Assembly: GCA_020631975.1 (NCBI GenBank) | Contig: JACKGO010000003.1 | Location: 170,973 to 234,972, forward strand | Length of the DNA stretch: 64,000 nt | Source: Candidatus Nomurabacteria bacterium | GTDB taxonomy: Bacteria; Patescibacteriota; Saccharimonadia; Saccharimonadales; CAIOMD01 | Reading direction: 5' to 3' | In this document: in pieces, positions 1 through 64,000 of the stretch | How positions within the stretch are numbered: position 1 is the stretch's first letter | Layout of the letters: each line of letters begins with the position of its first letter | The notes under the pieces: generated by a model | Databases searched by the model: none | The model's input: only the letters and a program-made list of their open reading frames with translations | Told to the model about the DNA's origin: nothing | Program-made: the position numbers and the translations under genes

Positions 1-1644
1 CTTACGAGTGCATTCGCAGAACAAATAGATGTTCCGTTTGTAGAAATCATTGCCAAAGATATAGAAAAAGAAACGCTCCACTTAATACCAGAGCGAATAG
101 CTCGTCAATACGGTGTTGTGGTATATGGTATTGATAAAAATGGCACAAAACTACTTGCCATGGAGGATCCAGACGATATCCAAGCAATCAGTTTTTTGCA
201 AAAACAACTCGGTAATGATGTCCGAATATCAATTGCTACAAAAACCAACATCTTGCAAGCAATAGATCAGTACCGGGAAAATATTAGTAGCGAAATTACT
301 GAAATTATTTCTGGCGAAGATGAAGATAGCGAAAGTGATGAAGTTAATGAAGAAGACCTCGCCGAAGATTCACCAGTTGCTCAAACGGTAAATTTGTTAA
401 TTGAAGGTGCTATTAAATCCGGTGCATCAGACATTCATATTGAGCCAAGAGAAAATTATGTATTAGTACGGTATAGAGTTGACGGAATTTTAAGAGAGGT
501 CAATAAGCTTCCAAAAAAAGTACAGGCAGCCCTTGTGTCGCGTATTAAAATTTTATCTAATTTAAAGATTGATGAACGCCGGGCTCCGCAAGATGGACGA
601 TTCAAGATTGGTATTAGTAACCTTATTTACGCCCTACGTGTTTCTACCCTACCTATTACAGACGGGGAAAAGGTTGTTATGCGTATTTTATCTGAATCTA
701 CCAAAGCACTTACCTTAGAACAGCTTGGTTACTGGGGTCCTTCACTCAACACGGTCAATCAAGCTATTACTCAGCCGCACGGCATGATACTCGTCACGGG
801 GCCAACTGGTTCCGGTAAATCTACAAGTTTGTTTAGCATACTAAGCTTACTAAATAACCCAACCGTCAACATTTCTACCATTGAAGATCCGGTTGAGTAT
901 AAAATACCAGGAACAAACCAAACCCAAGTTAACGTGCAAGCAGGTATGACCTTTGTTAATGGTTTGCGAGCACTGTTGCGCCAAGACCCCAATATTATTA
1001 TGGTTGGTGAGATTAGAGATAGCGAAACTGCCGGGTTGGCGGTGCAAGCAGCGCTAACTGGTCACTTAGTTTTTGCAACCCTACACACTAATAATGCTGC
1101 CACCTGTTTACCGCGTTTGCTCGATATGGGTATTGAACCTTTTCTTATCGCCAGCACTGTGCGTGCCGTTGTGGGGCAGCGTTTAGTGCGTAGATTGTGT
1201 CAGCACTGCAAGCAATCATTTAAACCTGATGACAAAATGATAAAAACTATTGCACAATCTTTTGGCATCAAAGACACTTCTGTTATGCAGTATATCTATG
1301 ATCTCGAGTCACAGGCAATTGCAGGTGGTATAGGCGTGAATCAAGAAGCATCATCTAAAACATCATCATCTTCTGCTAAAGGTATTACACGCCTCTGGAA
1401 AGCAAACCCAGAAGGCTGTGATGAATGTGGCCATGTTGGTTTTAAGGGGCGACTTGGTATTTATGAAGCACTTGGTAACTCGACAGAGCTACAAAAACTC
1501 ATAATCAGTAATGCAACCAGTGGAGTTATTAATAATCAAGCGATAAAAGAAGGCATGGTAGAAATGCTCATAGACGGTTTTGTAAAAGCTCTCAGGGGTG
1601 AAACAACTATAGAAGAAATTCTCCGTGTCACGGCAGAGGCATAG
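1..1644 (+). CDS. pilB: Type IV pilus assembly ATPase, PilB/GspE family (5' end cut by window edge)
   Basis: Frame 1 is open from nt 1 (LTSAFAEQIDVPFVEI...) into the listed ORF; Walker A GPTGSGKST; C-terminal CQHC...CDEC tetracysteine typical of GspE/PilB. Confidence 0.93.
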   Translation, partial: LTSAFAEQIDVPFVEIIAKDIEKETLHLIPERIARQYGVVVYGIDKNGTKLLAMEDPDDIQAISFLQKQLGNDVRISIATKTNILQAIDQYRENISSEITEIISGEDEDSESDEVNEEDLAEDSPVAQTVNLLIEGAIKSGASDIHIEPRENYVLVRYRVDGILREVNKLPKKVQAALVSRIKILSNLKIDERRAPQDGRFKIGISNLIYALRVSTLPITDGEKVVMRILSESTKALTLEQLGYWGPSLNTVNQAITQPHGMILVTGPTGSGKSTSLFSILSLLNNPTVNISTIEDPVEYKIPGTNQTQVNVQAGMTFVNGLRALLRQDPNIIMVGEIRDSETAGLAVQAALTGHLVFATLHTNNAATCLPRLLDMGIEPFLIASTVRAVVGQRLVRRLCQHCKQSFKPDDKMIKTIAQSFGIKDTSVMQYIYDLESQAIAGGIGVNQEASSKTSSSSAKGITRLWKANPEGCDECGHVGFKGRLGIYEALGNSTELQKLIISNATSGVINNQAIKEGMVEMLIDGFVKALRGETTIEEILRVTAEA

Positions 1645-1653
1645 CAAGAATAT

Positions 1654-2868
1654 ATGGCAAAATTTTCTTACAAAGGTATCAACCAATCAAATACCGTCAT
1701 TAAAGGAACAATAGACGCATCATCAAAACAAGCCGTTGTTGATACACTTAAAAAACAAGGTATAAAACCACTTTCGGTCCGGCAAGATGCTGGATTTAAA
1801 CTCTTTTCACTTTCGAGCAAACGAGTTAAGACAAAAGATATCACCATCTTTACCCGGCAATTATCTACTCTTATTTCAGCTGGGGTGCCATTGAATCGAT
1901 CTTTCTATACCCTGCAAGAACAAACCGATAATAAGTATTTTCAGGTAGTAATAGGCGATATTGCAAAGCAGATTGAAGGTGGCGCAAGTATTGGCGATGC
2001 TCTAAAAAAATACCCTAATGTGTTTGACGAAGTTTATATTAATATGGTGATTGCCGGTGAAGCTGGTGGTATATTAGATAAGATTCTTAAGAGGCTCGCT
2101 ACACAATTAGAAAAAAATCAGGCTATAAAAAAGAAAATCAAAAGCGCTACAACATACCCGAAAGTAGTGTTTGGCATAACTATCATTGCCTTTATAGTCG
2201 TTATGAATGTCATTGTACCGAAAATTGGTGCCATGTTACTGGAGTTAGGTGGCGAAGATGCCCAGCTACCAATCTTAACAAGAGTAATGATTGGTATTAG
2301 TGATTTTAGTAAACAATATGCTGTTTTTATAGTCATTGCCGGTCTTATTGCTGCTTATTTTATACGTAGATATATTAAAACACCCAAAGGAAAGTTAAAA
2401 TATCACACTTTACTGCTGCGTATTCCGGTGCTTAAAAACGTTATCACAAAAGTAGCTATTTCTCGTTTTGCGCGTACTTTTTCTAGTTTGATGTCTTCTG
2501 GTGTGAGCGTTATAGAAGCAATTGAAATTACAGCAGGCAGTATTGGCAATAAAGTATTAGAAAATGAGCTTCTTGCCGCTGCTAAAGATGTAAAGGCTGG
2601 CAAACAATTATCTGAACCTATTCTCAATAGTCCTCACTACCCTTCTATTGTTGGGCAAATGCTCGCAATTGGCGAAGAGACAGGTGAAACCGATAGTATT
2701 TTGGTCAAAATTGCTGACTTTTACGAAGAAGAAGTAGACGCGACGATAGAATCACTGAGCTCTATACTAGAACCTTTGATGATTGTCATTCTTGGCGGCA
2801 TGGTTGGCTTGGTAGCAGCAAGTGTTATGGGCCCGCTTGCCTCCCTTAGTGGTAGTATTACAAAATAG
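1654..2868 (+). CDS. pilC: Type IV pilus platform protein PilC (GspF family)
   Basis: 404 aa with duplicated GspF-like cytoplasmic domains and TM segments, directly downstream of pilB. Confidence 0.9.
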   Translation: MAKFSYKGINQSNTVIKGTIDASSKQAVVDTLKKQGIKPLSVRQDAGFKLFSLSSKRVKTKDITIFTRQLSTLISAGVPLNRSFYTLQEQTDNKYFQVVIGDIAKQIEGGASIGDALKKYPNVFDEVYINMVIAGEAGGILDKILKRLATQLEKNQAIKKKIKSATTYPKVVFGITIIAFIVVMNVIVPKIGAMLLELGGEDAQLPILTRVMIGISDFSKQYAVFIVIAGLIAAYFIRRYIKTPKGKLKYHTLLLRIPVLKNVITKVAISRFARTFSSLMSSGVSVIEAIEITAGSIGNKVLENELLAAAKDVKAGKQLSEPILNSPHYPSIVGQMLAIGEETGETDSILVKIADFYEEEVDATIESLSSILEPLMIVILGGMVGLVAASVMGPLASLSGSITK

Positions 2869-2898
2869 TTGACAACTGTTAAGCCATAGATATAAAAT
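2869..2898 (+). promoter_or_regulatory. Putative sigma70-type promoter of the pilin gene
   Basis: TTGACA (2869-2874), 16-nt spacer, TATAAAAT (2891-2898); AGGAGG at 2946-2951 precedes the ATG at 2963. Confidence 0.5.
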
Positions 2899-2962
2899 CA
2901 TAAGCAAGATGACTAAACAAATAGCATCGCAACTAATAACTAACTAGGAGGGTGGGATTTAT

Positions 2963-3403
2963 ATGATCTCTCTAAGAAAAGAAAATAAAGGTTTCACAAT
3001 TATAGAACTTCTGATTGTGATTGTTGTAATTGGAATTTTGGCTGCAATTGGTTTTGTAGCATATGGTAATGTCACAAAGAGCGCCCGTGACTCAGATAGA
3101 CAAGCTGATGCAAGCGCGCTGGCTAAAAAGGCAGAAGAATATTACGCAAGTAATGGCCAATATCCTGGTGACATAGCTACACTTACAGCTATGGAAGGTG
3201 TGGACGCTAAAACTACGACTAGCCCAAGCGGTAACGCAGCACAAGGCGGTGGCAGCACTCTTGGCGCATGTACTACAGAACCTGATAGCAAAGCAAATGA
3301 CTTTTACTGTTATATCGTCGTCACAGATCAGTCACAAATGGAAATTCGTTACTGGAAAGAAAATGGCAACACAGTTGAATCAATCACTGGTGTAAATAAC
3401 TAA
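2963..3403 (+). CDS. pilA: Prepilin-type N-terminal cleavage/methylation domain pilin (probable major pilin)
   Basis: Leader MISLRKENK-G|FTIIELLIVIVVIGILAAI (class III signal, Glu at +5), 146 aa, own promoter, SD and terminator. Confidence 0.88.
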   Translation: MISLRKENKGFTIIELLIVIVVIGILAAIGFVAYGNVTKSARDSDRQADASALAKKAEEYYASNGQYPGDIATLTAMEGVDAKTTTSPSGNAAQGGGSTLGACTTEPDSKANDFYCYIVVTDQSQMEIRYWKENGNTVESITGVNN

Positions 3404-3421
3404 AACTCCACTCACTAGTAT

Positions 3422-3451
3422 AAAAAACAGCCCATCTTCGGGCTGTTTTTT
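3422..3451 (+). terminator. Rho-independent terminator after the pilin gene
   Basis: CAGCCC-ATCTTC-GGGCTG stem-loop flanked by an A-run and T-run. Confidence 0.8.
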
Positions 3452-3515
3452 ATACTAGTTACGCTTATTTTGCTATAATTAGAAAAGATATACTAAGGTA
3501 CCCAACAAACAACAT

Positions 3516-4763
3516 ATGGTGGATAACAAAGGTTTTACAATGATTGAGCTACTCGTGTCTAGTGTAGTGATTGCTATATTGTCAATCTCTGTATTTAGTA
3601 CATATGTTGCAATCAATTCTACCGCCATCTTTGCGAAGCAGAAAACCATTGGTACAGAACTAGCAACAAATCAGATAGAATATCTTAAATCCTTGCCATA
3701 TGATAGTCTCGCCGTAGCGGGTGGAGCAATACCGACTTCTAATCCCTTACCTAATACAAAAACGGAAACAGTAGATAATGTAACCTATACAATTAACACG
3801 AGTATAAACTATATTGATGATGCATATGACGGGTGTGCCACATACCCAGATATTGATACCAAAAATCTTCTGTGCAGAAATTTACCGTCTCCTACAGGTG
3901 CTCCTGCTAAAGATCTAAACCCAGCCGACTACAAAATAGCGAATGTCAAAGTGCTTGTTGGAACTAAACAGGTAGCAGAACTAGATACTCAGATGGCAGC
4001 GAGAGTTGCTGAAACAGACAGTACTACTGGTGCACTTATCGTAAAAGTCATTGATAGTGCTGGTAATGCAGTTTCTGGAGCGACTGTTAATGTGGCAAAT
4101 AATACAGTGTCTCCTATAGTAGATTTAAATGACAGTACTGACACGAATGGTATTGCTATATTTTATGGTCTTAAGCCCGATACCGGAAATGACTATGTAA
4201 TTACCGCTTCAAAAAGTGGTTATTCTAGCCTAGCCACCATTAAACCACTTGGTGCATTGTCGCCAAATTATGCAAGTCAAAATATTATTGTGCAGCAATC
4301 ATCGTCGGTAACGATGACGATTAATCCAAAAGGTCAACACAGTCTTGCTGTAGAAACCGTAGACTCTTCAGGCAGTCCTATTGGAAATATGAAGCTGTAC
4401 ATGAAAGGCGGCGTTAAAAAATATAGTGGCACAACCGATACAAGTTATTACTACGACAATATGGCACCAACTGATGCAAGAGTCGTGTCTGATGGGTCGG
4501 GAATAATAACTATCGATAACCTAGACCCTGGCGAGTATATCTTTTGCGGAGATACTGGTGATACCTCCTGCCAAATAGGTACAAACCCTATACAGTACCT
4601 GGCAGCGGCTGTTCCCTATGCTGGGAATGTACAAATTGGACCAGTACAAATCCCCAGCTACGACGCTCTAATCCACCAACCCCTACCTTTCCATTTAATG
4701 GTAATAATTATTATCAAAAAGTGCGGTTATACTTTAGTACAAGTAGTACGTTTCCAAGAATAA
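3516..4763 (+). CDS. Large prepilin-like protein, N-terminal part (apparently continues in another frame, see 4721..5071)
   Basis: Leader MVDNK-G|FTMIELLVSSVVIAIL; Ig/carboxypeptidase-regulatory-like beta-rich middle; the last ~30 codons (LIHQPLPFHLMVIIIIKKCGY...) look non-native. Confidence 0.75.
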   Translation: MVDNKGFTMIELLVSSVVIAILSISVFSTYVAINSTAIFAKQKTIGTELATNQIEYLKSLPYDSLAVAGGAIPTSNPLPNTKTETVDNVTYTINTSINYIDDAYDGCATYPDIDTKNLLCRNLPSPTGAPAKDLNPADYKIANVKVLVGTKQVAELDTQMAARVAETDSTTGALIVKVIDSAGNAVSGATVNVANNTVSPIVDLNDSTDTNGIAIFYGLKPDTGNDYVITASKSGYSSLATIKPLGALSPNYASQNIIVQQSSSVTMTINPKGQHSLAVETVDSSGSPIGNMKLYMKGGVKKYSGTTDTSYYYDNMAPTDARVVSDGSGIITIDNLDPGEYIFCGDTGDTSCQIGTNPIQYLAAAVPYAGNVQIGPVQIPSYDALIHQPLPFHLMVIIIIKKCGYTLVQVVRFQE

Positions 4764-5071
4764 ACCATATCAGCAGTACAACTGCTAGCATAGCCAGTGG
4801 TAGCCATACCTTCACTGTTTCTGGCACTAACCTCCCTTGTCATGCAACCATCCCGGCGTCTTGTGGTACTTCTGTAACAGTAAAAAACCCTGCGGGTGAT
4901 ATACCAGCATCTTGTGTCTACGCAGATGCCACATCAACAGATTTATCGTGCACCATTAATGTTAGTGCAGCTACTCAAGGCCAATCGAATTTAACCCTAA
5001 GCGCCAATGGTCATACGCTTACAATTCCCAATGGCAGCGGTCTTCTAGGGGGGATTAATGTTGTACCGTAA
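4721..5071 (+). CDS. Probable C-terminal continuation of the 3516 prepilin-like protein (frame-shifted segment)
   Basis: This frame is open from 4562 and reads protein-like SNPPTPTFPFNGNNYYQKVRLYFSTSSTFPRINHISS...; there is no independent SD. Confidence 0.55.
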   Translation: MRLYFSTSSTFPRINHISSTTASIASGSHTFTVSGTNLPCHATIPASCGTSVTVKNPAGDIPASCVYADATSTDLSCTINVSAATQGQSNLTLSANGHTLTIPNGSGLLGGINVVP

Positions 5072-5654
5072 ACAGGCTGGTTTCACTGTGACTGAATTTA
5101 TTGTTGTGATGATGGTGAGCAGCTTGCTTCTCATTACGTTATTCGTCTTTACTTCGAGCTCAATAACAAGCTTTATGCAACTACAGGCAGATGGTCTTGC
5201 GCGTAGTAAACTTGCTGAAAGTTCTTTTAGGGTTACAAAAGTGCTCCGAGGTATCAATTATATAGAAAATGCTAACGCAGATAGTATTACCGCTTACGCT
5301 TATTTTGCACCAGACGATGTGTATACATCTAAAATTCGCTACTATCTCAATGGTGCGAATAACGCCCTATTAGCAGATGTCACACCCATGACAGCCGATT
5401 ATCCAATTGGCACGCTATTAACCGGCCAAACAAAGACAGTCACTGTAGTAAATAAATTTTACAAAATTTCTGGAAATCCAACTTTTTTGTATTACGACGC
5501 TAATTACAACCAATTAACCAGCCCTGTCACTGATGTACAATCTATAAAAAACATTACCACACAACTATATATTAAAAAATATGACTCAAACGCTAATGAT
5601 TATGTATCCACAAGTGTTTCTGTTAGTTTAAGGAATAGAAAGTACAACCTATGA
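5058..5654 (+). CDS. Minor pilin-like protein with prepilin-type N-terminus
   Basis: MLYRKQA-G|FTVTEFIVVMMVSSLLL leader; 198 aa; overlaps both neighbouring genes. Confidence 0.75.
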   Translation: MLYRKQAGFTVTEFIVVMMVSSLLLITLFVFTSSSITSFMQLQADGLARSKLAESSFRVTKVLRGINYIENANADSITAYAYFAPDDVYTSKIRYYLNGANNALLADVTPMTADYPIGTLLTGQTKTVTVVNKFYKISGNPTFLYYDANYNQLTSPVTDVQSIKNITTQLYIKKYDSNANDYVSTSVSVSLRNRKYNL

Positions 5655-7054
5655 AAATGAACGACGGCCATGTACTAACGTGGGTACTCGGTTTTATGGC
5701 AGCTATTGGAGTTATCTTGGTGTCGACTGCGAGTGTCATATCGCTGGTATTATCTGACGCTGTTAGTACAAATAAGAATCAGCTAACACTCAATATCGCC
5801 GATGCAGGTGTCAATTATTACTTATGGCATTTAAGTCATGCTGCGGCTGATTTTAAAGATGGAAACCCAAGTGCTACCATTAACACGACTGGCGATTTTA
5901 CTGGTTTTTATGGACCTTTTGTACACAGCTATAAAGACGACAATAATAAAGAAGTAGGTACGTATACTTTATATATAAAGCCTAAGTCAGTCGGCTCTAG
6001 CGTTGCAATAGTCAGATCTATTGGTAGTACATTAGACGGCAAATTTAGACGAACCATAGAAGCTGAAATTGGAGCCCCATCATTTGCAAGTTATAGTTTA
6101 GCTGGTGATGTAGCTTTGTGGTTTGGTAATACCGAAAACGCCAACGGCCCAGTACATTCTAATGTAGGTGTCCGAATGGACGGCGGAAATACAGATGATG
6201 TAACAAGTGCTAACGCCACGTATGTACCCCCTTCTAACTTAGGTGGTAACGGATACACAACTCGTCCTGGTGTTTGGTGTAATACAGCGGTAACGAGCCC
6301 AGTAAATTGTAACACTCGTTCTAAGGCTGATTGGCGCTACCCTGTACCATCTATTGATTTTAACGCTATAACCGGAGATCTTTGTAATATTAAAAAAACC
6401 GCATTCCTATCGTTTGCTAATACCGCAGCGTTAGCCTCTAGTCCTACCGCATGTTCTAACGTGAGCGCGCCAAGGACAGATGCATATATACCCCGTGTGG
6501 CTTCATCATTTAATGAACGGCGAGGCTATCTTATTGAGCTCAATAGTAATACGACCTACAACTTGTATAGCATTAGTAATGAAACATACAGTTATTCCAA
6601 TAACTCAAGCTATACGTCTTCATATACCAGTGCTCTAAGTCGCACATTAATTGCTAATAATATTGCCATACCACAGAGTGGCGTCATTTTTGTTGAGGAT
6701 AACGTATGGGTACGTTCAAACCCTGTTTTTAATGGCCGGGTAACCATAGCATCCGGCCGTCTGGCCAGCGCATCAGAACAAACTTCTGTCGTTATTGCTG
6801 ATTCATTAAAATACGATCAAAAAGATGGAAGCGATGCAATAGGCATCATCGCAGAAGAAGATGTCACAATTGCACCGTATGCGCCGCCAAAGCCTGGTGA
6901 CAGCACTGCGAACTATCCATTTGAGGTAAACGGCGCTCTTATAGCAAAAGATGGTCATGTTTGGTTCCCTGCAGATTATTTAGGCAGAGATACCCCAGAC
7001 TGGCGAGGTAATAGTAGTAAAAAACTTGTCTATTACGGCTCTATTGCCAACTAG
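5651..7054 (+). CDS. Large pilus-associated protein (PilX-like hydrophobic N-terminus), main part
   Basis: Single N-terminal hydrophobic helix, 467 aa, Asn/Ser/Thr-rich; ATGA overlap with the upstream pilin-like gene; ends ...KKLVYYGSIAN-TAG. Confidence 0.7.
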   Translation: MKMNDGHVLTWVLGFMAAIGVILVSTASVISLVLSDAVSTNKNQLTLNIADAGVNYYLWHLSHAAADFKDGNPSATINTTGDFTGFYGPFVHSYKDDNNKEVGTYTLYIKPKSVGSSVAIVRSIGSTLDGKFRRTIEAEIGAPSFASYSLAGDVALWFGNTENANGPVHSNVGVRMDGGNTDDVTSANATYVPPSNLGGNGYTTRPGVWCNTAVTSPVNCNTRSKADWRYPVPSIDFNAITGDLCNIKKTAFLSFANTAALASSPTACSNVSAPRTDAYIPRVASSFNERRGYLIELNSNTTYNLYSISNETYSYSNNSSYTSSYTSALSRTLIANNIAIPQSGVIFVEDNVWVRSNPVFNGRVTIASGRLASASEQTSVVIADSLKYDQKDGSDAIGIIAEEDVTIAPYAPPKPGDSTANYPFEVNGALIAKDGHVWFPADYLGRDTPDWRGNSSKKLVYYGSIAN

Positions 7055-7220
7055 ACAATCATGGACATGGCTGTGGACAAGTGGCGGCACTCCAATCGAC
7101 GGTTTTGAATATAACGAAACAAATTTTGATTACAACCTCTTATATGCACCACCACCGAGTTTTCCTATAACGAGCACCTACACAATCCTAAAATGGAGAG
7201 AAGTCCTTGTTACTCCATAA
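7026..7220 (+). CDS. Probable C-terminal module of the 5651 protein in the +1 frame
   Basis: Reads RQSWTWLWTSGGTPIDGFEYNETNFDYNLLYAPPPSFPITSTYTILKWREV directly after the TAG at 7052; no SD or plausible start of its own. Confidence 0.5.
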   Translation: MSITALLPTRQSWTWLWTSGGTPIDGFEYNETNFDYNLLYAPPPSFPITSTYTILKWREVLVTP

Positions 7221-7271
7221 ATACACCGCTTATGGTATACTATTGGTACATAAAGTGGGCAAAATAAAAGC

Positions 7272-8345
7272 ATGACACAAAGCATCCTATACAAAGATAA
7301 GCCACTGTTTGGCCTTGACGTGGGTACAAGTAGTATTAAAGTCATGCAACTTGAGCAAATAAAAAGTAACCAAAAGACCAGAAGAGTGCAAGGGTATGGA
7401 TCTATACAATACGATAAAGCAGCTATTGCTGATGGTGAAATCAAAGAGCCAGATTTGGTAGCCAAAGCTATTAAAGAACTATTTGAATCATCCCTTATTG
7501 GTGACATAACGACGCGACGAGTTGCTATGTCATTACCTGTTGCTAGGACATACAACCGTGTTTTATCGCTTCCTCTATTAAAAACGAAAGAGCTAGACGA
7601 AGCAGTACGCTTAGAAGCTGAACAATACATACCCGTACCAATAGAGGAGTTATATATTGACTATGATGTTATTTCTAGTAACGATAAAGGTCTTGAAGTA
7701 TTATTATCTGCAGCACCAAAAAAAATTGTTGATTCTTATGCTACACTCACCGAATTGCTAGGATTAGAAATTGTCGCACTAGAAACAAGTATATCTGCGT
7801 CTGGTCGTTTGGTTGGAAATGCCGAAAATAATGATGTCCCAACAATCCTGGTTGATTGCGGATCATTATCTGTGGATATTACAATCTACGACAAACAGCT
7901 TATCGTTACAGGTACCATTCCGGGTGGTGGTGATACATTCACAGAGCTCATCGCTAAAAAGTTAGACGTCAGCAATCAAATAGCACATACCATTAAAACG
8001 AAATATGGCATAGCATTTAGCAAAAAACAAGATGAAATAATACAAGCAATTGAGCCAATACTTCATTCGATGATCAAAGAAATTAAGAAAATGGTCAGAT
8101 ACTACGAAGAACGAGATGGCAGTAAGAAAAAAATTGGACAAGTTATTACACTCGGTGGCGGTGCAAACTTGCCAGGGCTAAGCGAATATCTAACAGATAA
8201 ATTACGACTACCTGCACGAATGTGTAATCCTTGGACAAATCTTGACTTCCATAAACTACAACCACCTAACGAAGTAGAAAAAACTATGTATATCACCGCC
8301 GCAGGATTATCGCTCATTAATAGCAAGGATATTTGGCATGATTAA
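7272..8345 (+). CDS. pilM: Type IV pilus assembly protein PilM (actin-like ATPase fold)
   Basis: N-terminal GLDVGTSSIKV phosphate-1 motif; 357 aa; followed by pilN and pilO. Confidence 0.88.
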   Translation: MTQSILYKDKPLFGLDVGTSSIKVMQLEQIKSNQKTRRVQGYGSIQYDKAAIADGEIKEPDLVAKAIKELFESSLIGDITTRRVAMSLPVARTYNRVLSLPLLKTKELDEAVRLEAEQYIPVPIEELYIDYDVISSNDKGLEVLLSAAPKKIVDSYATLTELLGLEIVALETSISASGRLVGNAENNDVPTILVDCGSLSVDITIYDKQLIVTGTIPGGGDTFTELIAKKLDVSNQIAHTIKTKYGIAFSKKQDEIIQAIEPILHSMIKEIKKMVRYYEERDGSKKKIGQVITLGGGANLPGLSEYLTDKLRLPARMCNPWTNLDFHKLQPPNEVEKTMYITAAGLSLINSKDIWHD

Positions 8346-8940
8346 TTTACTCCCAGCTGATGTGAAGCAAGATATCGGTTATGCCCGTAAAAATAAAGTG
8401 TTATTTTCATGGATTATTATATTACTTATCTTGTTACTCGCTATCGTCATCACAATAGGGTTTGGTCTATTTTTTATAACCCAAAGAGCAAACAACTTAA
8501 ACAGATTGGCTACAATTTCTGAACAACGAGTAGTAGATCAAAACCTTGCAGAGTACCAACAAAAAGCAGAGGTTTTCTCTAATGACTTAGACATAGCAGT
8601 AAAGTTATTAGAAAACCAACTGCTGTTTTCTAAGATTATACGTACAATTGGGTCTGTTTTGCCACCCGGTGTCACGCTTGGAACGCTAGACTACTCTGCC
8701 GAAGATGAAGTGCTGACATTAAACGTCAATGGCGCAGATCAGAGACTCATTACTACTGCATTTGAAAACATTTCTAGTAGTCAAGAAAAGACTGATAACT
8801 TATTTACAAAAGCCGATTTGTTAAAAATTGACTGTAATTCACTTGAAGGTGGCTGTACAGGTAGTATTGTTGTGCTATTAAATAAAAATTCTGAATTTTA
8901 TTTAATAAATAATGCTTTAAAAGAAAAAGGCCAAAACTAA
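8338..8940 (+). CDS. pilN: PilN-like fimbrial assembly protein
   Basis: N-terminal MINLLP motif, single TM, coiled region; overlaps the pilM stop. Confidence 0.8.
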   Translation: MINLLPADVKQDIGYARKNKVLFSWIIILLILLLAIVITIGFGLFFITQRANNLNRLATISEQRVVDQNLAEYQQKAEVFSNDLDIAVKLLENQLLFSKIIRTIGSVLPPGVTLGTLDYSAEDEVLTLNVNGADQRLITTAFENISSSQEKTDNLFTKADLLKIDCNSLEGGCTGSIVVLLNKNSEFYLINNALKEKGQN

Positions 8941-9533
8941 TGAACCCAAAGAAAATGTATTACCTACTTGTAGCAGCACTTGTTGTGACGTTGCTCGCAA
9001 TTGGTGGCGTGCTATATCTTGGTAGAGGTGTAATGCTTGCTGCATCAGAAAAAGTCATAGATGCTAAATTAAATATCATTAAAGCAGAAAAAACAGAAGA
9101 AACGTATCTTAAAAATAAACAGATATACCTAGCTAATTCAGCTACAGCAGAGAAATTAAACTACCTTGTACCTACAGGTAAAGAGCAAGCTGCAGCTGTA
9201 GAAACTATTTATAGTTTCGCGAACAATGCAAATCTTACGATTACATCTGTTGTTTTTCCAGGCTCTAGCCTAGACCCTACGGTAAAGCAAAAAACTAAAG
9301 TAGACATTTCTCAGGCAACGCCCGTAAAAGACTTAAAAGGGGTATATGAAATTCCTATAGAAGTAAGTATCAGCGGCGGGGGTAAGAACTCTATCTCGAC
9401 AAATCAAATACTCAACCTCATTGAATCAATTGAAGCTAGCCCCAGAAATATGCGAATTACTGCTATTACCTACGATTCTACTAGCGGAGAAATCCGATTA
9501 AATATATCATTATTCGTAAAGAAGCCATCATGA
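8940..9533 (+). CDS. pilO: PilO-like pilus assembly protein
   Basis: N-terminal TM followed by a coiled coil and a small alpha/beta domain; called from position after pilN. Confidence 0.6.
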   Translation: MNPKKMYYLLVAALVVTLLAIGGVLYLGRGVMLAASEKVIDAKLNIIKAEKTEETYLKNKQIYLANSATAEKLNYLVPTGKEQAAAVETIYSFANNANLTITSVVFPGSSLDPTVKQKTKVDISQATPVKDLKGVYEIPIEVSISGGGKNSISTNQILNLIESIEASPRNMRITAITYDSTSGEIRLNISLFVKKPS

Positions 9534-9685
9534 AAAATATAACAGCAAAATTCACCGACAGTCTTCAGCAAATTGTACATTTTATCGTAAGGTACAGGGT
9601 AACATTGTTTATTGTTATATCTGCATCTATACTTGGTGTTGTACTACTTAGGCATTACCGCTATGTCAGACGCCGAACCATCTGA
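9530..9685 (+). CDS. Small TM protein coupled to pilO (51 codons in the 0 frame)
   Basis: ATGA overlap with the pilO stop; MKNITAKFTDSLQQIVHFIVRYRVTLFIVISASILGVVLL then RHYRYVRRRTI-stop. Confidence 0.5.
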   Translation: MKNITAKFTDSLQQIVHFIVRYRVTLFIVISASILGVVLLRHYRYVRRRTI

Positions 9686-9827
9686 AAGCCAAATAGCCGA
9701 TGCAGAAAAATCAGTTAAGATTATTAAGTTCAATGAAGCTTCTGTAAAAGTCTTTGATTCCCTTAAGGCAAATAATGTAACAATAGAAACACTATTTGAC
9801 CCCAACAGATACGATCCGTTTAACTAG
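9612..9827 (+). CDS. ORF in the +1 frame, likely the soluble continuation of the 9530 gene (or a separate 54-aa ORF from the ATG at 9663)
   Basis: The part before 9648 looks non-native (MLYLHLYLVLYYL); from 9648 it reads GITAMSDAEPSESQIADAEKSVKIIKF...DPNRYDPFN. Confidence 0.45.
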   Translation: MLYLHLYLVLYYLGITAMSDAEPSESQIADAEKSVKIIKFNEASVKVFDSLKANNVTIETLFDPNRYDPFN

Positions 9828-9846
9828 TTAACTACCTAAAATACCA

Positions 9847-10443
9847 CTACGTATTTATGTTGATATTATTTCTATAGGAACCTGCTTGGCCAGTGGCTTG
9901 TATAAAATCGTCTTTTGCATCAAGTATAATTCTCGCAACCCTATTAGGATGGGGGCATAAAGGAAAAATAAAATTAGCTTGTTCTCCGGCTGTCTCAATT
10001 TTGAGTGTGCCAAAATTAAACATGGTAGAAAATACTCCGCGCTGTTCGCTCGTCACATCTTCTATATTGGCAAGAGAGATATGTGAAACTTTACGTTCGT
10101 ATATACTTTTTTGAAGTATTTGTATAACGTTCTTGTTTGTCACAGTAAGGCCAGACTGGTTGTACACATATGTTATAGCGATGAGTACGACGACTAGTAC
10201 AAAACCACATATAAACGCAAGTACAGTCCAAGCAGAGTATATGCTGTTAGTACTAGCCATAGTCTTAGGAAGGACTATGCTTATTAAGCTTAGAGCAAAT
10301 ACAAATGCAATAAACGATGCTGCGTAGATGACCATCAAACCAAATGGATGTTGTTTTACCGCACACAATAAACGAGCATCTCTGTCGGTGACTTCGATGG
10401 TTTTATAGTAAGCCGATTCTTTATAGCTATTTCTAAATAGCAT
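9847..10443 (-). CDS. Membrane protein with bacterial PH (bPH_2/YdbT-like) domain
   Basis: Two or three TM helices followed by ...FGTLKIETAGE...IFPLCPHP, typical of bPH_2. Confidence 0.65.
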   Translation of the reverse strand: MLFRNSYKESAYYKTIEVTDRDARLLCAVKQHPFGLMVIYAASFIAFVFALSLISIVLPKTMASTNSIYSAWTVLAFICGFVLVVVLIAITYVYNQSGLTVTNKNVIQILQKSIYERKVSHISLANIEDVTSEQRGVFSTMFNFGTLKIETAGEQANFIFPLCPHPNRVARIILDAKDDFIQATGQAGSYRNNININT

Positions 10444-10457
10444 GGTTGTATTATAGT

Positions 10458-11489
10458 CTATACGAACGAAGTTTGGCTATTTTCTGATTTTGGTGGCACT
10501 TTATTAAGATGTTTATAAGCTTTTTGTGTAACTTTTCTGCCGCGAGGCGTTCGTTCTAGCATACCTATCTGCAGTAAGTAGGGTTCGTAAAAGTCTTCTA
10601 TAGTCGTGCGCTCATCTGCAAGTAAAGCTGCCAATGTGTCTACGCCAACAGGGCCCCCTTGATGATTGTCTATAATAGTTGCGAGCAACATTCTATCTGA
10701 CTGATCAAGCCCGAGTTCATCTATTTCTAATAATAGTAAGCCTTGTTCTGCATTCTGCAAATCTACAATACCATCACCATTCACATCAGCGTAATCTCGT
10801 ACTCGCTTGAGCAATCTGTTAGCAATACGTGGCGTTAAGCGTGATCTGCGTGCTATGTGAGCAGCAGCGTCTTTTGTTACTTGTGTGTCTAAAATACTCG
10901 AAGATCGTTGAATAATACGCGCAATTTCCTCTGGTGTATAAAAATCAAGCCTATGTACGTGGCCAAACCGATCCCTTAGTGGTGCAGCCAATGCGCCTGT
11001 TCTTGTAGTTGCGCCAATGATACTAAACTTAGGTAAATCAAGCCGGAGGCTACGGGCTGATGGCCCCTTTCCGAGCATGATATCTAGCTTAAAATCTTCC
11101 ATGGCGCTGTAGAGCACTTCTTCTACTGTTCTATTGAGCCGATGTATTTCGTCAATGAACAATATATCACCGTCTTGTAAATTAGTAAGTAGACTTGCCA
11201 AATCACCAGCCCGCTCAATAGCCGGACCACTAGTAATACGGATTTGCGCACCCATTTCGTTAGCAATGACACTTGCCATTGTTGTTTTACCTAGCCCGGG
11301 TGGGCCAAACAGTAGTACATGATCAATTGGCTCATTACGTTTTTTGGCTGCTGTAATTGCTAATTGCAAATTTTGCTTTAAACGTTCTTGACCAATGTAA
11401 CTAGCAAAGTCTTTGGGGCGTAATGTTAGTTCAAGTTGCTCTTCTACTATATTGTCATCTTGGGTAGTATTAACTATTCTCTCAATCAT
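10458..11489 (-). CDS. ruvB: Holliday junction branch migration helicase RuvB
   Basis: Walker [16 protein letters not shown], full-length collinear RuvB pattern. Confidence 0.96.
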
Positions 11490-12067
11490 CGATGCGATCC
11501 TTGTTGTAATGCGAGTTTAATACGCTCTTCTGTTGTTAAACTAGTGTCTATGCCCACGAGTGCACGCTGTGCGTCTAGGGTTGTATACCCAAGCGAAATT
11601 AATGCATCAACCGCTTCGTCACTTACTAAAGTATTTAAGCCGTTATATGCACCTTCATCACTACTGACATAGCCTACTTTTTCTTTTAAATCTACGATTA
11701 TACGTTCAGCTACCCGTTTACCAACACCGTTGGCAGCTTTTAATAACGCCATATTACCTTCTGCAATGGCTTTTCTAACTTCTGTACTTGGCGCAACACT
11801 CATGATAGCTAACGCCATTTTAGGACCCACCCCGTTCACACTAAGTAGTATTTCAAATAATTCTTTTGATGATATATCAATAAAACCAAATAAATCATGA
11901 CTCTGCTCGCGAATGTGTTCATAAATATACAAACGTGCTGACTTGCCAACAGGTAACCTCCCATAATCTTCTGATGTTACCAAAGCACCATAGCCTACAC
12001 CACCACAGGTAATAATCACCTGGTCATCAATATGTTCAACTATCGTACCTTCTAGTAGTGCAATCAT
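11486..12067 (-). CDS. ruvA: Holliday junction DNA-binding protein RuvA
   Basis: MIALLEGTI... OB fold plus HhH ([21 protein letters not shown]); overlaps the ruvB start. Confidence 0.93.
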
Positions 12068-12075
12068 ATACTTTA

Positions 12076-12549
12076 TTATAACAGAGGCGCTGTGGCGTGG
12101 GTAAGTGCTGCAGCTAAAGCATCAGCACAGTCGTCAGGCTTTGGAATTTGTTGTAGACCAAGGAGTACTTTTACCATTTCTTGTATTTGCTGTTTTTCTG
12201 CCCTACCATAGCCTGTTAGTGCCTGCTTTATTTGCAAAGGTGTGTATTCGGCTATTGGTATGCCTTTTTCTGTAGCCGCAAGTAAAATCACTCCCCTTGC
12301 TTGGCTCACACTCATAGCAGTAGTAACATTACGTGCAAAAAATAAGCGCTCAACAACCATGACATCTGGGTTGTGCTCTTGTATTATTTCTTGTAAGGAT
12401 GTGTATATTGTGTGTAGACGTAACTCATCGGCCTGATGTGCGGGTGTTCTAATTACACCGGCATCGAGCATTTTATGTTTGCGACGATCTGTTTCAATGA
12501 CACCAAAACCAACAATGCCTGTACCAGGATCAATGCCAAGCATCTTCAT
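12076..12549 (-). CDS. ruvC: Crossover junction endodeoxyribonuclease RuvC
   Basis: LGIDPGT... RNase H-like fold, 157 aa, upstream of ruvA. Confidence 0.93.
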   Translation of the reverse strand: MKMLGIDPGTGIVGFGVIETDRRKHKMLDAGVIRTPAHQADELRLHTIYTSLQEIIQEHNPDVMVVERLFFARNVTTAMSVSQARGVILLAATEKGIPIAEYTPLQIKQALTGYGRAEKQQIQEMVKVLLGLQQIPKPDDCADALAAALTHATAPLL

Positions 12550-13277
12550 GTTTTATCTGCTACTTCATCGGGTACATCAAAGTTAACATGTGTACTAATG
12601 ACATCTTGTAATTCATCTAGTGCGTCTAGTAATCGTTCGATTTTTGCAGCCGTTTCTGCATTATCTATGATGATTGTATTATTAGGTACATACGTTAGCT
12701 CTGCTTCTGCTATAGAAAAATTTTTTGCTTTTAAGGTATCACGAACTTTAGCAAGCTGTTTTGGTTCTGTATAAACCAACATTTCAGTACCAGCTTCATT
12801 GACATCTTCTGCACCAGCATCTAGCGCTGCTAGCATAGCATCATCTCCAGTAGCTTGCATACGAATAATGCCTTTTCTGGTAAATTGAAATGCGACTGCT
12901 CCAGATTCAGCAATATTACCACCATGTTTTGCAAAAGCGTGGCGCACTTCTGGATAGGTACGATTAAGGTTATCTGTTGCACACTCTACCAAAATGCCTA
13001 CTCCACCCGGACCATAGCCTTCGTACATTACTTCAGTCAATTGGGCAGCATTCTTATCAGCAACTCGCGCGATTGCTCGTTCTATGTTACTCATGGGCAT
13101 GTTAGCCGCCTTGGCTTTTTCTATCACCATTGCTAGGCTAGTATTCGTTAAAGGATCAGTACCAGCCCTTGCAGCTACAGCAATTTGGTTTCCGATACGG
13201 GTAAATAATGCACCTCTCTTGGCGTCGTTTGCACCTTTTTGGCGCTTGATGGTAGCCCACTTAGAATGTCCTGACAT
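12546..13277 (-). CDS. yebC: YebC/PmpR family DNA-binding transcriptional regulator
   Basis: MSGHSKWATIKRQKGANDAKRG signature N-terminus. Confidence 0.95.
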   Translation of the reverse strand: MSGHSKWATIKRQKGANDAKRGALFTRIGNQIAVAARAGTDPLTNTSLAMVIEKAKAANMPMSNIERAIARVADKNAAQLTEVMYEGYGPGGVGILVECATDNLNRTYPEVRHAFAKHGGNIAESGAVAFQFTRKGIIRMQATGDDAMLAALDAGAEDVNEAGTEMLVYTEPKQLAKVRDTLKAKNFSIAEAELTYVPNNTIIIDNAETAAKIERLLDALDELQDVISTHVNFDVPDEVADKT

Positions 13278-13290
13278 GACAATAGTCCTT

Positions 13291-14742
13291 TTAATTACTA
13301 CTTTCTTTTATTATAACAGATTGAGTTCTCTTTTTTAGACCCACTAGGACTACTGCATATATACAATACATACCTACCATTGAAGCAGCCGATACCTGCA
13401 CATAGCTCAATGCATGTGGCAACTTCGCTAACCATTCAGAAGTATGAATCATGGTATTAAGCAGCACTCTTGCAGGTAAAGCTACCCAACCAGCATATAG
13501 AGACATAAACATACCGCTCAAACCGGCAACAAAGCTAGCAAGCATAGCAAACGGCACAAGCGGCACAATTAATATATTAGCAATAAAGCCAATGCTAGAA
13601 ATTTTGGCGAATACAAACATGCTTAGCGGCAATGTCATTACTTGTGCAGAAAAGCTTTCTATGGCTACCGTCGGCAATAGTGGCAGTTCGGTCTTACCTT
13701 TTGCAAACAACTTGACTAAGAGCGGTGCCACTACTAATACACCAAAAAATGCTAAAAACGATAAATACCAGCCGATATCACCCCACACATAATACGGGTT
13801 AACAAAGCCTGTTACAGCTGCTGCAAATAAAATAAGTACTATTGGTCTAAATTCCCTACCATAGTACCAAGCCGCCATGCCTAATCCCGCCACAAGACTC
13901 GCCCGAACAATAGACGGTGAAAAACCCGTAATAAGCAAAAATACATATATTAATGCTGCTGATATGCCTACCGTCTGAAACCGCGACAAACGTCTTGAAA
14001 GCCTTTTTACCGCATTAATAATAATTGTTAAATTATAGCCAGACACAGCAACAATATGCGTAAGACCAGCTATTTGTAACGCGCTACTGACATCATCGGG
14101 CAATAAACTACGCTGGCCGACAAGAATACCTGTGCCCAAGCTGGCGGCTGGTTCAGGTAGTGCGTTCTGCATACCAACGATAAAATTTTTACGAACCTTC
14201 TCTATAATAGAATTACTTCTAGAAACAACGTTAAGATCTGCATATGACATTCTCCCTTGCTTACCCCCAAGTGTAGATTGTAATTTACCGGTTGCCTCGA
14301 TATTATCATTACGATACAAGGCTGGTTCAGTATATCCACGAAGTGTCACTTTACCACTTGCTGGTTGCCCATTAACGGTTGTCAGTTGAAGCGTAGTTTC
14401 TAATTGGCCGTTGTAACTATAGGTGGCATCTTCAATAGCATAGCCAGTGATAGTAACTTTTTCACCATAGTGCGTAGCAAACTGCTGGTAGTCTGCCTGT
14501 AATACGCCACCACGCCAAAGACCGAGGATTAAAAATGTAGTACCTACAAAAATAACTCTTGTTTTTGAAGAAAAATACAACGGAAGCAAAACCACCGATA
14601 CAAAAAACCAATCTCCCGGTATTGGTGTTATGTATTTAGCTAGAAACAAGCCAATAAGTGTTGTAGCACAAGCTATAGCAATATATGTTGTTCGGCGCAG
14701 GTTCATGATGTTTGAGTAATTTTGCTTATAGACGAGTGCCAA
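13291..14742 (-). CDS. comEC: ComEC/Rec2 family competence channel protein (no metallo-beta-lactamase domain)
   Basis: N-terminal OB-like DUF4131 region plus a polytopic competence domain; 483 aa. Confidence 0.8.
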   Translation of the reverse strand: MALVYKQNYSNIMNLRRTTYIAIACATTLIGLFLAKYITPIPGDWFFVSVVLLPLYFSSKTRVIFVGTTFLILGLWRGGVLQADYQQFATHYGEKVTITGYAIEDATYSYNGQLETTLQLTTVNGQPASGKVTLRGYTEPALYRNDNIEATGKLQSTLGGKQGRMSYADLNVVSRSNSIIEKVRKNFIVGMQNALPEPAASLGTGILVGQRSLLPDDVSSALQIAGLTHIVAVSGYNLTIIINAVKRLSRRLSRFQTVGISAALIYVFLLITGFSPSIVRASLVAGLGMAAWYYGREFRPIVLILFAAAVTGFVNPYYVWGDIGWYLSFLAFFGVLVVAPLLVKLFAKGKTELPLLPTVAIESFSAQVMTLPLSMFVFAKISSIGFIANILIVPLVPFAMLASFVAGLSGMFMSLYAGWVALPARVLLNTMIHTSEWLAKLPHALSYVQVSAASMVGMYCIYAVVLVGLKKRTQSVIIKESSN

Positions 14743-14839
14743 TTACTATGCACGGTTTTTATAATATGTATGAGTATATCAAACATGTTAGTTTGTTAAT
14801 GTATTTTTATTATTACTTCAACACAAAATTAAATGGCTT

Positions 14840-15268
14840 TTATCTGCCTAGGTAATGAAAAATAAGGTACCCTAATCTGTGCATTATTGTCACGCTTAAA
14901 ACTACTAGCAATATGCCAAAGAAGCCGTTAATTGATATATATTCACCGAATAACCAATTTATTGCCCATACAAAAACGAACTTAGACACAAACATTATGA
15001 ACCAAACCGTAAAAAACCGAAGTATCTTATAAAATAATTGTGAATGTCGTTTTAATCTTTTTACTATTTTATTTTTTAACAAAAAGGTTGCAAATGTCAT
15101 GATTTCTAGAACGATGGAAGCTAACATTATAGTCGAAAAACTTTTAGCATCTACTACGGTAGTATAGTCGTTATAAAAGCCAAGTACTGCCATATAAATT
15201 AGTATTCCAATAGACAACTCTTGGAATACCATTTGTTTCTTGTTAAAGAATTTTGCGTTAGGCTTCAT
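14840..15268 (-). CDS. Hypothetical membrane protein (4 TM)
   Basis: 142-aa hydrophobic ORF; no recognisable family. Confidence 0.5.
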   Translation of the reverse strand: MKPNAKFFNKKQMVFQELSIGILIYMAVLGFYNDYTTVVDAKSFSTIMLASIVLEIMTFATFLLKNKIVKRLKRHSQLFYKILRFFTVWFIMFVSKFVFVWAINWLFGEYISINGFFGILLVVLSVTIMHRLGYLIFHYLGR

Positions 15269-15436
15269 GAATTAATAGTAGCAGGTTCACAGTACTAGAA
15301 AGAATGTGTAATGCAATATTCTACGGTTTCAGTAATATAGTAAAGCTTTACTCTCTGGCAATAATTGCCAAGAGTTATTCGTCATAACATTATGCTGACG
15401 TTTTTTGTTCGTGCATACGCGATGAATAATCAAATT

Positions 15437-15456
15437 AAAAACCCAGCTAAGCTGGG
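15437..15456 (-). terminator. Terminator downstream of tRNA-Lys
   Basis: Minus strand reads CCCAGC-TTA-GCTGGG followed by TTTTT. Confidence 0.7.
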
Positions 15457-15466
15457 GTAATATAAC

Positions 15467-15543
15467 TGGAGGGACCAGTGGGGCTCGAACCCACGACACC
15501 CTGCTTAAAAGGCAGGTGCTCTAACCAGCTGAGCTATGGTCCC
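15467..15543 (-). tRNA. tRNA-Lys (anticodon UUU), CCA encoded
   Basis: Manual cloverleaf: GGGACCA/TGGTCCC acceptor, anticodon arm CCTGC-CTTTTAA-GCAGG, T arm GTGGG-TTCGAGC-CCCAC. Confidence 0.93.
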
Positions 15544-15643
15544 GCATTAATCTAACAAGCGCTTGGTAAGATAATACGGTACTACTATGCTAAAGAAGCA
15601 CGCTTTATTTTCTCTTAAATTGTCTTTTTTGTCAATCTGTTAA

Positions 15644-16138
15644 TTAACCCAGATGTTTTTTATGTTTAGAGTGTTTTGGCTTTGTAGATATTAAGTAAAA
15701 AGCACTGGAAAGTAATCCACCAGCTACTGCTACGCTAAAGAATGGTTCAATTGTACCGTATATATTAGATTGTTCTACTGCATCTTTTACTTCATACGGA
15801 AGCTTTGCCGTGACGAGCATTACACAAACCAGTACGCTAGCTACAGCTGGCAACAGATGAAAAAATAGTTGCGAAGGTTTACTACTATTTTTGTACGAAA
15901 ATAATATTATAAGCGGGGCTATCGTCAACAATATTATTTGCACAATACTATACGTTGGCAAACTGCTAAACGACGGTAAAGACTGTACAAATTGAGTTGC
16001 ATCTTGTGCAGTCAGGCGTGATAACAACTCCCCCGCAGCCAACATCAAAAATATGAGTACGGCTGAAGATCTTAGCACGATGGGGGCAATCCCAAACACT
16101 GCTGTTGCTATAACGATAATAATTAGTGCTGGATCCAT
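15644..16138 (-). CDS. Hypothetical membrane protein (5 TM)
   Basis: 164-aa hydrophobic ORF with a basic C-terminal tail KPKHSKHKKH. Confidence 0.5.
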   Translation of the reverse strand: MDPALIIIVIATAVFGIAPIVLRSSAVLIFLMLAAGELLSRLTAQDATQFVQSLPSFSSLPTYSIVQIILLTIAPLIILFSYKNSSKPSQLFFHLLPAVASVLVCVMLVTAKLPYEVKDAVEQSNIYGTIEPFFSVAVAGGLLSSAFYLISTKPKHSKHKKHLG

Positions 16139-16154
16139 ACTAAATAGTGTACCC

Positions 16155-16643
16155 CTAAAAGCTTATGCTGTCGCCTTCTTGCACACCGAGCCGATTGAGT
16201 GTACCTGCGTTTACTTCTATAACGTAGGCACTTGGCTGGGGTGCTTTGTATATTTCGGGGTATTCGGCGGGTGTCGCGCTATGTTTGATATACACTATTT
16301 CTTTATCGGAATTGAGCCAAACAATATCTATAGGAAAGCGCATTTGCACCATCCACATACGCCAATCACCTGCAGTATCAAAAACAAACAGCATACCGTT
16401 ATTTTTCCCTATACTATCGCGCTCTGATAAACCTTTTTCGCGTGCCGCGTCAGTATCAGCGAGTTCTAGACTAAATTGCTCACTACCAATAGTAGCGTTC
16501 ACATAGGTCACAGTATTTAGTCTATGTATAAAAAGGTATGATGCTAAACCTATAAAAGCCAGCAGTACAGTAACTACAAGTGCGCTATAAACAAAACTTT
16601 TTTGTTTAGGCCCCGACTTTATCTTTTTTAACTTGTTTTGCAT
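16155..16643 (-). CDS. DUF192 (COG1430) domain protein with N-terminal membrane anchor
   Basis: ...REKGLSERDSIGKNNGMLFVF...MWMVQMRFPIDIVWL...AYVIEVNAG matches the DUF192 pattern. Confidence 0.75.
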   Translation of the reverse strand: MQNKLKKIKSGPKQKSFVYSALVVTVLLAFIGLASYLFIHRLNTVTYVNATIGSEQFSLELADTDAAREKGLSERDSIGKNNGMLFVFDTAGDWRMWMVQMRFPIDIVWLNSDKEIVYIKHSATPAEYPEIYKAPQPSAYVIEVNAGTLNRLGVQEGDSISF

Positions 16644-17494
16644 TTCTCTCTATGTATTCTATAACTTTTGTGGCGATATCCCTACCTGTAATTAATTTCA
16701 ATTTTAAACTTGCTGAAGAATTTACTTCTAAAACAAGCGGTCCTCTATCACTGCGCATCATATCAACACCGCAGATACGCAAATTCATAGCTTTAGCGGC
16801 CTTTACAGCAGTCTTAGCTTCTTCGTCGGTTAGTTTTATGGCTTTGCCAACGCCACCCTGGTGTGTGTTACTTCTAAAATCATCATCTAAACTTTGGCGT
16901 TTTATACTGGCAACCACTCGGCTACCGACTACAAAAGCACGTATGTCAGTGCCGGCTGATTCTTTAATAAATTCTTGTACCAAAAAGTTAACACCTTCTA
17001 CATAAAAAGCTTGCATGACAGCTTTTGCAGCTTTGTTAGTTTCGGCGAGCACGACCCCATTACCATGTGTACCACGTAATTAGTGGCGTGCCGCGGTTTT
17101 TTTCTATAACACCCTCCAAATCGGCAGTTTCGCGGGCAAATACAGTACGAGGAATACCTACATCTTTTCGAGCCAAAAGCTGATAGGCCCTTAGTTTATC
17201 ACGGGTGCGGTTTATGGCCATAGAACTAGCAGTAGTATAAATGCCTTGCATTTCAAACTGTCTTACAACAGCTGTACCATATTTTGTATAGCTCTGGGCT
17301 ATTCTCGGAATGATTGCATCAAATTTTGGCAGCGGTTTACCGCGATAATGCACCACCGGATTACTTTTTTCAACAGTTACGTAGCATTTGGCATAATTAA
17401 TAACCTTAACCTCATGCTCACGCTCTTCAGCAACTTCACGTAAACGTTTAGTAGAATAATTTAAAGATCCTTTTGATAAAATTGCTATTTTCAT
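16606..17494 (-). pseudogene. rimK: RimK-type ATP-grasp alpha-L-glutamate ligase, disrupted (two ORFs, 17494..17060 and 17079..16606)
   Basis: The N-part is collinear with E. coli RimK up to GTPLI, then reads TWYTW-stop. The ATP-grasp continues in another frame as LRGTHGNGVVLAETNKAAKAV... Confidence 0.85.
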
Positions 17495-17502
17495 AATTAT
17501 TC

Positions 17503-17993
17503 CTACTGTTTAAGATACCTTTCTTTATAAAATTTAACTGGGTCAAGGCTTGACTCATGTGAATATTTTTCGCCAAGTCTGTCTAGATTGTCCTTGCTAG
17601 ATTTAATTTGCGCCTTATATGCTTCGAGCTTATAAGAAGTATCAACAATAAACTTGTTACGTAAGGTAATTGCGCCAATCAATACTGGAAAATCGGATGC
17701 GGTTTTTGTAAAGTTAGATTTAACTTTTACCTTCTATTACCATGCCAATCACTTACAGCATATCTTATCTGGCTTTTTCCGTTCGAGCTTCTAACAACTT
17801 TTATGCTATAGTTTGTAGTCTTATGTACTTTTTTGCGATAATAGGGCGACTTTTTTTAAATAGTATATAGTTATCTGCCCTCATCTACCCAAACTCTTTC
17901 CTAGATGAGGTGTCACGGTATCAACTTTTGCAGACATACGCTTCAGTTATAGGTGCACATATGCCAATTATCAGCAATTTCTTGGCTTATCAT
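17503..17993 (-). pseudogene. Decayed DUF785/COG4067 retropepsin-like (RimK-associated) gene
   Basis: Minus-strand pieces in three frames: KKLLIIG..PITEAY / VSAKVDT / KKVHKTTNYSIKVVRSSNGKSQIRYAVS / KVKSNFTKTASDFPVLIGAITLRNKFIVDTSYK, separated by stops. Confidence 0.65.
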
Positions 17994-18554
17994 TTTGTTA
18001 TTATAAACTTTTTTATACCCCAATTAGTAGCTAACTGTTACAGATATTTACGCAAAAGATTATATTTATTTCCTTTATCTAGTACTAGCTGGCTTATAGG
18101 TTTTGTTTCTTTATTCAATCTGAATATTCGTAACCCTAGTGGTAAATAATTGAGTTTCTCTGTTTACCATTAGAATACTCTTAACCTCATCTTGATAATA
18201 ATCTGTCGATTGAGTTAGTTTTATTTCAGTTAGTGCACCTTCAAAATATGAACACAAGGTATGTAAGAATCGTTATTTAGTTTTTGCGTGTCACGATTTG
18301 AGACATTGCCACATAGTGTTTCAAGTAATTAAAAAGGCAGCCCTGCACTAACTTTATGGTTGCGAGATTCTTTGCATCCTAGCCGTATTAACTTTTTAGG
18401 CATATTAATATTCTAGCAGGTTTTTGCTTTTATTGCTATATTATTTTTCTGTTAACTATTTGCTTTTAAAACACGCATAAATGCTATGGTTATCACTATA
18501 ACGAGCACGACCAACAATAGCACAATCATTGTTACAAAGCCTTGCTGTTTGGCG

Positions 18555-19154
18555 TCACGCACGTGCTACCTCTGCTGGTTGTTCAATTACCTGTAGAATA
18601 TCCCAAAATAATTTGGGTGAATTGGGTGAAGCATCTATCTCTGGGTGAAATTGAGTGCCGATAATATTACGCTCAGGATAATGCAGTATCTCTATGCCGT
18701 CGTTACTGTGTGCAAGAATGTTCATGCCAACGGTATCTGCAGAGTCCACAACCCATTGGTGTCGTTCGTGTACATACAGTTCTTGCTGACTAAAATATGC
18801 TTCACCTTCATTAGTAAGTACTACGTGCTTATTGGTGTCTACCATAGATGGTAACCTACTTAGTGAACCACCAAGGGCCACTGCAATCATTTGGAGGCCC
18901 AGGCATATCCCTAAGATAGGCTTGTCGGTACGCTGTATGAGATCAAATTCATGCCGGTACCAAGGATCGCCGTTATCTAGATTGTCGGCTACCTCATTTT
19001 GCATACCACCAGACAATATTATAAAATCAGCATCTTGTGCATCGAGTGGTTCAAACGGGGAATATGTTTGTACAATATAGTCGTGATTAGCAGACACACG
19101 ATTAACAATGTGTTTTAAATACAAGCTGCCGTTATCTACAATAAAGAATTTCAT
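18555..19154 (-). CDS. Class I glutamine amidotransferase-like protein
   Basis: Nucleophile elbow ILGICLGLQMI, C-terminal H..E (FHPE); 199 aa. Confidence 0.8.
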   Translation of the reverse strand: MKFFIVDNGSLYLKHIVNRVSANHDYIVQTYSPFEPLDAQDADFIILSGGMQNEVADNLDNGDPWYRHEFDLIQRTDKPILGICLGLQMIAVALGGSLSRLPSMVDTNKHVVLTNEGEAYFSQQELYVHERHQWVVDSADTVGMNILAHSNDGIEILHYPERNIIGTQFHPEIDASPNSPKLFWDILQVIEQPAEVARA

Positions 19155-19206
19155 AACATGTTTGTTTCGGCTGATGAGCCGTATGCATAGATATTATAGC
19201 AAATTA

Positions 19207-20313
19207 CTAGTTAAATATGCTACGTTTACCGCTAGCAGACTGGAATTCTTGTAGTAATTCTTTTTGCTTTTTAGATAACTTAGTAGGTGTTTTTACATCT
19301 AGTGTAACTATATGGGGGCCTCTAGTATCTTTCTTAAGATGCGGTACACCATGGCCAGACAATTTAAAATCATCACCATTTTGCGTACCAGCAGGTATCT
19401 TCATAGTCACCTCACCATCAACGGTTTCTACTTTCAACACACCGCCTAATGCTGCTGTTACCATGTCTACGGTTTCGTGGCTTAGTATCAAGTCACCTTC
19501 ACGTGTAAACTTTTTGTGCGGCTTTACGCGTATGTGCACAAATAAATCTCCTTTTTGGCCATCTTGTATTGCTTCGCCGTATTCGCGCAAGCGGATAGTC
19601 GCACCATCATCTATTCCGGCCGGAATTTTAAGATCTATTTTTTGTTCTTTGCGCTTGACTCCTCTCCCACCGCATACACTACAGGCCTTTTCTGGTACTT
19701 TACCTGTACCATGACAATCGGGGCACGTTTGTGGTTGTTGAATATTACCTAGAATCGTACGTGTAACAGTGACCACTTGCCCACTGCCATTGCAAGTTTT
19801 ACAGGTTTTGAGTTCATACCCAGGCTCTGCTCCTTTACCTTTGCAGTGCTCACAATCGCTTTCTATGTTGAGCTTGATTGATTTCTCTACGCCAAACACC
19901 GCTTCTTCAAAAGTGAGCTCGATAGCTACCTCGATATCACGCCCACGACGGGTGCGCGTACGCTGCTGACCACCAAAAAAGCTACCAAACATATCGCCTA
20001 AGTCACCAAAGTCAAAATTGATATTCTGGCCATTAAAATTAAAACCGCCGCCGCTAAAGTCGTAGGCACCACCGCCAAATCCTTGGCCACTAGCGCCTCC
20101 AACACCCGCATGTCCAAACTGGTCATATCGTTTGCGTTTTTCGGTGTCTTTTAATACTTCATAGGCTTCGTTAAGTTCTTTGAACTTGGTTTCGTCGCCA
20201 CCTTCTTTATCGGGGTGATGTTGTACAGCCATACGCCGAAATGCTTTTTTAATTTCGTCGGCCGAAGCATCTTTTGTGACACCCAACACTTCATAATAAT
20301 CACGTTTAGTCAT
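19207..20313 (-). CDS. dnaJ: Molecular chaperone DnaJ
   Basis: J-domain HPD; G/F region; four CxxCxGxG repeats (CEHCKGKG, CKTCNGSG, CPDCHGTG, CSVCGGRG). Confidence 0.97.
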   Translation of the reverse strand: MTKRDYYEVLGVTKDASADEIKKAFRRMAVQHHPDKEGGDETKFKELNEAYEVLKDTEKRKRYDQFGHAGVGGASGQGFGGGAYDFSGGGFNFNGQNINFDFGDLGDMFGSFFGGQQRTRTRRGRDIEVAIELTFEEAVFGVEKSIKLNIESDCEHCKGKGAEPGYELKTCKTCNGSGQVVTVTRTILGNIQQPQTCPDCHGTGKVPEKACSVCGGRGVKRKEQKIDLKIPAGIDDGATIRLREYGEAIQDGQKGDLFVHIRVKPHKKFTREGDLILSHETVDMVTAALGGVLKVETVDGEVTMKIPAGTQNGDDFKLSGHGVPHLKKDTRGPHIVTLDVKTPTKLSKKQKELLQEFQSASGKRSIFN

Positions 20314-20590
20314 AAATTAGTATCCCTATCACTGTTATTGTTTGCATGGTTACCCAAATTAGTTGTCCATAAAATATGGGCCGCAACTTAAAGACAAAAC
20401 CATACACTAAAAATACAATACCGAAAAATAAATACCCCAGCCACGTTGCTAGTGATACATCTTGAGCACTCTGATTACTATAAATATGTGCAATTTGAGG
20501 AATAGTTAAAAGTGGTTGCACAAGCGCAGCAATAAGCGCATATAGTTCTATACGCTTATTGCGTTGTACGGTAGATTGTACGTGGCTCAC
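20306..20590 (-). CDS. SemiSWEET (PQ-loop, 3-TM) sugar transporter family protein
   Basis: 94 aa, 3 TM, LLTIPQIAHIYSNQSAQDVSLATWLGYLFFGIVFLVYG matches the PQ-loop/MtN3 half-unit. Its GTG start overlaps the dnaK TAG, and its 3' end overlaps the dnaJ start. Confidence 0.8.
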   Translation of the reverse strand: MSHVQSTVQRNKRIELYALIAALVQPLLTIPQIAHIYSNQSAQDVSLATWLGYLFFGIVFLVYGFVFKLRPIFYGQLIWVTMQTITVIGILIYD

Positions 20591-22479
20591 TATTTCTCTT
20601 TCTTGTCGGAATCTTTTTCGTCAACTACTTCGCCTTCAGCCGGGCCATCTGCCTTATTTTCATCTTCTGGAGCAGCTGCTTCATATAGTTTTGCACCAAT
20701 TGGCATCAGCTTTTCTGTGAGCTCTTTTGATGCTGCTTCAAGTGTATCTTTATCTTCGCTTTCAAGTGATTTTTTTGCTGCTTCGATAATAGCATCTAGT
20801 TCTTTTTTATCATCGTCAGATAACTTTTCATCATTATCTTTTTTGAGCTTTTCTGCTTGGTAAATACCGTTTTCAAGACTATTCTTGGCATCAATTGCTT
20901 CACGTTTTTTCTTGTCAGCTTCTGCGTTAGCTTCTGCTTCTTTGGCGGCTTTTTCTACATCTTCTTTACTAAGATTACCGCTGTTTTGAATCGTGATACT
21001 TTGTTCTTTGCCTGTTCCCTTATCTTTAGCTGTAACATGCAATATACCGTTGGCGTCTATATTAAACGTAACCTCAATTTGTGGTACACCACGAGGTGCC
21101 GGGGCAATACCGTCAAGCACAAACTTACCAAGGCTTTTATTGTCGGCAGACATTTCACGTTCGCCTTGTAATACATGAATTTCAACTTGTGGTTGACCAT
21201 CAGATGCTGTGCTAAATGTTTCACTTTTGCTCGTAGGGACAGTCGTGTTGCGTGGAATAAGTTTTGTGGTTACACCACCAAGAGTCTCTATGCCTAGAGA
21301 AAGCGGGGTAACGTCTAGGAGTAGTACATCTTTTACATCACCTGCAAGCACTCCACCTTGTATTGCTGCACCTATGGCTACTACTTCGTCTGGGTTAACA
21401 CCTTTCATGGGCTCTTTGCCAAAAATATCTTTCACTTTCGCTTGAACCGCAGGCATGCGTGTCATACCTCCAACCAGTACAACTGCATTAATATCTGAAG
21501 CTTTTAAGCCAGCGTCTTTTAGTGCCTTTTCACATGGACCAGCAGTGCGACTCACTAGATCCGCCACCAAACTTTCTAGCTTGGCACGTGTCAATTTGGT
21601 TTCAAAGTGTACTGGACCATCAGCAGTAGCTGTTAAGAATGGAAGATTAATATCAACTTCGTTAGAGCTAGAAAGTTCAATTTTAGCTTTTTCTGCTTCA
21701 TCACGTAATCTTTGCATAGCTGCCTTGTCGTCTGTAACGTCTACGCCGCTTTCTTTTTTAAACTCATCAAGTAAATAATTCACGATGGCTCGGTCAAAAT
21801 CTGCGCCTCCAAGGTGGGTGTCACCGTTAGTGCTTTTTACTTCAAATACACCGTCACCTAACTCAAGGATAGATACGTCAAATGTACCGCCACCTAAATC
21901 GTAAACGGCTATTTTTTCATCAGTAGATTTTTTTTCTAGACCATATGCTAGGGCAGCTGCAGTTGGTTCGTTAATTATACGCTTTACTTCTAGACCAGCA
22001 ATTTTACCAGCATCTTTTGTCGCCTGACGCTGAGCGTCGTCAAAATAAGCTGGCACAGTAATGACTGCTTCTGATACAGGTTGCCCAAGAAAGCTCTCGG
22101 CATCTGCCTTTAATTTGCCTAAGACCATAGCAGATAATTCTTCTGGGCTAAATTCTTTTTTACCCATTTTTACCTTAACACTACCGTCAGAGCCTTTTAC
22201 CATCTCGTAGCCCATCAATTTTATGTCTCGTTGTACTTCTTTATCTGTCCATCTACGGCCAATCAGTCGTTTCATTTCATATACCGTATTAGATGGGTTT
22301 GTAACAGCTTGCCTACGAGCGGTTTGGCCTACAAGCCTTTCGCCGCCTTTATTTATGGCGACAACACTCGGTGTGGTTCGATTTCCCTCTGCATTGGCGA
22401 TTATTTCTGGTTTACCACCTTCCATAACAGCCATAGCACTATTTGTCGTTCCTAAGTCTATTCCAATGATTTTTCCCAT
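20590..22479 (-). CDS. dnaK: Molecular chaperone DnaK (Hsp70)
   Basis: [18 protein letters not shown], full-length Hsp70 with an acidic C-terminal tail. Confidence 0.98.
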
Positions 22480-22544
22480 TATTATAGGTTCCTTTCTAAA
22501 TTAGCAGTAAATGTGATTGATTACTCTTGTTTATCATACAGAGT

Positions 22545-22571
22545 TTAGCACTCATGTGTCAAGAGTGCTAA
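22545..22571 (-). promoter_or_regulatory. CIRCE operator (HrcA binding site) upstream of dnaK
   Basis: TTAGCACTC-ATGTGTCAA-GAGTGCTAA, a perfect CIRCE consensus inverted repeat. Confidence 0.92.
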
Positions 22572-22581
22572 TTGTTGTGTT

Positions 22582-22860
22582 TTATACATCTTCCATATTT
22601 AATACATCATCAAAACAGTCATCGACCCATTGTTTAGGAAGACCTAATTCATAAGTTGCGTATTTATAAATATCTTTAACAAGTGTTTGCTGAATATGGT
22701 CTTGTTCAGAATCACTCAAAGTATCCCAGGATGTAGTTGGAGGCATGTCTAGTTTGCCAAGCGCCCATGCAAAAGCTGCAATGAGCGATTCTAGGCTTTG
22801 TTCATACTGTGGGGTGTGCACTGCTAATACATCAGTATATTGATGCACGGACTCACTCAT
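22582..22860 (-). CDS. Hypothetical acidic 92-aa protein between grpE and dnaK
   Basis: ORF starts 3 nt after the grpE stop; no recognisable family. Confidence 0.5.
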   Translation of the reverse strand: MSESVHQYTDVLAVHTPQYEQSLESLIAAFAWALGKLDMPPTTSWDTLSDSEQDHIQQTLVKDIYKYATYELGLPKQWVDDCFDDVLNMEDV

Positions 22861-22862
22861 GG

Positions 22863-23324
22863 CTATTGCTTGGTTACCTGCACAACAGCATGGCGAATAA
22901 TTGCACCGTCCAACATATAGCCTGTTTGGGCTACTGCAGCAATAACTTCCTTCTCGCCATCACCATCGATCATACTAACGGCATCGTGAATTTCTGGGTT
23001 AAATGGCTCTCCTACCGCTCCATATTTTTGTAGACCTGCAGCACTTAGCTCGGCTTCTAGCTGCTTGTTAGCAGCCCATACGCCTTTTACCCAAGGGTGT
23101 TCAGCAATGTCAGCCGGCGGCTGAGCAAGAGCGCGTTCGAGATTATCAAGTATAGGTAGTAATTTCTCAAAGGCTTGCTCCTTACCAAAGCTTACGGCTT
23201 TTGTACGATCTTCTTCAGAACGCCGCTTGAAATTAATAAACTCTGCTTGTAATCGCTGCAAATCTTCAGTGAGTTCTTCTATTTGTTGTTTTGCGCTTTT
23301 TCTACGTGGTTTCTTTGGTTGCAT
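22863..23324 (-). CDS. grpE: Nucleotide exchange factor GrpE
   Basis: Coiled N-terminal part, then ...LLPILDNLERAL...GEPFNPEIHDAV, the typical GrpE pattern. Confidence 0.93.
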   Translation of the reverse strand: MQPKKPRRKSAKQQIEELTEDLQRLQAEFINFKRRSEEDRTKAVSFGKEQAFEKLLPILDNLERALAQPPADIAEHPWVKGVWAANKQLEAELSAAGLQKYGAVGEPFNPEIHDAVSMIDGDGEKEVIAAVAQTGYMLDGAIIRHAVVQVTKQ

Positions 23325-23340
23325 ATACTACATACTTTCC

Positions 23341-24063
23341 TTACAATACTTTTTCTAATAATTGGCCAGCATGGCGAACGAGGCCCATTACTTGTTTATA
23401 GCTTTGCCGGGTTGGACCTACAACACCTATATAGCTCCTATCGCTATATGGGCTTCTAAACTTGCTAATTATTAGGCTACAGCCACTCGCCTTGCCTATG
23501 GGATTCTCAGCACCAATATATACACTAAGCGGTTCATTGGGCGATGCTTCCTGGAGCCATGGTTCAAGATTATCTATAAGTTTTGCGACTTCATGCACGG
23601 CAGTTCCATCGGCAAATTCTGGCTGACTAAACAAGTGGGATATACCACTCATATAGAGCTGATCACCAATGGTAGCGATAGACAAATTATGGGTAATATC
23701 TACTAAGCTATCTACTGCTGTTTTAATTGTTTGAGCAGCTTTTCCTGCACTACGAACTCGCACATCAATCGCTCTCGCATTACGATCGATTTTAGTAGAA
23801 CCATCTAATGATTCGTGCGGAATCGCAGCCTGTTCGGTTACCGCATTAACATAATACCGATACCCCTTATCTGTAGGTACTCGCCCAGCAGACGTATACG
23901 GGTGCTCTACGTAGCCCATATCTTCTAGGCGAGCCATTTCTGCCCGAATAGTCGCAGATGATACACCAAAAGTTTTTGCCAACAGTACAGAACCTACCGG
24001 AACGGCAACTTCTGCATATTGCTCTACTATAGCCTGGAGGATATTTGCTTGTCTTTCTGTCAT
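23341..24063 (-). CDS. hrcA: Heat-inducible transcription repressor HrcA (short, 240 aa)
   Basis: N-terminal wHTH ...ILQAIVEQY...PVGS...SSATIRAEMARLEDMGYVEHPYTSAGRVPTDKGYRYYV; preceded by CIRCE. Confidence 0.9.
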   Translation of the reverse strand: MTERQANILQAIVEQYAEVAVPVGSVLLAKTFGVSSATIRAEMARLEDMGYVEHPYTSAGRVPTDKGYRYYVNAVTEQAAIPHESLDGSTKIDRNARAIDVRVRSAGKAAQTIKTAVDSLVDITHNLSIATIGDQLYMSGISHLFSQPEFADGTAVHEVAKLIDNLEPWLQEASPNEPLSVYIGAENPIGKASGCSLIISKFRSPYSDRSYIGVVGPTRQSYKQVMGLVRHAGQLLEKVL

Positions 24064-24105
24064 AAAATATAGTAACTACGTTTTACTGATGGTAGTATAG
24101 CGTAT

Positions 24106-24132
24106 TTAGCACTCGTTAGTCAAGAGTGCTAA
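24106..24132 (-). promoter_or_regulatory. CIRCE operator upstream of hrcA-grpE
   Basis: TTAGCACTC-GTTAGTCAA-GAGTGCTAA. Confidence 0.92.
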
Positions 24133-24167
24133 ATACTGGTTGTATCTGTGTCCTGTATATGAACAAA

Positions 24168-24908
24168 TTAGCGCAAATATGCGCTTAAATCTGCTAGCAG
24201 CTGCTCGGCATGAACGTGCGCATTGGCTTGTTCTAACTCTCCAAAATCTCCTGTTGTAATATGCTGATGAAGAGCATCTACAGTAACACGTAAATCCCAA
24301 TTAACAATGAACTTAAAATATGATCGTTGCAAGGCAAGCTCAATTTCCTCTGCTGCACTCGTTAAGCGTCGGCGCTTTTCTTGTGGGTCCATGACACCTC
24401 TACCATCAAGTCGGCGCATCCATTCAGTAAAATCTGGAGGTAAGATAAATACGGGAATAGTGCTATCACTATAACTTTTTATTGTGTCACATCCGTGTAT
24501 ATCAATATCTGTAATTGCAATGGTATTAGTTTGAGCGGCTTTGCGCAGTTCGTCTAGGCTTACGCCAGAAACTTGCTGGTTATGAATAATAGCAGCTTCT
24601 ACGTACGCGCCATTACGGAGCCCTTGAATAAAACTTTCTTCCGATTTAAACCAATACTCATTCCCGTTGGTTTCTGGTATTCCATTATTGATACGTGGTT
24701 TACGGGTAGTGTCTGATACGACATAGTAATATTTACCCGTCATTATGAGGTTTTTTATGATGGTATTACGACCAGCTGCTGTGGGGGCAGATAGTAACAC
24801 GAATTTATTATCATGTAGTAAATCAAGTAGTTCTAAGCTGGGCTTATATGTTTTAAGGATGCGTTGGAATTCTGGTAAATATTTCAGTAGTGTAGATTGT
24901 GGAAACAT
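24168..24908 (-). CDS. Guanylate-kinase-like protein with degenerate P-loop (the ORF could extend to a TTG at 24938)
   Basis: SDTTRKPR, GNEYWF and E-A motifs of the GK fold are present, but Walker A reads SAPTAAGRNT instead of GxxGxGK[ST]. Confidence 0.7.
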   Translation of the reverse strand: MFPQSTLLKYLPEFQRILKTYKPSLELLDLLHDNKFVLLSAPTAAGRNTIIKNLIMTGKYYYVVSDTTRKPRINNGIPETNGNEYWFKSEESFIQGLRNGAYVEAAIIHNQQVSGVSLDELRKAAQTNTIAITDIDIHGCDTIKSYSDSTIPVFILPPDFTEWMRRLDGRGVMDPQEKRRRLTSAAEEIELALQRSYFKFIVNWDLRVTVDALHQHITTGDFGELEQANAHVHAEQLLADLSAYLR

Positions 24909-24943
24909 AGCTATACTATACCTTATATAGGAGACCAAATACT

Positions 24944-25399
24944 ATGAAAGCACCAGAATTTTCGCTACAAGATCAAAACAATATAACCCATCGATTACAA
25001 GACTACAGAGGAAGATGGGTGATCGTATATTTTTACCCTAAAGATGCTACCCCTGGTTGCACAAAAGAGGCGTGTAGCTTTAGGGACGGTAGAGAACTAT
25101 TAGAGAACGCCGGGGCGGTCGTGCTCGGTATATCTAAAGATACTGTCACCAGCCATAAGAAATTTGCCGATAAACATCAATTAAACTTTACCTTGCTCAG
25201 CGATACTTCAACAGAAACGATTCAAGCGTATGGGGCGTGGGGTAAGAAAAAATTTATGGGTAAAGAATACGAAGGAATAAAGCGCAATACCTATCTCATT
25301 AGTCCCGATGGCACAATAGTAAAAACTTATGAAAATGTAAATCCTGCTACCCATATAGGGGAAGTGTTGCGTGACGTACAAGCAGTTAATCACGCTTAA
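24944..25399 (+). CDS. bcp: Peroxiredoxin Bcp (thioredoxin-dependent thiol peroxidase)
   Basis: FYPKDATPGCTKEAC active-site motif; 151 aa; AGGAG SD. Confidence 0.93.
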   Translation: MKAPEFSLQDQNNITHRLQDYRGRWVIVYFYPKDATPGCTKEACSFRDGRELLENAGAVVLGISKDTVTSHKKFADKHQLNFTLLSDTSTETIQAYGAWGKKKFMGKEYEGIKRNTYLISPDGTIVKTYENVNPATHIGEVLRDVQAVNHA

Positions 25400-27161
25400 G
25401 CATAACAGTGAAGGCTTCTGCCGGGATATCAACTTTGCCGAAACGTTTCATACGTTTTTTACCTTTAGCCTGCTTCGCGAGAACCTTTTTCTTACGAGAT
25501 ACATCCCCACCATATAGCCCCGTAGTAACATCTTTACGGTACGCACTAATGTCTTCTCTTGCAATAAATCGCCCACCTATCGCTGCTTGCAACGCTACTT
25601 GAAAATTTTGACGTGGTATAACATCTTTAAGTTTTTTTACTGTTACGCGGCCTAGATGCTCTGCCTCACTGCGGTGTACCATTATTCCTAGCGCATCTAC
25701 GCGTTCACCAGCAACGTAAAAGTCAAGTCGCACTAAATCTTCTGCCCTGTAATTATGAAGCTCATAATTAAATGATCCGTAGCCACTCGTGATACTTTTA
25801 AGCTGATCGTAAAAATCTGTCAGTAAGTTTGCGAGTGGAGCATCAAAACTAATTAAAGCTAGTGTAGCATCAACATAACTCACATTTTTATAGCTACCGC
25901 GTTTGCTGACAATGAGCTGTATGACAGAGCCTACGTACTCTTTTGGACACACGACTTCACCCTTTATCCAGGGCTCTTTTATAGTCTCTATTTTTGCCGG
26001 ATCAGGCAGTTCGCTGGCGCTTTTAATATCAAGGGTTTCACCAGTAATAAGAGTTACATGGTAGTCAGTGCTTGGGTTGGTAATTACAAGTTCCAGCCCG
26101 TACTCTCGTTCGAGCCTCTCTTTAATGATATCCATATGGAGTAACCCCAAAAAGCCAATACGAACGCCAAAGCCAAGCACCGGTGAATTTTCTGGTGTAA
26201 ATTGTAATGCCGAATCACTTAAGCTGAGTTTTTCAATGGCGTCTTTTAGCAATTGATAATTTTCGTTACTGTCTGGAAAAAATCCCGCATAAACAAATGG
26301 TTTTACTTCTTTGTAACCGGGCAATGCTTCATGTGCTTGTGTTTTTTCTAACGTTACCGTATCTCCTACCCTTGCTTCGCGGGTACTTTTAAGGTTAGTA
26401 ACAATGTAGCCGATTTCACCAGTGTCTAATGTGTTAGTTACAATCATGCCAGGCTGCAAACAGCCTACTTCAAGGGCGATTCCCGAGCTGCGGGTACCAA
26501 TCATGTGTATTGCATCGTTTTTTTGGATTGCTCCGTCAAAAACACGCACATATAAAATAACCCCCCGATAATCATCGTAATAGCTATCAAAGATTAATGC
26601 GCGGGTTGGTTGGTCTGCCGAGCCTTGTGGTGGCGGCACATCTGCAATAATACGATCAAGTACTGTTTCTACTCCTTTGCCCGTCTTAGCAGAAATATGT
26701 AATATATCTTCTTTTGTACAGCCTAATAGTGCAATGACTTCTGCGCTAACTTTTTCTGTATCTGCGGCTGGCAGATCAATCTTATTAAGTACGGGGATAA
26801 TCGTCAGGTCTGCAGCCATCGCTAAATACACATTTGCTAACGTCTGGGCTTGAATACCCTGGCTGGCATCTACCACTAGAATTGCACCTTCACAAGCCTC
26901 TAGACTACGAGACACCTCGTAACTAAAGTCTACATGCCCTGGTGTGTCTATAAGATTTAACTCATGATTATCGTACACCATGCGTACAGGCGCCAATTTA
27001 ATGGTTATTCCCTTTTCGCGTTCTAGATCCATTTTATCTAAGAGCTGCGCTTTCATATTACGCTTATCTACTGTATTGGTAAGTTCCATGAGCCTATCGG
27101 CTAAAGTGCTTTTACCGTGATCAATATGTGCGATAATACAAAAATTTCTAATCTTTTCCAC
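25386..27161 (-). CDS. lepA: Translation elongation factor 4 (LepA)
   Basis: IIAHIDHGKST, DTPGHVDF, NKID; LepA-specific C-terminal domain. Confidence 0.97.
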   Translation of the reverse strand: MEKIRNFCIIAHIDHGKSTLADRLMELTNTVDKRNMKAQLLDKMDLEREKGITIKLAPVRMVYDNHELNLIDTPGHVDFSYEVSRSLEACEGAILVVDASQGIQAQTLANVYLAMAADLTIIPVLNKIDLPAADTEKVSAEVIALLGCTKEDILHISAKTGKGVETVLDRIIADVPPPQGSADQPTRALIFDSYYDDYRGVILYVRVFDGAIQKNDAIHMIGTRSSGIALEVGCLQPGMIVTNTLDTGEIGYIVTNLKSTREARVGDTVTLEKTQAHEALPGYKEVKPFVYAGFFPDSNENYQLLKDAIEKLSLSDSALQFTPENSPVLGFGVRIGFLGLLHMDIIKERLEREYGLELVITNPSTDYHVTLITGETLDIKSASELPDPAKIETIKEPWIKGEVVCPKEYVGSVIQLIVSKRGSYKNVSYVDATLALISFDAPLANLLTDFYDQLKSITSGYGSFNYELHNYRAEDLVRLDFYVAGERVDALGIMVHRSEAEHLGRVTVKKLKDVIPRQNFQVALQAAIGGRFIAREDISAYRKDVTTGLYGGDVSRKKKVLAKQAKGKKRMKRFGKVDIPAEAFTVMLKRD

Positions 27162-27163
27162 GT

Positions 27164-28735
27164 TTATACCTTTATGACGGCTAATGCCATCGTTCTTACT
27201 TTTTGTACAACTGCACGCGCTTCTGGCATATCAAAAACATACGACATGGCTGTGTGCACCGTAAACGTGATTGAAGTAATAATGCCTAGTTTTATCATAA
27301 GCACAAAACCTGTGTCCGTTTGTAGTAGTGGAAAGAATTGGATTGCTACATATGTAGCAAAAGCGCTAAATCCTGTAATAGCTATCATACGAGTAATCGC
27401 TTGAACAAAATCTCCTGTAAATAATTTTCTATCTCTTTGAATCATGATTGCAACTAAAATCATAACCTCTGTGAGCGCAACAATACTTTGGGCAATTGCT
27501 AAACCAGCAACTCCATAGGCACTCGGTTTAGATAGTGTATACGCTAAAAATACGTTCAGTGCTATCACAAAAAGTGAAACATATAGCGGAGTCTTGGTGT
27601 CTTTATGAGCATAAAAATAGCGAGAAATTATTGTGTATATTATTCTAAAAAATATTGCCACACTCAAAAATCCAAAAATCATAGCAATTTCACTACTGCT
27701 TCGTGCAAAAATAATTCTAGCCAAGTATGCCCGAGCAAAAAAGCTAACAACAACGACTGGCAGAGCTATCCAGATCATTGTTCTTAGTACTTTAATAAAT
27801 TCTTTTCTAAAAAGATCAGTTCTCCCTTGCGCTAGCCTATCTGTTAGTCGGGGGAACGCAGCAGTCGATATAGAGTTTCCAATTAATGAAATTGGCGCAA
27901 AGTGCAATACCAGAGCATTTTCATACCAAGTAACCGATCCAGTCAGCAACCGAGAAGCAAACCTCGTTTCTACAATTGCATTGATACTATCTACACCTTG
28001 GTCGATAGCACGAGCTGGAAGCACCCGTAGCACTTCTCTAAAGCTTTGGTTTTTAAAATCTATTAATGGAGTGTATTTAAATTTAAGACCAGCCATACCA
28101 AGCGCCACTACAAGTAATTGCAAAATAGAACCAAGCGCGACACCAAGACTCAGCCCAACGATACCGAGCGAGTCACCAAAGATAAATATACTGGCAATAA
28201 TAGAAGTGTTATAAAACAATGGTGCAATGGCTATAAAGAAAAAACGCCCAACGGCTTGCTGCACCGTAGATAATATCGTAGAAATAGAAAATATAAACAC
28301 GTTAACAGAAACAATGCGCATAATAGAAACCGATAGTTCAAGCTGTTGTGGTGTAAACCCTGGTGCCACAACGTAACGCATCAGAGGGTCGGCAAGCAAC
28401 ATCAACAAAATAGAAGCCACAAGTGCTATTAAACCCAAAAAGTTAAGAATATAACTTGAGACTTCCCATGCAGATTGTCTATTTTTAGCGAGTCTATCAC
28501 TTAATATCGGTAAAAAAGCGACTCCAAGAGCACCCGATGCAAGAGTAAAAAAGATAAAATCTGGGATTTTAAATGCAGCAAAATATGCGTCAGAAGTAAA
28601 AACATTGAAGTTCGCATTAATTAATTTAGTGCGCAGTATACCTAAAAATATTCCTAAGAATGACGTACCCGCCAAGAGCGCTGCTGCTGTGCCGAGGCTA
28701 ATCCGTTTGTTGGCTCTGTTTAAAAATCGGTTCAT
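27164..28735 (-). CDS. murJ: Lipid II flippase MurJ (MviN family)
   Basis: 523 aa, about 14 TM, MOP-superfamily MurJ N-terminal pattern. Confidence 0.88.
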   Translation of the reverse strand: MNRFLNRANKRISLGTAAALLAGTSFLGIFLGILRTKLINANFNVFTSDAYFAAFKIPDFIFFTLASGALGVAFLPILSDRLAKNRQSAWEVSSYILNFLGLIALVASILLMLLADPLMRYVVAPGFTPQQLELSVSIMRIVSVNVFIFSISTILSTVQQAVGRFFFIAIAPLFYNTSIIASIFIFGDSLGIVGLSLGVALGSILQLLVVALGMAGLKFKYTPLIDFKNQSFREVLRVLPARAIDQGVDSINAIVETRFASRLLTGSVTWYENALVLHFAPISLIGNSISTAAFPRLTDRLAQGRTDLFRKEFIKVLRTMIWIALPVVVVSFFARAYLARIIFARSSSEIAMIFGFLSVAIFFRIIYTIISRYFYAHKDTKTPLYVSLFVIALNVFLAYTLSKPSAYGVAGLAIAQSIVALTEVMILVAIMIQRDRKLFTGDFVQAITRMIAITGFSAFATYVAIQFFPLLQTDTGFVLMIKLGIITSITFTVHTAMSYVFDMPEARAVVQKVRTMALAVIKV

Positions 28736-28774
28736 ACGACGAGTTTTGTATGCGCTATGTCGGCGACAGAACCC

Positions 28775-30649
28775 CTAGTAAAGGGCCGCAGCTGACGGCA
28801 TCGTAGATCCTGATAATAGCTTTATTACTTCTTCTGCTTCTACAGTTTCTTTTTCTAGCAATGCATCTTTTAAAGAATCTAGGTATTGCTTATTCGCACG
28901 TATTACTACCCGCGCACGGTGGGCGGCTTCTGTGATGAGTGCTTCTACCTCATCGTCAATGATTTTTGCCGTATCATCTGAATACTGACGTTCAGATACC
29001 AGCCTATCAAGCATCATACCGCCTTCAACGTGAAACACTTGGTCACGTAACTGCTTACCCATACCTTGATTGACTACCATGTCGCGAGCAAGTTCGGCAG
29101 CTTTTTGTAAATCATTACCAGCGCCAGTAGTGACACGTTCTGTACCATAAATTACTTCTTCGGCAATACGGCCACCTAGCATACGCGCCAAAACATCTTT
29201 GTATTCAATGATACTGTGATAGCTTTTGTCTTCTGGCGGGATAAACCACGTAACACCACCTGTGCCACCTCGCGGTATAATTGTTACTTTATGGACCATG
29301 TCGCTATCAGGCAATACATGCCCAACAATAGCGTGTCCAGCCTCATGGTAGGCGGTAAGTTCTTTCTCTTTTTCACTCATTACCTTACTTTTACGTTCTG
29401 GTCCTATTGCAACTTTCTCAAACGCTTCAGTAATGTCTTGTTCAGTAATCTTGGTACGATCTTGGCGGGCAGCTACAATAGCAGCTTCGTTCGCAATGTT
29501 CGCAAGATCTGCCCCGCTAGAGCCGGCCGTTTTAGCTGCCAAAGATTCTAGATCAACACCTTTTTGTAGCGGCTTTTTAGAAAAATGTACTTTTAGTATT
29601 TCTAACCTATCTTTACGGTCGGGTAATCCTATGGCCACCCGTCTGTCAAATCGTCCAGGGCGCAACAAAGCAGGATCAAGCACATCCATGCGGTTTGTAG
29701 CGGCTAATACAATAACGTTTTGGCCTTGTTCAAAGCCATCCATTTCTACAAGTATTTGATTTAGTGTTTGCTCACGTTCGTCGTGACCTCCGCCCATGCC
29801 ACTGCCTCGGCGGCGGCCAACGGCGTCAATTTCGTCTACAAAAATTATACAAGGGGCATTCTTTTTAGCTTTACTAAAAAGATCACGAACTCGGGAAGCA
29901 CCAACACCAACAAACATTTCAACAAATTCTGAACCAGATATGCTAAAGAAGGGTACATTTGCTTCACCAGCAACCGCTCGAGCCATCATAGTTTTACCTG
30001 TTCCAGGGGGGCCTACTAGTAATACACCCTTAGGAATACGAGCGCCAACTGCTTGGAATTTCTTAGGGAATTTTAAGAATTCTACCACTTCTTGGAGGTC
30101 TACCTTTGCTTCGTCGTTGCCGGCAACATCGTTAAATTTAACAACTTCTTTTTCATTACCATACAACCGAGCACTGCTCTTGCCAAAACCAAGCGCTTGG
30201 TTCCCTTGTCCTTGCGCAGATCTTAAAAGAAAAATAAGCACACCTACAATGATAATTACTGGTAATAAATTAATGAGCAGTGCAGTAATTGTTGCGCCAC
30301 TAGACGAAGCTTCTTTAAACTCAACAGATACATCTCTATTTGTTAAGCCTCCTGGCCCATAAATACTCGAACCTGCTTCGCCACGGGTAACCTCACTGGC
30401 TTTGTCTTGATCATTGAGCGTTACTTCTATTTTTTCACCAGATACAACAAGTTTAGATATTTCACCCCTGTTAGCACGATTCATTACATCGTTATAAGGC
30501 TTTTGAGCGAGTTCGGCTGGTTTATTAAAACTAAGCAAAAATACGCCAACGAATAGCGCAACAATAACTGCAAAACCTAGGTTCTTATACAACCTTTTTT
30601 TATTATCAGGTTTTTTCTGAGGTACTTTCTTTTTATCCATATCAATCAA
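28775..30649 (-). CDS. ftsH: ATP-dependent zinc metalloprotease FtsH
   Basis: [21 protein letters not shown] zinc motif; two N-terminal TM helices. Confidence 0.98.
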
Positions 30650-31576
30650 TTATACCGTTTTTTCATCTGTTTGACTACGTGAAATAAATCTGGCAGAACG
30701 TTTAGTTAATTGAATATCAACACCAGACACCTGAATCACTTTTCCAGGCAACATCGTTTTGATAGCTACGGTTACTTTTTCAATAGTAGGAGTATCAACG
30801 TTTGCCGCGTTAGCTCTTCGTAGCAACATATGCACTACTTCTGTGGAGATATCGTGGGGCAATTTGCAAAACCAGCTTCTATTTAACACCAGTGTATCTT
30901 TATGTAGCCCGCGGGTAATAAGTAGCCGGAGCTCTTTGTCAATTTTTGTGTTTAATAATTGCGTGTTTTGAATTATAGCCAGTGCCTGAGCGCGTTGCTG
31001 GGTATTCATCTTGGCAACGACAGTATGCCTAATGTTATTTCTGGCGTATGCTGTATCAATATTTGTACTGTCTTCACGCCACTGCAAATTATGAGCTTTG
31101 GCGTAATTGTAGATATCACGCTTAGGAACATAAAGTATTGGCCGAATAATCGTATCGGTACTTTGCAACGAAGCAATACCTTTGCGTTTTGTGCCTCGCA
31201 TAATGTTAAGAAACATTGTTTCAATCATATCGTCCTGGTGATGAGCAGTAATAATTGCAGCAGCTTGATGTTTTTTTTGCATTCTATATAAGAATTCATA
31301 ACGTTTTTGGCGGGCCAAATCCTCGCTGGTATCATTGCCTAAAGACAACTGCGTTGTTTCGTATGTATAGCCACTATTGTTTGCTAGCTCTTCAACAAAC
31401 ATAGCATCTATGCCAGAGTCTTCTCGTATACCGTGGTCTACATGAGCAATCACAAGCGTTATATTATGTTGTTTTTTTAATAAATCTAACAGTACAACTG
31501 AATCAACACCACCTGAAACAGCTAATATATACGTGCCGTCGCTAATCTTACTATATGATAATTTGTTCAACTTCAC
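30650..31576 (-). CDS. tilS: tRNA(Ile)-lysidine synthase TilS
   Basis: PP-loop SGGVDS, 308 aa, immediately upstream of ftsH as in many bacteria. Confidence 0.9.
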   Translation of the reverse strand: MKLNKLSYSKISDGTYILAVSGGVDSVVLLDLLKKQHNITLVIAHVDHGIREDSGIDAMFVEELANNSGYTYETTQLSLGNDTSEDLARQKRYEFLYRMQKKHQAAAIITAHHQDDMIETMFLNIMRGTKRKGIASLQSTDTIIRPILYVPKRDIYNYAKAHNLQWREDSTNIDTAYARNNIRHTVVAKMNTQQRAQALAIIQNTQLLNTKIDKELRLLITRGLHKDTLVLNRSWFCKLPHDISTEVVHMLLRRANAANVDTPTIEKVTVAIKTMLPGKVIQVSGVDIQLTKRSARFISRSQTDEKTV

Positions 31577-31658
31577 TTAATGGTAGCAACTCGCATGCTG
31601 TGGCTCAAATGATAATTTTTGTACAGTGTATAATGATACTTAAAACTAAGGAGCCCAT

Positions 31659-33851
31659 ATGTCTAATAAACTACTTATCGTATCTACGAGGCTGCCTGTA
31701 AGCGTTACAAAACAAGACGGTGTATTGCAATTCCACCCAAGTACTGGTGGATTAGCAACTGGTGTGTCAAAAGTCAGTGAAACCAGAGACAGCATATGGG
31801 TTGGTTGGCCTGGCATTAGTTCAGAAGAACTCAGCAATAAAGAAAAGTCACAAATAACCCAAGAGCTAAAAAAGTATAAGTGCCACCCAGTTTTCTTAAC
31901 AACTCAAGAAGTTGACTATTTTTACTCTGGGTATTGTAACGCAACGATCTGGCCTTTATTCCACTATTTTTCTAATATGGCCGAGTTTAAAACAGAATAT
32001 TGGAATTCTTATGTACAAGTCAATGCACTCTTTTTTAAAGAAGTGAACAAATTTATAAAAGATAGTTCTGTAGTTTGGGTACATGATTACCAATTAATGT
32101 TGTTACCGAAATTAATAAGAGACCACCACGCCAATGCGCGTATAGGCTTTTTCTTGCATACGCCGTTTCCATCGTATGAAATCTTTAGAATACTTCCTGA
32201 GCGAACAGATATATTAGAAGGGCTTCTAGGCTCTGACTTGGTAGGTTTTCATACCTATGATTACGTAAGACATTTCTTAAGTAGCGTGCAAAGAAATTTA
32301 GGATATGATGTTAATCTTGGAAACATCACTGTAGGCAACAGAGTTGTGAAGGCAGATGCCTACCCAATTAGTATTGATTACCGCAAATTTGCAAAAACAC
32401 CAACTGTTAATCAGGTTAAAAAGATACTCAAGAATATAGGTGTATTACATGATAAAAAGACTGTGATATTAGCGGTAGATAGAGCAGATTATTCCAAAGG
32501 CATTCCTGCACGACTAGACGCATTTGAAACATTCTTAAAGCAAAACCCTACCTATCACGAAAAAGTAGTACTCATACTACTCGCCGTACCTTCGAGGGGT
32601 GATGTAGAAGCATATCAAGACCTACGAGATACCATTGAACAAAAAGTTAGTAGAATAAATGGTGAATATTCAACCGTAGACTGGAACCCCATACATTATC
32701 GATACCAGTCACTACCGTTCCATGAATTAAGCGCACTATATGCAATGGCAGAGATTATGTTAGTGACGCCTTTGCGAGATGGTATGAATTTAGTCGCAAA
32801 AGAATATGTCGCATCTCATCACAAAGGAAAAGGTGTGCTCATATTAAGTGAAATGGCCGGTGCTGCAAGTGAACTTCAAGAGGCACTGCAGGTGAATCCA
32901 AACGACCACCAGATGGTTGCAGATGCACTAGTAACTGCCATAGAAATGCCCACAAAAGAGCAAAAAAAACGTATGTTGGCAATGCAAGATAGGATATCTA
33001 CGTACAATATTTCTAAATGGGCAGAAGATTACATTCGAGGTCTTGAAGCAACCCATAAAGAATCTGCTACCACGACAAAAAGACTTATTGGTAATACACT
33101 TAACACGTTGCTTAACGATTATACAACTGCCAATAAACGTCTTATCCTATTGGATTATGATGGTACCTTGAAGACTTTTGTGGCATCACCAAAAGCTGCG
33201 CTCGCGTACCCCACTCCTAAAGTTAGGCGTATTATCAAAAAGTTTACAGATGATCATAAAAATAAAGTTATGGTCGTCAGTGGTAGACCAAAAAGTACTT
33301 TAGATTCTTTCTTTAAAAACAAAGGACCTGGGCTCGTAGCCGAACATGGAGGTTGGATATTTGATACAGGTAGCTGGATAAAAACTAGTCTGATGCCTAA
33401 AAAATGGAAGAAACCAATTATCAAAATCCTCAAAGAATATACCGAAAAAACGCCAGGAGCATCAGTAGAAGAAAAGGATTTCTCTATTGTCTGGCACTAT
33501 AGAAATGTATCACCAGATCTTGCATACGTTCGTAAAGAAGAGCTCAAAATGACGCTACAAAATGAGCTAGAACATACTGATATTGATGTCTATGAAGGTA
33601 ATAAAATTATTGAAGTTAAGCCACAAAATATGAACAAAGGTGCAATAGTTGCCGAAATAATGAGTCAAGATGTATGGGATTTTATATTATGCATTGGCGA
33701 CGACTACACAGACGAAGATATGTTTAAAGTGATGCCAGATCGTGCATACAGTATTAAAGTTGGGCTGGGTGAATCTAGTGCCAGTTATCAAGTAGATACC
33801 GTTAAAGACGTCGTGAATATTTTAGATCAAATAACCAAACTTGATACGTAA
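31659..33851 (+). CDS. Bifunctional trehalose-6-phosphate synthase / trehalose-6-phosphate phosphatase (OtsA-OtsB fusion)
   Basis: N-terminal GT20 domain (LLIVSTRLP..., HDYQLMLLP, LRDGMNLVAKEY) fused to a HAD phosphatase (LLDYDGTL ... GDDYTDEDMF). Confidence 0.9.
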   Translation: MSNKLLIVSTRLPVSVTKQDGVLQFHPSTGGLATGVSKVSETRDSIWVGWPGISSEELSNKEKSQITQELKKYKCHPVFLTTQEVDYFYSGYCNATIWPLFHYFSNMAEFKTEYWNSYVQVNALFFKEVNKFIKDSSVVWVHDYQLMLLPKLIRDHHANARIGFFLHTPFPSYEIFRILPERTDILEGLLGSDLVGFHTYDYVRHFLSSVQRNLGYDVNLGNITVGNRVVKADAYPISIDYRKFAKTPTVNQVKKILKNIGVLHDKKTVILAVDRADYSKGIPARLDAFETFLKQNPTYHEKVVLILLAVPSRGDVEAYQDLRDTIEQKVSRINGEYSTVDWNPIHYRYQSLPFHELSALYAMAEIMLVTPLRDGMNLVAKEYVASHHKGKGVLILSEMAGAASELQEALQVNPNDHQMVADALVTAIEMPTKEQKKRMLAMQDRISTYNISKWAEDYIRGLEATHKESATTTKRLIGNTLNTLLNDYTTANKRLILLDYDGTLKTFVASPKAALAYPTPKVRRIIKKFTDDHKNKVMVVSGRPKSTLDSFFKNKGPGLVAEHGGWIFDTGSWIKTSLMPKKWKKPIIKILKEYTEKTPGASVEEKDFSIVWHYRNVSPDLAYVRKEELKMTLQNELEHTDIDVYEGNKIIEVKPQNMNKGAIVAEIMSQDVWDFILCIGDDYTDEDMFKVMPDRAYSIKVGLGESSASYQVDTVKDVVNILDQITKLDT

Positions 33852-33962
33852 CGCTTGCATAGTAGTGTTATACGTATGAGGATACTTGGTTTTTATCTAA
33901 ACTATGTTAAAAATAGCACCTAAAGTATCGTTTGCTTCATAAAACATAGTTAAGGACAAACT

Positions 33963-33985
33963 AAAAAGGCCACTTGGTAGTGACC
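33963..33985 (-). terminator. Terminator downstream of tRNA-Met
   Basis: Minus strand reads GGTCACT-ACCA-AGTGGCC followed by TTTTT. Confidence 0.7.
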
Positions 33986-33994
33986 ATTTTAGTT

Positions 33995-34071
33995 TGGTAG
34001 CAGGGACGAGATTTGAACTCGTGACCCCAGGCTTATGAGTCCTGTGCTCTAACCAACTGAGCTACCCTGCC
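33995..34071 (-). tRNA. tRNA-Met-like (anticodon CAU, elongator-type), CCA encoded
   Basis: GGCAGGGTAGCTCAGTTGGTTAGAGCACAGGACTCATAAGCCTGGGGTCACGAGTTCAAATCTCGTCCCTGCTACCA resembles E. coli elongator tRNA-Met. Has a G1-U72 pair and an A31-G39 mismatch. Confidence 0.85.
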
Positions 34072-34139
34072 AGCTATACAATGCACCATGTACTATACCA
34101 AATTTATCTACTAATTTACAGCACCGCCGATTGTACACT

Positions 34140-34185
34140 AAAAAAGAATGACCCTAAAGTATCGCAGCTGGTCATTCTTTTTTTG
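34140..34185. terminator. Bidirectional stem-loop terminator
   Basis: AAGAATGACC-16 nt-GGTCATTCTT flanked by an A-run and T-run. Confidence 0.65.
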
Positions 34186-34406
34186 CGCTAACCTGTATTA
34201 ACAGGCGTGCTCCTACTTTTTATTTTACGCTACACTAACAACGCATCAATACGTCGTAGTGCCTCGTCAGAGGTAGGAGTCAGCTCAAACGCAAGTACTA
34301 CGTCACTCATAGAGCGCTCCTGTTGATAGTTAAATTTGTTTTACTTTTTTGCTTTTTATAAGCAATGATTGTATTGTATACGAATTTTACTCAATTGTCA
34401 ATAACC

Positions 34407-35387
34407 TTATGCTATTTTTTTGTTGTATAAAATACTAGAAAAAGTAGCGACTGATATATTCGGTATAAGAACGTCCGCTTCATATATAGCAATTTGGCGA
34501 GCGTGTTCTGTCACAGTGGCACTAATGTCTGTAATTTTTGAAATCGCCTGATACGGGTTGCCCCGATATACATACATACTAGTAGCCCCGCGCGGCGTTG
34601 TTTTCTTAATAATTTTTGCTTTGTTAGCCACGTGTAGTCCTACCCAAACGCGTATACCAGCAGGTAGTAGTGGTGTGCTCTGAGAAAAGTGCATGAAGGC
34701 CGTTTTTGGTAAACTATCGGTAAGATTTCGTGCTACTGTATCGTGCACAAAAAATGATACTTGTATGTTTTTTTGAAGATAAAGTTTTTGTACCAGTTGC
34801 ACTATTTCATCTGGTTGCTGCAAATCATCAAAGTATACATGTGTCACATGTTTAAGCTGGCTCTTTACATTACTATTTTTTACTAAAATATACGGCTTTT
34901 TTATGCAATCCATTGGTTTTGCTACGTATATTTCTTTTGATTGTTGGGCTAAGCCGACGACAATACCTTTGGCGGATCCGCCCTGTATGCGCGACCCTGC
35001 AAACAGCATATTTTTTTGGTCTGAAATTGGTAACAAAGATTTACTGGCAAACGTATGCTTGTATGATAAACCACTGCCACCAATAATGTTATCGTCTTGT
35101 ACAGCTAGTGAACGCGATTCCAGAAGACGCACAGTAGCAGGTACGATGTCACCGATATTAAATCTAATAATATCACCCACTATGAGTTTATCGGCTCGTA
35201 TATGTGTATATGCTCCATTTCTGAGTACTTTATATACATATAATGGCCACGCATTTTTAGGAATGAAAAACGGCTTGTTATACATTGTATGCTTGCCTAT
35301 AGTCACACCCTTCGTAATGTCAACGCTCAGTGCTTCTAACACTTCAGAGGTTGTCATGCGATACCACTGTTTGTCCATTGTTCCCAC
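34407..35387 (-). CDS. Soluble P-type-ATPase-like protein lacking TM segments, N-domain and catalytic motifs
   Basis: Collinear Cation_ATPase_N (WYRMTTSEVLEALSVDITKG), A-domain (VLRNGAYTHIRADKLIVGDII..GDIVPATVRLLES..NMLFAGSRIQGGSAKGIVV) and P-domain remnants. No hydrophobic helices. Confidence 0.75.
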   Translation of the reverse strand: MGTMDKQWYRMTTSEVLEALSVDITKGVTIGKHTMYNKPFFIPKNAWPLYVYKVLRNGAYTHIRADKLIVGDIIRFNIGDIVPATVRLLESRSLAVQDDNIIGGSGLSYKHTFASKSLLPISDQKNMLFAGSRIQGGSAKGIVVGLAQQSKEIYVAKPMDCIKKPYILVKNSNVKSQLKHVTHVYFDDLQQPDEIVQLVQKLYLQKNIQVSFFVHDTVARNLTDSLPKTAFMHFSQSTPLLPAGIRVWVGLHVANKAKIIKKTTPRGATSMYVYRGNPYQAISKITDISATVTEHARQIAIYEADVLIPNISVATFSSILYNKKIA

Positions 35388-35466
35388 CTTCTACATCCTC
35401 ATCCTTGTTATTGCGGTAATGTTTACTTAAATGATATAGTTTTTATAAAGAGAGGGCAAAATTAAA

Positions 35467-35709
35467 ATGGGCACCGCTTGGTATATCGCCAGCAGTACAG
35501 TAGCAGCACAAGGAGTTGCAGCGCGCGCAATTATTGCTGCTGCATTGAGTATTGTTGGAATTATATTGGTATATCGGTTCGCCAGAAAAAATCCTATTCT
35601 GGCTGTCGTTTTGTATTGCCTTGTTATCTTTATAATACTTTTTACGAGCGTAATTCTTATTATTAGCGCTGCTCAAAATATAGTCAGTACTGCTGGGGTT
35701 CAAATATGA
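35467..35709 (+). CDS. Small 2-TM membrane protein
   Basis: 80 aa with two hydrophobic helices; ATGA overlap with the next gene. Confidence 0.55.
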   Translation: MGTAWYIASSTVAAQGVAARAIIAAALSIVGIILVYRFARKNPILAVVLYCLVIFIILFTSVILIISAAQNIVSTAGVQI

Positions 35710-36398
35710 ATGATTCTAGTCTTATGTTAATTGGGCTGATGATTGGTCTTACTATTGGCATGAGCGCGTCGTCTGTTGGTACCTACACTTCTATGATGAC
35801 ATCACTTCTAGGACATAAAAAAGCCCAGTGGGAAGTTATTACACTTGCTATGTTAGTTCTCTTCTACATATTTATGCTTGTTATCATCGCTTCGCTTACC
35901 CTTGCAACTATAATTACATTTTTTAGTCCTTCGTATTTAGACGCCATGTATATAGCTGGCCCAATTATTGGGATAACCGTTGGTCTTGTATATGTGCGCC
36001 ACTATTTTTGGGACCACCCTATTGTGCGCATAACACACCATAAAACTGCTGCACATAAACATACTACAAAATATTCTGGGTACCTGCAGCCATTAGTAGT
36101 CGCTGCGACACTTTTGTACGTGACCGGCCTGCCTATTATTGTAAGTATGCTTTTACTAACACTGCTCGCTCAATTATCTGGTGGCTCTATGATTACATGG
36201 AGTGTCTCTTTGGCGTTTGGTATAATCGTTCCGTTATATGGTGTACTAAGCCTTATAGCAAGTAAAACCAAAGTCTCACGAGTTATTGCATGGAAAGAAA
36301 GTGTCAAAACCACAATGGCGTTATATAGTGGGTTAGCAATTATTCTATTATCATGGTTCGTTTTGTATGCTGCATTAATACAAGGTGGCAACACATGA
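35706..36398 (+). CDS. Polytopic membrane protein (about 6 TM) with His-rich central loop
   Basis: 230 aa, no Cys, loop RHYFWDHPIVRITHHKTAAHKHTTK; overlaps both neighbours. Confidence 0.6.
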   Translation: MNDSSLMLIGLMIGLTIGMSASSVGTYTSMMTSLLGHKKAQWEVITLAMLVLFYIFMLVIIASLTLATIITFFSPSYLDAMYIAGPIIGITVGLVYVRHYFWDHPIVRITHHKTAAHKHTTKYSGYLQPLVVAATLLYVTGLPIIVSMLLLTLLAQLSGGSMITWSVSLAFGIIVPLYGVLSLIASKTKVSRVIAWKESVKTTMALYSGLAIILLSWFVLYAALIQGGNT

Positions 36399-36664
36399 CA
36401 CATGTCGTTAAAGCATCTGGGGCCATTCAAAATTACTCGGCAGAAAAACATCGCCGTAGCATTCAGCGCAGCTTATATGCGGTACACGTAAAAGCTGCAG
36501 TTGCTCATGAGATTACCGACAAAATTTTACACGCTTGTCATTCGTGGCGAGAAAACAAAGCAGAAGTCACTACCCTAGATCTTAAAACTTTCACTATAAA
36601 ACAGCTCACTCACTATGATAAAGATGCTGCAATGGTCTACAAAAAGCATAAGGATATATGGTAA
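36395..36664 (+). CDS. Stand-alone ATP-cone domain protein
   Basis: MTHVVKASGAIQNYSAEKHRRSIQRSL... matches the ATP-cone N-terminal pattern; ATGA overlap upstream and a 7-nt overlap downstream. Confidence 0.65.
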   Translation: MTHVVKASGAIQNYSAEKHRRSIQRSLYAVHVKAAVAHEITDKILHACHSWRENKAEVTTLDLKTFTIKQLTHYDKDAAMVYKKHKDIW

Positions 36665-38064
36665 GGTTAAGCAATATGGATAGACGTAACGTAAGTAAAA
36701 AATATAGTGCCGATGTCATCGTAGTTGGTAGCGGAGCCGGTGGGTCTGTTGCAGCTTTAACCCTTGCCGATGCTGGCAAACGCGTCATCATAGTAGAAAA
36801 AGAAGCTGTCGGTGGTGATTGTGCCAACTATTCTTGTATTCCTACAAAAGCACTATTAGAAACAGCAGCTATGCAAAAAATGATTACACAGGCACCTGCC
36901 CATGGCATAAAGATTGGGAATGTAAAACTCAGTTACGAAGCTGCAATTCATTCTGTTAATCAATCCATTCATAGTACAGGCGTGCTACATCCGGGTCATA
37001 GCCCATATGACAATGCAAATATACAGCTTGTACGTGGCCAAGCCCATTGTTTAGACAAACACACGATAAGTGTAGATTTAACTCGCTACACTGCTGCCAA
37101 TATCATTATTGCCAGTGGAAGCACACCTTTTGTTCCCAAAATACCTGGTTTACAAGAAATTGATTACATAACATATAGGACTTTTGCAAAACAAAAAACA
37201 CTGCCCCCGTCTGTTGCAATTATTGGTGGAGGTACCACGGCGTACGAATATGCTCAAATATACGCAGCATTTGGTGTAAAAACACATGTGTTTGAATCTC
37301 ATTATCACTTATTTTCTTCGTTTGATTCTGAAGTAGGTGACCTCGCAGAGAGTGCCTTAACCAATACTGGCGTACGGATACACACGGCTGCGAACATCAC
37401 TAAAGTGCACACAACCAAAAACGGTAATCTCATTACTTTTTCTCAAGCCGGCCAAGAACATCATGTATCGGTAGATAGTATTTTTGTAGCAGCGGGCAAT
37501 ATACCAAATACAGATATAGGGTTAGAAAACGCTGGTGTTCTTAATTCTGAAGAAGGTATTCGTGTAAATAAGCGCCTGCAAACATCACAAAAGAATATCT
37601 TTGCCATTGGCGATGTAACTGGTAATAGCCATAGCGCAAGCAGTGCGGTACACCAAGGTCTTGTTACCGCCCACAATATTCTGCACCGTAAGAAAATCAT
37701 GTTTCAAGATCATGCTGTTCCGCGAGTCGCCTATGGCATGCCAGAAATAGTTGTTGTAGGCAAAACAGAAAGACAGCTCAAACTAACAGGTTTACCATAC
37801 CAGACTTCAATAGCACCGCTAGGTATTGTTGGTAAAGCACACACAAGCGCCTACACGAGTGGATTCGTTAAAATTGTTGCTTCTTACACTGGCCACGTAG
37901 TTGGTGTAAGTATAGTTGCCCCCCAGGCCAGTGAATTTGCTAGTGAACTCACTTTTGCTATACAGCATTGCCACCGCGCCTGTGATATCGCAAACACAAT
38001 CCATCCTTTTTCTAGCTGGAGTGAGGCTGTAAGAGTCGCAGCTAGTAAAATTTACTGCACTTAG
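36658..38064 (+). CDS. FAD-dependent pyridine nucleotide-disulfide oxidoreductase (Lpd/GR/MerA family)
   Basis: VVGSGAGGS, redox-active GGDCANYSCIPTK, second Rossmann IIGGGTTAYEYA, C-terminal dimerisation domain with HPFSSWSE. Confidence 0.88.
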   Translation: MVRLSNMDRRNVSKKYSADVIVVGSGAGGSVAALTLADAGKRVIIVEKEAVGGDCANYSCIPTKALLETAAMQKMITQAPAHGIKIGNVKLSYEAAIHSVNQSIHSTGVLHPGHSPYDNANIQLVRGQAHCLDKHTISVDLTRYTAANIIIASGSTPFVPKIPGLQEIDYITYRTFAKQKTLPPSVAIIGGGTTAYEYAQIYAAFGVKTHVFESHYHLFSSFDSEVGDLAESALTNTGVRIHTAANITKVHTTKNGNLITFSQAGQEHHVSVDSIFVAAGNIPNTDIGLENAGVLNSEEGIRVNKRLQTSQKNIFAIGDVTGNSHSASSAVHQGLVTAHNILHRKKIMFQDHAVPRVAYGMPEIVVVGKTERQLKLTGLPYQTSIAPLGIVGKAHTSAYTSGFVKIVASYTGHVVGVSIVAPQASEFASELTFAIQHCHRACDIANTIHPFSSWSEAVRVAASKIYCT

Positions 38065-38197
38065 TGCTGTACTTATCTGTCTTTTTATGGTTATATTAGT
38101 ATACGCAAGATATGTCACTCCTTTAAGTACTTCTTAAAGCAAAGTAAGACAGAACGGGTCGTACTTGCGGTAAGTAGAAAAGAAGGAACAAAGAAGA

Positions 38198-38539
38198 ATG
38201 GCATTCAAACTATTTGTTGGCAGCCTGTCTTGGGGAACCGATGACGAAGCGCTGCAAGCTGCATTTGCTCCATTTGGTACAGTTGTATCCGCTAGCGTGA
38301 TCAAAGATCGCGAAAGTGGCCGCAGCAAAGGCTTTGGCTTCGTGGAGTACGAAACTCCAGAAGAAGGTAAAGCTGCTATCGATGCTCTGAACAACTCAGA
38401 GCTAGATGGTCGTACCATTGTGGTAAATGAAGCACGCCCAAAAGAAGATCGTCCTCGTAACGGTGGCGGCGGAAGCCGTGGCGGTTATGGTGGTGGTAAT
38501 CGAAGTGGCGGCGGTTCATTCCGCACCAGCAGCTGGTAA
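38198..38539 (+). CDS. RRM-type RNA-binding protein with Gly/Arg-rich tail
   Basis: RNP2 KLFVGSL, RNP1 KGFGFVEY, C-terminal RNGGGGSRGGYGGGNRSGGG. Confidence 0.92.
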   Translation: MAFKLFVGSLSWGTDDEALQAAFAPFGTVVSASVIKDRESGRSKGFGFVEYETPEEGKAAIDALNNSELDGRTIVVNEARPKEDRPRNGGGGSRGGYGGGNRSGGGSFRTSSW

Positions 38540-38558
38540 TCTTACTACGCTGAAAACT

Positions 38559-38594
38559 AAAATAGCTCCTAGCAATAGGAGCTATTTTAGTTTT
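38559..38594 (+). terminator. Rho-independent terminator after the RRM gene
   Basis: AAAATAGCTCCTA-GCAA-TAGGAGCTATTTT followed by a T-rich run. Confidence 0.85.
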
Positions 38595-38629
38595 CAGATT
38601 TTACAACCTTGCTCGTGGAAGATATTGCA

Positions 38630-38653
38630 TAAAAAATCCGCCTTCTGGCGGAT
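38630..38653 (-). terminator. Terminator directly after the tRNA-3'-end fragment
   Basis: Minus strand reads ATCCGCC-AGAA-GGCGGAT followed by TTTTTT. Confidence 0.8.
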
Positions 38654-38667
38654 AATTTAACTCTATT

Positions 38668-38817
38668 TGGTGGGGGTGACAGGATTTGAACCCGAAGACT
38701 GCCAGTGGCAGTGTGAGTTCACGCTCATTGACGCTTGATTTCCGCGTCGCTAATTGTTTGCTTATAATGCCGCCAACTAGCACACGTGTTGAGGCTGGAA
38801 CAGCCGAGTGACCAATC
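38668..38817 (-). repeat. Pseudo-tRNA unit: Ile2-like tRNA positions ~40-49 (GATTGGTCAC), a 115-nt insert, then an exact copy of the last 25 nt (GGTTCAAATCCTGTCACCCCCACCA)
   Basis: 38668-38692 is identical to 38854-38878, and 38808-38817 is identical to 38880-38889. The insert contains hairpins GGCTG-TTC-CAGCC, GACGC-N9-GCGTC and CTGCC-ACT-GGCAG. Confidence 0.8.
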
Positions 38818-38818
38818 T

Positions 38819-38847
38819 AAAAATAAAAATACTCCCCACTATGGGAG
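38819..38847 (-). terminator. Terminator-like hairpin after the Ile2-like tRNA
   Basis: Minus strand reads CTCCC-ATAGTG-GGGAG followed by TATTTTTATTTTT. Confidence 0.6.
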
Positions 38848-38853
38848 CACTTT

Positions 38854-38929
38854 TGGTGGGGGTGACAGGATTTGAACCTGTGACCAATCGGTTATGAGCC
38901 GACTGCTCTAACCACTGAGCTACACCCCC
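38854..38929 (-). tRNA. tRNA with CAU anticodon, Ile2 (lysidine)-like; Met not excluded
   Basis: GGGGGTGTAGCTCAGTGGTTAGAGCAGTCGGCTCATAACCGATTGGTCACAGGTTCAAATCCTGTCACCCCCACCA. D-loop and variable loop resemble E. coli ileX; tilS is present in the window. Confidence 0.85.
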
Positions 38930-39071
38930 GTGTTGTAAAGGTGTCTGCCCGTCTGCTGACGGACTGCACCCCGTGGTATATATGTGCGAGCTGCCAAAAC
39001 AATGGTTAGCTGCTATAGTATACCAAACAGCACAATGATTTTACAGATACGATATAATTAGATTACACACC

Positions 39072-39512
39072 ATGAAGCAAAAAGTACAAACAATTATACA
39101 AAAACTCAGCGCGATAGACGCCCGAACATTAGGTTTGCTGGCAGTGCTCTTAGTAGCCGTATCTGTTACATATAGTAGTGCTAAGATTATCCACAAAAAC
39201 TACCAGCTAGAGCAACAAATCACCATTTTGCAACAAAAAAATGCCTTGCAAGAACAAATTAATAGCAACCAAAAACTAAAAAATGAGTATTACAAAACAG
39301 ATACGTACCTAGAACTAGCTGCACGTAAGTTTTTTAACAAAGCTGCTGCGGGCGAAATTCTTGTACTTGTACCAGAAGATGTTGCGATGTCTTATACTAT
39401 TCCGCCCCAAGCAGATAATGCAGCAAAATCTAATACAACACCGTCGTTTCTTACCAATTGGCGTATGTGGCTAGATTTTTTGAGTGGCAAGCCAATAGAC
39501 AAAGAATCTTGA
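39072..39512 (+). CDS. Septum formation initiator (FtsB/DivIC-like) protein
   Basis: N-terminal TM, Leu/Gln-rich coiled coil (YQLEQQITILQQKNALQEQI), then ...YLELAARKFFNKAAAGEILV. Confidence 0.6.
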   Translation: MKQKVQTIIQKLSAIDARTLGLLAVLLVAVSVTYSSAKIIHKNYQLEQQITILQQKNALQEQINSNQKLKNEYYKTDTYLELAARKFFNKAAAGEILVLVPEDVAMSYTIPPQADNAAKSNTTPSFLTNWRMWLDFLSGKPIDKES

Positions 39513-39561
39513 CACATTGCAGTTAAAGCCTTAAAATACGTTATCGTGCCTACATACTATT

Positions 39562-39697
39562 GCAGGTTCGAGCAGTGGCAGCATCGCGAAGGCTCATAAT
39601 CGCGATCAGCGTAAGCGGCGAATATATGATAAGCCAGAGAAAATCTACCATTTACAATTAACTATTTTCACGGAGCGAAGCTATATAACCACAAGGT
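39562..39697 (+). repeat. Scrambled tRNA-fMet-derived mosaic upstream of the intact gene
   Basis: Exact blocks of the tRNA in non-native order: GCAGGTTCGAG (T arm), GAGCAGTGGCAGC (D arm), GGCTCATAA (anticodon loop), ATAACCACAAGGT (39685-39697). Confidence 0.75.
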
Positions 39698-39727
39698 TAT
39701 CCCCTTCACTTCTTAACCACCCTATTT

Positions 39728-39802
39728 TGCGGGGTAGAGCAGTGGCAGCTCGTGTGGCTCATAACCACAAGGTCGCAGGTTCGAGTCCTGCCCCCGCGAC
39801 CA
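39728..39802 (+). tRNA. Initiator-like tRNA-Met (CAU), CCA encoded
   Basis: TGCGGGGTAGAGCAGTGGCAGCTCGTGTGGCTCATAACCACAAGGTCGCAGGTTCGAGTCCTGCCCCCGCGACCA is close to E. coli tRNA-fMet. Weak U1-G72 end pair. Confidence 0.85.
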
Positions 39803-39810
39803 AGAAAAAT

Positions 39811-39836
39811 CACTCACCTTGTGTGGGTGTTTTTTC
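39811..39836 (+). terminator. Terminator after the initiator-like tRNA
   Basis: CACTCAC-CTTGT-GTGGGTG followed by TTTTTT. Confidence 0.75.
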
Positions 39837-39973
39837 TTGTACGGAGTGCAGGACGAGATCCTTTCGGCAATAGCCGAACTGGTTCAGATAATTCAAGCGA
39901 TAAGCGCAGAATTATATGATGAAACCGAATTTATCATTCCAGTATTTAAGATAAATCCGGCTAGAAGCTATAT

Positions 39974-39990
39974 TCCTGCCCCCGCGACCA
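39974..39990 (+). repeat. Exact copy 2 of the tRNA-fMet 3' end (TCCTGCCCCCGCGACCA)
   Basis: 17/17 identity with 39786-39802, followed by the same AGAAAAA; preceded by GAAGCTATAT as in the upstream mosaic. Confidence 0.9.
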
Positions 39991-39998
39991 AGAAAAAA

Positions 39999-40026
39999 TC
40001 TTTAGCATTTGCTAGGGATTTTTTCT
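39999..40026 (+). terminator. Terminator-like hairpin after copy 2
   Basis: TCTTTAGCA-TT-TGCTAGGGA followed by TTTTTTCTT. Confidence 0.65.
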
Positions 40027-40160
40027 TTATCTTGGGATAAGACTCGGTTCTGCGACTCGGCAAGCTTACTTGACGATAGTCGCAGGTTGGAAGACAAAGC
40101 TTGCGCGCAGGTGCTTGCACCGAGCACAAGCTGCAGGCGCATCGAGCCTTAGCAAGATAT

Positions 40161-40177
40161 TCCTGCCCCCGCGACCA
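40161..40177 (+). repeat. Exact copy 3 of the tRNA-fMet 3' end
   Basis: 17/17 identity. A further tRNA block GTCGCAGGTT lies at 40079-40088, 72 nt upstream. Confidence 0.9.
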
Positions 40178-40219
40178 TGTAAAAGAGTTAGGTACGAGTT
40201 AAAAGGTTTAGATAATTTA

Positions 40220-40765
40220 CTACGATATTTCTAGTACTAGATTTTGAAATTTTAGTGTGTCGCTCGTATATGGCTCGCCTACGTTAACAAATCCTATTTG
40301 TCTGAGTAATCTACTACTAGCTTCGTTTGTGATTAGATGTCTTGAATATATGACCTTACTGCCAAGCCCTTGAAGATACTCAATAACGGCACTAACACTA
40401 GCAGAACCAATACCTTTACCCCGCATAGCTGGGTCACCAACCATAATATGCACTGATGGACCAGGTAGGTAATGTGAGTCTTCTAAGTCAACCCAAATAG
40501 AACCAACTACTGTGCCGTTATATTCAATCATCCAGTTCAGCTGGTCTGTACGTTCTAGAAAGTTTCTGACCCTTTCTGATTCTGTTTCTACTGTTGTTGG
40601 GAGTATGTTATCTATAACGTCCTTTGTGTTCCCCATAGATTGCATAGTGACATGTCCTAGTTCACCATTAAGCCATTGCACGCCAAGTTTGGTGTCACGC
40701 TGTACGTCTGGAACTATTAGTGTTATAAGGGAATCAGTAGTTTTAAGCTCGGGTGCCTTCATCAC
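40220..40765 (-). CDS. GNAT family N-acetyltransferase
   Basis: Acetyl-CoA motif MRGKGIGSASVSAVIEY; 181 aa. Confidence 0.85.
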   Translation of the reverse strand: MMKAPELKTTDSLITLIVPDVQRDTKLGVQWLNGELGHVTMQSMGNTKDVIDNILPTTVETESERVRNFLERTDQLNWMIEYNGTVVGSIWVDLEDSHYLPGPSVHIMVGDPAMRGKGIGSASVSAVIEYLQGLGSKVIYSRHLITNEASSRLLRQIGFVNVGEPYTSDTLKFQNLVLEIS

Positions 40766-40808
40766 TGTATTTTAGCAGGTATTGTCTGTGGCGGTCTTTC
40801 TTCAAGTT

Positions 40809-41366
40809 TTATTGCCGTAAACTCTTTGTAGCGTCTGAAACTTTGGTTACTTCTGACAGCAACGAGCTGGCATCACCACGCACCAGCTCTGGTTTAATAG
40901 AACCATCGTTATTAAAGGCAGCCCATACATCAAGCACGTGGTACCGTGATTTTAGCGGGAACATACGTAGTTCGCTGGCAATATTTACTAAATGCTCAAT
41001 TGCACGGGTCGCACCCATGCCACCGTAGCCGACAAAGGCAACAGGTTTATATGCCCATTCTTTATATAAATAATCTATAGCATTTTTAAGTACCGCAGAT
41101 GTACCGTGGTTATATTCTGGGGTTACCCACACATAACCATCTGCTTTGCTAATGATTTGTGACCATGATTTTGTATGATCTTTACTGTATTGATCCATCA
41201 TCGCACTTTTAGGTTCATCTAGCATTGGCAAATTAATATCTGCTAAATCTATAATTTCAACCGTTGAACCAGCCGGTATTTGGGCCTGAGACATAAACCA
41301 ATCGGCAACGTTACGGCCAACACGTCCAGGGCGGGTAGAGCCAACTATTACTTGTATATGCGCCAT
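40809..41366 (-). CDS. NAD(P)H-dependent FMN reductase family oxidoreductase
   Basis: MAHIQVIVGSTRPGRVG..., TPEYNHG flavodoxin-like motif. Confidence 0.88.
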   Translation of the reverse strand: MAHIQVIVGSTRPGRVGRNVADWFMSQAQIPAGSTVEIIDLADINLPMLDEPKSAMMDQYSKDHTKSWSQIISKADGYVWVTPEYNHGTSAVLKNAIDYLYKEWAYKPVAFVGYGGMGATRAIEHLVNIASELRMFPLKSRYHVLDVWAAFNNDGSIKPELVRGDASSLLSEVTKVSDATKSLRQ

Positions 41367-41474
41367 ATTTGTATCTCCTTTTCTGTATATAGTATATACG
41401 CTTTACTTTGTATAGTCACTACTATACTGCATATCACTATACTTTGTAAAGTCTATTTATGGTATACTTTTTGT

Positions 41475-41801
41475 ATGAAGACTCAATCAGCACCCCAAGA
41501 ACTACAAAAAGCTGGTTGCATTGCAAAAGCACTGCAGATACTTGGTGATAAATGGACGCCCCTGCTGATTCGTGAACTAACGTTATGCCCGCAAACATTT
41601 AGCGATTTAGAAAAATTACTAATAGGCATTAGCCCGCGCACACTAAGCCAGCGTCTTAACATGCTTGTGCAAGAAGATATTGTAGACAAGCGCTTGTATT
41701 GTGAGCACCCACCCCGCTATTCATACCAGCTGAGCCCAAAAGGTAGAGATTTGCAAACCATACTTCAGGACATGGCCCAGTGGAGTGCGAAATATAAGTA
41801 A
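41475..41801 (+). CDS. HxlR family transcriptional regulator
   Basis: From the ATG at 41475: ...CIAKALQILGDKWTPLLIREL...FSDLEK.LIGISPRTLSQRLNMLVQEDIV. Divergent from the FMN reductase gene. Confidence 0.88.
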   Translation: MKTQSAPQELQKAGCIAKALQILGDKWTPLLIRELTLCPQTFSDLEKLLIGISPRTLSQRLNMLVQEDIVDKRLYCEHPPRYSYQLSPKGRDLQTILQDMAQWSAKYK

Positions 41802-42791
41802 TTAGTTGTTTTGTAGCTTTGTAATCTCGTTATCTAGATGTTGCAACATTTCTGCTGCTGTTGTGCTGCGCATAAAGACATCTCTAAAAGCGCTTGCCCC
41901 TTCAATACCATGAATATATATCTTTGCCATTCGTTTTAGACTTTCCCAGTTACGGACCCACCTAGTTTCATCGTTTTTTGGTTCATAAGTTTGGCAAAAT
42001 AATTCTATGTGCTGTTTGTACATTTGTAGTTTTTTTACTTGTGAAGTATATGCCCACGGACTTTGTGTAGCGAATACATATGGGTCATGAAAAATAGCCC
42101 GCCCAATCATAATGCCATCTAAGCGGTGCTGCATTGCTAGTTGTTCACCCTCCTGCCTGCTAAGTACATCACCATTGCCAACAACAAGAGTGTGAGGCGC
42201 CACGCTATCCCGTATCGTTCGTATGTGCGCGATATCGTTCCAACGAGCTGGTACTTTGCTCATTTCTGTTTTAGTGCGCCCATGTATGGTGAGCATATCT
42301 ATATCTTGCTTTAGTAGCAGCTCAGGCCAGCTGTAATCAACTTCATTCCAACCGGTACGGGTTTTTACACTTACTGGTATACGGCCAGCCACACCACGCT
42401 TAACGGCGGCTATGATGCTAACTGCAAGCTCGCGGTTATTAATGAGCGCCGAACAACAGCCGTTTTTTGTGATTGATTTATCTGGGCAACCCATATTAAT
42501 ATCAACACCAGCAAAGCCCATAGCAACAAGTTCTTTGGCGGTTTTTTCGTAATTTTCTGGATTTTTGCCCCATATTTGAGCAATTAACGGGCGTTCTTTA
42601 GCAGTGTAGTCTAACCTGTGCAGCAGTTTGTCACGCCCCTTACTTTGTAAGCCGTCTACATTGACGAATTCAGTAAAAAATAAATCTGGTGGTGAACAAT
42701 CTGCAACAATCTGGCGTAAAACTGTATCTGTGACGTCATCCATTGGTGCCAAAACAAAAAATGGCCTCTTTAGACTATGTAGTGAAAACAT
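41802..42791 (-). CDS. dus: tRNA-dihydrouridine synthase
   Basis: LAPMDDVTD, DINMGCP, HGRT TIM-barrel motifs. Confidence 0.9.
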   Translation of the reverse strand: MFSLHSLKRPFFVLAPMDDVTDTVLRQIVADCSPPDLFFTEFVNVDGLQSKGRDKLLHRLDYTAKERPLIAQIWGKNPENYEKTAKELVAMGFAGVDINMGCPDKSITKNGCCSALINNRELAVSIIAAVKRGVAGRIPVSVKTRTGWNEVDYSWPELLLKQDIDMLTIHGRTKTEMSKVPARWNDIAHIRTIRDSVAPHTLVVGNGDVLSRQEGEQLAMQHRLDGIMIGRAIFHDPYVFATQSPWAYTSQVKKLQMYKQHIELFCQTYEPKNDETRWVRNWESLKRMAKIYIHGIEGASAFRDVFMRSTTAAEMLQHLDNEITKLQNN

Positions 42792-42807
42792 ATTTTGTTA
42801 TTATACG

Positions 42808-43188
42808 CTACGAATCATTAAGTTGGCGCTTACGCGCATCGCTATCTCTAGCTGGTGGCTGGTTTTCTTGGTACACTAGTACCTCTTCTATGTAGCAGAC
42901 TAAGCCAGAAGCTTCTTCTTCAGTAATTTTTTGATTTACATAAGCTTGTAAAATCATATCTTCTAGCTTGCGTACTATGAGTGGTTTTTGTAAATCGCTG
43001 TAGAATATTTTATTAGACAAATTTACCGCTTCAGCAGACACAAACTCTATTTTTTCATCATCGTGATAAAGGGGTTTCATACCTAACGCCGCCCGACCAT
43101 CATCAGTCCATTTTTTGCTCTTTCTGCGATCGATTGGTAATTTTTCATAAGCAGAAGGATCATAATTTGGAAAATTAGCGCTATCCAT
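42808..43188 (-). CDS. Hypothetical protein (126 aa)
   Basis: Intact ORF between dus and the ABC-2 operon; no recognisable family. Confidence 0.5.
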   Translation of the reverse strand: MDSANFPNYDPSAYEKLPIDRRKSKKWTDDGRAALGMKPLYHDDEKIEFVSAEAVNLSNKIFYSDLQKPLIVRKLEDMILQAYVNQKITEEEASGLVCYIEEVLVYQENQPPARDSDARKRQLNDS

Positions 43189-43220
43189 AAATATATTATA
43201 GCATGTTTATGCTTATATGT

Positions 43221-44321
43221 CTATTCCCAGCGGAAGACTCTAAACGCAATAAGGTAAATTACGAGTGCCCATACGGCCACTAGCCCTACCTGTGGGAGAA
43301 TTTCTAGCATACCCTTGCCTTCTGTCACAATAAGTCGCACCCCATCAATAACGGGTGTTAGTGGTAATAAATTGGTAACAGATTGTAGCCATTCAGGCAT
43401 GAGAAACCTTGGAAAAAACGTGCCAGACAAAAATATCATTGGAAATGTCACTAAATTACTAAGCGGTGCAGCTTGGCGTTCGTTCTTTGCCCAGCCACCA
43501 ATAGCTAAGCCAATGCCATATATCATGACAATGCTAAGCGCCACAAACGCTGCGAATGTTACATAGCTACCTTTCATCTGTAAATCAAAAACAAGTAGAG
43601 AAAAAATAAACATCGTAGCGATAGATAACATCCCAATCAGGCCCTGTGACCCAACGTTTGCTATAAAATAGTGCCTCACTTTCAAGGGTGTTGTATGTAA
43701 GCGACGCAATACGCCTTGTTTTTTAAGCTCTGGAAAGACATTGGTCGGGCCAAAAATGCCAAGGCTAATAATTGCAAAGCCCACTAAACCAGCAAAGGTG
43801 TAATCAAATTGCGACAGACCTTGTGCCTTGGTAGATTCTTGCACAACAGTAAAAGGTACGTACGTATCAACAAACTGTTTATTCAACTCGTCCATCTGGG
43901 CTTTTAGTATAGAAGACAACGCACTACCAGCTTGCTGACTATTTTCATTGTATAAAACCGTTACTTGCCCTGATGGAATACCATTTTGTTGTTGGCCAAA
44001 ACTCTGGGGCAGAATGATTGTTGCATCTAGTTCGCTTCTTTGCATCTTTTTAACTGCTTGGTCTTTATTATCAATTGAACTGTCAATTTTTAGAATATTT
44101 GATTGGCCTGCACTATTAACAAATTGTGTCGCTATCTGACTACTTGATTCGTTAATTAGTGCTACCTTAAATGAGACGTTGTTATCACCGTTAAATAAAG
44201 ATCCAAATATTATCAAAAATATTAACGGAAAGGCAATTGTAAAGAAAATAGCCAATTTATCACGAAAAAAACGTTTTGTATTTATTACCGCAATTGTTTT
44301 AATAGTGTAAAAACTGCTCAT
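43221..44321 (-). CDS. ABC-2 type transporter permease
   Basis: N-terminal TM, large extracytoplasmic loop, five C-terminal TM helices; follows the ATPase gene. Confidence 0.85.
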   Translation of the reverse strand: MSSFYTIKTIAVINTKRFFRDKLAIFFTIAFPLIFLIIFGSLFNGDNNVSFKVALINESSSQIATQFVNSAGQSNILKIDSSIDNKDQAVKKMQRSELDATIILPQSFGQQQNGIPSGQVTVLYNENSQQAGSALSSILKAQMDELNKQFVDTYVPFTVVQESTKAQGLSQFDYTFAGLVGFAIISLGIFGPTNVFPELKKQGVLRRLHTTPLKVRHYFIANVGSQGLIGMLSIATMFIFSLLVFDLQMKGSYVTFAAFVALSIVMIYGIGLAIGGWAKNERQAAPLSNLVTFPMIFLSGTFFPRFLMPEWLQSVTNLLPLTPVIDGVRLIVTEGKGMLEILPQVGLVAVWALVIYLIAFRVFRWE

Positions 44322-44326
44322 ATGGG

Positions 44327-45088
44327 CTAATCTCGTAGTTCTTTACCTGTTAAATCTATAAAGACATCTTCTAGGTTGGCTTGGTTTACCTGACGTTTCT
44401 TTTTGAACCCTCGCATTAACAACTGTTCTACAAGTATCTGAGGAGTATCTACTGCTATCACGACCCCTTTATCCATAATTGCTACACGGTCACAAAGCAA
44501 TTCAGCTTCTTCCATATAATGCGTAGTAAGCACTACAGTAACACCGTTGGCTTTGATGCTTTTTACGAGCTCCCATATGTTACGACGTGCTTGTGGGTCT
44601 AAGCCTGTAGTGGGTTCATCCATAAATAGTACTTTCGGACTATGTACAAGTGCTGCAGCAATGCTAAGCCGCTGCAATTGCCCACCAGATAGTTGCTCGG
44701 TATACGTAGAGGCTTTATCTAGGAGACTTACTTTTTGAAGCAAATCGTGGCTACTACTTTTTACACCATAAGCAGCGGCAAACATGTCTAATACTTCTAC
44801 CGCTTTAGTTTTATCTTGAAAGGCTGGTGATTGAGGTTGCACACCAATACGGTAACGGATATCTGTTGGGTGTGTAGCCACGTTGATGCCGTCTATATAC
44901 GCCTCGCCTGCATCAATAAGGCGCAAGCCTTCTATCATTTCTAACGTGGTCGTTTTACCAGCACCGTTAGGGCCTAATATACCAAAGATCTCGCCCTGAG
45001 CGATTGAAAAAGAAACACCGTCAACAACTTTCTTGTTATCGTATTTCTTTACAAGCTTTTTTACCTTGACGACCGCTGATTTTACCAT
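44327..45088 (-). CDS. ABC transporter ATP-binding protein
   Basis: GPNGAGKTT, LSGGQ, FMDEP. Confidence 0.95.
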   Translation of the reverse strand: MVKSAVVKVKKLVKKYDNKKVVDGVSFSIAQGEIFGILGPNGAGKTTTLEMIEGLRLIDAGEAYIDGINVATHPTDIRYRIGVQPQSPAFQDKTKAVEVLDMFAAAYGVKSSSHDLLQKVSLLDKASTYTEQLSGGQLQRLSIAAALVHSPKVLFMDEPTTGLDPQARRNIWELVKSIKANGVTVVLTTHYMEEAELLCDRVAIMDKGVVIAVDTPQILVEQLLMRGFKKKRQVNQANLEDVFIDLTGKELRD

Positions 45089-45115
45089 ATATCTATAACT
45101 ATACGCTGCTTCATA

Positions 45116-45152
45116 TAAAAAGTCAGCGACCCACTAAACGTGATCGCTGACT
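45116..45152 (-). terminator. Terminator after the 66-aa gene
   Basis: AGTCAGCGA-N14-TCGCTGACT, followed on the minus strand by TTTTT. Confidence 0.65.
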
Positions 45153-45174
45153 AATGTATTCTCTTAGTAATTTG

Positions 45175-45375
45175 CTATTTTTTGTCGCGCTTTACTGTCA
45201 AGAAACCGTTACGAGGATTTTCGTTTACGCTCATACCGTCTGGTAGATCGCATGCTTCAGGTCGCTCATCCTTACTGAAGTAATAAATAGTTTGCTTCTT
45301 GCCACCGCGTAGAACTACATCTTTTGAGTTCAAGTGATATGTTACACCTTTTGAGTTCGTGTGTTGATACGCCAT
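45175..45375 (-). CDS. Small conserved-looking hypothetical protein (66 aa)
   Basis: Basic beta-rich ORF with its own terminator; no family assigned. Confidence 0.55.
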   Translation of the reverse strand: MAYQHTNSKGVTYHLNSKDVVLRGGKKQTIYYFSKDERPEACDLPDGMSVNENPRNGFLTVKRDKK

Positions 45376-45541
45376 ACTCTTCTCCTTACACTGTTAGTAG
45401 TACTTTTACCATACCCTCTTGTGGTAACTGTTGTCAACAGGTTTTATGTGAGTTGAAAAAAAGTTGTTGCCAAAAGCCTTATGCTTGATTACACTATAAG
45501 GTACATAAACTGTTAATTAATATAAAGAGGTAAAGGGGTAT

Positions 45542-46129
45542 ATGGAACAGTTAAATCGTATGAATAGGCCGGCTCCAGCTGGTGGGCAAGTACCCGTGCA
45601 AGCACCTGTAAACCACGGTGGTGCATCAAAAAATAAGAAACCTAAGGTAGGAACAATTGCAAAGATTGCAGCAGTTGCAGCTGTCGTAGTACTTCTCATT
45701 GCACTAGTCTTTGTTTTTGTAATAAAAAGTACCCAAGGTATTTCAGCAGAAATCAATAAAGACAAGTACCAAGCTGTGTTCTTAAATAGCGCAGATGGTC
45801 AAGTATACTTTGGTAAATTAAGTGAATTAAATGGTGACTACTACAAGCTCAACGACATTTACTATGTACGTGTAGAGCAAGTTCAGCCAAATCCAAACGA
45901 ACAGCCAACTCAAAATATATCACTTGCGAAGTTGGGTAACGAAATACACGGTCCAGAAGATGTAATGTACATCCGAAAGGAACATGTAATGTTCTGGGAA
46001 AACCTAAAAGATGATGGTCAAGTTGTTACAGCAATAACTGAGTACAAGAAAAACGGCGGTAATCCTAGCCAAACTCAGAACCAGAACCAAAATCAACCAC
46101 AACAACCACAACAAGATACCAACAATTAG
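45542..46129 (+). CDS. Membrane-anchored hypothetical protein with Gln/Asn-rich tail
   Basis: Disordered N-terminus, one TM, globular domain, C-terminal QTQNQNQNQPQQPQQ. Confidence 0.6.
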   Translation: MEQLNRMNRPAPAGGQVPVQAPVNHGGASKNKKPKVGTIAKIAAVAAVVVLLIALVFVFVIKSTQGISAEINKDKYQAVFLNSADGQVYFGKLSELNGDYYKLNDIYYVRVEQVQPNPNEQPTQNISLAKLGNEIHGPEDVMYIRKEHVMFWENLKDDGQVVTAITEYKKNGGNPSQTQNQNQNQPQQPQQDTNN

Positions 46130-46151
46130 TTAGTACTTTACTGGTTACAAT

Positions 46152-46184
46152 AAAAAAGCTCCCCGTAAACGAGGAGCTTTTTTA
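46152..46184. terminator. Bidirectional terminator between convergent genes
   Basis: AAAAAAGCTCC-CCGTAAACG-AGGAGCTTTTTT. Confidence 0.8.
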
Positions 46185-46790
46185 TTGTAACTCTCGCTTC
46201 ATATACCTACCGACTATTAGCCGAATGACTAATAGGGTGAAAAAGGTGATGGCTAGTACAATAGATATGCCAGCTAAATCGGGTGACCACTTAGGGCTAG
46301 CAAAGTCAAACGTATAGAGTTCTTTTGGTGGTAAAGACAATTGTGGTGCATTACCGCCGTTTGCAATTATGTATTCTTGAATACACTGTGCCCGCGCCGT
46401 AAGAGGTATCGCACCCGTTTCACAACGTGCTTGTGCGTCTTGGTATACCTTATTCGTGTCTTGATTAGCGAGCTTAAGCTGTTCTGCTTGTACGTAGCGA
46501 TTGAATTGATTTACCAATTGAATAGGTGGTTCTGTTGCATCTGGGGCACGGAGTTGCGTGTTCATATGTGAGTTCACGTGGTTTCTAAGATTTTGCAAAG
46601 CTGCTTCTATGTCACCGTTTTGTTCATCTGCTGTAAAAACTGCTTGCTTAAGTTCGAGCATACGGGTGTTGTTTATACGAAGCCCATATATACTTAGAGC
46701 ACTAAATAATACAAAACCAGCAACAATAACAAATAATGACGGCCTGCGAATAGCCTTCCAGTAATGATGCGCTTTAGATTTATTAATCAT
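46182..46790 (-). CDS. Hypothetical bitopic membrane protein
   Basis: TM helices at both ends, 202 aa. Confidence 0.55.
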   Translation of the reverse strand: MINKSKAHHYWKAIRRPSLFVIVAGFVLFSALSIYGLRINNTRMLELKQAVFTADEQNGDIEAALQNLRNHVNSHMNTQLRAPDATEPPIQLVNQFNRYVQAEQLKLANQDTNKVYQDAQARCETGAIPLTARAQCIQEYIIANGGNAPQLSLPPKELYTFDFASPKWSPDLAGISIVLAITFFTLLVIRLIVGRYMKRELQ

Positions 46791-46799
46791 ACTTGTATA

Positions 46800-48005
46800 T
46801 TACCTTAATGCTGCAAAACGTTGCGTTAAAATACCTAATGAACTAATAGCGCCATATACAAATAATGTTTGCAAAAGCACTTTTTCATCATGAATAAACA
46901 AAGATGTAACAAATGCTACTGACCAAAATATAAGCAACCCAAACATTCTAAATGAATCAAATAGCGTAATGTACACAATCCTGTAACCAGTAACGCTATC
47001 GGCGGCGTCATATAAACCTTTTGCAAAAGGCATACGGTAGCTGGCCGTCACTGGCTCGTTAACGATGCTCACAAGCAGTGCTTGAATTGGTGTCGTTACA
47101 AATATTCGTAATATATGCATTATTGAATTAACAAAAACACCTACCTTCAGTAATAAACCACCCTTTTTATCATCTATGAGTTTGCCTATTAAATAGAATG
47201 TCAGCAAAGCCATTGCCGTACCTACACTTGTAAGTAAACCTACAATTGCATATGTATTACTTGTAAATAGTACTATAGATATAAACAATGGCCAGACAAC
47301 AATTGAAACGACGTTTTCCACCCCAAAGAATGTTGCTGCTATAAAATCGTGCTTGTGTCTTTTCCATGGAAACCCTTTTAGTGTAATAAACTGATTTGTT
47401 CTGGTCGGTTCTGCAGTTAAAAATAGTGGAACAAGCGATAAGGCCATAACAACAATGGCAATGAATATTGTGGCTTGGGGGAAGACAAATGTCGCTATAG
47501 CACCACCAACAAGTGGCCCTACGGCTGCACCAAAACGTTCAAATATAGTTAAGAAACCAAGTTCTTTGCCGCCATGCTCTGTATGTTTTACTTTAGAAAA
47601 GTCAACCTGTATAGCAATGTTAAACAACGTGTAAGACAACGACCCTAACACTGCAAGCAGAGCGAGCGGCCACTGAGCACTTTGCATACTCATAAGAGTA
47701 GCTAGGTATACAATTTGCACAATAGAAGCAAGCACCATTGTGTGCTTTGGGCCAAATATAGCAACACTTTTAGCCGCCATGTAAGATAGCGGTGGCCGTA
47801 TAGCTGCCCATATTACTTGCATTCCAAAAATATCAGTCAGTGAATAACCAAGTTTGTATAGATATATTGGCACAAAAATACCAATTATACTCATAGCTAA
47901 GCTACGCAAAAATTCACTCGTGTACAGTTCACTTAGTTCGTCAAAACCGACGTTACGCCAAAAATGACGTTTTTTAAATAGTATGTTTATAATTTTTTGT
48001 ATCAT
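46800..48005 (-). CDS. MFS transporter (start taken at the ATG at 48005; the ORF extends to a TTG at 48062)
   Basis: About 12 TM helices; pattern typical of the major facilitator superfamily. Confidence 0.75.
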   Translation of the reverse strand: MIQKIINILFKKRHFWRNVGFDELSELYTSEFLRSLAMSIIGIFVPIYLYKLGYSLTDIFGMQVIWAAIRPPLSYMAAKSVAIFGPKHTMVLASIVQIVYLATLMSMQSAQWPLALLAVLGSLSYTLFNIAIQVDFSKVKHTEHGGKELGFLTIFERFGAAVGPLVGGAIATFVFPQATIFIAIVVMALSLVPLFLTAEPTRTNQFITLKGFPWKRHKHDFIAATFFGVENVVSIVVWPLFISIVLFTSNTYAIVGLLTSVGTAMALLTFYLIGKLIDDKKGGLLLKVGVFVNSIMHILRIFVTTPIQALLVSIVNEPVTASYRMPFAKGLYDAADSVTGYRIVYITLFDSFRMFGLLIFWSVAFVTSLFIHDEKVLLQTLFVYGAISSLGILTQRFAALR

Positions 48006-48052
48006 GAGGTAAAAATACCATGCACTACTGTAAGTATAGCAATTTATAAGGT

Positions 48053-49345
48053 ATGATGACAATTATGCATATATTTTTTTCTGGCATAGGCGGTACTGGT
48101 ATTGGGCCTCTGGCATTGATTGCCAAACAAGCTGGCTATGAAGTATCTGGATCTGATAAGCAAGCAAGCCAATATACAACGTATTTACAAAAGCACGGCA
48201 TTCAGCTTTATATTGAGCAAACAAAAGAAGCAATTGCAAAGATGCATCAAACAAAGCCTATAGACTGGTTTGTGTATACGTCTGCGTTACCCTTAGAAAA
48301 CCCCCACCATCCCGAATTAATGTATGTTCATGAGTTGGGTATTCATCACTCTAAAAGAGATGATTTTTTACAGTACTTTTTAACAGAAAAAAAACTAAAA
48401 CTAATTGCTTTTGCAGGTACACACGGAAAAACCAGTTCAACTGCAATGGCCGTATGGACAGCTAAACAACTCGGTGTACCAATAAGCTATTCAGTTGGCG
48501 CAAAAATTAGTTTTGGAGACATGGGCCATTACGACCCATCGAGCAAGTATTTTTTGTATGAATGCGATGAATTTGATAAGAATTTTTTAGCTTATCAGCC
48601 ATACATCAGTGTACTCACAAAAGTAGACTGGGATCATCATGAGCAATACCCTACTAGAAAAAATTATATTGATGCTTTTAGGCAATTCGTGAGCCAATCT
48701 AAAAATGTAATTGCGCATAAAAGTGAATTAAAGTATTTATCAATAGAATCAAAAAATAATGTTCATGAAATAGATGAATCACTACTACCGTTGCTAAAAA
48801 TAAAAGGTGCCCACAATAGGAGCAATGCAGCAGGTGTGGCGACAGCTATGGCAATGATCCAGCGTACAAATGATTATGAATCAATTATACGCGCCTTAAA
48901 CGCCTATCCTGGGTCTAATAGGCGCTTTGAAAAACTAACCGATAATATATACAGTGATTACGCCCACACACCAGAAGAAATAGCTGCAACGCTACAGCTT
49001 GCGAAAGAGTATGGCAAATCAATCGTTGTGGTGTACGAGCCTTTAACCAACAGACGCCAACATTTTATGAGAGATGCCTATAAGGATGTTTTTCAACAGT
49101 TAGATGCACTTTATTGGTTACCCAGTTATCTTGCGCGCGAAGACCCAGAACTAGATATTATTCACCCAGAACAATTCATTGCTCAATTACCTGAGTCTGC
49201 ACATGCACACACTGCCAAGCTCAATGACGAACTAAAATCTACTATCATACAAGCTTCTAACAGCGGTGCGCTAGTGTTACTACTCGCAGGAGGAGGTGGT
49301 GGTAGCTTGGATGAATGGGCTCGTAAAGCGTTTGTTAAGCGCTAA
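48053..49345 (+). CDS. murC: Mur ligase, UDP-N-acetylmuramate--L-alanine ligase (MurC/Mpl-like)
   Basis: GIGGTGIGPLALIAKQAGYEVSGSD, GTHGKTSS, ECDEFD, DWDHH, GAHNRSNA, RRFE, DYAHTPEEI. Confidence 0.8.
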   Translation: MMTIMHIFFSGIGGTGIGPLALIAKQAGYEVSGSDKQASQYTTYLQKHGIQLYIEQTKEAIAKMHQTKPIDWFVYTSALPLENPHHPELMYVHELGIHHSKRDDFLQYFLTEKKLKLIAFAGTHGKTSSTAMAVWTAKQLGVPISYSVGAKISFGDMGHYDPSSKYFLYECDEFDKNFLAYQPYISVLTKVDWDHHEQYPTRKNYIDAFRQFVSQSKNVIAHKSELKYLSIESKNNVHEIDESLLPLLKIKGAHNRSNAAGVATAMAMIQRTNDYESIIRALNAYPGSNRRFEKLTDNIYSDYAHTPEEIAATLQLAKEYGKSIVVVYEPLTNRRQHFMRDAYKDVFQQLDALYWLPSYLAREDPELDIIHPEQFIAQLPESAHAHTAKLNDELKSTIIQASNSGALVLLLAGGGGGSLDEWARKAFVKR

Positions 49346-49641
49346 AGACCAGTCGGTCCAAAGTCTGCAGCATCATTAAATGACTTAACCCGTTGAGGTA
49401 ATGTTCTTGAATAGTACTCTAGATCATCAGCCTGAATCGGGCTTGTAGTATCAATATCGTCTAAGTCGCTTTGCAGAACCTGTTGGGCTGCACTTATCTG
49501 CTTAACGGTTGCATAGGCTCCACTATTTAAAAAAACAAAAAAAGATATAAACACTAAAACTGCAGACACTGCGATTGTAAGACCTATCATCCAAGCTAAG
49601 TTGAGTTCTTTTGGTTTGGGGCGTCTAAAAATTAGTTTCAT
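49342..49641 (-). CDS. Hypothetical single-TM protein (99 aa)
   Basis: Intact ORF adjacent to the next gene. Confidence 0.45.
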   Translation of the reverse strand: MKLIFRRPKPKELNLAWMIGLTIAVSAVLVFISFFVFLNSGAYATVKQISAAQQVLQSDLDDIDTTSPIQADDLEYYSRTLPQRVKSFNDAADFGPTGL

Positions 49642-49642
49642 T

Positions 49643-50200
49643 TTATATTCTTAGTCTATTTATCAGTGGATTAAATGTCGTTTGGGGCGATAGCAATACG
49701 GTTACTTTTAACTCACTTGCCAAAGTAAACATTTCTTGCCGTGTCTGATTATATTCTGCGATACCAGCCTTATATAGTTCTGGGCTGTTGACGCAATCTA
49801 CTGCTGTAATGTCTTCTGCTAGTTGTTGAGAATAGCGTGACTTTTCGGTAAACGTATCTAAACTTTGTTGTAATTTGCCAATCAACAAATCAACTTCTGA
49901 TGCGTCTGCGCCTTGTTTGGACATACGCAGTTCTATTGCTTTAATCTCTTTCTGAATAGCACCGTAAGTGGCAATTCGCTTTTTAGCAGATTCATCTGTT
50001 GCTGTCTGCAAAGTCTTGATAGTTTGTTTATTGTTAATACATTGTTCTGATACCACCGCGCGGTCTTGGGGTAAAATTGAAACACTTCGCTTATCTTGCA
50101 GTTCCATTAGTCTATCTTTAGAATCAATTTGGCCTTCTGCAAGTACATTAGGAGCAACGCCCATTACGAGGAGTAGCACAGATATAACCAATAATCTCAT
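49643..50200 (-). CDS. Secreted coiled-coil hypothetical protein
   Basis: Signal-peptide-like MRLLVISVLLLVMGVAPNVLA, helical remainder. Confidence 0.5.
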   Translation of the reverse strand: MRLLVISVLLLVMGVAPNVLAEGQIDSKDRLMELQDKRSVSILPQDRAVVSEQCINNKQTIKTLQTATDESAKKRIATYGAIQKEIKAIELRMSKQGADASEVDLLIGKLQQSLDTFTEKSRYSQQLAEDITAVDCVNSPELYKAGIAEYNQTRQEMFTLASELKVTVLLSPQTTFNPLINRLRI

Positions 50201-50218
50201 TAGTAATAGTATATCATT

Positions 50219-51049
50219 TTACCCACTCGCAAGACGATAAGAACCTGTATTGTTACTCGTTATGAGTCCTTCTTTTATAAGATCGGCGAGGACACTGTCT
50301 AAACGATCATCGTCTATAGCGCGATGTAATTCATCACGGGTAAGAGAAACTGTTTGACGTAACAGCAGTATTACGCTACCTCTTACCTGGCGTCTAGACC
50401 CAATAAAGGCTGCCTGTTTTTTATATGTATGTGATTTATATAGTTGGTTACCGTAGGTTTTTTTAATATATGTACCGTAGTCCATCAATGCATAAAACCA
50501 CTCACGTGGTTTAACGGTATCGATTGTTGTGTTTACTAATTTTAAGATATCTGCATCTGTTATGCTGTTTTTTGCATGTGGAAAAAACTCATGTAAATAG
50601 ACAGTTCGAATGTTAGTTTCGATAAACGCAACAGGTAGGTCGTGGGTATAAACAACAACTGCAGCTGCAGTATTTGTACCTAGACCTGGTAGTTTAGTGA
50701 GAGCTCGTACGTCTGGCGGCACTATTCCATTATATTGCGCAAAAACAGCATGAAGAGATTCAAACAAATACTTTGCCCGACGGTTATAGCCAAGCCCGCT
50801 CCAAGCTACTATTGCATCGGCAAGTGTTGCTTCCATAAAATCAGCAAGCGTAGGCCATTGCTTTAACCAGCTGTGGTATTTTGGCACTACACGGCTGACT
50901 TGCGTTTGCTGCAGCATCATTTCAGATACTAAAACCCTGTAACCTCTATCTAGGGCTGTTAATTCGTTAATGTGTCTCCATGGCAAATCACGTTTTTGGG
51001 TATCGTAAAACTGCCATACTTTATCGATAAAAAGACTATAATTATGCAT
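50219..51049 (-). CDS. mutY: HhH-GPD DNA glycosylase, MutY-like, without Fe-S cluster cysteines
   Basis: LPWR, SEMMLQQTQV, GLGYNRRA, HhH LPGLGTNTAAAV; the C-terminal part contains no Cys. Confidence 0.7.
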   Translation of the reverse strand: MHNYSLFIDKVWQFYDTQKRDLPWRHINELTALDRGYRVLVSEMMLQQTQVSRVVPKYHSWLKQWPTLADFMEATLADAIVAWSGLGYNRRAKYLFESLHAVFAQYNGIVPPDVRALTKLPGLGTNTAAAVVVYTHDLPVAFIETNIRTVYLHEFFPHAKNSITDADILKLVNTTIDTVKPREWFYALMDYGTYIKKTYGNQLYKSHTYKKQAAFIGSRRQVRGSVILLLRQTVSLTRDELHRAIDDDRLDSVLADLIKEGLITSNNTGSYRLASG

Positions 51050-51054
51050 ATATT

Positions 51055-52986
51055 TTAATAGTAGTATTGACTATCGGCATACACAGAAAGGGTGACATCA
51101 CCTACTTTTTTTACCTGGCCATTTGTTGTGCTGACAATGTAATCTGCTGTTTCACCGGCTGTAGCTACCGCGTAGAGTATCGTTGTGCTATTTAACCAAC
51201 GAATTGGGTAGTTTATGCCTGATTGCTTGGTTATTTCTTTGGAATCATTTGCATTACTACTAGAAACCAAAAGTACTGTCTTGCCGTCTCTTTCTTCTAG
51301 CCATGCTACGTCTGTAGTTATCGGATTACTCGTATAGGTAATATTTTTTGGAACAGCCGGCGCACCTTCGAGTTGCTTTATTGATCCATTTTCAAGGGTT
51401 AGTTCGTACCATTCATCACCTTCTGCGCTTATTTGTAGAGTATCGTTGGTTATTCTATATACCGCCCAAATGTTCTTCGCGAGTAGCACTTTTTTTTCAT
51501 TATTGTTGAGGCTCGATTTTGTCAAACCTTTGCTTTGGGAGCCATCACTGACAGGAAGCACATAGTACACTGCGTCTTTAATAAGCCGAACATCTGTAAA
51601 GTTACTAGCAGTTGCAACTTCATGTACCTCTTTTTTTGCAGCATCATAGGCTACGATTGTTTGTGTGCTACCCTTGTCTGCTAGCTGATTCGTAGCTGTT
51701 TTAACAAAAACTACAGTGTCACCATCCCAGCCAATCAAACGAACACGCTCGCTACTGCTTGTATCTATTTTTTCTACTTGTTTCGTTGTAGTATCTAAAA
51801 GATATACGCTACTTGTCATACTGCCTGATTCGTTGCGTAAACCGTCCCTAGAAGACACTAATGCGACGACTGAACTTTTTGGATTAGGAAGCAAATGGGT
51901 ATCGGATTGCTCAGTACCCGTACCTGGCAATAATAAGGTTTCTTGAGTTCCGTCTACATAGCGACTATATATATCATATTTGCCACTTCTTTTTGATATA
52001 AATACATCTTGGCTGCTTGGTACAAGTAGTACCTCTTCATTTGCGATAGTGTCAGCCGGTATGGTGAGTGTTTCGGTTCTATATGTATTATAGGTAAATG
52101 TAACGGCAATATCTTTTTCTGTTGGCTCTATTGTAAGTTTTGCAAGACCGTTTTCGTCAGAAAGTGCCACACTTTCACCATCTGAAACTTCAACATTTTG
52201 CAAAGCAGAACCACTTAACCAATCTTTGGCTGTAAAAACAAACGTGGTACCTGTAGGATTCAGCTCTAAAGGTCCATCAAAAGGGTTGCTGCCCCACCCA
52301 ATTGTTACTGGAATTTGCTCTTCTTTGAAAGAACGTTTTTGTAAATTAATTAATGTTGGACCTAATTTGATATCATTAATCTTTACTAGACCTTCTTCAT
52401 CGCTTTTAGCAGTCTTATCATCAATACTTACTGTTACGTTTTTAATTGGCCTACCACTTATTACATCGACTACTCTAAACTGTGCACTTGCTCTCACGCC
52501 AACTGTGTTTAAAACATAGTACCGTGCTTGTGGAAAAGCTACTATAAAGACCACCGCTCCAAACACTGCCAACAGTATTACTGTTCTTAAAATTCTATGG
52601 TTCCACCAAGCTTTAGCAAAACGGATAATACCGTTTTGTTTAGGCGGAGTAATCGTATAATCTGATGAGCTTGCAGCTATAGATTCCGTGTTTGTGTTAT
52701 GTTCCTGAGCAATAACTTCGTCAACAACCGTATCGTCCGTTTCGTTGCCAGCTTCGTCAAAGAGCGGCTTGGGCTTAGTGTCTGCAGGTGGATCATCGGT
52801 TACTTTCTCTACGCTTTTAGATGTGTCATCAGTGCTTTTATAACGACGTGAAGATATTCTGCGAGGAGCAGAATTTTTGTCAAGTCTTGCCGTAGCTTCT
52901 TCTGGCGGCAAACCCATCAGCAAAGTTATCTTGTCTTGTATCTCCGCTGCTGGTACATCAAATGTATTGTCTTTATTTTTATCCAT
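51055..52986 (-). CDS. Large membrane-anchored protein with Ig/CarboxypepD_reg-like repeats and a beta-propeller-like C-terminus
   Basis: Disordered N-terminus, one TM (ILRTVILLAVFGAVVFIVAF), beta-rich repeats, TolB/PD40-like pattern. Confidence 0.6.
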   Translation of the reverse strand: MDKNKDNTFDVPAAEIQDKITLLMGLPPEEATARLDKNSAPRRISSRRYKSTDDTSKSVEKVTDDPPADTKPKPLFDEAGNETDDTVVDEVIAQEHNTNTESIAASSSDYTITPPKQNGIIRFAKAWWNHRILRTVILLAVFGAVVFIVAFPQARYYVLNTVGVRASAQFRVVDVISGRPIKNVTVSIDDKTAKSDEEGLVKINDIKLGPTLINLQKRSFKEEQIPVTIGWGSNPFDGPLELNPTGTTFVFTAKDWLSGSALQNVEVSDGESVALSDENGLAKLTIEPTEKDIAVTFTYNTYRTETLTIPADTIANEEVLLVPSSQDVFISKRSGKYDIYSRYVDGTQETLLLPGTGTEQSDTHLLPNPKSSVVALVSSRDGLRNESGSMTSSVYLLDTTTKQVEKIDTSSSERVRLIGWDGDTVVFVKTATNQLADKGSTQTIVAYDAAKKEVHEVATASNFTDVRLIKDAVYYVLPVSDGSQSKGLTKSSLNNNEKKVLLAKNIWAVYRITNDTLQISAEGDEWYELTLENGSIKQLEGAPAVPKNITYTSNPITTDVAWLEERDGKTVLLVSSSNANDSKEITKQSGINYPIRWLNSTTILYAVATAGETADYIVSTTNGQVKKVGDVTLSVYADSQYYY

Positions 52987-53032
52987 AAGAACTATTGATA
53001 TTTTACCATTTTATAGCTTAGTTTGAACATCT

Positions 53033-53551
53033 CTATATCTGTGCTGGCATGTTTTGCACAGATTGAAGCACATATACGCTTAACTGTCTTGCATCTTGAT
53101 AGATTTCTTTTTCTGATAACTCTTCTACTTCTTGTAGGCTTAGCCATCGTATATCACTAGATTCGTCATCAGCAATTGCGTTAGTAGGTTCTTCTTTTGC
53201 AACAAATGCATAGGTAAGATCAGTATGGTAATGAGGTACGTCACCTGGGACAGCATGAGTATTAACAGAAAACGGTACAAAATGTTCATCGCAACCTACG
53301 AGTCCTAGTTTAGGCTTAGAAAGAACAATGGACAGCGAACTCATATCATACCCTGATTCTTCTTTTAGTTCTCTCGCGACCGCCTGCCATGGCGTTTCGT
53401 CTAGTTCTATATGCCCACCAAAAGGAAGCAACGAATTATGTTTTTTGTGTACGTGTAATGCGATTCGCCAGTCTATATCATCAAATTGTCTCACGATATA
53501 TACGCTCACTGTAAAATCATGTTGGCCACTTAGAGTGTGAATATGTGCCAT
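53033..53551 (-). CDS. NUDIX hydrolase
   Basis: Nudix box GGHIELDETPWQAVARELKEESG. Confidence 0.9.
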   Translation of the reverse strand: MAHIHTLSGQHDFTVSVYIVRQFDDIDWRIALHVHKKHNSLLPFGGHIELDETPWQAVARELKEESGYDMSSLSIVLSKPKLGLVGCDEHFVPFSVNTHAVPGDVPHYHTDLTYAFVAKEEPTNAIADDESSDIRWLSLQEVEELSEKEIYQDARQLSVYVLQSVQNMPAQI

Positions 53552-53565
53552 TGGGCGGTAAATAC

Positions 53566-55320
53566 CTAATCTTTGCTTTCTATTATGCGAATATTAAGTT
53601 CTTCTAGTTGCGTTTCATCTACAGTGCTCGGGGATCCCATCATAACATCTACACCAGAGCCATTTTTTGGAAATGCAACAACTTCTCTAATATTGTCTTC
53701 ATTCGTCAGCACCATAAATATTCTGTCTAATCCGAAAGCACACCCTGCGTGAGGTGGTGCTCCATATTTAAAAGCCTGTAACATCGCGCCAAATTTTGAT
53801 TCTACATATGATTTTTTGTAGCCCAGCACATCAAACACTTTGTACATGACTTCTGGATTATGATTCCTTACGGCACCTGAACAAATTTCATATCCATTCA
53901 TTACCATATCAAATTGATCAGCCACAATGGATAGTTTGTCTTCATTTTCCAGCGTCCCAAGCCCTCCTTTTGGCATAGAAAACGGATTGTGTCCAAAGTC
54001 TAATTTTTTCGTTTTTTCATCGTATTCATAAAAAGGAAAGTCAACAATCCAAGCTAATGCAACTGTATTATCATCTTTTAACCCAAGAACATCTCCTAGG
54101 TGTGATCTTAGAACTCCGAGCGCTGCATTTACTACAGTCTTTCTGTCTGCACCAAAGAAAATAGTATCTCCGTCTTGTGCATGAGTAGTTTTTTGTATTG
54201 TATTAAGCTCTTCATCGCTAAAGAATTTTGCAATAGATGAGTGTAGTTTTCCATCTTCTACAGTCATATAAGGCAGCCCGCCTGCTCCGTTTTGTTTGGC
54301 AATATCAGTGAACGTATCAATTTGTGATCTGCTAAATTGTGATTTTGCACAAATAGCTTTAACAACTCCGTTTGCTTTGATAGCGTTGGTAAACACACCA
54401 AAACCACAACTTTCTAGTTCTTTTGTTAGATCTACGAGATGCATATCAAATCTGAGGTCTGGCTTATCACTCCCATATGTATCAAGTGCTTCTTGATACG
54501 TAATTCTTGGAATTTTAGATTCAGCCAATGATTTACCCGCAAATGTCGTAACCAGATCTATAATAAGTGGCTCAACAGTTTGCCGTACCGTCTCGCCGTC
54601 TTCTACAAAGGCCATTTCTAGATCTAGTTGATAAAAATCTCCATAGAGTCTGTCTGCTCTTGGATCTTCGTCGCGAAAACAAGTGGCAATCTGATAATAT
54701 CTATTTACCCCACCAACCATGAGTAGTTGCTTAAACTGCTGAGGAGCTTGTGGTAATGCATAAAACTTACCACTATGTACGCGTGACGGTACAAGAAAGT
54801 CTCGAGCTCCTTCGGGGCTGGAATTAGCCAATATTGGTGTCGCTATTTCAGTAAATGCATTGGTTTCCATGTACTGTCTAATCGTTGCATAGTATTGTGC
54901 ACGCTTTGTTAACATGTCTTGCATTTTTTGTCTGCGCAAATCTAAGTATCGATACTTTAGTCTATGCTCTTCATTTACCTTTTGATTCGTGTTAACCAAT
55001 ATCGGTAATGGCTCGCTCTTATTAAGGATTCGTAAGTTTTCAACCACGAGTTCAATGCCGCCCGTTGGAATATTGCTATTTTTAAGATGTTCATCTCTTT
55101 CTTTTACCAGACCCGTTGCTTCTATGACATATTCATCCCTTAGTTCTTCTGCCGCATGAAAGCCTTCTTTTGTAGCGTCTATGGTAAGTTGTAATAAACC
55201 TGTGTGATCTCTTAAATCTACAAACACAAGCCCACCATGGTCACGCCTGCTGTTCACCCATCCCTGTACTACGACAGACTTACCTATACTATTAATCGTT
55301 TCAGTTACTAATGTTCTCAT
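53566..55320 (-). CDS. aspS: Aspartate--tRNA ligase (bacterial type)
   Basis: OB anticodon-binding N-terminus, class II motifs (FRDED, GGLDR), GAD insertion; 584 aa. Confidence 0.96.
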   Translation of the reverse strand: MRTLVTETINSIGKSVVVQGWVNSRRDHGGLVFVDLRDHTGLLQLTIDATKEGFHAAEELRDEYVIEATGLVKERDEHLKNSNIPTGGIELVVENLRILNKSEPLPILVNTNQKVNEEHRLKYRYLDLRRQKMQDMLTKRAQYYATIRQYMETNAFTEIATPILANSSPEGARDFLVPSRVHSGKFYALPQAPQQFKQLLMVGGVNRYYQIATCFRDEDPRADRLYGDFYQLDLEMAFVEDGETVRQTVEPLIIDLVTTFAGKSLAESKIPRITYQEALDTYGSDKPDLRFDMHLVDLTKELESCGFGVFTNAIKANGVVKAICAKSQFSRSQIDTFTDIAKQNGAGGLPYMTVEDGKLHSSIAKFFSDEELNTIQKTTHAQDGDTIFFGADRKTVVNAALGVLRSHLGDVLGLKDDNTVALAWIVDFPFYEYDEKTKKLDFGHNPFSMPKGGLGTLENEDKLSIVADQFDMVMNGYEICSGAVRNHNPEVMYKVFDVLGYKKSYVESKFGAMLQAFKYGAPPHAGCAFGLDRIFMVLTNEDNIREVVAFPKNGSGVDVMMGSPSTVDETQLEELNIRIIESKD

Positions 55321-55364
55321 AACTTGTCATTATAACAGATATGGTACGACTCTATGTATGGTAA

Positions 55365-56399
55365 CTAAGAAATGATATTTGACTTTCTTGACGAGCGTTT
55401 TGTGGCTGCTTTGCTCTTTGCGACTAAGCGCAAGTCATCAAACCTATCATCTTCATCATGAATAGGATGTCCTATGATTTGTTCTATCACATCTTCTATC
55501 GTTAGTACACCAACCACGTCCTCAAACTCATTTACCACTACAAATAAATGATGCCGAGTTTTTATAAAACCATGCAATGCAACATCGAGTGGCTGCGCTT
55601 CATTGATGTAATACACATCATCACGCATAATTTTTGTAACTGGCTTGGCTTTCTGTAAACGTATTGCGTCACGTAAATATAGTGTACCTATAATATTTTG
55701 ATTGTTTTCACTATATACGGGGAATCTCGAGTGGCCACTGTCATGTAACTCGCCAATAACAACAGGTGTTAATTCATCGTCAGCATTCACAAAATGCACA
55801 GTATTGAGTGGTGTCATATGATCTTGTACCAGCTTTTCTCCAAATAAAAGTGCGTTTTCGGCTATTTTTAACTCGTGTTTACTTATACGGTCAAATTCAT
55901 CTGCGTTATGACGTAGTATTTCTAGTAATTCATCTTTGCTTTGTATAAGCATAAACGGTTCTGGTTGGATCCATCTTCCAACCCATTTTTCTAATCGGCG
56001 CATAATAGGAAACGTTTTTCGGAGAATCCATTCTAAATATGGGCTTACTATAGCGGCCATATGCAAGCTTGGTTTGGGGCGCTTTGACCACGGTAAAATA
56101 GCATGTAACACAACGATAAGTGGTACGTTTATCAAGATAATTAGTATTGGACTACCAATTAAACTCTTTAAAAGTAAAATTATACTTGTAGTCAAAAAAC
56201 CAAGTACCGTCCATAGCAGTATCCAGAGTTGCATACCGTATGCGCGTACTGGGTACACGCGGACGGCATCTTTATTGCCTTGTCTGGCTTGGCGTTTGAG
56301 TTCACGTATACTCATGAACTCTAGGCTTCTTATAAGTAAAATGCCATAGAATGTAACACCAATCAATACACTTAGTAATAATGTTTCTATTAGTTCCAC
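55365..56399 (-). CDS. CNNM/DUF21 plus CBS-pair transporter (HlyC/CorC family) without CorC_HlyC C-domain
   Basis: Four N-terminal TM helices (DUF21), then a tandem CBS pair. Confidence 0.8.
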   Translation of the reverse strand: MELIETLLLSVLIGVTFYGILLIRSLEFMSIRELKRQARQGNKDAVRVYPVRAYGMQLWILLWTVLGFLTTSIILLLKSLIGSPILIILINVPLIVVLHAILPWSKRPKPSLHMAAIVSPYLEWILRKTFPIMRRLEKWVGRWIQPEPFMLIQSKDELLEILRHNADEFDRISKHELKIAENALLFGEKLVQDHMTPLNTVHFVNADDELTPVVIGELHDSGHSRFPVYSENNQNIIGTLYLRDAIRLQKAKPVTKIMRDDVYYINEAQPLDVALHGFIKTRHHLFVVVNEFEDVVGVLTIEDVIEQIIGHPIHDEDDRFDDLRLVAKSKAATKRSSRKSNIIS

Positions 56400-56502
56400 T
56401 CATGTTTATTCTACGTTATTTTTACTGTAAAATATAGCGCCAAGCTTATGTATTATTGATACAATAGAATAACAACATGCATAACAGATAGGAGTCTGAA
56501 CA

Positions 56503-57153
56503 ATGGATAAACGTTTTTTGATTATCATGGGAATAATTGTCGTCGCTTTTCTTGGAATATTCTTCCTTGGCAATTCGAATAATGAGTCACAAAACACTCA
56601 AAATACAGGTACAGTAAGCAACCACACCACTGGGAACAATGCCAAAAATGTTGAATTATTAGTCTATGGTGACTTTGAGTGTCCTGCCTGTGGCCAATTT
56701 GCAGCGATTGAAAAGCAAGTGATTGATAAATATAAAGACGACATTGCTTTCACATTCCGCCATTTTCCAATAGATACCATACACCCTAACGCCCGCGCAG
56801 CAGCACGTGCAGCAGAAGCCGCAGGAGCTCAAGGTAAATTCTTTGAGATGCATGATTTGCTATATCAAACGCAATCCCAGTGGAGTTCTCAGGTAACTAC
56901 TAACCCTCAGCCTATATTTGAAAATTTTGCTAAAGAAATAGGATTAGACATCAATAAATATACTATTGATTATGCTTCTGATACAACAAACAGCACTATT
57001 AACGCAGATAAACAAGAAGGTAACAACAAAGGCGTCAATGGAACGCCAACCTACTTTATTAATGGGGTTAAGATAGACAACGGCCAAATTACGAGTGTTG
57101 AAGGTTTTTCTAAAGTAATTGAGGATGCTATCTCCGGCGCAAATCAAAACTAA
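56503..57153 (+). CDS. DsbA-family thiol:disulfide oxidoreductase, membrane-anchored
   Basis: N-terminal TM, thioredoxin-fold active site CPAC. Confidence 0.85.
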   Translation: MDKRFLIIMGIIVVAFLGIFFLGNSNNESQNTQNTGTVSNHTTGNNAKNVELLVYGDFECPACGQFAAIEKQVIDKYKDDIAFTFRHFPIDTIHPNARAAARAAEAAGAQGKFFEMHDLLYQTQSQWSSQVTTNPQPIFENFAKEIGLDINKYTIDYASDTTNSTINADKQEGNNKGVNGTPTYFINGVKIDNGQITSVEGFSKVIEDAISGANQN

Positions 57154-57321
57154 TTTACGCGTTTTATAAAGATATGTACTGACATGTCAACGCCTTGTTG
57201 GTCTGTATCCAATCTAGAATTACTGTACGTATAAGTATTTTGAACTCTTAATGTATTGAGTCTATAAATAAGTAGTCAAGATCTTTATGCTTTATAATGT
57301 AGTTAAGGGGTAGAAAAATAT

Positions 57322-58995
57322 ATGGAATTATTTGTAGAAATAAGCGCTCTATTAGTTATTGCAGCCATCATTTCACTGATAATGCGTGCCCTAAAACAGC
57401 CTCTCATTATTGGTTACATTATAACTGGATTATTAGTAGGGCCAGCTTTCTTGGGTATCGTAAAATCTTCTGATGCATTAGAAACTTTTAGCAGTTTTGG
57501 CATAGCCCTGCTGCTTTTTATAGTCGGCTTAGGTTTAAACCCAAAAGTAATAAAAGAAGTAGGTAAGGTATCCCTATTAACTGGAGTTGGCCAAGTGGTG
57601 TTTACTACCGTTATAGGTTTTTTAATAATATATGGTCTTGGGTATAACGCAGTAGGTGCTCTTTATATAGCGATTGCTTTAACTTTTAGCAGCACAATTA
57701 TTATCTTAAAACTTCTCACTGACAAACGAGACCAAAATAAATTATATGGAAAAATAAGTATCGGCTTTTTGCTTGTGCAAGATATAATCGCCACACTAGC
57801 GTTGTTGGTTGCGAGTGCAAGCGGTAACGGTGGGATAGATTTAGAAGAAATAATTATTCTTGTTGCCAAGGGAGTGGCGGTTGTTATTGGGGTAATTTTG
57901 TTTGTAAATATTGTATTAAAACGAATCTCTAAATTTATGGCAAAATCTCAAGAAATGTTGTTTTTGTTTGCTATGGCGTGGGGATTTGGGATTGCCTCGC
58001 TAACATACCTAGGCGGCTTTTCACTAGAAGTTGGCGCTTTATTTGCTGGTATAGCTATTGCATCTTTACCCTATTCACAAGAAATTGCCTTACGGCTAAA
58101 GCCGTTGCGCGATTTTTTCATAGTTTTATTCTTTATTAGTCTTGGTTCAAGCTTAGAAATAGCCGGTGTTGGACCCATTGTCTGGCAGGCTATTCTATTG
58201 TCGTTATTTGTATTAATAGGTAACCCAATCATTGTGATGATTATCATGGGTGTTATGGGATACACCAGAAAAACCAGCTTTAAGGCCGGTTTAACAGTTG
58301 CCCAAATTAGTGAATTTTCTATTATCTTTATATTGCTCGGTCAAAAAAATGGCCAAGTTAGTGATGAAGCAGTATTCTTGGTAACGCTCGTAGGTATTAT
58401 TACTATTGCGATTTCTACCTATATGATTATGTACTCTAACCAGCTGTATGATTTTCTTGCGAAGCATTTAAGGTACTTCTTTTACGACAGCAAGCAAAAA
58501 GCCGAACGTGAGCACGCGAACAGTTATACTATTGTTTTGGTTGGTTATCAGCGTGGTGGTCGTGAATTTGTTAAAAGTTTTAGAGAAATGCACAAAAAAT
58601 TCATTGTAGTAGATTATGATCCAGAAGAAATAGAAGCCTTAGAACGTAATAATATTCCACATATTTATGGTGATATACAAGACAGTGATTTACTAGAAGA
58701 AATCGCTATTCATCGTTCTAAATTGGTGGTATCTACCATCACAGACTTTGAAGCAAATATTTTCTTAATACAACAGTTAGAAACCATTAACCCAAGCGCT
58801 GTAAGTATTGTACATGCCGATAATATTCATCAGGCTGAACAACTATATGCATATGGTGCTAGTTACGTTATGCTTCCGCATTATATAGGGAGCGAAAGAA
58901 TGGGATCGTTCATAAAAAAGAACGGTTTTGATAAAACTGAGTTTAGAAAATTTAGAGAAAAACATTTGCAGTACCTTGGAACGCATTACACTTAA
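57322..58995 (+). CDS. Cation:proton antiporter (Kef-type) with C-terminal RCK/TrkA-N domain
   Basis: About 12 TM Na+/H+ exchanger domain plus Rossmann IVLVGYQRGGREF. Confidence 0.88.
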   Translation: MELFVEISALLVIAAIISLIMRALKQPLIIGYIITGLLVGPAFLGIVKSSDALETFSSFGIALLLFIVGLGLNPKVIKEVGKVSLLTGVGQVVFTTVIGFLIIYGLGYNAVGALYIAIALTFSSTIIILKLLTDKRDQNKLYGKISIGFLLVQDIIATLALLVASASGNGGIDLEEIIILVAKGVAVVIGVILFVNIVLKRISKFMAKSQEMLFLFAMAWGFGIASLTYLGGFSLEVGALFAGIAIASLPYSQEIALRLKPLRDFFIVLFFISLGSSLEIAGVGPIVWQAILLSLFVLIGNPIIVMIIMGVMGYTRKTSFKAGLTVAQISEFSIIFILLGQKNGQVSDEAVFLVTLVGIITIAISTYMIMYSNQLYDFLAKHLRYFFYDSKQKAEREHANSYTIVLVGYQRGGREFVKSFREMHKKFIVVDYDPEEIEALERNNIPHIYGDIQDSDLLEEIAIHRSKLVVSTITDFEANIFLIQQLETINPSAVSIVHADNIHQAEQLYAYGASYVMLPHYIGSERMGSFIKKNGFDKTEFRKFREKHLQYLGTHYT

Positions 58996-60677
58996 GATGT
59001 AGTGGTGTTAGCTGCCAAACCAAGCGCGCTACGAACCAATTGCCCTTGCGTTTGATAGAGCGATATCAACTCTTTTATCATTTCTGTCCGCTCATTGGGC
59101 GATACGCCAGATTCGTACATCGTGTTTTTTAGCGTCCATATGGCATATTGGTTAAGTTGTATTTGTGTGCGTATGTCTTTTCTTTTTGCTGATACATAAT
59201 GGTTCTGTTTCGCTTCAGCGAGATTCTCCTGTTTTGCCGAACTAAGTTTTGTTTCTTTTAATGATTTATCTGTGTCAAATACATACGCATAAATATCTTG
59301 TTTAAATGCACTGCAATTTGTTCGCGTACAATACCATTTACCAGATTTTTTATTACGTATCCCAACGCCGCACTCATTACCACAAACAGGGCAAGCACCT
59401 ATAGGGATGACATCATATGCACCTTTAGAAAAAATAGGTTTAGGTGTTTCGTATGCTGCCTTGTTCATTAGACCAAGTTCTCGACGCTGGGTACCACTGT
59501 GTATGGCTGGATTAACGCTTGCCGCATTAGAAGAACTAGCACAAGCACTATCATATTCCCTCCCTTCACTCATGGCCGTAGCACCGGCGCTCCCAATATC
59601 GTAACTTCCGTGTGTATCATTCACCATTTGCGGTTCGTTACTACTATGAAGTTTTTGTGTTAAATACTCTGGTATAGCCTGTTTTCTTAAATAATCAATC
59701 ATTGCAGAACCGATTGATTCCGTCAGTGTTTGTCCTACGTCTATCTTTAGAAATCGCGGTACTGCTTTTTCTTTATACTGACGCACCAAATAATCATCAA
59801 TCGTTTGTTTTAGTCTACGGGTTACGCCCACTTGCATAGAAACGGCAACTTCTTCTATGATTGTCCGGTATAGATCAAAAGCTTCAGGGTGTTTTTCTAC
59901 AAAACTATTGGCTTCTGTAACAGACTTATTGGTATCTACCCCTTGCTGATACACAGCGGATGGATTTTCATGATTTCGTAATGAATCGTATTCTTCTACG
60001 ATTGCACTTGCAGTTTCGCTTGGAGTAGAATCTGCTGTAACTAAAATTGGTATTGTCACTTGCTCTAAGCTAGACGACGCAACATCTGCATGAATATTCA
60101 GTGTATCTAGTAGCTCATTCAACCTTTCTAATGTTAAGCCGTCAAGTGAAAATGCAATTGTTTGGCCTTGGCCTAAACTATTTTTTGCATGGAGCTGTAG
60201 ACTCGCCATCATGCGTTTTTGCTTAAAACTTTGTCGTCGTGCTTCATTAGGGTTTAACTCTTCTTCTGGGGGGCATGGTGAGATTAGTAACAAGTACGTG
60301 TCATTACTAGGCTGCTGTAGCCAATCAAGAAGTAATTCGCCCTGTTGCAAAAAAGCCTTTTGACGTTCTTCATGATACACATCAAATCCACCACGTGCGA
60401 CATCATGTTTTGCAGCTTCATACGAAAGTTGTAAAGACTTCATGTACTGCAAGCCTGTGTCATACGTAATCTCGCTATCGTCATACGTATACGAATATTG
60501 GCTCATAAAGGGCTGGTCTTCAAGACGCTCACCCATATCGGTAATAAATTCTACACGCATTCTATGATAGGCTACTGCACTGTCGTATGATTCTTGCAAC
60601 AGTCGAACATGTGCCAGCGGATCATTGTTTTTTGGAGTGTGTATAGATTTTTCTTTTGTAAGTAACGCTTGGTACAT
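58992..60677 (-). CDS. Large orphan protein (561 aa) with C-terminal zinc-ribbon
   Basis: Soluble; CPVCGNEC...CTRTNC near the C-terminus; no family recognised. Confidence 0.6.
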   Translation of the reverse strand: MYQALLTKEKSIHTPKNNDPLAHVRLLQESYDSAVAYHRMRVEFITDMGERLEDQPFMSQYSYTYDDSEITYDTGLQYMKSLQLSYEAAKHDVARGGFDVYHEERQKAFLQQGELLLDWLQQPSNDTYLLLISPCPPEEELNPNEARRQSFKQKRMMASLQLHAKNSLGQGQTIAFSLDGLTLERLNELLDTLNIHADVASSSLEQVTIPILVTADSTPSETASAIVEEYDSLRNHENPSAVYQQGVDTNKSVTEANSFVEKHPEAFDLYRTIIEEVAVSMQVGVTRRLKQTIDDYLVRQYKEKAVPRFLKIDVGQTLTESIGSAMIDYLRKQAIPEYLTQKLHSSNEPQMVNDTHGSYDIGSAGATAMSEGREYDSACASSSNAASVNPAIHSGTQRRELGLMNKAAYETPKPIFSKGAYDVIPIGACPVCGNECGVGIRNKKSGKWYCTRTNCSAFKQDIYAYVFDTDKSLKETKLSSAKQENLAEAKQNHYVSAKRKDIRTQIQLNQYAIWTLKNTMYESGVSPNERTEMIKELISLYQTQGQLVRSALGLAANTTTS

Positions 60678-60681
60678 GAAT

Positions 60682-60709
60682 AATCCTGCTCTATCTACAA
60701 AGCAGGATT
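60682..60709 (-). promoter_or_regulatory. Perfect 9-bp inverted repeat overlapping the SD and putative -10 of the 561-aa gene
   Basis: AATCCTGCT-N10-AGCAGGATT ends 4 nt before the ATG. A related half-site ATCCTGCT lies at 60737-60744. Confidence 0.5.
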
Positions 60710-60891
60710 ATATAGTCAGTCCACCAATGACCTAGTATCCTGCTCGGGATATATGTTGGTCGTAGTCTTAGTAATGTATCTGACTTATTGCGTATGTAGC
60801 AATTTACAGTTGCGGCACAGTCCATGAATCACACATGGTTCCATTACAAAAAGCACGAAGTATATTGTTAATAACTTTATTATAGCAAATG

Positions 60892-61605
60892 CTACAGCGC
60901 TTCGAAAGATTTTAAAGCATTCTTTAGTATTGTTGTATCTGGTCGTATATTATGATCTATGTAAACAAAAAAGTAGGTGTGTTTGCCCTTAGTAGGTCCA
61001 ACTATAGGAACGTTGTAGCCGTTTGTAGCGTTAGCCGTACCAATATGATTCTGCTGCGTCGCCATATCGCATACAAACGTAACATCTTGCCAAGTTGCCT
61101 TCCACGTCTGAGCACTCGTTTGGCCAGCACCAGGCTTTGGTGCCCCCGTAAAGCTCTTGCAATCTTCTGACATAATACCCGGTTGTATGCGGTTTCCTTC
61201 GACAGTTATGGGCAATAGTTTGTTTAAAGCATACTCTTGCGGAATCACATCTACATACGCTTTCAGCCAGCGGTTTTCGTAGTCTTTAACTTTTGATTGA
61301 AATTCGTAATATACCTGATTGTAATAGGGGTTCTGCTTGCCGTTTAATACCCATCCTTCTGGGAGTGATATTTTAAACTCGTCTACAACAAAATCAACGG
61401 TTGCTGGTGCCACAACCGCGACAGTACCACCTGTTTTTGTAAAGTTAGAAGAAGTTTCTCCGTTACTTCTAAATACGAAAAACCATATTACAAAAGCCAA
61501 TATGACAAACAAGCCCACTAAGACTACGAAGAATTCTATTAAGAGCTTTTTTCTACTTCTGGTTTTGTTTACTGTGTACATGTGTTCCTTTTCGTACCAG
61601 TTCAC
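60892..61605 (-). CDS. Membrane-anchored hypothetical protein (237 aa)
   Basis: Single N-terminal TM, extracytoplasmic beta-rich domain. Confidence 0.55.
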   Translation of the reverse strand: MNWYEKEHMYTVNKTRSRKKLLIEFFVVLVGLFVILAFVIWFFVFRSNGETSSNFTKTGGTVAVVAPATVDFVVDEFKISLPEGWVLNGKQNPYYNQVYYEFQSKVKDYENRWLKAYVDVIPQEYALNKLLPITVEGNRIQPGIMSEDCKSFTGAPKPGAGQTSAQTWKATWQDVTFVCDMATQQNHIGTANATNGYNVPIVGPTKGKHTYFFVYIDHNIRPDTTILKNALKSFEAL

Positions 61606-61654
61606 TCTAATAATGACAGAATTAAACGCTTATGGCAATATTTGCACATCCTGT

Positions 61655-62353
61655 TTACTGATTTGCGACCGGAGCTACTATTACAATATCTGTGCCCTGT
61701 GCAGGGGCATCTTCGCCAGCTGGCAAACTACCTACGTCGTATCCTAATAACTGAGCAAGTTGCTTTGCGGCATCATTAAAATCTGGCGATGTTGCATACA
61801 CTACACCTTTTGTTTGTGCTGTCTTGGGGGTGCTTTTATTGCTAACAACTGCATTCTTAAATTGCTGACTAATTTTATCTTGGATTGATTTCTGGGCAGT
61901 ATCTGCTGCCAATAAAGATATGTTTATTGGGTTAGCTGCTGCAACAAAATTACTATAATTATCTATTTTTATAATTCTATTTTCGCCTTTACGATAAATG
62001 ATAGAAATATCAGCATCTTTATATGCTAAAACGTAGTCGTTATTTTCTGCATTTTCAAAAAACTTTGCAGACGCATCTGAGGCACTTTTTAGCTGATCTT
62101 TGTCACTCACTAGTAGTACTGTTGGTTTTTCTTTTTCGTATGCAGGAACAGCATATAATTTAGAAACAGCCTGCACCAATTGCCTGTCTCTATCTTCTAC
62201 TGATTGTGTTACTTCTTTGTATTTTGTATTCACATTCTGATATTTAACAAAAAAGTAGCCGCCAAACACAGCTAACCCAACAAATAGAACAACAAGAGCA
62301 ATACTGCCAAATGGCATTGATTTTTTAAAACGTGGTGAGCTTTGTTTTGACAT
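61655..62353 (-). CDS. Membrane-anchored protein with LytR_C-like C-terminal domain
   Basis: N-terminal TM; C-terminus ...AAKQLAQLLGYDVGSLPAG....GTDIVIVAP resembles LytR C-terminal domains. Confidence 0.5.
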   Translation of the reverse strand: MSKQSSPRFKKSMPFGSIALVVLFVGLAVFGGYFFVKYQNVNTKYKEVTQSVEDRDRQLVQAVSKLYAVPAYEKEKPTVLLVSDKDQLKSASDASAKFFENAENNDYVLAYKDADISIIYRKGENRIIKIDNYSNFVAAANPINISLLAADTAQKSIQDKISQQFKNAVVSNKSTPKTAQTKGVVYATSPDFNDAAKQLAQLLGYDVGSLPAGEDAPAQGTDIVIVAPVANQ

Positions 62354-62456
62354 AGTATTTCAGATGTATATTATAAAGTAAGCATAGGCACATTGCAAAT
62401 AATAGTAGTGTTCTGACACTTTCTGTCTGCAGGTGATTCAAAGTAAATATGCGAGG

Positions 62457-62795
62457 CTATCTATTCAAATTGAAAGCTACTATAGCGGCTAGCTGTTCTT
62501 CAGTTGGTAAAGCGTTATACGGAAAGCAAATAGTACCTTTTGAGGTCTTTACATCTCCAAGCATGTGTTTGACAGCAATTATTGGTGCTTCACCAAATGG
62601 ATACACACCCACATGATTTTTATGAGCTGCAACGGCAATAATATAGTTGCCGTTGCTTTTTAATGTAGGAACGCCGTAGCTCATTGTTTCTTCTGGCTCA
62701 AGAGTATGTTTTTTTGCAATTGCCAGAATCGTTACAACAATATCGCGCTTCTCTTTATCTAGTTTATTTAGGTACTCATACCAAGGAGATTTCAT
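62457..62795 (-). CDS. DUF1801 (YdhG-like) domain protein
   Basis: ...MSYGVPTLKSNGNYIIAVAAHKNHVGVYPF... pattern. Confidence 0.65.
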   Translation of the reverse strand: MKSPWYEYLNKLDKEKRDIVVTILAIAKKHTLEPEETMSYGVPTLKSNGNYIIAVAAHKNHVGVYPFGEAPIIAVKHMLGDVKTSKGTICFPYNALPTEEQLAAIVAFNLNR

Positions 62796-62868
62796 AGTAC
62801 TAATGTATCATATAGCGAATAAGTCATTCGCTATAGATAGCATCGCCAATATAAGATACCATTAGTCA

Positions 62869-63795
62869 ATGAGACAAAAAGCTTTCCAAATAATTGGTGT
62901 GATAGGTGTAATTATATCTGTCGTAATATTTATAAAAAATCCAAGTTTTTTGACACCAGATAAACTACTGGTGTTTTTAGTGTTTGTGTTCATGATATTT
63001 AAACAAGCTATAGAAATGCTAAAACGCTTTTTGCCATTTGTTGCAATTTTACTCGTATACGAATCTTTTCGCGGTATTGCCGATGGTTTAAATAGCCGCG
63101 TTGAATACATGTGGATGCCTGCCGTAGATAGATTGTTGTTTGGCGGTACATTACCAACCACTACTCTGCAAAACTGGTGGTGGATGGGCCAAACTAACTG
63201 GTATGACTTCTTATTTTACTTACCGTATATGCTACATTTTGTATTACCTATAGCACTTGCTGTATATGTTTGGAAACGTATACCAAGCAAATATTGGCAA
63301 TTAGTTTTGTCTTATGTACTTGTTTCATTTATCGGCTTTTTCGTATTCTTGGGTTTTCCGGCTGCTCCACCATGGATGGCAAGTGACCTAGGTTACATAG
63401 AACCAATTCATAGAATATCTAGCGACGTGTGGTGGAGCTTAGGTGTCAAAGATTTCCCATCATTTTATAATGAAATTTCACCAAACCCAGTTGCCGCTGT
63501 GCCATCACTCCATGCCGCCTATGCAACATTATTTGCATTGTTCATAACGTACCTATTTAAAAGTAAGTGGCGATTTATTAGTTGGATATACCCCGCGCTT
63601 ATATATATAGGTACTGTGTACTTGGGTGAACATTATTTTATAGACGAGCTACTTGGTGCAATGCTCGCAATAGCCGTTTTTTATGCCACGCCGCACATAG
63701 CAAAGATACTACAGCATGCTGCTAAAAAACTTCAAAATATGTATCGACTTAGAACGCCAAATAAACAACGTATGGGATATTTTGTACTTTTTTAA
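62869..63795 (+). CDS. PAP2 superfamily membrane protein (phosphatase/phosphotransferase, PAP2_C-like)
   Basis: Polytopic; VPSLHAAYA and GEHYFIDELLG correspond to PAP2 motifs C2 and C3. Confidence 0.7.
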   Translation: MRQKAFQIIGVIGVIISVVIFIKNPSFLTPDKLLVFLVFVFMIFKQAIEMLKRFLPFVAILLVYESFRGIADGLNSRVEYMWMPAVDRLLFGGTLPTTTLQNWWWMGQTNWYDFLFYLPYMLHFVLPIALAVYVWKRIPSKYWQLVLSYVLVSFIGFFVFLGFPAAPPWMASDLGYIEPIHRISSDVWWSLGVKDFPSFYNEISPNPVAAVPSLHAAYATLFALFITYLFKSKWRFISWIYPALIYIGTVYLGEHYFIDELLGAMLAIAVFYATPHIAKILQHAAKKLQNMYRLRTPNKQRMGYFVLF

Positions 63796-63812
63796 TCTAT
63801 GTAGTAAAGATC

Positions 63813-64000
63813 TTACATAGTTTTAAAAGTATATTTTCCGTTTTTCACATCAACAAGTAGATGATCGTTCTCTTGTACGGTACCTTCAATTATTTTAGCC
63901 GCCAACGGGTTTAATATCTTCGTCTGAATGACTCGTTTTAATGGGCGTGCACCATATGCTGGGTCAAAGCCTTGCATAGCCAGCGCTTCCTCTGCTTTAT
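63813..64000 (-). CDS. Clp/Hsp100 AAA+ chaperone (ClpB/ClpC-like), C-terminal end only
   Basis: Minus strand reads ...GFDPAYGARPLKRVIQTKILNPLAAKIIEG...KTM-stop (D2-small domain signature). Confidence 0.8.
   Translation of the reverse strand, partial: KAEEALAMQGFDPAYGARPLKRVIQTKILNPLAAKIIEGTVQENDHLLVDVKNGKYTFKTM

Follow-up and report, generated by a model that had tools for sequence, protein, structure and literature searches.

The window, by which we mean the whole 64,000-nt stretch of DNA that was analysed, carries on its minus strand an intact tRNA(CAU) gene ('MetB'), which is the live gene of this locus and whose 3′ end is the part that is repeated downstream (Table 1). Proteins encoded in the region assign the window to Candidatus Saccharimonadales. 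The anticodon of the tRNA, CAT, is called by both ARAGORN and Rfam, and the label Ile2-like is plausible, given that the window has three CAT tRNAs as well as a TilS-like (lysidine synthase) PP-loop protein. The initial annotation described the tRNA as followed by a terminator-like hairpin with a T-run, and this was borne out by a consensus terminator scan (38854-38825). It also described an exact copy of the last 25 nt of the tRNA. This 25-mer, GGTTCAAATCCTGTCACCCCCACCA, occurs exactly twice in the window (38854-38878 and 38668-38692) where none would be expected by chance, and its extent is corrected here to 27 nt because the following AA also matches. The two copies start 186 nt apart, and we refer to the DNA that they delimit as the MetB unit.

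Between the two copies lies GATTGGTCAC, correctly recognized at the outset as a copy of the anticodon-stem 3′ side and variable loop. It equals tRNA positions 41-50 and occurs twice, inside the tRNA (38880-38889) and within the unit, with 0.05 occurrences expected per window. The 115-nt insert with three hairpins was likewise found, at 38693-38807, where it separates the GATTGGTCAC copy from the 25-mer copy; the hairpins are GGCTG-TTC-CAGCC, GACGC-N9-GCGTC and ACTGCC-ACT-GGCAGT, and folding of 38666-38819, compared with dinucleotide shuffles, gives a z-score of -2.6. The terminator attributed to the pseudo-unit itself was flagged by the scan as a second terminator-like hairpin (38653-38636) followed by T6. 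The description of a 3′ tRNA half split in its T-stem stands with one added detail: the single tRNA base missing from the copy is A51, so that the tRNA end is 'split' between the second and fourth bases of the T-stem 5′ strand.

Table 1. Features of the two unit-bearing tRNA(CAU) genes and their downstream units (window coordinates).
Feature	Position	Strand	Basis or comparison
Intact tRNA(CAU), Ile2-like ('MetB')	38854..38929	-	ARAGORN; Rfam tRNA model 78.4 bits; 100% identical in sister species
Proximal terminator T1 (hairpin and T-run), directly after the tRNA	38820..38853	-	Terminator scan
GATTGGTCAC, copy of tRNA positions 41-50 (anticodon-stem 3′ side, variable loop, T-stem start)	38808..38817	-	Exact 10-mer
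Conserved hairpin GGCTG-TTC-CAGCC	38793..38805	-	2 of 5 pairs change on both sides, window vs L029 (GGCCA/TGGCC)
Variable middle of the unit	38725..38792	-	74% identical to L029 over the aligned part
Conserved non-tRNA block GCGTGAACTCACACTGCCACTGGCAGTCTTCG	38693..38724	-	31/32 identical in L029, 29/32 in L134
Downstream tRNA-end copy, exact over 27 nt (from the T loop through CCA and the next AA)	38666..38692	-	
Distal terminator T2 (ATCCGCC-AGAA-GGCGGAT, T6)	38630..38653	-	Terminator scan
Initiator-like tRNA(CAU) ('MetC'), with the same kind of units	39728..39802	+	ARAGORN, Rfam
Unit u1 (188 nt): terminator, unique interior, last 17 nt of MetC	39803..39990	+	
Unit u2 (187 nt): terminator, inverted and direct copy of T-arm 5′ side, conserved hairpin 40094-40136, last 17 nt of MetC	39991..40177	+	

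Conservation of the MetB unit

Contigs from other genomes are referred to by handles of the form L029. At four-fold sites of the adjacent gene the window is 33% identical to L029 and 29% identical to L134, which corresponds to saturation. Despite this, the 32-nt non-tRNA block beside the tail is nearly unchanged in both (Table 1), and T1 is identical at 32 of 34 positions in L029, a level of conservation far above neutral. Neutral decay of a tandem tRNA duplicate, the scenario that the initial annotation had named as its own refutation, was tested in this way and not found; the conservation of the 32-nt block against saturated sites therefore rejects it. A decayed copy of the whole tRNA was also rejected: local alignment of unit interiors to tRNA positions 1-51 scored no better than shuffles (p = 0.33-0.94), and several matches made by eye were therefore dropped. 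The unit is therefore not drifting; either selection acts on it or lineages have recently exchanged it.

In an alignment of the MetB unit family (window, L003, L029 and L016) the first hairpin is conserved with two compensatory pairs, a hairpin forms between GAAC and the T-loop GTTC, and GATTGG may pair with CCTGTC. Overall, four pairs show double changes, a count drawn from three to four lineages only. On the tRNA-sense strand there are several G-U pairs and no A-C pairs. The GATTGGTCAC copy has counterparts in L029 (GATAGGTCAC) and L016 (GATTCGTTAC), and a similar TTGGTC piece lies just past the terminator in units of Ile2-like tRNAs of other species. Within GCGTGAACTCACACTGCCACTGGCAGTCTTCG, GAAC can pair with the GTTC of the adjoining T-loop copy, and this pairing encloses a 6-bp hairpin; L016 has this inner hairpin swapped for another with the pairing kept.

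Other parts of the unit vary as blocks. The variable middle cannot be aligned in L134, which has a different interior in its place and carries a T1-type terminator after the distal tail, not in the proximal position. Since L134 keeps the conserved 3′ block and tail with a different interior and proximal terminator, its layout indicates modular exchange. T1 and T2 are mutually unrelated. The tail exists as two alleles, L003, L006 and L007 having the last 10 nt block-replaced (CACTCCTATTAGT, 6 of 10 nt different), and it is degenerate in L016.

Known RNA families and structured elements were considered for the units and rejected. Rfam, both at gathering thresholds and at E-values up to 10, matches the intact tRNAs only and nothing over the units, and ARAGORN found no tmRNA. 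A group I intron or split tRNA has no Rfam match and no 5′ half here, and neither an IS110 gene for a bridge RNA nor a TnpB gene for a guide RNA lies nearby.

Ile2-like tRNA in sister species

Both tRNA(CAU) genes are 100% identical across species whose DivIC-like proteins are 75-77% identical, and what lies behind the Ile2-like gene differs from one species to the next, including the terminator that follows the identical tRNA. A unit is absent from L012, where an HD-domain gene is found, from L020, where an NT5C remnant is found, and from L136. In L016 a homologous unit is present, and an NT5C gene comes after it. In L029 the unit is followed by a near-perfect repeat of ~100 nt, comprising the tRNA end, the terminator and the first ~27-35 nt of the interior, and then by a DNA methylase; this repeat looks like a plain segmental duplication. 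L028 carries a 7.6-kb element there that encodes a large serine recombinase and has integrated precisely at the CCA end, the core being 6 bp long (CACCAA). The same type of element is present in L011 and probably also in L058, L087 and L088, and serine-recombinase genes adjoin the Ile2-like tRNA in several further species. The end of this tRNA is therefore a genuine att site in this lineage.

Units behind the initiator-like tRNA differ between strains

The initiator-like gene MetC is divergent from the Ile2-like tRNA gene and has two downstream copies of its last 17 nt, at spacings of 188 and 187 nt. The units of the window share one build, with a terminator right after ACCA, a unique interior and a tRNA end; the interiors of u1 and u2 are unrelated and their tails are perfect. 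Unit u1 is absent from strain L003 and 87% identical in another species (L011).

Among strains, defined as contigs that encode an identical DivIC-like protein and whose DNA is ~98.6-100% identical, the region behind MetC differs by whole units. The window has u1+u2, L008 has u0+u1+u2, L003 has u2 alone followed by a 2.2-kb two-gene islet, and L007 has u1+u2 plus the islet. The islet (methyltransferase and dienelactone hydrolase), also present in L006, lies after the last repeat and is closed by a degenerate repeat copy. The boundaries of these differences fall in the 17-21-nt repeat. Unit u0 adjoins the tRNA and brings a new terminator, and the flank that stands next to the tRNA in other strains is now found past the second tRNA-end copy. 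The old flank is kept at the distal end of the array, where TGTAAAA follows the ACCA of the last copy, so that the flanks are nested in order. The MetC array is the pattern expected of serial insertions at the tRNA end plus deletions between repeats.

Presence and absence with boundaries in the repeat were seen for u0 and u1 of MetC. For the MetB unit no empty site was found within the species, every spanning contig having the same 532-nt interval (two sets, 24 contigs read in each). This unit is fixed in the species and patchy only between species.

Breadth across Saccharibacteria

We surveyed 80 species-level Saccharibacteria loci, fetched by DivIC alignment, with 106 tRNA(CAU) genes, and scored a unit where a copy of the tRNA's own last 17 nt (at most 2 mismatches) lay within 3.5 kb. 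Units were found at 15 of the 106 genes in the 80 species, with end-to-end spacings of 136, 155, 159, 162, 173, 177, 177, 182, 183, 187, 191, 215, 219, 262 and 392 nt; unit length is thus 136-392 nt, mostly 140-260 and typically ~180. Five further units, whose tails are too degenerate for a repeat search, were found by a structure model. The two tRNA(CAU) genes that bear units flank a DivIC-like gene. The tail copy matches the local tRNA even where the tRNAs differ between species. Identity to the tRNA starts at position 52-53 in the MetB unit family and mostly at 56-60 in most units (one at 62), and units at MetC and in other species repeat 17-21 nt; in L033 it starts at position 35, in the anticodon loop, and the repeat is 42 nt. 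Priming of reverse transcription by the tRNA was rejected on this variation of the start from position 35 to 62.

The unit interiors form several families that cannot be aligned to one another. In pairwise tests the only related interiors were those of the MetB unit and L016, of u1 with L011 and L020, and of u2 with its strain variant, and a common ancestry of all interiors is ruled out on this basis. The u2 family combines an inverted and a direct copy of the tRNA variable-loop/T-stem 5′ region with a 43-nt hairpin. Over nine sequences, 84.6% of the cells of this hairpin pair, compared with 62.5% when shuffled and 24-43% when the partners are slid, and 11 of 13 pairs change on both sides; the bulge bases are invariant and the loop is of the CUUG type. 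A K-turn was contradicted by the covarying pairs. With 5 G-U and 7 A-C pairs, the family is uninformative on the strand of function. A covariance model places the 43-nt hairpin only beside the two tRNAs and always in tRNA orientation; it is not dispersed, which set aside an IS200/IS605 miniature or a REP-like element. In L067 the units at both tRNAs have in common a ~105-nt block, ~97% identical and inserted in the 43-nt hairpin, and copying has therefore taken place within one genome. The tail including CCA is degenerate with the hairpin intact in L049, L063, L098, L093, L035 and L103.

Search for a recombinase and a source element

No recombinase was found among the 20 large ORFs of the window, no tyrosine-recombinase motif was matched by a crude pattern in the ORFs of ~100 Saccharibacteria loci, and no integrase was found near any unit. 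The check proposed in the initial annotation, for the same junctions flanking an integrase-bearing element, thus failed, and the one integrated element that we did find uses a different 6-bp core. An attL/attR pair of a large serine recombinase was rejected for the MetB unit, whose repeat is 27 nt where genuine junctions have CACCAA only; the 6-bp core leaves the 17-27-nt repeats unexplained. The window also encodes competence and type IV pilus proteins (a ComEC-like Competence domain, PilM and T2SSE/F).

In viral contigs there was no exact match to the Ile2-like tRNA tail or to the conserved block of the MetB unit. Two viral matches to the hairpin core were at chance level and in unrelated contexts, and a phage origin was rejected on these matches. 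One viral contig of 41% GC matches the end of the initiator-like tRNA over 18 nt, and a serine-recombinase ORF lies ~750 nt away from there; the match may be due to chance. In GC-rich phages of other bacteria (L142, L144 and L146) the attP for tRNA-fMet consists of the tRNA 3′ half and a terminator between arm repeats.

A miniature integrative cassette as the preferred reading

The pseudo-unit may mark the distal limit of a gene-less cassette of 186 bp that was inserted at the 3′ end of the Ile2-like tRNA gene, that is, a miniature, non-autonomous and CIME-like integrative element, a reading to which we give roughly an even chance of being correct. Most likely the cassette itself hitch-hiked on site-specific integration or is a miniature relic of it. 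On insertion it would supply the live gene with a replacement end (T loop to CCA) and its own terminator, and leave the previous tRNA end and terminator 186 bp downstream. We accordingly read T1 as brought in by the cassette and T2 as the earlier terminator of the tRNA gene, and the copy of the tRNA end inside the live gene would be the newer of the two. Most probably a recombinase supplied in trans would act site-specifically at the tRNA end, presumably through a circular or other intermediate, with the conserved blocks beside the repeat as the putative arms of the recombination site. Successive units stack head to tail with the newest beside the tRNA, and they could be non-autonomous miniatures like CIMEs or 'solo-attP' remnants of larger elements. 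On the far side of the units from the tRNA come small islets that carry genes and have the same repeat as their boundary. It is the att-like extents of the repeats, the replacement terminators, the ordered stacking, the gain and loss between strains and the association with islets and an attachment site that together lead us to favor miniature integrative cassettes. Of the two readings offered in the initial annotation, the attL/attR-type scar is therefore the better supported, with the repeat extent, the stacked units, the islets and the element at the same tRNA in its favor and the missing integrase against it.

Some observations sit uneasily with this. The MetB unit is fixed with no empty site seen between strains, the ~100-nt repeat of L029 has the look of a segmental duplication, a DNA circle of ~186 bp is an awkward substrate for recombination, the loss of a unit could be simple deletion between repeats and not excision, and compensatory hairpins with conserved bulges point to function as RNA or single-stranded DNA more than to sites bound as a duplex. 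A plain scar fits poorly with the uniform size of ~180 bp, the lack of any integrase found and the conserved hairpins, which keeps an expressed RNA, capture by transformation and segmental duplication with conversion in consideration, at lower weight.

Relation to known integration systems

Attachment sites in tRNA genes reportedly fall in three sublocations: the anticodon loop, the T loop and the 3′ end. The unit repeats of 42, 25-27 and 17-21 nt match these three classical extents, and that of the MetB unit, from the T loop to CCA, can be likened to the classical T-loop sites. As at tRNA att sites, the direct repeat is of a 3′ segment of the tRNA that reaches the 3′ end of the gene, and the incoming DNA keeps the live gene intact by supplying its end and terminator, with the displaced fragment staying downstream. 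Phage attP sites of other bacteria have the same build. tRNA gene fragments that arise from integration or mobile elements have been described (PMC9897764; PMC3293823). The inserted DNA differs here in being ~180 bp, gene-less and with no integrase found nearby, and in having an interior with conserved hairpins and compensatory changes.

CIMEs such as those of Streptococcus thermophilus span kilobases and descend from Firmicutes ICEs or IMEs, whereas the present units are ~0.18 kb, uniform in size and found in Saccharibacteria, with no parent element found. CIMEs retain attL and attR after their integration genes have been lost, and accrete in tandem at a tRNA 3′ end (PMC5704250); the units likewise stand in tandem with other elements at the tRNA 3′ end. 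The large-serine-recombinase element uses the same target gene on the same side as the MetB unit. It differs in having 6 bp (CACCAA) in common with its site, in its length of 7.6 kb and its own recombinase, and in bringing neither a terminator nor a long copy of the tRNA.

Integron cassette arrays are built from short modules added serially beside a fixed site, each ending in a hairpin-forming site. Our units are like them by resemblance only, in the serial modules and in a junction pairing of the AAC...GTT type, here between GAAC and the T-loop GTTC. They differ in having no integron integrase, in hairpins that depart from the attC consensus and in repeats that are tRNA ends; an integron attC site was set aside for want of its defining feature. 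The units also carry no ORFs as cassettes do. Small ORFs at 38601-38783 and 39819-40040 cross the units.

Alternative explanations

The other reading in the initial annotation, a small RNA tailed with a tRNA 3′ end, has drawn support from the conserved hairpins and their compensatory changes. The unit would be the gene of a structured RNA, with transcription running the same way as that of the tRNA, either continuing through T1 or initiated independently, and stopping at T2, and the 3′ part that copies the tRNA end could be a decoy, guide or processing signal. The covarying 43-nt hairpin of the related u2 family, with its invariant bulges, its loop type and its restriction to the two tRNAs in tRNA orientation, is what such an RNA would show, as are the two compensatory pairs and the G-U without A-C pairs of the MetB unit on the tRNA-sense strand, the fold z-score, the terminator at the end of each unit and the conservation far above neutral. 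Several observations weigh the other way and leave this reading unlikely. The consensus scan found no promoter-like site between T1 and the unit, and no Rfam family is matched. The tail including CCA has decayed in many hairpin-intact units and is partly replaced in L003, L006 and L007; there is no 5′ strand for an acceptor stem; in the hairpin family G-U pairs do not exceed A-C pairs; and the distribution is patchy across species and strains, unlike that of a housekeeping RNA. The same hairpins could instead mark the ~180-nt units as a kind of miniature structured cassette not described before, devoid of genes and homing in Saccharibacteria to essential single-copy tRNA genes at their 3′ ends, with mobility or function through folded RNA or single-stranded DNA. 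The folded part would be the conserved hairpins along with the inverted and direct T-arm copies, the tRNA-identical tail of 17-27 nt would serve as targeting or guide segment, and this arrangement would stand in for the classical duplex attP arms bound by integrase. We consider this, too, an outside chance.

There are two further explanations, and we regard both as improbable. One is homology-facilitated illegitimate recombination after natural transformation with DNA of another Saccharibacteria strain, in which a crossover in the perfectly conserved tRNA would be paired with illegitimate joining inside the resident T arm, leaving the donor terminator and downstream DNA ahead of the resident tRNA end. 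The tRNAs, being 100% identical across species, are ideal crossover anchors, the window encodes the competence and pilus proteins noted above, terminators and interiors are swapped as blocks between lineages, and no integrase was found. What transformation does not predict is the narrow length range, the recurrence of junctions at tRNA positions 52-53 or 56-60 in many species, the conserved structured modules beside the junction, and the repeated, ordered stacking. The other, at much the same low level, is segmental tandem duplication of the tRNA 3′ end and downstream DNA by slippage or template switching at hairpins, after which gene conversion from the live gene would hold the tail identical. 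The L029 repeat, the GAAC/T-loop GTTC hairpins at the junction and the tail block replacement in L003, L006 and L007 relative to the window, which resembles a conversion tract, all agree with it. It is opposed by the unrelatedness of T1 and T2, by the neighboring MetC units that combine unrelated interiors with perfect tails, by interiors unrelated to the 5′ part of the tRNA and by the conserved non-tRNA block, which conversion from the tRNA cannot explain. One hairpin module is found at two different tRNAs, in each case with a tail that matches the tRNA beside it, and this too speaks against duplication.

Significance and related units in other bacteria

If the units are active cassettes, tRNA-end targeting persists as a non-coding form of ~180 bp in the very small genomes of the candidate phyla radiation, and the 3′ flank of two essential tRNA genes is a rapidly evolving landing pad at which terminators and small, defence-like islets replace one another. 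They would then also offer a defined set of conserved motifs for tracing the recombinase. The units break assemblies and are at risk of mis-annotation as tRNA fragments or small RNAs.

A metagenome scan for relatives of the MetB unit returned mostly tandem tRNA genes of other phyla. In four contigs of other bacteria it found a ~190-nt unit behind tRNA-Pro(CGG), and such analogous units would belong with the class of folded-RNA or single-stranded-DNA cassettes considered above. No integrase was found at the four contigs, and the units have no Rfam match at E-values up to 0.1. Each is made up of a terminator, two stretches copied from the tRNA (positions 56-27, inverted, and 27-47, direct), a hairpin that covaries, a conserved motif, and the tRNA T arm with the 3′ end; cargo genes follow.

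Variation in unit content and tRNA copies on the 5′ side

Among near-identical strains, the units behind the initiator-like tRNA(CAU), gene-less cassettes that end in a copy of the local tRNA 3′ end, vary in both number and identity. Three pieces of the same tRNA also lie upstream of the gene: a D-arm copy, GAGCAGTGGCAGC; a CAT hairpin similar to the anticodon arm (window 39560-39610); and ATAACCACAAGGT (window 39685-39698, plus strand). The stretch between these pieces has weak similarity to u1, the first of the units behind the gene, and ends in GAAGCTATAT, which is similar to the -10 region found in relatives upstream of the other tRNA(CAU), the Ile2-like one.

Upstream of the Ile2-like tRNA(CAU), the conserved promoter-like TATACTATAGCAGCTAAC stands ~75 nt from the gene in the window versus only ~10 nt in L016 and L134 (sister-species loci) and in L135, and GGGGTGCAG matches the first 9 nt of the tRNA with one mismatch. 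This hints at insertion on the 5′ side of the gene too. In L134, a second copy of the tRNA's first 21 nt, in the usual promoter context, sits ~310 nt upstream, and the DNA between it and the intact gene is unrelated. This upstream copy mirrors, on the 5′ side, the repeats at the 3′ end.

Coordinates of features in the window and in the compared loci
Feature	Position	Strand	Remark
Two ~187-nt units	window 39803-40177	+	each closes with the last 17 nt of initiator-like tRNA(CAU) 39728-39802
Pieces of initiator-like tRNA	window 39560-39698	+	upstream of the gene
GGGGTGCAG	window 38964-38972	-	35-43 nt upstream of Ile2-like tRNA
TATACTATAGCAGCTAAC, conserved, promoter-like	window 38990-39020		upstream of Ile2-like tRNA
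Intact tRNA	L134 2037-2112	-	
Large serine recombinase ORF	L028 8318-9892	+	integrated 7.6-kb element
Target tRNA of the element	L028 9849-9924	-	
Units at two tRNAs of one genome	L067 3560-3700; 4669-4800	-; +	
Perfect 22-bp inverted repeat	window 38550-38597		4-nt loop; between pseudo-unit and RRM-protein gene
AdoCbl riboswitch	window 60725-60869	-	Rfam
PP-loop (ATP_bind_3) protein, TilS kind	window 30650-31576	-	

Elements and units in other genomes

In the sister-species locus L028, the recombinase ORF crosses the attachment junction and stops 44 nt within the tRNA, on the opposite strand, so that the C-terminus of the protein should differ between the integrated and excised states. The two units of L067 (Saccharibacteria) have in common a ~105-nt block, ~97% identical, whose insertion point is the 3′ strand of a conserved hairpin. 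In four loci of other bacteria (L116, L117, L128 and L131), tRNA-Pro(CGG) is followed by a ~190-nt unit in which part of the tRNA is copied twice, once inverted and once direct; the unit also has a covarying hairpin and the motif GACCGGAGCGAAGCGGAGA, and cargo genes lie downstream of it. At least 14 tRNA genes are also densely arrayed in L116.

Other features of the window

The inverted repeat beside the pseudo-unit of the Ile2-like tRNA probably serves the RRM gene as its terminator. The TilS-kind protein fits one CAT tRNA being tRNA-Ile2. The riboswitch match lies narrowly above the Rfam gathering score (52.8 versus 50 bits).

Follow-up and report, generated by a model that had tools for sequence, protein, structure and literature searches.

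The 64-kb stretch of DNA analysed here (the window) carries three tRNA genes with a CAU anticodon. Two of them, the 'Ile2-like' and the 'initiator-like' gene, are followed directly by short non-coding units, each of which ends in an exact copy of the 3' end (tail) of the adjoining tRNA. The features are located as follows.

33995-34071, minus strand: CAU tRNA, elongator-type tRNA-Met (ARAGORN, Rfam)
38636-38653, minus strand: second terminator-like hairpin, beyond the tail copy of unit D
38668-38853, minus strand: unit D, 186 nt, ending in an exact 25-nt tail copy at 38668-38692
about 38693-38735, minus strand: conserved module of unit D with the hairpin CTGCC-ACT-GGCAG
38793-38805, minus strand: conserved hairpin of unit D, GGCTG-TTC-CAGCC, with a variable AT-rich middle beyond it
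38808-38817, minus strand: tRNA block of unit D, GATTGGTCAC
38825-38854, minus strand: terminator of unit D
38854-38929, minus strand: CAU tRNA, 'Ile2-like' in the label of an earlier note on this DNA (ARAGORN; Rfam tRNA, 78.4 bits)
39509-39537, plus strand: promoter-like TTGACA-17-TAAAAT (11/12, a consensus match only), upstream of the leader and the initiator-like tRNA
39545-39727, plus strand: leader of about 183 nt between promoter and initiator-like tRNA, a degenerate tRNA copy
39728-39802, plus strand: CAU tRNA, 'initiator-like' (ARAGORN, Rfam)
39803-39990, plus strand: unit A, 188 nt, ending in an exact 17-nt tail copy at 39974-39990
39811-39839, plus strand: terminator of unit A
39902-39977, plus strand: E1 copy of unit A, ending in a promoter-like TTAAGA-17-TATATT
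39991-40177, plus strand: unit B, 187 nt (185 nt in some strains), ending in an exact 17-nt tail copy at 40161-40177
about 39992-40036, plus strand: terminator of unit B
40096-40133, plus strand: module Z of unit B (outer stem, GCGCAG, inner hairpin, CGAGCA, outer stem)
40178-40219, plus strand: native downstream flank, TGTAAAAGAGTTAGG..., ahead of the GNAT gene
40220-40765, minus strand: GNAT gene

The last 25 nt of the tRNA at 38854, GGTTCAAATCCTGTCACCCCCACCA, recur with a spacing of 186 nt, and the last 17 nt of the tRNA at 39728, TCCTGCCCCCGCGACCA, recur twice with spacings of 188 and 187 nt. These are the values given in the earlier note, and all of them are reproduced. All tail copies in the window lie downstream of their tRNA on the same strand. 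A TilS-like PP-loop ORF (30650-31576) lies about 2.4 kb from the tRNA-Met at 33995, in agreement with the 2.5 kb claimed before. The further statement that all three CAU tRNAs are flanked by repeats does not hold, because the tRNA-Met has no 3'-end copy of at least 11 nt in the whole window. ARAGORN and Rfam detect no further tRNA or pseudo-tRNA in the units, leaving the three real tRNAs, and an Rfam search of 33000-41500 at E<=1 returns these tRNAs and chance matches to eukaryotic families, with no match to rtT. Pair 1-72 of the initiator-like tRNA is U1-G72 in the window, whereas it is C1-A72 in relatives.

Each unit is a mosaic in which a bidirectional terminator is combined with tRNA-derived blocks in either orientation, one hairpin module (E1, X or Z) and an exact tail. 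The units contain no genes; the sole listed ORF of at least 60 aa is a spurious 73-aa TTG ORF (39819-40040) running across A and B, and the segment between repeats consists of 110-170 nt of non-coding DNA. Recognisable tRNA remains are limited to short blocks of 10-13 nt. The block of unit B, GTCGCAGGTTGGA (40079-40091; shuffle p=0.003), is contained in a hairpin CTGCGAC...GTCGCAG, and that of unit D has a shuffle p of 0.017. Unit A contains no second tRNA-derived block by the same test (p=0.87), and a weak inverted tRNA-3'-like segment seen there by eye, GTACGGAGTGCAGGACGAGATCC, is not significant (shuffle p=0.14). The architecture proposed in the earlier note (CCA, an A-rich stretch, a terminator-like hairpin, about 120 nt with a second tRNA block, and the exact tail) is thus confirmed except for the second block, which is present in B and D but not in A. 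Taken over 16 units from several species, internal tRNA blocks reach significance on each of the two strands (Fisher p 4e-6 and 1e-7). The earlier note described the intervening sequences as largely unrelated between the two loci; units A, B and D, and a further unit C described below, share no similarity detectable by BLAST, which speaks against one segmental duplication as their common origin.

The hairpin modules are long and imperfect, with AT-rich inverted ends. E1 occupies the anticodon loop of tRNA-like DNA upstream of the tRNA and the T loop downstream of it. In the leader, a tRNA copy made of D-arm and CAU anticodon-arm fragments (39560-39612) is split in its anticodon loop by E1 (39606-39690), after which comes a further tRNA fragment, ATAACCACAAGGT (39685-39697). 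Two E1 copies per genome are found in several species, and those of L125, one upstream and one downstream, are nearly identical by eye. Of 18 predicted pairs in E1, 10 have compensatory changes, as have 4 of the 24 predicted in X; Z is also found in L036, L050, L025 and L109, with covarying stems when read by eye. Most units have minimum-free-energy folds below those of shuffled sequences (z about -2 to -4.6). A terminator stands after every unit, and promoter-like sites facing the tail are present in some. A comparison of G-U with A-C mismatches, meant to show which strand might be an RNA, had no statistical power, the inverted segments being too diverged. A homologue of unit D in another species, L011, is 183 nt long with about 80% identity overall. 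Only two substitutions separate the two over the last 68 nt, against a regional identity of about 71%, and the changes in the hairpin are compensatory. The D-like unit of L011 restarts past the second tail, forming a true tandem repeat, and in L003 and L007 the tail of unit D has six clustered changes.

The comparison was extended to 80 other Saccharibacteria with the same synteny, comprising 115 homologous tRNAs; these relatives were recovered by an alignment-based contig search, a single DivIC protein query alone giving none. Tail copies are present at 14 of the 115 tRNAs, all downstream and on the same strand, with no upstream or inverted copy among the 115. The repeat starts at tRNA position 59 (17 nt), 55 (21 nt, unit C), 52 (25 nt) or 35 (42 nt, L015), so that the identity blocks of 17-25 nt begin in the T loop and the 42-nt block of L015 begins in the anticodon loop. 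Such starts match the classical integrase sublocations in tRNA genes that Williams reportedly described in 2002. Most related species have no unit, and the bare state, in which the tRNA is followed by a terminator and the next gene, is found in L011, L012, L015 and L113. The flanks are dominated by variable accessory genes for methyltransferases, hydrolases, NUDIX proteins and similar. We found no account of tRNA-tail repeats in Saccharibacteria in the literature.

Spacings elsewhere are 134, 138, 138, 162, 170, 173, 180, 182, 183, 215, 257 and 262 nt, and two longer ones of 545 and 732 nt each contain one open reading frame. Unit A itself measures 188 or 187 nt in this clade and 166 nt in another species. 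Because of this range, unit length is not fixed in general, and the constant unit size that the earlier note took as a family trait is not supported. The distribution comes near to the broad one that would undo that idea altogether, yet within this species the spacings keep to 186-189 nt. The chance probability that four unrelated units fall into this interval is about 5e-5 to 3e-4, so that their agreement is improbable by chance. DNA helical phasing (189 nt corresponding to 18 turns) was considered as a general length rule and rejected, since no 10.5-nt periodicity is seen elsewhere by inspection.

The same types of unit are found in other species and behind the other of the two tRNAs. In L025, the same 160-nt segment stands behind both tRNAs with 82.5% identity. 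The orthologue of unit A in a sister species is 187 nt long and 89% identical, whereas the flanking genes are 61-73% identical. The leader is missing from the sister species L110, L113 and L116 but is found with 86% identity in the more distant L013. To judge from these identities, horizontal spread would fit both patterns.

Strains with an identical DivIC protein differ in their arrays. The order is tRNA-A-B-tail in the window, in L001 and in others, tRNA-C-A-B-tail in L008, tRNA-A-B'-island in L007, and tRNA-B'-island-tail in L003, where unit A is absent. Samples containing this species include ERZ27309088, ERZ27309110 and ERZ27309141. Unit C (189 nt) is a third, sequence-unrelated type inserted in one strain only. 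The island is a 2.2-kb segment with methyltransferase and hydrolase genes that lies in the same array of some strains, and in L003 the native flank is found at its distal end. Every gain or loss between strains is bounded by tail copies, and the evidence on excision and integration at the arrays is this presence/absence polymorphism. These observations support the view that the units are discrete cassettes bounded by tRNA-tail copies and not randomly decayed scars. The earlier note had likewise thought random decay unlikely; that judgement stands on the differing strain sets, the recurring unit types and the hairpins kept paired. Because unit numbers differ between strains, the loci are most likely a hot spot of recombination at which miniature insertions pile up, rather than a family of elements of fixed length.

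The explanation towards which we lean, with some reserve, is that miniature, non-autonomous cassettes have accreted in tandem at a tRNA attachment site. The two tRNA genes would act as recombination hot spots at whose 3' ends small non-coding cassettes are stacked. Each event would place a new segment directly behind the tRNA body; the segment would carry a terminator of its own and a tail to replace that of the tRNA, and would shift the former tail copy downstream. The resulting order would be tRNA, unit, tail copy, unit, tail copy and native flank, with the newest unit adjoining the tRNA. Because the units lack genes, they would be moved in trans, either by a site-specific recombinase, a large serine recombinase being the sole candidate found next to these tRNAs in relatives, or by homologous recombination with imported DNA that pairs with the 75-nt tRNA at one end and with the 17-25-nt tail copy at the other. 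Either route would account for units being lost or duplicated exactly from one tail copy to the next. What we infer is the order of events, which enzyme mobilises the units and whether any of them is still active. Seen directly are the anatomy, the strain polymorphism, the patchy spread over species, the modules shared in mosaic fashion, the cassettes with a single gene at these sites and the presence of the recombinase family at the two tRNAs. Accretion is supported by the tail-bounded strain differences, by the downstream same-strand copies with their T-loop and anticodon-loop starts, by the single-gene cassettes and the 2.2-kb island at the same sites, by modules shared among several contexts, by the patterns of horizontal spread, and by the serine recombinases at these tRNAs together with the precedent of the Dehalococcoides ssrA islands.

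Genes for large serine recombinases abut and overlap these two tRNAs antisense in at least 10 related loci, and this is the only recombinase type seen there in relatives. L109 and L110 provide examples of such an overlap, and in L070 a 106-bp perfect inverted repeat stands on both sides of the recombinase gene. One 5.7-kb serine-recombinase element is followed distally by a Z-type unit. The right ends of such elements that were seen carry a diverged tail mimic, GTTCCAATTCGAATGNACCNGGGCRACCA, and not an exact copy; this family may therefore not make the exact-copy units. The window contains no match to a recombinase, serine recombinases included, a search for recombinase coding remnants inside the units gave nothing significant, and no tyrosine integrase is among the 25 Pfam families listed, out of 116, for 148 variable neighbouring ORFs. 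In IMG/VR, the 17-nt tail occurs in 11 contigs, mostly in tRNAs or 3'-half fragments of other phyla and in none with the unit flanks, and the 25-nt tail has zero matches. An attP-like match, for which the earlier note proposed to search, did not turn up: the IMG/VR scans gave no phage or plasmid with the unit flanks and hence no attP source. A serine recombinase search of IMG/VR gave three distant relatives only, one of which overlaps a tRNA-Asn antisense in a high-GC organism. The absence of a recombinase from the window, of its remnants from the units and of an attP carrier from IMG/VR counts against accretion. So do the diverged right ends of the serine-recombinase elements, the unusually small size of circles of about 187 bp as substrates for site-specific recombination, and the fact that four unrelated units within 3 nt of one another are neither predicted nor accounted for by the model.

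A close parallel is provided by the ssrA-specific genomic islands of Dehalococcoides, in which tandem insertions stand behind one small-RNA gene with direct repeats of about 20 nt of its 3' end, starting from the T loop (McMurdie et al. 2011, PMC3146451). There, too, the reverse strand beside attL encodes a large serine recombinase (about 540 aa), a conserved element-derived motif stands just upstream of each repeat, and some members lack an integration module, as the present units lack a recombinase, and were proposed to be cis-mobilizable; the same paper cites the concept of cis-mobilizable elements, or CIMEs (PMC3146451). The Dehalococcoides islands are kilobase-sized, carry genes and use the tmRNA gene, whereas here mostly gene-free units of 134-262 nt stand at two tRNA genes. 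Also unlike them, the window has no recombinase and the visible right ends bear the diverged mimic instead of an exact repeat. CIMEs, known from accretion-mobilisation in streptococci, have attL/attR-like flanks, lack genes for recombination or transfer, and stand in tandem at a tRNA 3' end; those described are kilobases long and recognisably derived from integrative conjugative or mobilizable elements. The present segments are likewise bounded by att-like sites, lack a recombinase and lie in tandem with others, including the 2.2-kb island, but they are shorter than 200 nt and consist of terminator and hairpin modules, and their mobilisation is a proposal. The downstream same-strand repeat of the 3' part from the T or anticodon loop also recalls integrase attL/attR pairs at tRNA genes, which normally enclose an island or prophage that encodes an integrase of its own; in the present loci the enclosed DNA is non-coding and has no integrase gene.

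A different, rather unlikely possibility is that the units, either as genes or as 3' external transcribed spacers, specify small structured RNAs with a tRNA-like tail (T arm, acceptor 3' strand and CCA). These would be released from the tRNA transcript, or from transcripts of their own promoters, by tRNA-processing enzymes, like rtT RNA from the E. coli tyrT repeats, and selection on the RNA would hold the tail exact and the hairpins paired. The tyrT-tyrV locus of E. coli (rtT/rttR, tpr; Rfam RF00391) does resemble the present loci: units of 178 nt, compared with 186-189 nt here, follow the tRNA gene directly, each holds the tRNA end including CCA (the last 19 nt there, 17-25 nt here), and one unit gives a 171-nt RNA, so that such units can yield the stable RNA rttR. 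The compensatory pairs in E1 (10/18) and X (4/24), the near-identity of the last 68 nt of D, the low fold energies, the terminator after every unit and the promoter-like sites towards the tail in some would all suit an RNA. However, no Rfam family matches, rtT included; the units are dispensable between near-identical strains and missing in most related species; transcription from the promoter-like site of unit A would begin within the tail copy; unit D has six clustered changes in its tail in L003 and L007; and recombination sites or terminators would equally show hairpin conservation. The E. coli units, moreover, are tandem duplicates with 95% identity, unlike the mutually unrelated A, B, C and D. 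We know of no report of the tyrT locus as a strain-variable cassette array.

It is quite improbable that the arrays arose long ago by tandem duplication of the entire tRNA transcription unit, a stretch of about 190 nt with terminator, promoter, leader and tRNA, and that the surplus tRNA bodies then decayed while gene conversion with the live tRNA kept the tails identical. Such a history would explain the common period, and the summed parts come close to 187 nt. The degenerate full tRNA copy directly upstream of the initiator-like tRNA, the true tandem repeat in L011, the clustered tail changes in L003 and L007, which resemble a conversion boundary, and the homologous 178-nt repeats of tyrT point the same way. 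Against it, A, B, C and D have no detectable similarity to one another or to the 58 nt of tRNA expected before the tail, and the units, unlike tandem tRNA genes or pseudogenes, contain no recognisable tRNA body (ARAGORN, Rfam). Duplication in place cannot give unit types common to several species and to both tRNAs; A, B and C each appear closer to units of other genomes than to one another, unit C is confined to one strain, and lengths elsewhere range over 134-262 nt. A very unlikely reading takes E1, X and Z as miniature palindromic transposable elements of the MITE or REP kind within loops of tRNA-like DNA, the tail copies being older integration scars colonised later; the long imperfect hairpins with AT-rich inverted ends, the loop positions and the paired E1 copies, nearly identical by eye in L125, would agree with it, but MITE/REP repeats have many dispersed copies, whereas nhmmer finds E1 only next to these tRNAs in the 64-kb window and about 100 loci, and there is no associated transposase and no clear target-site duplication.

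A further point against tandem accretion is that the strong hairpin conservation and the compensatory changes could mean that the units are kept for a function and are not cargo-less passengers. A bolder proposal, which we regard as doubtful, is that Saccharibacteria possess a previously undescribed class of miniature gene-free cassettes (terminator, inverted and direct tRNA-derived blocks, covarying hairpin module and exact tail) for which the tRNA 3' end serves as a portable recombination site and which lineages exchange with one another. Their length would be held near 187 nt within a lineage either by the recombination machinery or by their encoding tRNA-tailed structured RNAs.

Saccharibacteria, whose genomes are tiny, live in dependence on bacterial hosts, and little is known of the ways in which they acquire and shed DNA. 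The present loci are a compact, recurrent hot spot where gene-free cassettes and small accessory genes line up downstream of two essential tRNA genes, and a candidate recombinase family is associated with these same two tRNAs. Should the units be mobile or RNA-producing, no smaller cassette-type elements would be known from tRNA attachment sites, and the tyrT repeats of E. coli, long without an explanation, would have a natural counterpart. If the units are merely scars, they still mark the entry points of strain-specific genes.

Three tRNA genes with a CAU anticodon (ARAGORN, Rfam) lie in the window, which the names of its homologues place in the Saccharibacteria, together with a DivIC/FtsB-like gene:

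33995-34071, minus strand: elongator-type tRNA-Met, CAU anticodon
38854-38929, minus strand: Ile2-like tRNA, CAU anticodon
39072-39512: DivIC/FtsB-like gene, between the Ile2-like and initiator-like tRNAs
39728-39802, plus strand: initiator-like tRNA, CAU anticodon

The last 25 nt of the Ile2-like tRNA recur exactly at a distance of 186 nt downstream, and the last 17 nt of the initiator-like tRNA recur exactly at 188 nt and again after a further 187 nt. Each tRNA tail copy closes a gene-free unit: unit D (38668-38853, minus strand) behind the Ile2-like tRNA, and units A (39803-39990, plus strand) and B (39991-40177, plus strand) behind the initiator-like tRNA. Downstream of every tail copy in the window come an A-rich stretch and then a terminator-like hairpin. 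Both these spacings and this order had been described in an earlier note on the same DNA and are borne out. However, the flanking repeats that it ascribed to every CAU tRNA fail for the tRNA-Met at 33995, which has no tail copy of at least 11 nt within the 64-kb window. In the relative L109, the elongator-type tRNA-Met (20286-20362) has a downstream tail copy near 20577 with two mismatches, at a spacing of 230. A perfect 22-bp palindrome with a 4-nt loop (38550-38597), directly 3' of the RRM-protein gene, is probably the bidirectional terminator of that gene.

An alignment-based scan of 80 other Saccharibacteria with the same tRNA, DivIC, tRNA order found a tail copy at 14 of 115 homologous tRNAs, in all 14 cases downstream and on the same strand. 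The spacings are 134, 138, 138, 162, 170, 173, 180, 182, 183, 215, 257 and 262 nt, and the other two units are longer, at 545 nt and 732 nt, and carry one open reading frame each. Unit type A measures 187 nt in one sister species and 166 nt in a different species, so that, given also the cross-species spacings, the family as a whole has no single fixed length. In the window's species, in contrast, units A, B, D and a further unit C have lengths of 186-189 nt only, an agreement that four lengths drawn from the cross-species distribution would reach only rarely (P about 5e-5 to 3e-4). Helical phasing as the source of the length does not fit the lengths in other species. A simple state of the initiator-like locus, with canonical promoter, tRNA, terminator and next gene, is seen in close relatives, among them L011, L012, L015 and L113.

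In the sense of the tRNA, a unit consists of a bidirectional terminator, a diverged inverted copy of the tRNA 3' portion, a direct copy of approximately tRNA positions 45-56, a hairpin module at the would-be T loop and the exact tail. When all units are pooled, the internal tRNA-derived blocks give Fisher p values of 4e-6 and 1e-7 on the two strands, some individual units being not significant. The hairpin modules belong to families common to several species and loci: X (52 nt) occurs in seven species, Z in unit B, L036, L050, L025 and L109, and E1 in unit A, L015, L025 and L125. RNAalifold predicts 18 pairs for E1, 10 of them compensatory, and 24 for X, four of them compensatory. The modules of unit D are nearly unchanged in L011, whereas the rest of the region is about 71% identical.

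Among contigs from many samples that encode an identical DivIC protein, the array behind the initiator-like tRNA takes the form tRNA-A-B-tail in the window, tRNA-C-A-B-tail in L008 (C being a third unit of 189 nt, unrelated to the others), tRNA-A-B'-island in L007 and tRNA-B'-island-tail in L003, where B' is a variant of unit B. The 2.2-kb island codes for a methyltransferase and a dienelactone hydrolase. Because tail copies form both boundaries of all array differences between strains, the units are discrete segments open to gain and loss. The unit D tail of L003 and L007 (homologous to window 38666-38676) carries six changes in 11 nt, CCCCCACCAAA to CTCCTATTAGT, four of the six being C-to-T, and only two positions differ elsewhere in unit D; the cluster looks like a conversion tract or boundary, or clustered deamination. 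Since assemblers and scaffolders break at tail repeats, unit counts from draft genomes are likely to be underestimates. Runs of N lie inside the arrays of L006 (3732-3830) and L050 (unit 2).

A promoter-like site, TTGACA-17-TAAAAT, lies at 39509, some 190 nt before the start of the initiator-like tRNA. The two are separated by a leader of about 183 nt (39545-39727), a degenerate tRNA copy whose anticodon loop is split by E1. In the sister species, the leader is missing and only 65 nt precede the tRNA, the promoter-like TTGACA box lying inside this gap, whereas the more distant L013 has the leader at 86% identity. In L025, both tRNAs are followed by one and the same 160-nt segment, flanked at each locus by tRNA blocks specific to that locus, and the upstream and downstream E1 copies of L125 are nearly identical by eye. 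Between species that share 73% identity in the DivIC gene and 61% in the FMN-reductase gene, unit A reaches 89%. These observations and the leader distribution may be read as signs of horizontal movement.

Only one kind of recombinase is seen among the variable genes adjoining these tRNAs: a large serine recombinase, about 525-550 aa in length and containing Resolvase, Recombinase and zinc-ribbon domains. It is present at the initiator-like tRNA in L022, L080, L082, L088 and L105-L109, whereas L070 and L110 have it at the Ile2-like tRNA. On the antisense strand, its reading frame crosses the terminator and then the tRNA's 3' half; the tRNA complement encodes the last 14 or so codons (...LVAGxGLEPxTSWL), and the stop lies in the anticodon loop. 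The family has at least 298 homologues at E<=1e-30, and a distant relative on the high-GC IMG/VR contig L102 likewise reads antisense through tRNA-Asn. The far ends of two recombinase elements (L105, L109) and of the L003 island carry not an exact copy but a conserved tRNA-tail mimic, GTTCCAATTCGAATGNACCNGGGCRACCA, which resembles the T arm and acceptor end and is preceded by ...CTAGCCAACTCTTC... in L105 and L109. The mimic probably serves the serine-recombinase elements as their attP half-site, and it marks the island as the remnant of one. For the exact-tail units, the recombinase is a candidate that we do not assign with confidence; the 64-kb window contains no gene for it, and no recombinase coding remnant was found in the units. 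In L070, a 106-bp perfect inverted repeat lies on both sides of the recombinase gene (reverse complement, tRNA end -4 to +101 and +1783 to +1888); one arm overlaps the tRNA by its first 4 nt, at the tRNA's 3' end, and beyond the other is a diverged inverted copy of the tRNA 3' portion. The flanked segment could be invertible or an assembly artefact. The 21-mer ATATTCCTGCCCCCGCGACCA has one further occurrence, at L120 195-215, in a high-GC metagenome contig that is unrelated. No tRNA is called near this copy, which could represent an att-like fragment from another phylum.

The best-supported reading, which we hold somewhat above even chances, is that the units have built up as an array by tandem accretion at a tRNA that offers either an attachment or a homology site. 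An incoming segment would supply a replacement tail and terminator and displace the older tail copy. Between tail copies, units could be lost, duplicated (as in L011) or exchanged, either by a recombinase acting in trans or by homologous recombination anchored on the tRNA and a tail copy. Because the hairpins are conserved and covarying, the units may have a function, and the hairpins could be recombination sites or parts of tRNA-tailed RNAs. That the units are tRNA-tailed RNAs, as this conservation and covariation would favor, is the main rival; it is rather unlikely, but compatible with an accretion array.

The closest described system to these arrays is the ssrA islands of Dehalococcoides, in which a large serine recombinase adjoins attL, a 20-bp repeat begins in the T loop, and islands stand in tandem, some without integration genes (PMC3146451). 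Closest in form to the units is the E. coli tyrT locus, where three 178-nt units each contain the last 19 nt of tRNA-Tyr and one gives rise to rttR; however, the tyrT units differ in being 95% identical to one another. The Rfam rtT model has no match at the units of the window. The finding is best regarded as an accretion array at a tRNA site, with mostly gene-free members that are shorter than 200 nt and made from shared hairpin modules.

Follow-up and report, generated by a model that had tools for sequence, protein, structure and literature searches.

Behind the intact initiator-type tRNA gene of the window (the whole 64-kb stretch of DNA that was analysed) we identified two units without genes, U1 and U2, of 188 and 187 nt, both of which start with a terminator and finish with an exact 17-nt copy of the tRNA 3' end (Table 1). 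Tentatively, and with a confidence that comes close to even without reaching it, we propose that small cassettes without an integrase accumulated here at a tRNA-anchored, integron-like accretion site and were subsequently subject to loss through the repeats. What we observe is the anatomy of the units and their families, how these are conserved and covary, the fixed order, the polymorphism among strains and the end copies that bracket genes in relatives; the recombination reaction, the enzyme behind it and the part played by the hairpins are inferred.

Mobile DNA is well known to insert at tRNA genes. In Saccharibacteria and other bacteria with ultra-small genomes, recognisable mobile elements are scarce, but the gene content of strains varies, and the tRNA loci described here suggest a simple route to such variation, namely the stacking behind tRNA genes of single-gene and empty cassettes that hold no recombinase and have tRNA-end copies and conserved hairpin units as their borders.

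Anatomy of the tRNA loci in the window

ARAGORN and Rfam both call a tRNA(CAU), and its A11:U24 pair and weak 1:72 pair, read from the sequence, make it initiator-like, in agreement with the initial annotation of this DNA; the gene sequence shows no differences among all the relatives examined. Its neighbours are genes for DivIC, an RRM protein, GNAT and FMN reductase. The sigma-70-like promoter resembles the tRNA promoter of the relatives, yet it lies ~190 nt 5' of the tRNA gene here, whereas TTGACA/TAAAAT is at most ~65 nt from the tRNA in the relatives.

The 17-mer TCCTGCCCCCGCGACCA occurs exactly three times in the 64 kb (at 39786, 39974 and 40161), always on the same strand and with spacings of 188 and 187 nt, and none of 100 shuffles gave any match, which bears out the earlier claim of three exact 3'-end copies. 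AGAAAAA, a hairpin and TTTTTTCTT come directly after both copy 1 and copy 2, and GTCGCAGGTT was found at 40079-40088, 72 nt before copy 3, both as first annotated.

Table 1. Features of the initiator tRNA locus and of the neighbouring tRNA-Met unit, in window positions.
Feature	Positions	Strand	Evidence
Unit behind the tRNA-Met(CAU) gene (38854-38929), 186 nt	38668-38853	-	
Sigma-70-like promoter TTGACA-17-TAAAAT	39509-39537	+	11/12 positions match
Diverged collinear copy of tRNA 5' half (positions 1-37, to CTCATAA)	39560-39599	+	alignment, repeat D2
Degenerate type-1 module X in anticodon loop of the (probably) displaced tRNA copy	39611-39685	+	nhmmer E = 0.02-0.03
Exact copy of tRNA positions 34-46, ATAACCACAAGGT	39685-39697	+	repeat D7
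Initiator-type tRNA(CAU) gene, CCA encoded, intact	39728-39802	+	ARAGORN and Rfam tRNA, 64.4 bits
Intrinsic terminator opening U1: AGAAAAA, hairpin, TTTTTTCTTG	39803-39839	+	inverted repeat I5
Degenerate reverse-complement copy of tRNA T-arm and acceptor 3' part	39842-39862	+	alignment
Type-1a module	39881-39972	+	nhmmer E = 5e-22
Second exact tRNA 3'-end copy (T-loop position 60 to CCA), end of U1	39974-39990	+	
Terminator-like hairpin opening U2	39991-40027	+	inverted repeat I1
Reverse-complement copy of tRNA T-arm region, GGGATAAGACTCGGTTCTGCGAC	40034-40056	+	p ~0.02
Direct copy of tRNA positions 45-57, GTCGCAGGTTgGA	40079-40091	+	sequence match, alignment
U2-type hairpin-rich insert between both halves of tRNA 3'-half copy	40092-40160	+	profile E = 8e-44
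Third exact tRNA 3'-end copy, end of U2	40161-40177	+	
Type-1b relic: beginning of a fourth unit, truncated by GNAT gene	40185-40217	+	aligns to L032 unit, p ~0.003

Inside U1, the reverse-complement copy and the tRNA end form a long imperfect palindrome around the terminator, and such a reverse-complement tRNA-like copy is present at a constant offset in every unit at every locus. The type-1a module contains two similar hairpins (39884-39894 with 39909-39919, and 39925-39935 with 39950-39960), each with an 11-bp stem, one conserved mismatch and a 14-nt loop. In U2, the reverse-complement block is ~90% conserved in another species, L011, where the insert also has an orthologue (E = 6e-34), and tRNA positions 45-57 are copied directly as the left part of a second tRNA 3' half, one that is split in its T-loop. 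Only 3' parts of the tRNA recur downstream of the gene, with no full-length or decayed whole-gene copies. The collinear whole-gene copies of a tandem tRNA gene duplication are thus absent, and the relatives likewise carry units and not plain tandem tRNA copies. A tRNA-like fold of the units was also considered and rejected, as the 5' strand and the tail pair imperfectly.

Upstream of the gene, the initial annotation had described exact tRNA blocks in scrambled order. The blocks exist (GCAGGTTCGAG at 39562, GAGCAGTGGCAGC at 39570, GGCTCATAA at 39591 and ATAACCACAAGGT at 39685), but they are not scrambled: most belong to one collinear, diverged 5' half, in which 32 of the 37 aligned bases are identical to tRNA positions 1-37 (score 44, reached by none of 200 shuffles), and which is probably a displaced older 5' part of the tRNA gene. 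The homology proposed between 39611-39687 and 39901-39973 gains tentative support, in that the family profile matches module X, which also has the terminal GAAGCTATAT in common with type-1 (repeat D13). One family is joined to the tRNA at two junctions, as had been suggested, with the type-1 module of U1 at the T-loop and the degenerate copy at the anticodon loop.

The arrangement at the neighbouring tRNA-Met(CAU) gene parallels that of the initiator locus. A terminator (38825-38854) and GATTGGTCAC, corresponding to tRNA positions 41-50 (38808-38817), are followed by an insert of ~115 nt and then by an exact 25-nt copy of the tRNA 3' end (38668-38692), 186 nt downstream. Orthologues of this unit are found in L028, L040 and L043. 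No unit lies behind tRNA-Lys(UUU) (15467-15543) or tRNA(CAU) (33995-34071), which refutes the idea that units are a rule for all tRNAs with the GGTTCGAG T-loop.

Families, order and strain variation

Comparison with related Saccharibacteria species revealed at least four conserved unit families, of which each species holds a subset, and the order type-0 < type-1a < U2 < type-1b is found across species with no violation. The repeated recombination at the tRNA proposed in the initial annotation stands in so far as repeated events are recorded, but the units fall into these ordered families and are not the debris of one element. The tRNA-end fragments are intact in proximal positions (21/21 and 17/17) and more decayed distally, where 15/17, ~11/17 or nothing remains. 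With the tRNA-Lys and L043 loci included, unit lengths span 171-201 nt, and a constant length was accordingly rejected as a hard constraint.

Near-identical strains carry one to three units, that is, two to four copies of the 17-mer; the contigs derive from activated-sludge and wastewater samples. Strains with flanks more than 98.7% identical have U2' alone, U1 and U2, U1 and U2', or U0, U1 and U2, with the boundaries of these differences exactly at the repeat. U1 is missing from L001, U0 is missing from most strains, and L028-L030 are without any unit, L028 being a clear case of loss through the TTTTTCTTGT repeat. As far as the sequences go, deletion between repeats suffices to account for all that differs from strain to strain or from species to species, and no gain event is documented among the differences compared, so that the strain differences are no proof of ongoing integration. 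In L001, the last 17-mer and the degenerate copy CCTGGGCGACCA enclose a 2.17-kb block with genes for a methyltransferase and a dienelactone-hydrolase-family (DLH) hydrolase and, between these in the list of its contents, a 43-aa ORF.

In relatives, tRNA-Lys(CTT) is also followed by bodies of types 1 and 0, next to FolD-like and cargo genes, and at these loci tRNA-Lys is the source of all three tRNA-like parts of the unit: terminal copy, left piece and inverted copy. The tRNA-Lys island of L049 has nine TGGCCCTCCA copies on the same strand within 8.3 kb and none on the opposite strand, and these mark off single-gene cassettes; in L053 and L047 one LigT-like gene lies between two type-0 units. 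A search of 241 million metagenome records with the type-1 pattern returned only tRNA-fMet loci, tRNA-Lys loci and one relic.

The bodies of the units are strongly conserved. That of U1 shows 88.7% identity between species in which the flanking genes reach 63-75% and third codon positions ~50-52%, a ~60-nt block of U2 is ~90% identical to that of a species with merely 52% DivIC protein identity, and the type-1 body at tRNA-fMet (39881-39972) is 86.8% identical to that at the tRNA-Lys locus. As judged from these comparisons, unit bodies evolve far more slowly than neutral sequence. In addition, double changes occur in 6 of the 11 pairs of the H1 hairpin, with a covariation score of 0.221 against 0.095 for shuffled alignments (0/500 reach it), and both type-1 hairpins retain a conserved unpaired position. 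Because the bodies evolve slowly and have covarying hairpins, a plain reading of the units as scars of integrations is incomplete.

Possible origins of the units

In the accretion-site proposal, the 3' part of the tRNA, from T-loop to CCA, would be the anchor. An incoming module would supply its own copy of the tRNA 3' end together with a terminator, leaving the tRNA gene intact, and the prior 3' end would be displaced downstream, giving a one-directional array with the oldest unit most distal. The modules of the window (~170 nt) would represent gene-less, hairpin-rich conserved families, whose folded hairpins are probably the recombination sites of a recombinase that would work in trans and be encoded elsewhere. 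Short direct repeats may afterwards have led to the loss of units in some strains and species, and the terminator hairpins may have promoted templated (quasi-palindrome) mutation, producing the inverted tRNA-like copies. The left tRNA piece and the inverted copy in each unit are unexpected under a simple attP x attB exchange, and, since the bodies are strongly conserved, the cassette model must add the assumption that they serve as a recombination site or have another function. No recombinase domain was found in the units, in the 30 window ORFs scanned against Pfam, in the L001 island or in a 12-kb tRNA-Lys island, which upholds the earlier remark that no integrase is present among the ORFs tested, and no transposase was seen alongside the unit families. 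If the reaction and its enzyme were found, the locus would rank as a compact counterpart of the integron, anchored on a tRNA gene.

The main rival, which we consider doubtful, regards the units as small structured RNAs or structured DNA sites under selection, with a tail that is functional and not a scar. Each would consist of a conserved hairpin scaffold and a 17-22-nt tail that repeats the 3' end of the neighbouring tRNA, closed by a terminator; its role could be that of a guide-like RNA, or it could imitate the tRNA 3' end as a mimic or decoy. The identities of the U1, U2 and type-1 bodies across loci and species and the compensatory changes in the hairpins argue for such a role, as does the folding of type-0 units, in which the tRNA strand is favoured over the opposite strand by 8-26 kcal/mol (the shuffle control of the unit-folding analysis being mononucleotide). 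The promoter-like TTCAAG-17-TATGAT inside type-1, directed at the tail and terminator, points the same way, but it can be read equally well as an invariant hairpin (helix 1). The layout of scaffold plus tail is like that of 3'-guide RNAs, a resemblance only: no adjoining effector gene and no Rfam match for a TnpB/IscB/Cas12-type guide RNA was found, and no partner protein gene consistently adjoins the units. A known RNA family was rejected, as Rfam gives only the tRNA and the units have no match even at E <= 10. The units are also dispensable, given their absence from the strains listed above, and tails decay while bodies are kept (14/17 in L041, 15/17 in L032, and the B unit of L011). Were the units RNAs, they would form a new family with a variable tail tracking the neighbouring tRNA. 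A more novel reading appears unlikely, namely that the units, instead of being scars, form a new class found only in Saccharibacteria, either of genes for small structured RNAs or of structured recombination sites, with a conserved hairpin scaffold and a 17-22-nt tRNA-end tail. They would then belong either to a system of guide or mimic RNAs directed at tRNA genes or tRNA 3' ends, or to a tRNA-anchored gene-cassette system of ultra-small-genome bacteria that has not been described before, in which they would take the place of attC.

It is quite improbable, in our view, that the units are remnants of integrase-bearing islands or prophages that entered the tRNA gene and were mostly deleted down to their att-flanking arms. 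A displaced 3' fragment behind an intact tRNA gene is the textbook signature of such islands in the Islander abstract and in passages of the tycheposon preprint, and the 17-mer occurs in 11 viral contigs, in tRNA genes or in attP-like partial tRNAs of unrelated organisms, including partial tRNA-fMet copies that end in it. The unit patterns themselves, however, have no viral match or only chance matches in high-GC phages, and a phage or viral parent was rejected. One relative, L056, does have a mobile element of ~7.6 kb at the 3' end of its tRNA-Met gene, but this sole real integrated element seen uses a large serine recombinase, duplicates only 6 nt (TTGGTG) and has no sequence in common with the units, and an origin through such a recombinase was rejected. 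Random deletion would not repeatedly yield units of 185-189 nt, nor would it be expected to leave equal body families at two tRNAs in several species, and neutral remnants would not hold 87-89% identity with third codon positions saturated. Within a limited search space (IMG/VR, JGI metagenomes and fetched loci), no autonomous parent with the shared att site and arms was found, and among the loci examined and those of the metagenome scan there was no instance of unit halves separated by element genes.

Duplication in place of the tRNA 3' region and terminator, in tandem or inverted, by slippage or template switching and followed by divergence, would involve no mobile DNA. We regard this as highly improbable, although each terminator lies between the tRNA 3' part and its degenerate reverse complement and there are marks of templated quasi-palindrome mutation: the mutated fragment CCACACAACCA of L041 is perfectly complementary to TGGTTGTGTGG past the terminator, and the difference between U2 and U2' creates a perfect small palindrome. 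Against it, U0, U1 and U2 have bodies that are related neither to each other nor to the tRNA, gene-bearing blocks lie between copies, and the tRNA-Lys loci combine the same bodies with tRNA-Lys-derived ends. Finally, a mis-assembled tandem repeat can be dismissed and the observation taken as real, since, even though contigs L010 and L027 end inside the array and scaffold L006 has an N run there, the three-copy array is identical in more than six independent ENA, NCBI and JGI assemblies (L002-L005, L009 and L051 among them), variants are consistent across samples, and the repeats of 17-24 nt are far below assembly k-mers.

Relation to known systems

The array resembles tRNA and tmRNA islands and prophages (tyrosine-integrase att sites; Islander; the T-loop attB of mycobacteriophage Ms6) in having an intact tRNA with 3' copies that start in the T-loop, a junction in the anticodon loop and variable cargo adjoining the array. 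According to the Islander abstract and passages of the tycheposon preprint, serial integration into tRNA genes drives older elements and partial tRNAs outward. By the features used in Islander, an intact tRNA with displaced 3' fragments is present (two exact 17-nt copies and one exact 25-nt copy), but the 187-188 nt segments hold no gene and thus no integrase, and a kb-sized foreign segment is found only in L001 and not in the window. The array also differs from such islands in its gene-less segments of 185-198 nt between copies, its conserved body families with covarying hairpins, and the left tRNA piece and inverted copy of each unit. Tycheposon islands of Prochlorococcus and tandem tRNA islands have serial integration, scattered partial tRNAs and strain-variable content in common with the array, but tycheposons are kb-sized, with their own tyrosine recombinase and replication genes, whereas the modules here are single-gene or gene-less and have no recombinase.

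With integron arrays (attI and attC), the array shares a single direction from a fixed primary site and single-gene and empty cassettes; its boundaries, covarying imperfect palindromes of ~100-190 nt with conserved structure and retained unpaired bases, may be a further likeness. Passages of PMC2727003 define attC sites by structure, and the conserved unpaired position of the type-1 hairpins is reminiscent of them. Palindromes are found at every terminator, together with the covarying hairpins and the conserved mismatch, but the sequence is also highly conserved, the core is the tRNA 3' end and not GTTRRRY, attC core motifs are absent, so that the units are not attC by sequence, and there is no adjacent intI.

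Like CIMEs and MITE/PATE elements, the units are small, non-coding, hairpin-rich or att-flanked and without an enzyme of their own. As in CIMEs, att repeats occur without an integrase, but no cognate autonomous element was found in the limited search space of IMG/VR, metagenome scans and fetched loci, copy number is very low and the units are confined to tRNA 3' flanks. The dispersed copies with a transposase that characterise MITE/PATE elements (IS200/IS605 or DDE) were not seen in the 241 million metagenome records. Type-1 has two similar hairpins and TTCAAG...CTTGAA ends, without a clean target-site duplication or long terminal inverted repeats. Self-splicing tRNA introns of the same phylum also place extra sequence in tRNA loops, but these are at least 200 nt long and lie in the anticodon loop of otherwise complete genes. 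A group I intron was rejected because the inserts here (70-115 nt) are too short and the host tRNA copies, split mostly in the T-loop, are partial; Intron_gpI gave no match at E <= 10, nor in a separate search at E <= 1.

A coding remnant was considered for frame +2 of U1, which is protein-like, and was rejected because of a frameshift in L023 and a stop in L032; its translation has no Pfam match and, among 5.8 billion proteins, only a self-match. Annotation pipelines should expect tRNA fragments of this kind and avoid labelling them as pseudogenes or small ORFs; one unit has already been deposited as a 'hypothetical protein'.

Units flanking the initiator tRNA gene

The tRNA(CAU) gene of the window carries an A11:U24 pair and a weak 1:72 pair, which mark it as a predicted initiator (tRNA-fMet). 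As the initial annotation had noted, its last 17 nt (TCCTGCCCCCGCGACCA) recur exactly downstream, giving three occurrences in the 64-kb window, at 39786 (the gene's own), 39974 and 40161, and 0 of 100 shuffles contained any match. Equally borne out were the terminator signature (AGAAAAA, a hairpin and a T-run) directly 3' of the first two copies, and the presence of GTCGCAGGTT 72 nt upstream of the third.

Both gene-less units that follow the gene, U1 and U2, open with a terminator. Immediately past it, the 3' part of the tRNA recurs in degenerate, reverse-complemented form, at an offset that is constant in all units at all loci examined; the tRNA end, the terminator and this inverted copy thus make up one long, imperfect palindrome. 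The rest of the unit is a direct copy of the tRNA 3' half in two pieces, split in the T-loop by an insert of 70-115 nt that is specific to the unit's family; the right-hand piece extends from the T-loop to CCA. Upstream of the gene, all the tRNA blocks reported initially are present, but their supposed scrambling did not hold, since one stretch reproduces the tRNA 5' half in collinear though diverged form; 3' of it lie a degenerate module and then tRNA positions 34-46, copied exactly.

The array is adjoined by a GNAT acetyltransferase gene that truncates the last unit; this gene is missing at the corresponding position in several related species (loci L023, L028 and L041), and thus may itself be accessory cargo. 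Public databases list the non-coding U1/U2 stretch 39819-40040 (+) as a 'hypothetical protein' of 67 aa (record P0075), which is an annotation artefact.

Coordinates of tRNA genes, units and related features (window, or locus of a related strain or species)
Feature	Sequence	Position	Strand	Remarks
tRNA-fMet gene	window	39728-39802	+	ARAGORN and Rfam
Diverged tRNA 5' half	window	39560-39599		collinear; 32/37 aligned bases the same; score reached by 0/200 shuffles
Degenerate member of U1's module family	window	39611-39685		profile E ~0.02-0.03
U1	window	39803-39990		188 nt
U2	window	39991-40177		187 nt
Relic of a further unit	window	40185-40217		3' of U2; cut off by GNAT gene
GNAT gene	window	40220-40765	-
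tRNA-Met(CAU) gene	window	38854-38929	-
tRNA-Met unit	window	38668-38853	-	terminator, GATTGGTCAC (tRNA positions 41-50), ~115-nt insert, exact 25-nt 3'-end copy
tRNA-Lys(CTT) island	L053	1534-2780
tRNA-Lys(CTT) island	L047	1-1000
tRNA-Lys(CTT) island	L049	2232-10640		reverse-complemented
CCTGTCCGTCCTGTCGGCCAGACAGGCCGGGTGA insertions	L049	~10000-10030, 10575-10606		reverse-complemented
CCTGTCCGTCCTGTCGGCCAGACAGGCCGGGTGA insertion	L047	~9210-9242

Variation and conservation among strains and species

Our comparison drew on the 64-kb window together with some 345 kb of related loci, with small alignments of 4-8 sequences. Among strains with flanks more than 98.7% identical the unit sets vary, and the boundaries fall exactly at the repeat: the window and several other assemblies have U1+U2, strain locus L007 has U1+U2', L008 has U0+U1+U2, and in L001 U2' is the only unit, with a 2.17-kb block behind it that contains a methyltransferase gene, an ORF of 43 aa and a hydrolase gene of the dienelactone-hydrolase family and is terminated by a degenerate copy. 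In other species, located through DivIC homologues of 52-81% protein identity, the tRNA is identical and is followed by units drawn from four types (type-0, type-1a, U2-type and type-1b); the order of these types is constant across the species compared, and the distal terminal tRNA fragments are more decayed than those near the gene. In one species (L028-L030) units are absent but the first terminator of a unit is retained, which indicates loss by deletion between TTTTTCTTGT repeats. The array is therefore old, with chiefly vertical inheritance and differential loss; no gain event was documented among the strains and species compared.

Unit conservation is far above the neutral level, and the modules are under clear constraint. 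Between the window and L023, U1 is 88.7% identical, against 63-75% for the flanking genes and ~50-52% at third codon positions, and a ~60-nt block of U2 is still ~90% identical in L011, where DivIC has fallen to 52% protein identity and third codon positions to 46%. Two hairpins of similar form make up the type-1 module; both have a stem of 11 bp, in which a mismatch at the fourth pair is conserved, and a loop of 14 nt. In a small alignment (4-8 sequences), the second hairpin has compensatory double changes at 6 of its 11 pairs; its covariation score of 0.221 was reached by 0/500 shuffles (0.095) and compares with at most 0.089 in slid-partner controls. Covariation is also seen in one hairpin of the type-0 insert.

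Modules at other tRNA genes

The neighbouring tRNA-Met(CAU) gene is followed by a unit of the same design, its 25-nt copy ending 186 nt downstream of the gene. In L001, L006 and L007 this 3'-end copy is identical over 17 nt only and divergent beyond (TCCTATTAGTT). A PP-loop ATP_bind_3 (TilS-like) gene at 30650-31576 (-) lies close to three CAU tRNAs, including those at 33995-34071 and 38854-38929, and since it is nearby, tRNA-Ile2 is probably among the two non-initiator CAU tRNAs.

A metagenome scan with a pattern derived from the U1 body found the type-1 body also 3' of tRNA-Lys(CTT), with 86.8% identity to the tRNA-fMet copy and a terminal copy (CCCCTCCTGGCCCTCCA) that equals the tRNA-Lys end. 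Type-0 units occur there too, and in them the left and right pieces as well as the inverted copy derive from tRNA-Lys. In L053 and L047, profile searches identified one LigT-like gene between two type-0 units. The 8.3-kb L049 island has nine TGGCCCTCCA copies on the same strand and none on the opposite one, bounding single-gene cassettes that encode a peptidase S51, P-loop kinases (one zeta-toxin-like), a deaminase and a nucleotidyltransferase; cassette domains across the three islands include AAA_18/AAA_33 kinases, Pol-beta nucleotidyltransferase and LigT. No recombinase domain was found in the 10 ORFs scanned in the L049 island.

Cassette starts in these islands are also conserved (ATACGTTTATGCTTAAAAC... 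or TAGATACCTAAACAGATACC...). Just 5' of tRNA-Lys(CTT) there are two copies of GGGGCCAGCC(C/T)GGCCTCCC (L053 1466-1533; L049, reverse-complemented, 2170-2231), a hairpin built from both acceptor strands (5' and 3') of this tRNA, i.e. acceptor-stem mimics. In addition, the same ~33-nt hairpin insertion, CCTGTCCGTCCTGTCGGCCAGACAGGCCGGGTGA, splits two separate tRNA-Lys 3'-end copies.

Proposed mechanism and alternatives

The locus is best read as a putative tRNA-anchored, integron-like accretion site. We infer recombination between modules and the tRNA gene's 3' part, with the junction at the T-loop in the gene-less units and at the last ~10 nt in the gene cassettes of the tRNA-Lys islands. The incoming module would bring a replacement 3' end and terminator and displace earlier modules downstream, with a recombinase presumably supplied in trans. 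Pfam found no recombinase domain in 30 window ORFs, most of them recognisable housekeeping or accessory genes and six without a match. The conserved, covarying hairpins with fixed unpaired positions would be best explained as folded recombination sites, in parallel with integron attC sites, which are described as defined by structure (PMC2727003).

The strongest rival is that the units are functional structured RNAs or DNA sites, with a scaffold, tRNA-end tail and terminator under selection. Their conservation and covariation favour this reading, but the units are dispensable and the tail decays as the body is retained. Decayed classical islands fail to account for the recurring unit sizes, the families shared among loci and the conservation, and purely local duplication fails on the tRNA-Lys loci. 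An assembly artefact, a concern raised initially, is excluded, since the same three-copy array recurs in independent ENA, NCBI and JGI assemblies.

Other identities were also rejected. The units match no known RNA family, a group I intron of the type described in Patescibacteria tRNA genes was ruled out, and a protein-gene remnant was rejected since the protein-like frame of U1 is interrupted in relatives and lacks homologues. Viral-contig searches found no units. Nor are the units footprints of the large-serine-recombinase element found at the tRNA-Met 3' end of one relative, which duplicates 6 nt only. That ~7.6-kb element (L056 2204-9848, same species as L023) lies at the extreme 3' end of tRNA-Met. 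Its products are a large serine recombinase of 524 aa, encoded by an ORF that extends into the tRNA, an AAA_11/AAA_12 helicase of 1484 aa and a protein with a CdiA_C toxin domain; L024 shows the empty site, and the duplication is TTGGTG.

Well-established precedents are displaced 3' fragments of tRNA genes and serial integration at such genes (Islander; tycheposons). What is unusual here is that the modules are gene-less or single-gene and lack an integrase, that they evolve under clear constraint, and that they form conserved hairpin families common to more than one tRNA gene, the ends fitting the tRNA in question; also unusual is their presence in a phylum of very small genomes. No prior description of such tRNA-anchored module arrays was found in the literature searched.

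Deletion between short repeats is a secondary process that is directly visible. In L041 (3749-3812), a mutated tRNA-end copy, CCACACAACCA, is exactly complementary to TGGTTGTGTGG past the terminator, and its three changes, which are clustered, resemble a templated quasi-palindrome mutation, a process that can also account for the inverted tRNA-like copies. Elsewhere in the window, an AdoCbl (B12) riboswitch at 60725-60869 (-) scores 52.8 bits, barely above the Rfam gathering threshold of 50.
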